Source: an uncultured archaeon
GTDB lineage: Archaea; Iainarchaeota; Iainarchaeia; Iainarchaeales; CSSED10-239
Assembly (NCBI GenBank): GCA_964496765.1
Contig: CAZCAP010000017.1
Location: 1-9,550, forward strand
DNA length: 9,550 nucleotides
Direction: 5' to 3'
In this document: positions 1-9,550 of the stretch, piece by piece
Layout of the letters: every line of letters begins with the position of its first letter
Numbering within the stretch: the stretch's first letter is position 1
Notes under the pieces: generated by a model
Told to the model about the DNA's origin: nothing
The model's input: only the letters and a program-made list of their open reading frames with translations
The model's database searches: none
Position numbers and translations under genes: made by a program

Positions 1-70
1 TATAAACAGCAACAAGTATTCCCACAACAAAACAAAGAAGAACAACAACTGCTAACGTATTAAGATTCAT
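1..70 (-). CDS. 5' end of a CDS that runs off the window start; the N-terminus is hydrophobic (signal peptide or TM helix)
   Basis: Reverse complement of 1..70 starts with ATG (70..68) and reads MNLNTLAVVVLLCFVVGILVAVY with no stop before the window edge. It begins 18 nt after the stop of the upstream ORF (89..91). Only 23 codons are visible, so no family call is possible. Confidence 0.3.
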   Translation of the reverse strand, partial: MNLNTLAVVVLLCFVVGILVAVY

Positions 71-88
71 TTAATTTCTTTCCTTTTC

Positions 89-382
89 TTATTTTCTAAG
101 TTCTATCTCAAAGATATCAATTATTCTATCTGTATCTAGATCCTTTAATGAAATCCTATTATTTGCTTTTCTTACAAACATTAAATTAAAGTTAGAATAA
201 TTTGCAACTAATCTTCTTAGCCTATCATATTGCTTGAGAGTAACTTCTTTTTTATGCCTATGGGTTAGCTCAGTAAACACTTCATGGAATCTTTCACTTT
301 TTTCAAACAATTCTTTGTTTCTTACCTTAATTTTTTCAGTTCTGTTTCTGAAGATATCACTTAATCTCATAAGTTCTTTCAC
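89..382 (-). CDS. Small hypothetical protein (93-97 aa, charged, probably helical), immediately downstream of alaS
   Basis: ORF on the same strand as alaS. The GTG at 382 lies 4 nt after the alaS stop. A more likely start is the ATG at 370, which is preceded by AGGTGA (SD-like) 8 nt upstream and gives MRLSDIFRNR.... I recognise no family motif. Confidence 0.55.
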   Translation of the reverse strand: MKELMRLSDIFRNRTEKIKVRNKELFEKSERFHEVFTELTHRHKKEVTLKQYDRLRRLVANYSNFNLMFVRKANNRISLKDLDTDRIIDIFEIELRK

Positions 383-386
383 CTAC

Positions 387-3080
387 TTAATTAAACTTTC
401 CTTGGAAGAGAGGATCTCCTCCGCCTTTTATTTGTTTACCAAGTTTCTTTTCAAGTTCCTTCTTTATTCCATCTATTGATTCCTTTGATGAAGGGCCTTT
501 CCAAATGAAAACATTTCCATTATTATTGTATATTGCAATAATCTTATCCTTTGATTTTTCAGTTGCCTGAACCTGTTTGAATACTTTTAGTATTTCTGCG
601 ATATCTAGATTAAATTTAGCAATAACTGTTTTATCATGGGTATTAACAATATTATCTAACTCATATTCAGCTATTCTATGCTTTAGAGAATCAATTTCTT
701 TTTTTTGTTCTTTCCATTCTTTAAAAAAGTTCCCTAACGTTTTTGAAAGTTCGCTTTTATTAACACATAAAACATCAGATGAATTTTCTAAATGCTTTTC
801 TTGTTCTCTAATATATTCAAGTGCTGCTTTCTGGGTTGTGTAAAATATTCTTTCAATTCCATCCTGAACACTTGTTCTTTTAATTATTTTAAAAATACCA
901 ATGTCCTTTATTTCATTTAAATGAAGCCCAGCACATGCCTGAACATCTATGTTTGGTATTTCAATTATTCTTAAAAGGTTCCCGGGAATTGCTCCACCTT
1001 GGTAAAGCCTGAAACCATATCTTTTTTCTGCTTCATCCTTTGCTAATTCAAAGATGTTTACTTTGCTTCCATCTAAAATCCATTCATTAACCTGATCTTC
1101 AATTAAATCAAGCTCTGCTTTTGTGATTGGTTTGTAGTGTGTGATGTCCAAATGAGATTCTAGAACATCCTTGCTTGCTCCAGCCTGCCATATATGCTGA
1201 CCAAGTATCTTCTTAGCAGCAGCATTTAGAAGATGTGCTCCTGTGTGCATGCATCTTAATTGCTTCTGACGTAGATCATCAACTAAACAAATTATTGATT
1301 GTCCAAGATTTATTATTTTCTTTGGATTATCTAGGAAGTGAAGAATCTTTCCTTCATAATTATAAACCTCTGTTACTTTGTGTGCACCATTTATTGTTCC
1401 ACAATCATAGGTTTGTCCTCCACCTTCTGGATAAAACACTGTTTTATCCAAGATAATAAATTTTTCTGATGCATAGAGAACCCTTGATGTGCATTCAGTT
1501 TTATTTTCATAATATAATTTTTTTGTGTTTGGAAGAGCTTTAATTATTTCTTTGTTTTCTTTTTCAAGAAGCTTCTGGATAATACTAACATCCTTTATTG
1601 CTTTTCCAGTTAAATTACTTTCTGCAATTGCCCCAAAATAATCTGCAGGAAGTTCTATCTTCTTATTCAACTTTTGTGCAGCTTCTTCAATCTGTTCTTT
1701 AGTTATTCCATCGCTCTTGTACATTGTTACAAAGTCCTTTGTATCAAGCTTTCTTCCTGATGAAAGAATACTTGCAAGCTTGCTTACTGCTTTATCTTTA
1801 TTTTGTAAATATTTCTTTTTTTCTTCGTCAAGCACATCACAGGCAGTATTAAATCCTCTTGATAGGCTAGGATCAAAATCCTTCAACGAATGAACATGTT
1901 CTTCAAATATCTTATTAAAATCTAGTTTGAAATTATGTGTTTGATCAATATCAAACAATCTTCTTGCTAGGATTCTTAGATTATATCCTCCACCAGAATT
2001 ACTTGGAAGAAGGCCATCAGTCCCTGTGTAAAGAAGAGTTTTTGTATGATCACAAACTGCATAGAGAGCATGAACTGGATCTAATTTCTTGAAGAGTTCA
2101 TCTTTGGAGTGTCCAAGTTTCTTTGCAATAGTTTCCTGAACTTTTTTAAGATCACTAACCTCATCTGCATTTAATTCTCCAGATAATCTATAAAAATCAG
2201 TTAATAGTTTATCATCAAACTTTACTCCAGTATGCTTTTTTAAATATTTTAAAACATCATCAAATGTAATATCATAGCTTGTTGGAGTTCCATTTGTGTA
2301 CCAAGCAAGTCTTTCAAACCCTGCCCCCATATCAATAACAGGTTTCTTTAATTGCTCGTACTTTCCTTTACCCATATCCTGATATTGCATGAAAACACAA
2401 TTACCTAGCTCAACACCATTAGCAAAATATTCCATACATGGTCCAAAGTTTCCTCCACCTTCCCAAACATCCTCAAAAAAAACAAGATCATCTTCCTTAA
2501 CTCCAATAACCTTAGTTAAATATTCATGATCTAGAGAAATAGCTTCTTCTTTCCAGTAGGGTTTCTTTGGATCACTATTGAATGCATGTTGACCAAACAT
2601 AACAAAGGTTGTATAGTGTGTTCCTGTAACCCCTACATTTGAGAGATCTCCAAACCTAATGGAGGTTTGTGGAACAATAAGTGGATCTGCTGGTGGTTTA
2701 ACCTCACCATTAACAACATATGGTTGGAAATCTATAATTGATGCATTTGTAAAATATAAATCATTTCTCCATCTAGGAATAACAGGATATCTTTTAATTG
2801 ATTCATGTCCATTCTTTTTAAAGAATTTTTCAATTTCTTTCCAGGTTTCTTGATATGTATATCCTTTTGTTTTATGTCCAATGAAATCACGAGATTGACA
2901 ACTAGATTCAGCACAATATTCTCTATTTGTGTTTGTCCAAAAAGCTCTTTTACATTTCTTACAAATCTTTCTTTCATAACCTAAATTAGTAAGCGCTTTA
3001 ATCTTATAATGATCCTGCCAGTTCTTTTCAAACATTGGTCTAACTTGTTTTTTAAGTTCAGTTTCAGCCATAAACATCAA
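387..3080 (-). CDS. alaS: Alanine--tRNA ligase, archaeal type
   Basis: 897-aa ORF. The N-terminus carries the archaeal-type Cys-rich element (GYERKICKKCKRAFWT...YCAESSCQ). The editing domain has HxxxH (MHTGAHLL) and CxxxH (CAGLHL) zinc motifs. The C-terminus has a DHHA1-like GGG motif (IKGGGDPLFQG). The start is ambiguous: TTG 3080, ATG 3077 or ATG 3071. TATA-like boxes lie very close upstream, so the leader may be short or absent. Confidence 0.95.
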   Translation of the reverse strand: MMFMAETELKKQVRPMFEKNWQDHYKIKALTNLGYERKICKKCKRAFWTNTNREYCAESSCQSRDFIGHKTKGYTYQETWKEIEKFFKKNGHESIKRYPVIPRWRNDLYFTNASIIDFQPYVVNGEVKPPADPLIVPQTSIRFGDLSNVGVTGTHYTTFVMFGQHAFNSDPKKPYWKEEAISLDHEYLTKVIGVKEDDLVFFEDVWEGGGNFGPCMEYFANGVELGNCVFMQYQDMGKGKYEQLKKPVIDMGAGFERLAWYTNGTPTSYDITFDDVLKYLKKHTGVKFDDKLLTDFYRLSGELNADEVSDLKKVQETIAKKLGHSKDELFKKLDPVHALYAVCDHTKTLLYTGTDGLLPSNSGGGYNLRILARRLFDIDQTHNFKLDFNKIFEEHVHSLKDFDPSLSRGFNTACDVLDEEKKKYLQNKDKAVSKLASILSSGRKLDTKDFVTMYKSDGITKEQIEEAAQKLNKKIELPADYFGAIAESNLTGKAIKDVSIIQKLLEKENKEIIKALPNTKKLYYENKTECTSRVLYASEKFIILDKTVFYPEGGGQTYDCGTINGAHKVTEVYNYEGKILHFLDNPKKIINLGQSIICLVDDLRQKQLRCMHTGAHLLNAAAKKILGQHIWQAGASKDVLESHLDITHYKPITKAELDLIEDQVNEWILDGSKVNIFELAKDEAEKRYGFRLYQGGAIPGNLLRIIEIPNIDVQACAGLHLNEIKDIGIFKIIKRTSVQDGIERIFYTTQKAALEYIREQEKHLENSSDVLCVNKSELSKTLGNFFKEWKEQKKEIDSLKHRIAEYELDNIVNTHDKTVIAKFNLDIAEILKVFKQVQATEKSKDKIIAIYNNNGNVFIWKGPSSKESIDGIKKELEKKLGKQIKGGGDPLFQGKFN

Positions 3081-3270
3081 TACCTATAAATATACCTAAC
3101 ATATCTATAAATTATACTTAATATATAAGATAAATAAGTATTTAAAGATATATTTTAGGGTTAATTATATCTATTGGCTTTTTCTAAGCTTTCTGGCCTT
3201 AAATGAAGATATATTTATAAAACGTTCCAAATAATTAATATCTATTAAAGCATAAAATAGTGGAAATAAT

Positions 3271-3342
3271 ATGATGAAAATAAACAAATCTAATTTAGGT
3301 TCTTTTTCCATTATTGATAAGTATGCCTATTGGTATTATTAA
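3271..3342 (+). CDS. Candidate 23-aa mini-ORF MMKINKSNLGSFSIIDKYAYWYY (speculative small or precursor peptide)
   Basis: ATG at 3271, TAA at 3340..3342. A weak SD-like GTGGA (3260..3264) lies 6 nt upstream and a TATA-like box lies about 50 nt upstream. It is on the same strand as the radical-SAM gene and 112 nt upstream of it, and is followed directly by a hairpin. It is too short for any statistical support from the sequence alone. Confidence 0.25.
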   Translation: MMKINKSNLGSFSIIDKYAYWYY

Positions 3343-3378
3343 CTAAAAACTAAACTACTTTAGTTATCAAGCCAATAG
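3327..3378 (+). promoter_or_regulatory. Nested stem-loop overlapping the 3' end of the mini-ORF; possible attenuator or partial terminator
   Basis: The outer stem pairs CTATTGG (3327..3333) with CCAATAG (3372..3378). The inner stem pairs AACTAAA (3348..3354) with TTTAGTT (3359..3365) around the loop CTAC. AACTAAA is also directly duplicated at 3341..3347. A T-run (CTTTTTAATTT, about 3390..3400) follows. The stems are short and AT-rich, so predicted stability is modest. Confidence 0.3.
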
Positions 3379-3454
3379 ATTTTAATAGTTCTTTTTAATT
3401 TAAGCACATTTTGATTTCTAAAGTAGTATTTTAAAAAACAGGAGGAATCAAAAT

Positions 3455-4102
3455 ATGAACAAAAGTATATTACGAGGATTTCCAGAGGATATGGTGAAAG
3501 ACAATAACCCTATCTTCTTTGGAATACATTTAAAGCCAATATGTAACTTTAAATGCAAAAAGTGTTTCATAGGAGAAATGAACAACCTAAGAATACAACA
3601 AGATCTTAATTTAAAAGAAATCAAACAAATAATACTATCCGCAAAGAATAATGGGTTTAAAGTATTAGGAATTACAGGAGCTGGAGAACCAACACTTGAT
3701 AAAAGAATAAAAGCAATTGTTTCTCTTGCACATAAGAATGGATTAATTACTCACATTCCCACAAATTCATCTTTATTAAGTGAAGAACTTCTACAGTTCT
3801 TTAAAGCCAAAGATGTAACTTTAATTTTAAGTCTTGATACAATAGAGAAAGATAAGTTTATTGAGCTAAGTGGAACTAACGAAAGTGTATTCAAAACAGT
3901 TATAAAAAACATTACTCTTGCTCAAAAAGTATTCAAAGACACTATGATTGTAAAAAATAATAAAAACACACATAGAATTGCAATACACATGACTGTTAGT
4001 GATGAAAATCAAAATGAAATAAATGCAATCAAACAAATAGCAACTAAAGACACTTTATTTAGTATTTCATCCTATCGCTGGCAAGGAATTAGCTACTTCT
4101 GA
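3455..4102 (+). CDS. Radical SAM enzyme, N-terminal and core part, truncated by an apparent frameshift
   Basis: CX3CX2C cluster motif CNFKCKKC (C30/C34/C37, 3542..3565). GGE-type SAM motif GITGAGEPTL. TNG-like PTNSSLL. ILSLDT strand. Strong SD before ATG 3455. The last 12 or so residues (SISSYRWQGISYF) look non-homologous, whereas the +1 frame continues with a plausible radical-SAM strand. Confidence 0.85.
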   Translation: MNKSILRGFPEDMVKDNNPIFFGIHLKPICNFKCKKCFIGEMNNLRIQQDLNLKEIKQIILSAKNNGFKVLGITGAGEPTLDKRIKAIVSLAHKNGLITHIPTNSSLLSEELLQFFKAKDVTLILSLDTIEKDKFIELSGTNESVFKTVIKNITLAQKVFKDTMIVKNNKNTHRIAIHMTVSDENQNEINAIKQIATKDTLFSISSYRWQGISYF

Positions 4103-4130
4103 TGAAATTACAGAAAAACACATAGTTGAA

Positions 4131-5189
4131 GTGTTTGATCCACTAACCAAAAGAAACATTTGTGGTTTTTTTAGATTCGGAATAGATATTAATTTTGATG
4201 GACAATTATTACTAGACGCCCATGCCATAAGAACATCAAAAGTATTACCTAACATTAGAAGTTTCAATTTAAATATTAAAAAAGCTTTTGATTTTGCAAA
4301 ACCAATCAAAATTAATTTCATTAAAAAACACATGGATGGTTTTTGTCCAGTTAGGTCAAATAATATAGATAACTGGATTAAAGATAAGGCTATGAAAATG
4401 GATATTAAAAAAAATATTCAAAAAGGTAAACCCCTACTTAAATTTTCATATGTTAATAAGGGTGCAAAAAAATTCTTGAAAGTATTAAATAGTAAAGAAT
4501 ATTACACCACAAAAAATGAATTGAAGATAATCACTAAAGAGGAAAAAGAATTACAATCGTTTCTCAAAAAAAATATTGTTGTTCTGGGAGTTGGAAATGG
4601 AGATAAGATCAAAAAATTAATTAATGCACCTAGCAAAAATGTGACTTTAGTAGACATTAGTGAAGATCTTATGAAAATTGCAAAAAGTAAAATTCAAAAA
4701 TCAGATTTAACAACTATAATTGATTCTTTTGAAAATATTGATGTTTCCAAATTTCAAAATACAACATTTATCATACTCGGAGGAACTTTATTTAATAATG
4801 ATAATTGGATAGATTTTATTAATAGATTAAAACAAAAATCTATTAATTCAAATTTAATTATAGGTGTAGAATTATTAAATGGAATTTCTATAGAGGACAT
4901 AATAAGACAGTACAACAATGAAACAGGATTTGAATTCATATTTCAACCATTAAAAATAATCAGGATCAAAAGGAACTCTGGAAAGATAAAAGTTAACTTC
5001 AATATTTTAAAAGATAGAATTGAAGAATGGTTTATTCCAAACAAACCAATGTTCAATAAAAAGAAAATATTACTATCAATATCTATTAAAATAAGCGAAG
5101 AAAGATTTATTAAAAAAATTAATAAAAAAAATATTGAATTTAATTTTAAGGAAGGTGATAATCATATAATTGGAATTAAATTAAACTAA
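4131..5189 (+). CDS. Continuation of the radical-SAM protein (C-terminal barrel strand plus a Cys-poor SPASM/twitch-like segment) fused to an EgtD-type (Methyltransf_33) SAM-dependent N-alpha-methyltransferase domain
   Basis: This frame is open from 4047 (KTLYLVFHPIAGKELATSDEI...), and there is no SD before the nominal GTG at 4131. From about residue 100 it resembles the EgtD family as I recall it. KFSYVNKGAKKFLKVLNSKEYYTTKNELKII resembles the WFYD..GS.LF..I....EYY.TR.E..IL region. VVLGVGNGDK (4587..4601) resembles LVELGSGTSEK. ILGGTLFNN resembles FLGSTIGNL. LIIGVELL and RQYNNETG resemble LLLGTDL and RAYDDAAG. Confidence 0.8.
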   Translation: MFDPLTKRNICGFFRFGIDINFDGQLLLDAHAIRTSKVLPNIRSFNLNIKKAFDFAKPIKINFIKKHMDGFCPVRSNNIDNWIKDKAMKMDIKKNIQKGKPLLKFSYVNKGAKKFLKVLNSKEYYTTKNELKIITKEEKELQSFLKKNIVVLGVGNGDKIKKLINAPSKNVTLVDISEDLMKIAKSKIQKSDLTTIIDSFENIDVSKFQNTTFIILGGTLFNNDNWIDFINRLKQKSINSNLIIGVELLNGISIEDIIRQYNNETGFEFIFQPLKIIRIKRNSGKIKVNFNILKDRIEEWFIPNKPMFNKKKILLSISIKISEERFIKKINKKNIEFNFKEGDNHIIGIKLN

Positions 5190-5205
5190 AATTGAGGAAA
5201 GATGT

Positions 5206-6543
5206 TTATCTTACAACATCTTTCACTTTATTTATATCCACAAGAGCTTCTTCTCCACTCTTCATGTTCTTGATCTTTATCTTGTTCTGCTTAACTTCAT
5301 CTTCACCTAGAAGACCAACAAATGGAATTCCTGATTTATTTGCAAAATCCATGTTCTTTCCAATTGCTCTTCCTAAGAGATCCATCATTGTCTTTATTCC
5401 TTGATTTCTTAGTATCTGTGTTATTTCAATTGCTTGCTTCTCTGTCTTGATTGGAATAATATAAAGATCTGCTGTTGTTTCCTTCTCCATTCCATCTCTA
5501 GCTTTAATTATCTCCATAATTGGCTCAAGACCAAATGCAACCCCAGTTGCTGGATAATTTCTATTCTCATCCTTAAGATATTTACCTATCATCTTATCCC
5601 ATCTTCCACCACCAGCAATTGAAACTGAAAGAATGGACTCATCTTTTAAGAAAACCTCAAAGATTGGACCTGTATAATACCCTAATCCTCTAGCAAGGGA
5701 TGGAAGGAAAACATAATCTGTGTTAAATTCAGAAAGATAATTAAAAAGTTCTTGTAATTCTTTTACTCCATCAGTTTCTCCAATTATTTTTTGTATATTG
5801 CTTAGCTTTCCTTGGTTATCTCCTTCAACAAGAAGGATATCTAGAATCTTAGTTATCTTATCTTGAGATATTTCTTTTTCAAGAAGTTCTTTAGTTACTC
5901 CTTCTCTTCCAACCTTCTTTAACTTATCAATTGTAATAATTGTTGTTGTTTGATAATCTTCTGGAATTTCTACAAAATTTAAAATATCTGCAAGAAGCTT
6001 TCTTGAAGACATCTCTATGTTTACATCAAGCTTAAGTTCTTTGAATACATCTGAGATAAGAGCAAGTATTTCTGCATCAGTTATCATTCCACTGGCTCCA
6101 ACTGTGTCAACATCACACTGGTAGAACTCCCTATATCTCCCTGCTTTGATTGGACCATCACGAAAAACAGGGCCTATCTGATATCTTTTGAATGGCAATC
6201 TTGTTTGAGGGTTCATTCCTATGTATCTAGCTAGTGCAAATGTAAACTCATATCTTAAACCTAAATCTCTATCCCCTTGATCTTTAAATCTATAAATCTC
6301 AGAGATAGCATCAGACGCTTCTCCAGCTCCAAACTTAGCTTCTAAAATATCTAATCTTTCAACTGTTGGAGTTTCAAGAGGAGAAAATGCATATATTTCA
6401 AAAATATTTTTTATTTTTGATATAACAGAATCTCTAAGTATTTTTTCAGCAGGAGAGAAATCTCTAAATCCTTTTGCTAAATCTAATTCAAAATTATCAT
6501 TCATTTCACATACACCTTTTTTATTATTATATTTAATACACAA
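5206..6543 (-). CDS. hisS: Histidine--tRNA ligase (class II, eukaryote/archaeal-type motifs)
   Basis: HisA-like motif LRYEFTFALARY. Motif 2 is FRDGPIKAGRYREFYQCDVDTVG. HisB motif is AGGGRWD. The C-terminal anticodon-binding domain is present. The likely true start is ATG 6504 (MNDNFELDLAKGFRDF), preceded by AGGTG. The ORF-track start at 6543 adds 13 atypical residues. Motif 3 reads GVAFGLEP rather than the expected G.G.ER (see findings). Confidence 0.9.
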   Translation of the reverse strand: MCIKYNNKKGVCEMNDNFELDLAKGFRDFSPAEKILRDSVISKIKNIFEIYAFSPLETPTVERLDILEAKFGAGEASDAISEIYRFKDQGDRDLGLRYEFTFALARYIGMNPQTRLPFKRYQIGPVFRDGPIKAGRYREFYQCDVDTVGASGMITDAEILALISDVFKELKLDVNIEMSSRKLLADILNFVEIPEDYQTTTIITIDKLKKVGREGVTKELLEKEISQDKITKILDILLVEGDNQGKLSNIQKIIGETDGVKELQELFNYLSEFNTDYVFLPSLARGLGYYTGPIFEVFLKDESILSVSIAGGGRWDKMIGKYLKDENRNYPATGVAFGLEPIMEIIKARDGMEKETTADLYIIPIKTEKQAIEITQILRNQGIKTMMDLLGRAIGKNMDFANKSGIPFVGLLGEDEVKQNKIKIKNMKSGEEALVDINKVKDVVR

Positions 6544-6548
6544 ACATT

Positions 6549-7334
6549 TTAAAGCTTATATAATTCTTTTCTTCTATCTCCCATTAGGTTATTATACTTA
6601 TTATAATTTTTATTTCTTGCTTTTTTAACATCTATGGTAACCATTTGGATATCTTCTCGATTATTACCTTTAGCAAGCACTTTCATTCTTGGATCTACAA
6701 TTTCTGATTCTCCACAAAAATCAATATTTCTTTCTTTACCAACTTTATTAACAGTTATAGTAAATATCCCATTTTCTAAAGATCTACTTCTCATACAGGT
6801 CATAACTTTTTTTGGTTTTGTTTTCAAACAACAGGGGCAACAAATAATATCCACTCCTTTCAAAGCTAAAGTTCTAACTATTTCTGGGAACATATAATCA
6901 AAACAAATTATTAATCCAATATTTCCAATAGCTGTCTTAAAAACTTTATAATTGGTTTCTCCTTTATTAAATGTGTTTTTTTCTTTATAAAATAAATGTG
7001 TTTTTTGGTATTTTCCAATATATCCTTTTGGACCAACTAATACACAGCTATTATATAATTTATTTTTTTTAATTTCGGGCAACCCACAAACAATGTACAC
7101 ATTATTATTTTTACAAATGTCTTTTATTTTTTGTACACTTTTACCAGATGGTATTTCTTCCGAATATTTTTTCAGTTCATTTTTATTTTTAAATAGATAT
7201 CCAGTTGTATATAATTCAGGAAGAACTAATAAATTTATTTTTTTATTTTTTAAATTATCATTAATTCTTTCCAAATTATAATTAACATCTCCAAATTTCG
7301 ATTTAAATTGAAAGAAACCAATATTTATCTTCAT
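6549..7334 (-). CDS. Carbon-nitrogen hydrolase (nitrilase superfamily amidase), substrate unknown
   Basis: 261 aa with an intact Glu-Lys-Cys triad in canonical contexts: LVLPELYTTGY (E40), GKYQKTHLF (K111), GLIICFDYMFPE (C144). Its ATG overlaps the HAL stop (ATGA, 7331..7334). Its stop lies 5 nt before the hisS ORF. Confidence 0.85.
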   Translation of the reverse strand: MKINIGFFQFKSKFGDVNYNLERINDNLKNKKINLLVLPELYTTGYLFKNKNELKKYSEEIPSGKSVQKIKDICKNNNVYIVCGLPEIKKNKLYNSCVLVGPKGYIGKYQKTHLFYKEKNTFNKGETNYKVFKTAIGNIGLIICFDYMFPEIVRTLALKGVDIICCPCCLKTKPKKVMTCMRSRSLENGIFTITVNKVGKERNIDFCGESEIVDPRMKVLAKGNNREDIQMVTIDVKKARNKNYNKYNNLMGDRRKELYKL

Positions 7335-8854
7335 TTAAAAATCACTTTTTCTTCTAATTTATTTAATAATTCCTCATTTCTTATAATATCTATAACTTTG
7401 TCTATATCTTTATAAAAAATCCTGTCCTTATCTATAAATTTTGATATTTTTCTTATTTCTTCATAAATTATTTCTGATCCTACACCAGCTTTTAATGGCC
7501 TCTTAAAATCCAAAGCTTGACAACCACATAATAATTCAATGGCTATAATTGCTTGTGTATTTTTAATAATTTCTCTAAGCTTTCTAGAAGCATTTGTTGC
7601 CATTGACACGTGGTCTTCCTGATCTCCAGATACAGAAATACTATCAATGGTTGCAGGTGTTGCAAGTATTTTGTTTTCATTAATTAATCCTGCTTGTGTA
7701 TATTGTGCAATCATTAATCCAGAATCTAATCCTTCTGATTTTATTAAGAAAGCTGGTAATGATCCATTAAGATTTGGATTAAGTAGTCTATTGGTTCTTC
7801 TTTCACTTAAATTACCAAGATCCGTAATAGCTATAGATAATAAATCCATTACTAAACCAACTGGTTCACCGTGAAAATTACCACCTGCCAAATATGTTTC
7901 AGATTCTGTAATAAACACAGGATTATCCACAACAGAATTTATTTCTATTAGGATTTGTTTTTTAGTATACTCTAAAGCATCCTTAAAAGCTCCTGTAACC
8001 TGAGGAGTACATCTTAATGAATAGCAAGATTGTGTTTCTGTTTTCTTTTGTGCAAGTATTTCTGAATCTTTTATTAAATTTAGTAAATTTTCTGCAACAT
8101 CTCTCTGTCCTTTATATGGTCTTAAATCCATTAATCTTTTATCAAAGGCCATAGTAACTGTATTTAACACATCAATTGTTAATGCACCAGAGGCTTGTGA
8201 TAATTTAATTAATCTTTCTGTATCATAAATATTTAAACAAGCATAGGCAGACATAAACTGTGTTCCATTAAATAATGCTAACCCTTCTCTAGGCATTAAT
8301 CTTATGGGTTCTATATTTTCTTTTTTAAATACTTCTTTTGTTTCTAATCTTTCACCTTTATATATAACTTCACCTTCTCCAATTATAGGTAACATTGCTT
8401 GACTTAGAGGCGCTAGATCTCCTGATGTCCCCACAGATCCTTTCTCGTAAATTACAGGAATAATGTTTTTATTTAGTAATTCAACAATTCTATTGATTAT
8501 TATAAGCCTAACACCAGAATAACCTTTTACTAATGTATTTAATCTTAAAAGAACTGCTGCTCTTGCAATTTCTAATGGTGCGGGATTACCAGTTCCTGCT
8601 GCGTGTGCTCTTAGCATTCTTTCAGATAATTCTCCACCAAGATCATTTGACAATATACAATTTCCAAAACCTCCAATTCCAGTGTTTACACCATACATTA
8701 TTTCTCCTTTATCTAAGAGGCCTAATAACATATTCCAATTATCTTCCACTTTTTTTTTATTTACGTTAGGTACTTTTATCATAGCTCCAAATCTACCTAC
8801 ATTAACAACATCTTCTATACTTAGGTTGTTTCCATCAACAATAACTTCTCTCAT
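7331..8854 (-). CDS. hutH: Histidine ammonia-lyase (MIO-dependent aromatic amino-acid lyase family)
   Basis: 507 aa. MIO-forming segment GSVGTSGDLAPLSQ (Thr-Ser-Gly at 143-145). HAL-type residues are retained: Y54 (YGVNTG), H83 (RAHAAG), N196 (NGTQF), Q/Y/R in QSCYSLRCTPQV, F in NFHGEPV, and E in DQEDHVSMA. An SD-like GGAG lies upstream of ATG 8854. Confidence 0.9.
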   Translation of the reverse strand: MREVIVDGNNLSIEDVVNVGRFGAMIKVPNVNKKKVEDNWNMLLGLLDKGEIMYGVNTGIGGFGNCILSNDLGGELSERMLRAHAAGTGNPAPLEIARAAVLLRLNTLVKGYSGVRLIIINRIVELLNKNIIPVIYEKGSVGTSGDLAPLSQAMLPIIGEGEVIYKGERLETKEVFKKENIEPIRLMPREGLALFNGTQFMSAYACLNIYDTERLIKLSQASGALTIDVLNTVTMAFDKRLMDLRPYKGQRDVAENLLNLIKDSEILAQKKTETQSCYSLRCTPQVTGAFKDALEYTKKQILIEINSVVDNPVFITESETYLAGGNFHGEPVGLVMDLLSIAITDLGNLSERRTNRLLNPNLNGSLPAFLIKSEGLDSGLMIAQYTQAGLINENKILATPATIDSISVSGDQEDHVSMATNASRKLREIIKNTQAIIAIELLCGCQALDFKRPLKAGVGSEIIYEEIRKISKFIDKDRIFYKDIDKVIDIIRNEELLNKLEEKVIFK

Positions 8855-8891
8855 TTTTAATCATCTCCACAAATAATTTTGTAATTTTAAG

Positions 8892-8964
8892 GGTCCGAAC
8901 CGGGATTCGAACCCGGGTCCTAAGATCCACAGTCTTAGATGCTAACCACTACACAACTCGGACC
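8892..8964 (-). tRNA. tRNA-His (anticodon GUG) with genomically encoded G-1 pairing with C73; no encoded CCA
   Basis: Minus-strand sequence: GGTCCGAGTTGTGTAGTGGTTAGCATCTAAGACTGTGGATCTTAGGACCCGGGTTCGAATCCCGGTTCGGACC. Acceptor GTCCGAG/TTCGGAC plus the extra G-1:C73 pair. Anticodon stem TAAGA/TCTTA with loop CTGTGGA (GTG at 34-36). T-arm CCGGG-TTCGAAT-CCCGG. Folded by hand. Confidence 0.9.
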
Positions 8965-8976
8965 ATTAACTACTAT

Positions 8977-9238
8977 TCAGTTTGTTATTACCACCCTATC
9001 ATTATCTACTCTGATAGATACGTTATCAAAGAAACCTAATGACTTTCTAACAGAAGATGGTATTGTTATTCTATTCTTGGAATCAACAGCGATGGGCTAA
9101 TCTATAATTAGTTGATATAATTAATTTAGAATTAATTAAATCGAAATCGTAACTTAAACTAGAGTTATCTTTAAACAAGTTAGTTATTTGTTTTGATAAT
9201 CTAATTCTTCCCTTATCATCAATTTTTGTTTTTTCCAT
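8977..9238 (-). pseudogene. Tandem SpoVT/AbrB-domain (swapped-hairpin) DNA-binding protein, interrupted by an apparent +1 frameshift
   Basis: Part 1 (9083..9238) reads MEKTKIDDKGRIRLSKQITNLF...LIISTNYRLAHRC*, preceded by AGGAGTGA and a TATA-like box. Part 2 is in the +1 frame (8977..9096) and reads PIAVDSKNRITIPSSVRKSLGFFDNVSIRVDNDRVVITN*. Both halves carry the AbrB-type D.KGRI.IP..IR signature. Removing one C from the CCC run (9094..9096) would give one continuous ORF of about 87 aa. Confidence 0.6.
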
Positions 9239-9344
9239 AAATTAAACTCACTCCTTTTTATTGGAATTATAAATAATTTATGAAACAAAGGTTTTAAAAG
9301 AATTGGTGGGCAAAAGCTGTCCAAGAAATATAACATACGTTTGG

Positions 9345-9533
9345 CTAAATCTCATGAAAATTCATTTTATATAATTCAGGAAGATATAAATCAATTGCTT
9401 CTGTAATATTTTGCATTGCTTCTTCTTTTGAGTCACCCTGTGATATACACCCAGGTAATTGAGGAACATAAACAGTATATCCACCTTCTAATTGCTTTTC
9501 AAAAATCACATCTATTTTCATAACATCACACAT
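9345..9533 (-). CDS. HicB-like / UPF0150 family small protein (antitoxin-like fold)
   Basis: KIDVIFEKQLEGGYTVYVPQLPGCISQGDSKEEAMQNITEAIDLYL matches the HicB N-terminal signature (E...GGY.A.VP.LPGC.SQG.T.EEA..NI.EAI.L.L). The likely start is ATG 9521 (MKIDV...). There is no C-terminal DNA-binding extension. Confidence 0.75.
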   Translation of the reverse strand: MCDVMKIDVIFEKQLEGGYTVYVPQLPGCISQGDSKEEAMQNITEAIDLYLPELYKMNFHEI

Positions 9534-9550
9534 ATAATAGGTATAGATAG

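Follow-up and report, generated by a model that had tools for sequence, protein, structure and literature searches.

The question raised by this locus is whether positions 3455-5189 of the window (the whole stretch of 9,550 nucleotides of archaeal DNA that was analysed) encode one enzyme across a broken reading frame, and what such an enzyme would make. The region combines a radical-SAM (rSAM) domain (Pfam E 1e-14) with a Methyltransf_33 domain of the EgtD fold (E 4e-16). Frame 1 (3455-4102) holds the strings CNFKCKKC, GAGEPTL and TNSSLL; frame 2, open from 4047 to 5189, holds NICGFFRFGIDINFDGQLLLDAHAI, NIRSF, DGFCPV, EYYTTKNE, LGVGNG, LGGTLFNN and YNNETG. All motif strings quoted in the first-pass annotation were present in their places, and the junction between the rSAM part and the methyltransferase lies, as it had said, within one uninterrupted frame (frame 2, 4047-5189). 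The best explanation, which as a whole we consider about as probable as its negation, is a single gene for a bifunctional enzyme of about 577 amino acids in a DPANN-type archaeon. The features are as follows.

3440..3445, + strand: Shine-Dalgarno-like AGGAGG, 9 nt 5' of the ATG at 3455, read off the sequence
3455..4072, + strand: frame-1 segment, residues 1-206, rSAM core through the shift codon TCC (translation, Pfam, dN/dS)
Residues 28-166, + strand: Pfam Radical_SAM match, E 1.1e-14
3542..3565, + strand: CX3CX2C motif CNFKCKKC, predicted radical-SAM [4Fe-4S] cluster site (sequence and family conservation)
4067..4076, + strand: proposed +1 frameshift site TCA TCC T ATC, conserved across lineages
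4074..5189, + strand: frame-2 segment, residues 207-577 and stop codon, with the C-terminal rSAM part, linker helix and methyltransferase (translation)
4100..4105, + strand: tandem frame-1 stops TGA TGA; 215-aa product if no shift occurs
4104..4355, + strand: twitch-like C-terminal rSAM subdomain, EITEKHIV to GFCPVR (invariant columns, DSSP order in the model)
4161-4163, + strand: Cys236, within the twitch-like subdomain
4215-4223, + strand: Asp254/His256, within the twitch-like subdomain
4344-4355, + strand: Cys297/Arg300, within the twitch-like subdomain
4434..5186, + strand: EgtD-fold (Methyltransf_33) predicted N-alpha-methyltransferase domain (PF10017 E 4e-16, family profile, Foldseek)
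4581-4601, + strand: SAM motif VLGVGNG, within the methyltransferase domain
Methyltransferase domain, + strand: clamp residues Tyr332, Tyr349, Asn447, Tyr486 and Ser543 (EgtD comparison)

After repair of one base the protein of 577 aa matched both Radical_SAM (PF04055, 55.3 bits, gathering cut-off 29.5) and Methyltransf_33 (PF10017, 59.4 bits, cut-off 23), as the first-pass annotation had anticipated. With both gathering cut-offs passed and intact homologues in existence, the fusion that it had proposed is genuine. The closest of these homologues, P0001, has 576 aa, 77% identity and an unbroken reading frame; its AlphaFold2 model has a pLDDT of 95 and a pTM of 0.90. Intact fusions in DPANN relatives measure 566-627 aa, with more distant ones in P0004, P0007, P0018, P0025 and P0026 and at loci L024-L027, the latter in Micrarchaeota and Burarchaeum MAGs. 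The linker of locus L028 also contains a break, which was discounted as probably an error of low coverage (1.8x).

The pairing of rSAM with Methyltransf_33 is genuine and recurs in relatives, yet it is rare. Of 1.84 billion cluster representatives, just four (P0004, P0025, P0018 and P0026) were of fusion length with both domains matching. A metagenome scan with the clade alignment returned two relevant loci only, both already known. No NCBIfam equivalog, Pfam model or paper describing the architecture was found, which bears out the earlier remark that none had been characterised; the literature search for the pairing gave nothing relevant, its PF10017 matches being Plasmodium gene identifiers. 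The first-pass annotation had counted against the fusion the case that orthologues always encode two separate, unrelated genes. Many orthologues are indeed separate genes, but these are adjacent and overlapping, always rSAM followed by methyltransferase (L014, L017, L019), which backs a functional link rather than refuting it. The patchy distribution of the fusion indicates that it does not serve a core function.

In the first-pass annotation the frame break was treated as a nuisance to be resolved; what this missed is that the break is conserved and looks programmed. The sequence TCN-YCC-T-ATC is common to the window and loci L001, L003 and L013, four lineages with 62-77% identity, and 15 contigs, drawn from JGI, ENA and Logan assemblies of at least 12 samples, carry an identical site. 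In all four lineages a one-base skip rejoins a single ORF and the zero frame meets a stop 7-10 codons past the site. The full-length protein would be made by a +1 shift at UCC_U(AUC), or CCC_U(AUC) in relatives: the ribosome would read Ser-Ser, skip T4073 and then read Ile, the peptidyl-tRNA on the rare YCC codon re-pairing one base downstream on CCU so that AUC comes next. If no shift took place, translation would end 10 codons later with the 215-aa fragment. The codons CCC, TCC and ATC are each rare (4-7% of their codon families), yet fixed at the site. In about 90 kb with 815 YCCU sites, a long ORF with a long +1 ORF behind it was seen at these four alone.

Both sides of the break are under purifying selection. 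Comparison of the window with its relatives gave a dN/dS of 0.11-0.19 for frame 1; for frame 2 against each relative, the rSAM part had 0.07-0.17 and the methyltransferase part 0.14-0.30. When frameshift-bearing genes were compared in pairs, the values were 0.12-0.19 upstream and 0.07-0.21 downstream (rSAM part), at a dS of 0.7-1.6. P0001, which is in frame, falls within the frameshifted clade, a position that implies a single gain of the shift and a single loss. Several other origins of the break were rejected. A sequencing error does not agree with its reproduction in 15 contigs, nor pseudogene decay with dN/dS of 0.07-0.3 at a dS of about 1. Transcriptional slippage would need a homopolymer run, which is absent (the window has TCC), and a -2 shift would insert a residue absent from the homologues.

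The strongest competitor to frameshifting is that the break is a real mutation without recoding, the locus giving either two polypeptides (the 215-aa N-terminal one and a C-terminal one by an internal start or termination-reinitiation) or a decaying gene. In every frameshifted lineage the gene callers report two ORFs, and L003 has a TTG near the zero-frame stop. The candidate downstream starts are, however, non-homologous (GTG in the window and L001, TTG in L003, ATG in L013), and the first one in L013 would remove the invariant Cys236. In the downstream frame no conserved start codon and no Shine-Dalgarno sequence was found before any candidate, unlike the gene's own start with its AGGAGG. 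Conservation of the +1-frame protein starts directly past the site, with its first codon (IAG...), and the rare-codon heptamer is itself conserved, while decay and sequencing error are excluded by the dN/dS values and the 15 independent contigs. The search for stimulatory elements speaks for the absence of recoding: RNAalifold gave no conserved RNA structure around the site (consensus fold -4.2 kcal/mol, little covariation), and no upstream Shine-Dalgarno-like stimulator was found near it, so that the efficiency of frameshifting could be low. The zero-frame A-site codon, UAU, is also a common sense codon, the major one for Tyr and neither stop nor rare, which offers no obvious ribosomal pause. 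Among the marks of programmed frameshifting, a conserved site, a break that is no artefact and the lack of an independent downstream start were all found, and a stimulator was not. On balance we judge the absence of recoding unlikely, and from the conservation described it appears that reading the gene requires a +1 ribosomal frameshift that is deliberate and has been kept in evolution.

The C-terminal domain is a member of Methyltransf_33 and has the EgtD fold, including the C-terminal substrate domain. The best Foldseek matches were the EgtD structures 4pip and 4pio (TM 0.74), and the family profile matched EgtD structures at E 2e-17 over nearly the whole chain (EgtD residues 36-302). The egtD equivalog TIGR03438 was not reached, with 50-53 bits against a cut-off of 290.9. 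The pocket was compared by profile alignment to Mycobacterium tuberculosis EgtD, in which Glu282 and Thr213 contact the imidazole and Tyr39, Tyr56, Asn166, Tyr206 and Ser284 clamp the amino and carboxylate groups (PMC8593015). Tyr39, Phe47, Tyr56, Asn166, Tyr206, Ser284 and Lys286 are kept, and the equivalents of Tyr56, Asn166 and Tyr206 are invariant in 19 methyltransferase domains of the family. Glu282 is replaced by Ser (LLSISIK against LTEVSCK in EgtD), Met252 by a variable residue, and Thr213 is absent through a two-residue deletion across the family. According to the PDB title of 4pip, M252V/E282A switches specificity. The pocket comparison proposed at first reading thus gave a divided answer, with the amino/carboxylate clamp conserved and the imidazole residues missing. 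As the imidazole-pocket residues are gone, histidine or hercynine, the substrates first proposed, are unlikely in spite of the retained clamp; judged by these residues, the pocket would suit an alpha-amino acid other than histidine.

The rSAM part would form the N-terminal two-thirds of the protein, with the CX3CX2C motif for the cluster and a partial barrel like those of MoaA, viperin and SkfB, and a helix would connect it to the EgtD-fold methyltransferase. Each of the 56 family sequences covering this motif has its three Cys. By motif and score the window protein belongs to the radical SAM superfamily, and cleavage of SAM is predicted. The twitch-like C-terminal subdomain carries a Cys236-Asp254-Cys297 triad. 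In the P0001 model the order of secondary structure (DSSP) is Cys, beta-hairpin, Asp-x-His, long helix, Cys; Cys236, Cys297 and Arg300 are near-universal in the family. No Pfam model, SPASM included, matched this subdomain in 19 family members. The window's subfamily has only the two Cys, Cys236 and Cys297, with Asp at 254 in a twitch-like layout and no SPASM match. The earlier opinion that an auxiliary cluster is unlikely was right in counting two Cys, yet is doubtful in its conclusion: of 68 family members, 40 have Asp and 25 have Cys at residue 254 between them. The swap resembles an exchange of ligands, and for this reason a second Fe-S cluster is possible.

What the module would make can be proposed from the two domains together. 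The rSAM domain would make or modify a non-histidine alpha-amino acid or alpha-amino-acid-like moiety, and the methyltransferase would then methylate its alpha-nitrogen, probably to the betaine, although it could stop at mono- or dimethylation. The module would be a SAM-intensive, two-step one, present in relatives as a fusion or as an overlapping gene pair. Our best reading, for which we put the chances at about even, is therefore a +1-frameshift-dependent bifunctional enzyme making a modified, N-methylated non-histidine amino acid. The narrower proposal that DPANN archaea use this two-enzyme module to produce a new amino-acid betaine, and that one clade has long depended on a +1 shift at YCC_UAU_C for it, is possible, at somewhat less than even chances.

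Gene context was considered as a guide to the substrate and rejected: neighbourhoods beyond the rSAM-methyltransferase pair differ between lineages, and the neighbours, not being conserved, give no substrate. Signs of amino-acid chemistry do occur in the wider rSAM family and favour the preferred reading: a Cys-type relative overlaps a gene of the PLP beta-replacement family (PALP), and metK lies directly upstream in L017/L018. In the window a run of histidine genes (tRNA-His, hutH, HisRS) is adjacent, the HisRS adjacency being confined to one genus-level clade and that of hutH to the window lineage. An Rfam search of the window found tRNA only.

Instead of a free amino acid, the module might act on a macromolecule, building and trimethylating an amino-carboxypropyl (acp)-type side chain on protein or tRNA, as in diphthine (Dph2 and Dph5) or wybutosine. 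The clamp would also accept the free amino/carboxylate end of an acp group, and the hosts, DPANN archaea with reduced genomes, have few small-molecule pathways. Translation genes (AlaRS, HisRS, ThrRS, Trp/Tyr-RS) are frequent neighbours, with Dph2 two genes upstream in L003 and an LCM-type carboxyl methyltransferase in the L017 cluster; the neighbours are, however, not conserved. An enzyme with the canonical CX3CX2C motif normally generates the 5'-deoxyadenosyl radical and not an acp radical, and the patchy family is unlike a modification of the translation apparatus. Characterised EgtD-family enzymes act moreover on free amino acids in a closed pocket (PMC8593015). We regard a macromolecular substrate as quite improbable.

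Ergothioneine-like chemistry, with hercynine formed by the methyltransferase and its imidazole functionalised by the rSAM domain, for example with sulfur from an auxiliary cluster, would fit EgtD as the best-matching family and fold, a Cys-Asp-Cys triad able to hold a sacrificial cluster, and the adjoining histidine genes, of which HisRS also adjoins in close relatives. It is nevertheless hardly probable, with Glu282 replaced by Ser and the Thr213 segment deleted across the family, TIGR03438 at 50 bits against 291, and the HisRS and hutH adjacencies limited to a single clade and a single lineage respectively.

A viperin- or MoaA-like nucleotide-modifying rSAM enzyme with an unrelated or regulatory methyltransferase, raised in its viperin form by the first-pass annotation, is very improbable: MoaA, W-cofactor maturase and prokaryotic viperin are the best NCBIfam matches of the rSAM core (E about 1e-14 to 1e-15), Foldseek gave viperin at TM 0.64 and MoaA at TM 0.53, and the C-terminal subdomain has conserved Arg, Lys and Asn, but the scores lie 3-6 fold under the cut-offs (viperin NF038283, 51.4 bits against 180; MoaA TIGR02666, 57.3 against 284), the viperin and MoaA matches are confined to the generic core (residues 24-197), and the obligate pairing with an amino-acid-clamp methyltransferase, or with PALP in one relative, favours an amino-acid substrate.

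The preferred reading, a frameshift-dependent enzyme acting on a non-histidine amino acid, matters in several respects. It defines a recurrent, undescribed radical-SAM/EgtD-like module, whose predicted pocket gives a concrete starting point for finding a new betaine or modified amino acid, together with new radical chemistry, in the little-studied DPANN archaea. P0001, the intact homologue, can be expressed as it stands. Recoding has hardly been explored in archaea, and the +1 YCC_U site conserved over four lineages is a candidate for it; the in-frame 'revertant' lineage is a natural control, making the question directly testable. If true, the site would be the first example of conserved, programmed +1 frameshifting in a cellular gene of archaea, and it would work with a sense codon in the A site and with no recognisable stimulator. 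For annotation, automatic pipelines split the gene into two ORFs or would call it a pseudogene.

Among known systems, the rSAM part is closest to the twitch/SPASM enzymes (MoaA, SkfB, SuiB, BlsE) and viperin, with which it has the CX3CX2C and GGE-type motifs and the partial barrel in common. Its C-terminal extension follows the same order as in the twitch/SPASM enzymes: Cys, beta-hairpin, ligand position, helix, Cys. The family differs from these in having no SPASM Pfam match and no RRE or peptide-binding domain, and only two universal Cys, the third ligand position being Asp here and Cys in distant relatives; every equivalog score lies far under its cut-off. With EgtD and the other Methyltransf_33 enzymes (EasF and the Trp/Tyr betaine synthases included) the second domain shares the fold, a Pfam score above gathering and the clamp equivalents. 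It has only about 15% identity, stays under the equivalog cut-offs of both egtD and EasF, is the shorter protein with about 265 aa, and is always coupled to a radical-SAM partner. Fungal Egt1 is an EgtD-like domain fused to an EgtB-like sulfoxide synthase, and follows the same logic of an EgtD-family methyltransferase joined to the enzyme for an adjacent, chemically hard step. Here a radical-SAM domain takes the place of the DinB/FGE-type iron enzyme, the methyltransferase stands at the C-terminus, opposite to the order in Egt1, and the pocket is not of the histidine type.

The shift site resembles the known +1 sites of the YCC_U class, UCC_UGA in antizyme and CCC_UGA and CCC_UCC in Listeria phages (PSA, A118, A500), the latter in a low-GC host in which CCC makes up 5% of Pro codons (PMC5009743). 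Shared are a rare P-site YCC followed by U, on which the tRNA can re-pair at CCU, a low-GC host with CCC at about 5% of Pro codons, and conservation of the site across lineages; the present site differs in its sense A-site codon UAU in place of a stop, in having no stimulator found and in its archaeal host. In archaea +1 frameshifting is very rare, and a 2021 review reports one demonstrated cellular case of recoding, which is -1, and none for +1 (PMC8211752). In fucA1 of Saccharolobus solfataricus the idea is the same, a cellular archaeal enzyme gene in two ORFs joined by frameshifting with in-frame orthologues in relatives (PMC8211752). The fucA1 shift is in the -1 direction at A-AAA-AAT, with a stem-loop and tandem rare codons, and belongs to a single species, whereas the site in the window is that of a clade of several lineages.

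Window G+C content is 22-36%, that is, AT-rich, and because its AlaRS scores above the cut-off of the archaeal equivalog TIGR03683, the host is an archaeon. The radical-SAM (rSAM)/EgtD-like gene is spread over two reading frames:

3455 to 4100-4105, + strand: ORF in frame 1, from ATG 3455 to a double stop, with AGGAGG 5' of the start
4047-5189, + strand: second open frame, from translation

Dropping one base (T4073, equivalently T4070) gave a single protein of 577 aa, in which Radical_SAM (55 bits, gathering threshold 29.5) and Methyltransf_33 (MT33; 59 bits, threshold 23) both exceeded their Pfam thresholds. This bears out the fusion proposed in the first-pass annotation, all of whose quoted motifs were found in the frames stated when the window was translated. 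None of the NCBIfam models reached its own cut-off on the repaired protein.

A word-indexed search covering 5.8 billion proteins returned an intact homologue, P0001 (576 aa, 77% identity), which lies on a contig of 977 kb, more distant fusions that are also intact (P0004, P0007 and P0018; 33-43% identity) and numerous rSAM proteins without a fusion partner, 332-360 aa long. With HMMER on 1.84 billion cluster representatives, few proteins combined fusion length with a match in both domains (P0004, P0025, P0018 and P0026), next to dozens of standalone rSAM and standalone MT33 proteins, the latter of ~260-300 aa. Separate genes are adjacent and overlapping, in the order rSAM then MT33 (loci L014/15, L017/18 and L019), and form with the fusions a classic Rosetta-stone case. 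Among GTDB species genomes scanned, Micrarchaeota, Ca. Burarchaeum and one MAG with a Methanosarcinales label encode fusions; Ca. ainarchaeum has the two parts split, and Nanoarchaeota have a distant relative that lacks the methyltransferase. This architecture is genuine and recurrent but rare; a literature search found no paper linking EgtD or Methyltransf_33 with radical SAM. In one low-coverage Ca. ainarchaeum MAG (L028, 5881-5984, 1.8x), a different frame break splits an apparent fusion in the rSAM-methyltransferase linker and is probably an assembly error.

The frame break of the window gene lies at exactly one shared codon in four lineages, each of which gains one stop-free ORF when the T is omitted:

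Window: TCA TCC T ATC
L001 (74% identity to window): TCT CCC T ATC
L003 and L013 (63% identity): TCA CCC T ATC

A sequencing or assembly artefact was ruled out by the identical site in 15 contigs from at least 12 samples (JGI, ENA and Logan assemblies). Between frameshift-bearing genes, at dS 0.7-1.6, dN/dS was 0.12-0.19 before the site and, beyond it, 0.07-0.21 for the rSAM part and 0.16-0.41 for the methyltransferase; these values on both sides of the break rule out gene decay. Two genes, the second with its own start, were rejected because protein-level conservation of the +1 frame begins with the first post-site codon (I-A/S-G/E ... EITEKHIV), because candidate downstream starts are non-homologous in position and without SD (the first in L013 would remove the invariant Cys236), and because AGGAGG precedes the true start. 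An enzyme assembled from two polypeptides with no recoding is an unlikely reading.

The clade uses CCC for 5% of Pro, TCC for 4% of Ser and ATC for 7% of Ile codons, all rare, and the fixation of rare CCC/TCC and ATC at the site points to selection on YCC-U-AUC itself. A long ORF followed by a long +1 ORF was seen at only these four of 815 YCCU sites in ~90 kb of related sequence. In a neighbour-joining tree the in-frame P0001 lineage (TCA AGT ATT) is nested within the frameshifted clade, for which the simplest history would be one ancient gain of the break and one later repair.

By analogy, the site belongs to a known +1 class, in which the YCC-bound tRNA would re-pair on CCU. The best-known YCC_U frameshift is that of antizyme, which senses polyamines. 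Antizyme shifts at UCC_UGA, rarely CCC_UGA; Listeria phages, in a low-GC host with CCC at 5% of Pro codons, use CCC_UGA and CCC_UCC, and a protist mitochondrion reads CCCU as Pro (PMC5009743). Unlike a classical programmed site, the window gene has a common Tyr codon, UAU, in the A site, and the surroundings of the site yielded no SD-like element and no conserved structure. Efficiency may be modest, and the frameshift may be "compensatory" rather than regulatory. For Archaea, a 2021 review lists one demonstrated cellular case, a -1 shift in fucA1; +1 events are no more than proposed there, in a haloarchaeal virus and for Mg-chelatase (PMC8211752). Immediately upstream of the in-frame P0001 gene, and in divergent orientation to it, are two tandem Orn/DAP/Arg decarboxylase genes (L005, 5065-7559), which is noteworthy given the polyamine-sensing antizyme, though any connection would be conjectural.

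Convergent with the rSAM/EgtD-like gene is a histidine-related run (5206-8963, - strand); it and the remaining small ORFs are as follows:

8891-8963, - strand: tRNA-His(GUG)
7331-8854, - strand: hutH, above the TIGR01225 cut-off
6549-7334, - strand: CN-hydrolase, archaeal-nitrilase-like, under cut-off
5206-6543, - strand: HisRS
9345-9533, - strand: HicB-like antitoxin ORF, Pfam E 2e-10
9083-9238, - strand: 51-aa ORF, no family match, adjoining the HicB-like ORF
89-382, - strand: 97-aa ORF, no family match

HisRS adjacency is common only to close relatives (L001, L005), and the hutH and hydrolase genes to the window lineage only. Histidine ammonia-lyases usually carry GASGD; the window enzyme (7331-8854, - strand) has GTSGD, its MIO-forming triad being Thr-Ser-Gly, not Ala-Ser-Gly. 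The HicB-like and 51-aa ORFs (9083-9533) may form a small toxin-antitoxin pair.

L017 (4722-11853) and L018 contain a SAM-intensive cluster of bacterial appearance, with all genes on one strand, which comprises metK, rSAM, MT33, DUF3786, a TIGR00027/LCM-type methyltransferase, PAS and a B12-binding radical SAM whose best matches, BchE and ArsL, are both far under cut-offs; for predicting the product, this cluster may be the most informative context. In L003, the second gene upstream of the frameshifted one, with the same orientation, encodes the diphthamide synthase Dph2 (PF01866, 3115-4119), an adjacency absent from the other lineages examined. A diphthine- or wybutosine-like modification of a macromolecule, for which the DPANN hosts, this Dph2 and the LCM methyltransferase are suggestive only, is quite improbable.

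An AlphaFold2 model of P0001 (91-sequence alignment; pLDDT 95, pTM 0.90) ranked EgtD structures 4pip, 4pio and 4pin highest in Foldseek against the PDB (TM 0.70-0.75 on target, ~15% identity), and a profile built from 19 methyltransferase domains of the family aligned to residues 36-302 of M. tuberculosis and M. smegmatis EgtD (E 2e-17). The NCBIfam egtD and EasF equivalog thresholds were not reached by the domain, which on sequence is placed in the Methyltransf_33 superfamily, not as EgtD proper. In EgtD, Tyr56, Tyr206 and Ser284 hold the histidine carboxylate, Asn166 the alpha-amine, Tyr39 contacts C-alpha, and the imidazole is bound via Glu282 and a water held by Thr213 (PMC8593015). In the profile alignment the family retains equivalents of Tyr39, Phe47, Tyr56, Asn166, Tyr206, Ser284 and Lys286 (three invariant); Glu282 is replaced by Ser, Met252 is variable and Thr213 falls in a two-residue deletion. 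As M252V/E282A suffices to switch EgtD to tryptophan (PDB title of 4pip), positions 252 and 282 set specificity. We infer that the substrate's alpha-amino-acid end is held EgtD-style and that its side chain is not histidine. The earlier histidine-centred proposal finds partial support only: the domain is of EgtD type and keeps the amino/carboxylate clamp, but the imidazole-site residues are absent. With the pocket against it, hercynine/ergothioneine-type chemistry is very unlikely.

The rSAM core carries CNFxCxKCF, GAGEP, TN(A/G)S and SLD. NCBIfam matches to it (residues 24-197) score 3-6 fold under cut-offs, and its Foldseek likeness to MoaA, SkfB, SuiB, BlsE and viperin is generic only (TM 0.45-0.64); a viperin/MoaA-like nucleotide enzyme is highly improbable. 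The C-terminal subdomain (EITEKHIV ... CGFFRFG ... DGxLLLDAHA ... NIR ... GFCPVR) matched no Pfam model. In the P0001 model Cys236, a beta-hairpin, Asp254-x-His256, a long helix and Cys297 follow one another, the same order as in a twitch domain (Cys, beta-hairpin, middle ligand position, long helix, Cys). Nearly all of 66-68 family sequences have Cys236, Cys297 and Arg300; at position 254, 40 have Asp and 25 have Cys, with His or Tyr at 256 accordingly. This exchange at the middle ligand position makes an auxiliary cluster plausible, so that its earlier dismissal as unlikely is not safe; such a cluster could be MoaA-like, with three ligands from the protein and one iron left open. One distant Cys-type rSAM, P0046 (L040, 4090-6029), overlaps an upstream PALP gene in place of MT33, with an HD-domain gene next; this overlap with a PLP beta-replacement-family gene, at a single locus, is a further tie between the rSAM family and the chemistry of free amino acids.

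The favoured reading, of middling confidence, is a bifunctional, SAM-hungry enzyme. Its rSAM part would make or radical-modify a non-histidine alpha-amino acid, which the methyltransferase would then N-methylate, probably to a betaine, and +1 frameshifting would yield the full-length enzyme in the window clade. The frameshift, set aside in the first-pass annotation, is of at least equal interest to the fusion. Both domains and +1 frameshifting are of known kinds; novel variations on them are their combination, a pocket that is EgtD-like yet not of histidine type, the Cys-Asp-Cys version of the twitch and a +1 site that is conserved in an archaeal cellular gene.

Follow-up and report, generated by a model that had tools for sequence, protein, structure and literature searches.

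Why does an archaeon keep a gene for tRNA-His, the enzyme that charges it and a histidine ammonia-lyase (HAL) side by side? In the 9,550-nt window (the whole stretch of DNA analysed here), which comes from a tiny, symbiotic and AT-rich DPANN archaeon, a sequence-only reading had described a minus-strand, head-to-tail series of a tRNA-His with anticodon GUG, a HAL, a nitrilase-superfamily amidase and HisRS, and had taken their co-location with a convergent radical-SAM/EgtD-like gene for a functional module rather than chance. Profile matches and ARAGORN placed all four minus-strand genes as claimed. The tRNA-His (ARAGORN; Rfam RF00005, 55.6 bits) occupies 8891..8963, or up to 8964 when G-1 is included; by reading of the sequence, the genome itself encodes G-1, at 8964 and opposite C73, but not CCA, and in alignment the tRNA matches that of a relative, L116, at every position. 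HAL (7331..8854, 507 aa) is a HutH-type MIO enzyme (PF00221, 570 bits) that passes the hutH equivalog cut-off (TIGR01225, 567 versus 539). Alignment with the Pseudomonas putida enzyme showed that the active-site residues Tyr53, His83, the X-Ser-Gly triad (here Thr-Ser-Gly), Asn195, Gln277/Tyr280/Arg283, Phe329 and Glu414 are kept, so that the His-specific selectivity position noted earlier is confirmed, as residue 84 in the protein's own numbering. The amidase (6549..7334; CN_hydrolase, PF00795, 171 bits) has Pyrococcus PH0642 and a P. abyssi nitrilase as nearest solved structures, scores under the archaeal nitrilase equivalog cut-off (247 versus 500), and has the Glu/Lys/Cys triad motifs LPELY, QKTHLF and IICFDY in its translation. 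HisRS (5206..6504, 432 aa; TIGR00442, 350 versus 287) is of the housekeeping type, and L116, L090 and L092 carry orthologues of 87–91% identity in the corresponding syntenic place.

These genes are tightly packed. The spacings given earlier hold for the open reading frames as listed, namely 36–37 nt between tRNA-His and HAL, a 4-nt overlap between HAL and amidase, 5 nt between amidase and HisRS, and 16 nt to the convergent gene. The amidase–HisRS gap is likely 44 nt instead of 5, because HisRS most likely starts from the ATG at 6504 and not from the upstream TTG at 6543: gene calls and all close homologues give 432 aa, and an AGGTG stands upstream. Not only in the window but also in seven further loci (L004, L005, L069, L084, L086, L089 and L113), the HAL and hydrolase genes overlap or abut, and in L087 an IS110 transposase lies between them. 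On the 5′ side of tRNA-His lies a small SpoVT-AbrB/MraZ-like gene (8977..9238, minus strand), a putative regulator read in two frames: a 51-codon ORF (9238–9083), then a +1-frame stretch from 9096 to the stop at 8977–8979, with the shift motif GCC CAU CGC at 9097–9089. The joined product matches MraZ with 23.4 bits and MazE/AbrB with 20.9 bits, its second half aligns with ORFs of 76–80 aa immediately 5′ of HAL in L084 and L089, and the same 51-aa ORF precedes tRNA-His in L090, L092 and L116. Judged from this packing, tRNA-His, HAL, amidase and HisRS most likely form a single transcription unit that follows the small AbrB-like gene.

The linkage was compared between 12 loci of a HAL clade common to DPANN archaea and CPR bacteria, inside which the HAL tree places the window enzyme, and 76 loci of other lineages. 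HisRS was found within 6 kb of HAL at 9 of the 12 clade loci, which are not phylogenetically independent of one another, versus 1–2 of the 76 others, a frequency far above chance, as had been proposed for this co-location. In L006, L113 and L114 hisS was not nearby. tRNA-His stands upstream of the cluster on the same strand at 5 of the 12, and hutU or hutI is adjacent at none of them versus 26 of the 76. An amidohydrolase of the Cys type invariably fills the middle position, drawn from either of two non-homologous families, the nitrilase type or the isochorismatase type. Gene orders vary. The window reads tRNA-His, HAL, CN_hydrolase, HisRS; L086 has the last three in the same order, L004 adds an acetolactate-synthase-like TPP enzyme before HisRS, and L084 runs HisRS, an 80-aa ORF, HAL, CN_hydrolase, TPP enzyme. 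In L005 the order is tRNA-His, HAL, isochorismatase-like gene, HisRS (the same in L069 without the tRNA), and in L089 it is tRNA-His, AbrB-like gene, HAL, isochorismatase, TPP enzyme, HisRS. The TPP enzyme, found at three of eight archaeal loci, has no middle domain. CPR versions carry an additional M20 enzyme, which in two loci accompanies a HisRS-like catalytic-domain paralogue: L087 (TrpR-like gene, tRNA-His, HisRS, paralogue, M20, HAL, CN_hydrolase) and L113 (TrpR-like gene, tRNA-His, paralogue, M20, HAL, CN_hydrolase). L115, also from CPR, reads TrpR-like gene, 63-aa ORF, HAL, 59-aa ORF, HisRS. Since tRNA-His, HAL, amidohydrolase and HisRS are thus linked repeatedly in other DPANN and CPR lineages, the arrangement appears to be under selection.

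The picture among close relatives is different. Those with a HisRS 87–91% identical to that of the window have the order AbrB-like gene, tRNA-His, hisS, and locus comparison found neither HAL nor amidase at L090, L092 or L116. Alignment to L116 delimits the indel at 6505..8884 on the minus strand, with homology that extends through the tRNA and 6 nt further (TTAAAA) and picks up again at hisS. Because tRNA-His is directly followed by hisS in these relatives, HAL and amidase appear to constitute an accessory cassette of about 2.4 kb placed exactly between the two genes. The cassette was probably gained horizontally, tRNA-His then hisS being the basal pair in this lineage, if the indel is read in that direction. 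The ranking of relatives also differs, with HAL nearest to L004, L084 and L086 and HisRS nearest to L005; the window HisRS showed no sign of chimerism in comparison with its relatives. Absence of the linkage from close relatives had been expected to point to a chance rearrangement. It is indeed absent there (no HAL or amidase at all), yet distant lineages do have it, a distribution that argues for a mobile accessory cassette and not for a chance rearrangement.

Where the earlier proposal does not stand is in its fifth member. The radical-SAM + Methyltransf_33 (EgtD-superfamily) fusion at 3455..5189 on the plus strand, identified by domain and frame reading, converges with hisS 16 nt away, and it is not the one gene that had been described: the radical-SAM ORF 3455–4102 stops, and the remainder (open from 4041 to 5189) lies in the +1 frame. 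An intact 576-aa homologue exists (P0122). That this protein derivatises histidine to a hercynine- or ergothioneine-like product, in concert with the four histidine genes, is suggested by its PF10017 match (60.8 bits), by EgtD as its best PDB sequence match, by the presence of equivalents of the residues that we take to hold the amino-acid backbone in EgtD, and by its adjacency to hisS in the window as well as in L090 and L092. However, the PDB E-value is only 0.002, the gene fails the EgtD equivalog model (51.6 versus 290.9 bits) and no alignment with EgtD is obtained over the side-chain pocket region, so the resemblance, which includes the N-terminal sequence motifs of this histidine N-alpha-methyltransferase of ergothioneine biosynthesis, is at superfamily level only; EgtD, moreover, differs in lacking the fused MoaA/viperin-like radical-SAM domain. 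The gene is on the strand opposite to the histidine genes, is missing from all 11 other HAL clusters, gives way to Fic genes beside hisS in the closest relative (L116/L117), and has its homologues in L096–L100 and L111 away from both hisS and HAL. A module of all five genes is thus scarcely tenable, being largely refuted by synteny, and the fusion gene appears to be an unrelated neighbour with no conserved tie to the histidine genes.

The interruptions themselves deserve mention. In the fusion gene the +1 shift falls at UCC U AUC (4070–4076), at the same site in the window, L092 and L111, that is, in three lineages, and both halves have a dN/dS of 0.11–0.16, indicative of purifying selection. 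The motif NCC-YAU-CGY interrupts both this gene and the AbrB-like gene. The conserved site, the purifying selection and the recurrence of the motif in a second gene together suggest programmed +1 frameshifting in both. The sites follow the pattern NCC-N-AUC, with UCC-U in the fusion gene as in the antizyme site UCC-UGA-U, and they resemble the hungry-codon sites of yeast Ty1/Ty3, which use a rare codon, in that a very rare 0-frame codon (CGC, CGU or CUC) follows. Unlike those of antizyme, Ty1/Ty3 and bacterial prfB, they lie in cellular genes of an archaeon, as read from the sequence; the site in the radical-SAM gene involves no stop codon. No RNA structure was found downstream of the shift site. 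In archaea, only −1 frameshifting (fucA1) is given as demonstrated in a 2021 review (PMC8211752).

Could the four-gene linkage nevertheless be a case of hitch-hiking, with no functional tie among the genes? Insertions favour the sequence just 3′ of tRNA genes, and a HAL cassette that landed at tRNA-His and spread between genomes by tRNA-anchored recombination would adjoin hisS only as a consequence of an older tRNA-His–hisS neighbourhood. The cassette does begin 6 nt past the 3′ end of a tRNA identical to that of L116, tRNA-His precedes hisS without HAL in L090, L092, L116 and two Phycisphaerae loci, hisS opens with MNDN where all three relatives have MEKD, as if a junction lay at these four codons, and at L113 the HAL operon accompanies tRNA-His without hisS. 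On the other hand, the window contains no integrase, att repeat or other trace of a mobile element, the one histidine-specific catabolic enzyme is never missing from the cargo at tRNA-His, the linkage survives reordering with hisS up- or downstream and even without a nearby tRNA-His (L115), and the HisRS-like paralogue of CPR versions fits a histidine function better than random cargo. We regard such hitch-hiking as unlikely.

Somewhat more doubtful still is a new multi-step pathway, rather than a simple ammonia or overflow valve, that would make or degrade a histidine-derived metabolite through urocanate, using HAL, the amidohydrolase and, elsewhere, the TPP enzyme, an M20 deacylase and the HisRS-like paralogue. 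Coupled translation of HAL and hydrolase, together with the accessory enzymes of the three archaeal and two CPR loci, speaks for it; but those enzymes differ among lineages, the window holds HAL and amidase alone, the exchange of the hydrolase across non-homologous families points to a generic step and away from a highly specific one, and we know of no chemistry that joins urocanate to an amidase. Salvage is improbable, though it would account for an ammonia-releasing amidase of any family coupled to HAL and for the position of the pair with hisS and tRNA-His: in an auxotroph, HAL would run in reverse on urocanate and amidase-supplied NH3 to give L-histidine for HisRS. High ammonia can drive MIO lyases backwards, but the HAL equilibrium lies strongly towards deamination, we know of no case in which HAL naturally serves biosynthesis, no urocanate transporter was seen, and close relatives do without the cassette.

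The arrangement also departs from known systems. The window HAL is a bona fide HutH-type enzyme as in the Hut operons (hutH-hutU-hutI-hutG/F) of Pseudomonas, Bacillus, Klebsiella and many archaea, whereas in its clade hutG, like hutU and hutI, is never adjacent, the partner is an amidase of a family that to our knowledge belongs to no Hut route, AbrB-like or TrpR-like proteins, not HutC/HutP, are the candidate regulators, and in the window the genes are set between tRNA-His and hisS. T-box-controlled hisS and the HisRS paralogue hisZ likewise tie charging machinery to a histidine-metabolising enzyme, and the paralogue of CPR versions recalls hisZ; here, however, the partner is catabolic instead of biosynthetic, an actual tRNA-His gene stands upstream, and Rfam found no T-box, leader or riboswitch in the window. 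The Saccharibacteria arginine deiminase system, which we take to be one of the horizontally acquired ammonia-producing amino-acid cassettes of episymbionts, is similarly an accessory deamination module of an ultra-small symbiont, present or absent among close relatives, but it concerns another amino acid and other enzymes, and the present cassette has no ATP-yielding step and is linked to a tRNA and its synthetase.

The reading that we tentatively prefer, at a little short of an even chance, is that the charging genes for histidine are expressed jointly with a histidine sink, truncated and ammonia-releasing, in a selected same-strand unit that includes the accessory HAL–amidase cassette. In reduced organisms presumed to import histidine, tRNA-His and HisRS would be expressed together with a truncated Hut route, in which HAL would convert surplus histidine into urocanate and NH3 and the translationally coupled amidase would free a second NH3 from some amide substrate; urocanate may be an end product or a signal, because no hutU or hutI is nearby. 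Co-expression of a histidine consumer with HisRS looks counter-intuitive and requires a Km of HAL far higher than that of HisRS, which we assume from general kinetics. The TPP enzyme, the M20 enzyme and the HisRS-like paralogue of other loci are not accounted for by this simple ammonia-release model. The locus represents a real and apparently so far undescribed histidine-handling operon, which in these organisms would serve, on balance, histidine homeostasis and the supply of ammonia, both coupled to histidine charging.

Four genes are tightly packed on the minus strand of the window, namely tRNA-His(GUG) (8963–8891), a histidine ammonia-lyase (HAL, 8854–7331), a nitrilase-superfamily hydrolase (the amidase, 7334–6549) and HisRS (6504 or 6543 to 5206). 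The spacings given in the sequence-only reading were right for the longest ORFs, but the HisRS start is almost certainly the ATG at 6504 rather than 6543, since the resulting protein of 432 aa equals the gene call and all close homologues in length and is preceded by AGGTG. Upstream of the tRNA lie a small AbrB/MraZ-like gene (9238–8977, minus strand) and a HicB-like antitoxin ORF (9345–9533, minus strand), the latter having no HicA partner in the window; in the close relatives L116 and L117, HicB and HicA are both present at the corresponding place. On the other side, a radical-SAM + Methyltransf_33 gene (rSAM-MT33, 3455–5189, plus strand) converges on hisS with a gap of 16 nt, and AlaRS (3080–387, minus strand) lies beyond it. 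An Rfam scan of the cluster for a T-box, riboswitch or leader returned the tRNA alone. The window is matched by a 37-kb metagenomic contig (ENA ERZ27248937 k141_79407) and is AT-rich; its GC content is 22–35% throughout, and its composition gave no sign of recent transfer. The named homologues of HisRS and HAL ('archaeon', Diapherotrites/Iainarchaeum, Woesearchaeota and Micrarchaeota) place the organism among DPANN archaea.

The identities proposed for these four genes from the sequence alone all held up. The tRNA with anticodon GUG is a tRNA-His, with the extra G-1 encoded at 8964 opposite C73. HAL scored above the curated equivalog cut-offs (567.3 bits against 539.15 for TIGR01225, 581 against 524 for NF006871) and matched PF00221, the family of MIO enzymes, at 569.7 bits. 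Alignment to 1GKM/1B8F showed that Tyr53, His83, Asn195, Gln277, Tyr280, Arg283, Phe329 and Glu414 of P. putida HAL, which we take to be its histidine-selective and catalytic residues, are all kept, including the His-selectivity residue (His83) to which the earlier reading had pointed. By equivalog score and active-site residues, the window HAL is predicted to deaminate L-histidine to urocanate. Its MIO-forming X-Ser-Gly triad is Thr-Ser-Gly (GSVGTSGDLAPL); Thr is nothing unusual at the first position, where HALs differ freely (T 28, S 21, V 16, A 11 and C 8 over 84 HAL loci), so that the triad was ruled out as the marker of a special HAL clade. The amidase matched PF00795 at 171 bits and bears the Glu-Lys-Cys triad motifs LPELY, QKTHLF and IICFDY; Pyrococcus PH0642 and the P. 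abyssi nitrilase were its best PDB matches, and its score for the archaeal nitrilase equivalog NF040852 was below threshold (247 bits against a cut-off of 500). HisRS reached the TIGR00442 equivalog score (350.3 bits against 286.75), matched in both its class II core and anticodon-binding domain (PF13393, PF03129), and has orthologues of 87–91% identity at the syntenic single hisS of relatives.

In order to evaluate the linkage, 88 loci around HAL homologues were collected, 80 from GTDB species genomes and the others around the closest metagenomic homologues, located by exact look-up, and the neighbourhood within ±6 kb of HAL was compared between 12 loci of the DPANN/CPR clade and 76 loci of Planctomycetota, Thermoplasmatota, Thorarchaeota and others. 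In a neighbour-joining tree of HAL, the window joined the archaeal loci L004, L084 and L086 first, then L005 and L089, then four bacterial loci of CPR type (L087, L113, L114 and L115), and then L006; a truncated Micrarchaeota HAL (L069, 54% identical) was also assigned to this clade. HisRS was found near HAL in 9/12 clade loci versus 1/76 of the others (2/76 counting L049). Conversely, HutU or HutI was found in 26/76 of the others and in none of the 12 clade loci, which thereby differ from the canonical Hut cluster, where HAL is accompanied by hutU (urocanase) and hutI (imidazolonepropionase).

The gene order varied considerably: tRNA-His–HAL–CN_hydrolase–HisRS in the window, HAL–CN_hydrolase–HisRS in L086, HAL–CN_hydrolase–TPP enzyme–HisRS in L004, HisRS–80-aa ORF–HAL–CN_hydrolase–TPP enzyme in L084, tRNA-His–HAL–isochorismatase-like–HisRS in L005, HAL–isochorismatase-like–HisRS in L069, and tRNA-His–AbrB-like–HAL–isochorismatase–TPP enzyme–HisRS–IleRS in L089. 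Among the CPR loci, we observed TrpR-like–tRNA-His–HisRS–324-aa protein–M20–HAL–(IS110)–CN_hydrolase in L087, TrpR-like–tRNA-His–349-aa protein–M20–HAL–CN_hydrolase in L113, and TrpR-like–63-aa ORF–HAL–59-aa ORF–HisRS in L115. These architectures do not represent one frozen ancestral arrangement, and the varied orders together with the counts for HisRS near HAL indicate that the linkage of tRNA-His, HAL, amidase and HisRS is beyond chance, as had been suspected. The partner of HAL was always a C-N amidohydrolase, drawn from non-homologous families, and the two genes overlap or abut in the window, L004, L005, L069, L084, L086, L089 and L113; an IS110 transposase separates HAL from CN_hydrolase in L087. 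A small putative DNA-binding gene stands ahead of the cluster, AbrB-like in archaea and TrpR-like in CPR. Two Phycisphaerae loci (L028, 7972–11503; L049, 40–6570) have tRNA-His followed directly by hisS, with HAL 0.5–3.5 kb downstream, showing that the adjacency of tRNA-His and hisS is not confined to DPANN/CPR. Also, tRNA-Thr(GGU) occurs just 3′ of the HAL/CN_hydrolase cluster in L004 (6244–6316), L084 (4399–4473) and L086 (4960–5032), which are all three archaeal loci with the HAL closest to that of the window.

Several of these clusters carry further genes. An acetolactate-synthase-like TPP enzyme of 382–408 aa lacking the central domain is present in three archaeal clusters (L004, 2589–3815; L084, 3164–4327; L089, 9145–10293), and its role there is explained by no model considered. 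CPR clusters encode a protein of 324–349 aa (L087, 4837–5811; L113, 1290–2339), for which searches of Pfam, NCBIfam and PDB sequences gave nothing and BLASTP against HisRS yielded no significant match (E 0.54). A resemblance of its C-terminus to the motif-3/histidine-binding region of HisRS (GGGNFTPL...IGFAVG) emerged by profile comparison only (hhalign, 90.8%, E 1.2e-6). The protein may be a degenerate HisRS/HisZ-like paralogue, and through its HisRS-like motif-3 region it is predicted to be another histidine-related element of the cluster. Small TrpR-like (PF01371) proteins are encoded ahead of the CPR HAL/hisS clusters (L087, 3010–3303; L113, 615–947; L114, 1833–2084 and 6419–6778; L115, 6135–6428); in L114, one such gene also stands before a TrpRS/TyrRS-type synthetase operon, and these proteins may regulate aminoacyl-tRNA synthetase operons in CPR more generally.

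Three groups of close relatives have the order AbrB-like gene, tRNA-His, hisS with neither HAL nor amidase: L116/L117 (HisRS 91% identical to the window, tRNA–hisS spacer 66 nt), L090/L091/L094 (89%, ~117 nt) and L092/L093/L095 (87%, ~107 nt). HU, DUF1846, tRNA-Arg and AlaRS are syntenic around the locus in all of them. HAL and amidase are thus an accessory cassette, dispensable among close relatives. The sequence-only reading had taken a linkage absent from close relatives as a sign of chance rearrangement; the linkage is indeed absent there, but it is the HAL and amidase genes themselves that are missing, and where they do occur, in distant lineages, their neighbours are hisS and tRNA-His. 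The tRNA-His of the window is identical to that of L116, and homology ends 6 nt past the tRNA and picks up again with hisS, where the first four codons are different. Beyond these codons, HisRS resembles that of L116 to the same degree over its whole length, by which a chimeric hisS as a recombination scar was ruled out; HisRS N-termini from other HAL clusters gave no match to that of the window. As the window and L116 are nearest neighbours, a single gain of the cassette would explain the pattern more parsimoniously than a history of two or three losses. In terms of similarity to the window, L004/L086/L084 ranked first for HAL and L005 ranked first for HisRS, and these differing rankings would fit horizontal movement of the cassette.

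The sequence-only reading had joined the convergent rSAM-MT33 gene to these genes as the fifth, EgtD-like part of a histidine module; the four other parts stood, and this one did not. The other 11 HAL clusters all lack it, no homologue beyond L090 and L092 lies near hisS, and Fic genes take its place in L116/L117. The radical SAM domain is evident (PF04055, 55.4 bits; CxxxCxxC motif CNFKCKKC at residues 30–37). The protein fell below the EgtD equivalog cut-off (TIGR03438, 51.6 bits against 290.9), and its PF10017 superfamily match (60.8 against 23) covers only profile positions 19–204 of 304. EgtD was the best PDB match of the methyltransferase domain with an E of 0.002 only. In the alignment to EgtD 7SCF, equivalents of Tyr39, Phe47, Tyr56, Asn166 and Tyr206, presumably binding the substrate backbone, appear, whereas the region of Thr213, Met252 and Glu282, presumably imidazole-specific, does not align; a structure model built on an alignment of 4 sequences was of too low quality to be used (pLDDT 49.6, pTM 0.36). 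Histidine is therefore at best a possible substrate. Homologues are rare (25 matches in 5.8 billion proteins) and come either as fusions (P0122 of 576 aa, P0126 and P0127) or as a pair of adjacent genes divided near residue 310. In L111, the most distant of the lineages with the frameshift described below, a diphthamide synthesis (Dph2-type) gene (3115–4119) lies 1.2 kb upstream of rSAM-MT33 on the same strand, a single case that may be coincidence; Dph2 modifies a histidine of EF-2.

The rSAM-MT33 gene is interrupted at ...UCA UCC U AUC GCU... (4070–4076, plus strand), where the 0 frame reaches a stop 10 codons on and the +1 frame holds the remaining 372 codons. The shift recurs at the same site in L092/L093 (CCC U AUC UCU; 7945–7951 in L092; proteins 72–77% identical) and in L111/L112 (CCC U AUC GCA; 5982–5988 in L111; about 60%), and the in-frame L090/P0122 reads UCA AGU AUU GCU, giving ...SISS-IAGNE... 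in P0122. The predicted trans-frame peptide of the window is ...DTLFSISS-IAGKELATSDEITEK (or an ...SSYAGK... variant). Both halves showed dN/dS of 0.11–0.16 in all pairs, resembling the in-frame lineage (HisRS: 0.07–0.09), which points to purifying selection on both. From the shift site to the first possible start, the encoded residues are conserved and the codons show synonymous changes, and each lineage has different candidate starts. Neither a conserved start codon nor a Shine-Dalgarno motif was found ahead of the downstream part; AGGAGG is present at the true gene start. The AbrB-like gene is interrupted by the same motif, GCC C AUC GCU in the window (9097–9083, minus strand) and GCC C AUC followed by GCC, GCA or GUU in L090 (~13373), L092 (~12388) and L116 (8728–8742); a second AbrB half-domain lacking its own start codon follows in the +1 frame and is kept in four lineages. 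A 55%-identical homologue of its 51-aa ORF is again exactly 51 aa, and a search of 1.8 billion representatives for an in-frame homologue found none, its only matches being one other ORF of 51 aa and a spurious protein of repeats.

Two window genes are thus interrupted at one and the same motif, NCC-YAU-CGY, and in 89 kb of sequence from this lineage CCNAUCGC occurs at such frame switches and nowhere else. The codons read in the 0 frame at the shift sites rank among the rarest (CGC, 0–1 per ~4,500 codons; CUC is also rare), and RNA structure downstream of the sites was not significant (z from −1.7 to +0.8). We lean slightly towards programmed +1 frameshifting where the ribosome meets a rare codon, over the alternative that the halves are made as split proteins by another route. 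A 2021 review counts only −1 frameshifting as demonstrated for archaeal cellular genes (PMC8211752); measured against it, a programmed shift here would be the first +1 example among such genes, and it would change the annotation of 'pseudogenes' in DPANN genomes.

As to the working of the cluster, we tentatively favour a truncated Hut route. Here the AbrB-like regulator encoded upstream would control a joint transcript of tRNA-His, HAL, amidase and hisS; in a reduced organism importing histidine, HAL would convert the surplus to urocanate and NH3, and the amidase coupled to it would free further NH3 from some amide, leading to histidine homeostasis and nitrogen supply linked to expression of the charging pair. 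Since the cassette begins right at the tRNA 3′ end, it might instead have hitch-hiked on the tRNA without functional coupling, which seems unlikely given that the cargo is consistently histidine-specific and that the linkage survives rearrangements. Somewhat more doubtful is a new multi-step pathway comprising the TPP, M20 and HisRS-like genes, which do recur in several loci.

HAL might also work in reverse, making L-histidine from scavenged urocanate with ammonia given by the amidase for direct use by HisRS and tRNA-His, by which histidine-auxotrophic DPANN/CPR symbionts could bypass the ten-step biosynthetic pathway; this reaction is thermodynamically unfavourable, and we consider such salvage very improbable. 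The five-gene module including the EgtD-like enzyme is scarcely plausible in view of the distribution and domain scores of rSAM-MT33 described above.

Full-text searches of the literature found no description of a HAL–hisS or HAL–tRNA-His cluster; the sole mention in one comparative study is that 12% of Micrarchaeota have HutH (PMC8407392). All proteins of the cluster belong to known families. What is new is the frameshift motif and the conserved placing of HAL and amidase, without adjacent hutU/hutI, inside a unit of tRNA-His and hisS in DPANN and CPR. Amino-acid metabolism is nearly absent from DPANN archaea and CPR bacteria, and little is known of what becomes of the amino acids they import. 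Here a conserved and apparently horizontally mobile putative operon brings a histidine-consuming lyase and an amidase together with tRNA-His and HisRS, and the remaining Hut genes are missing nearby. It thereby offers a concrete starting point for testing how amino-acid charging is kept in balance with nitrogen supply, and perhaps with urocanate signalling, in these symbionts.
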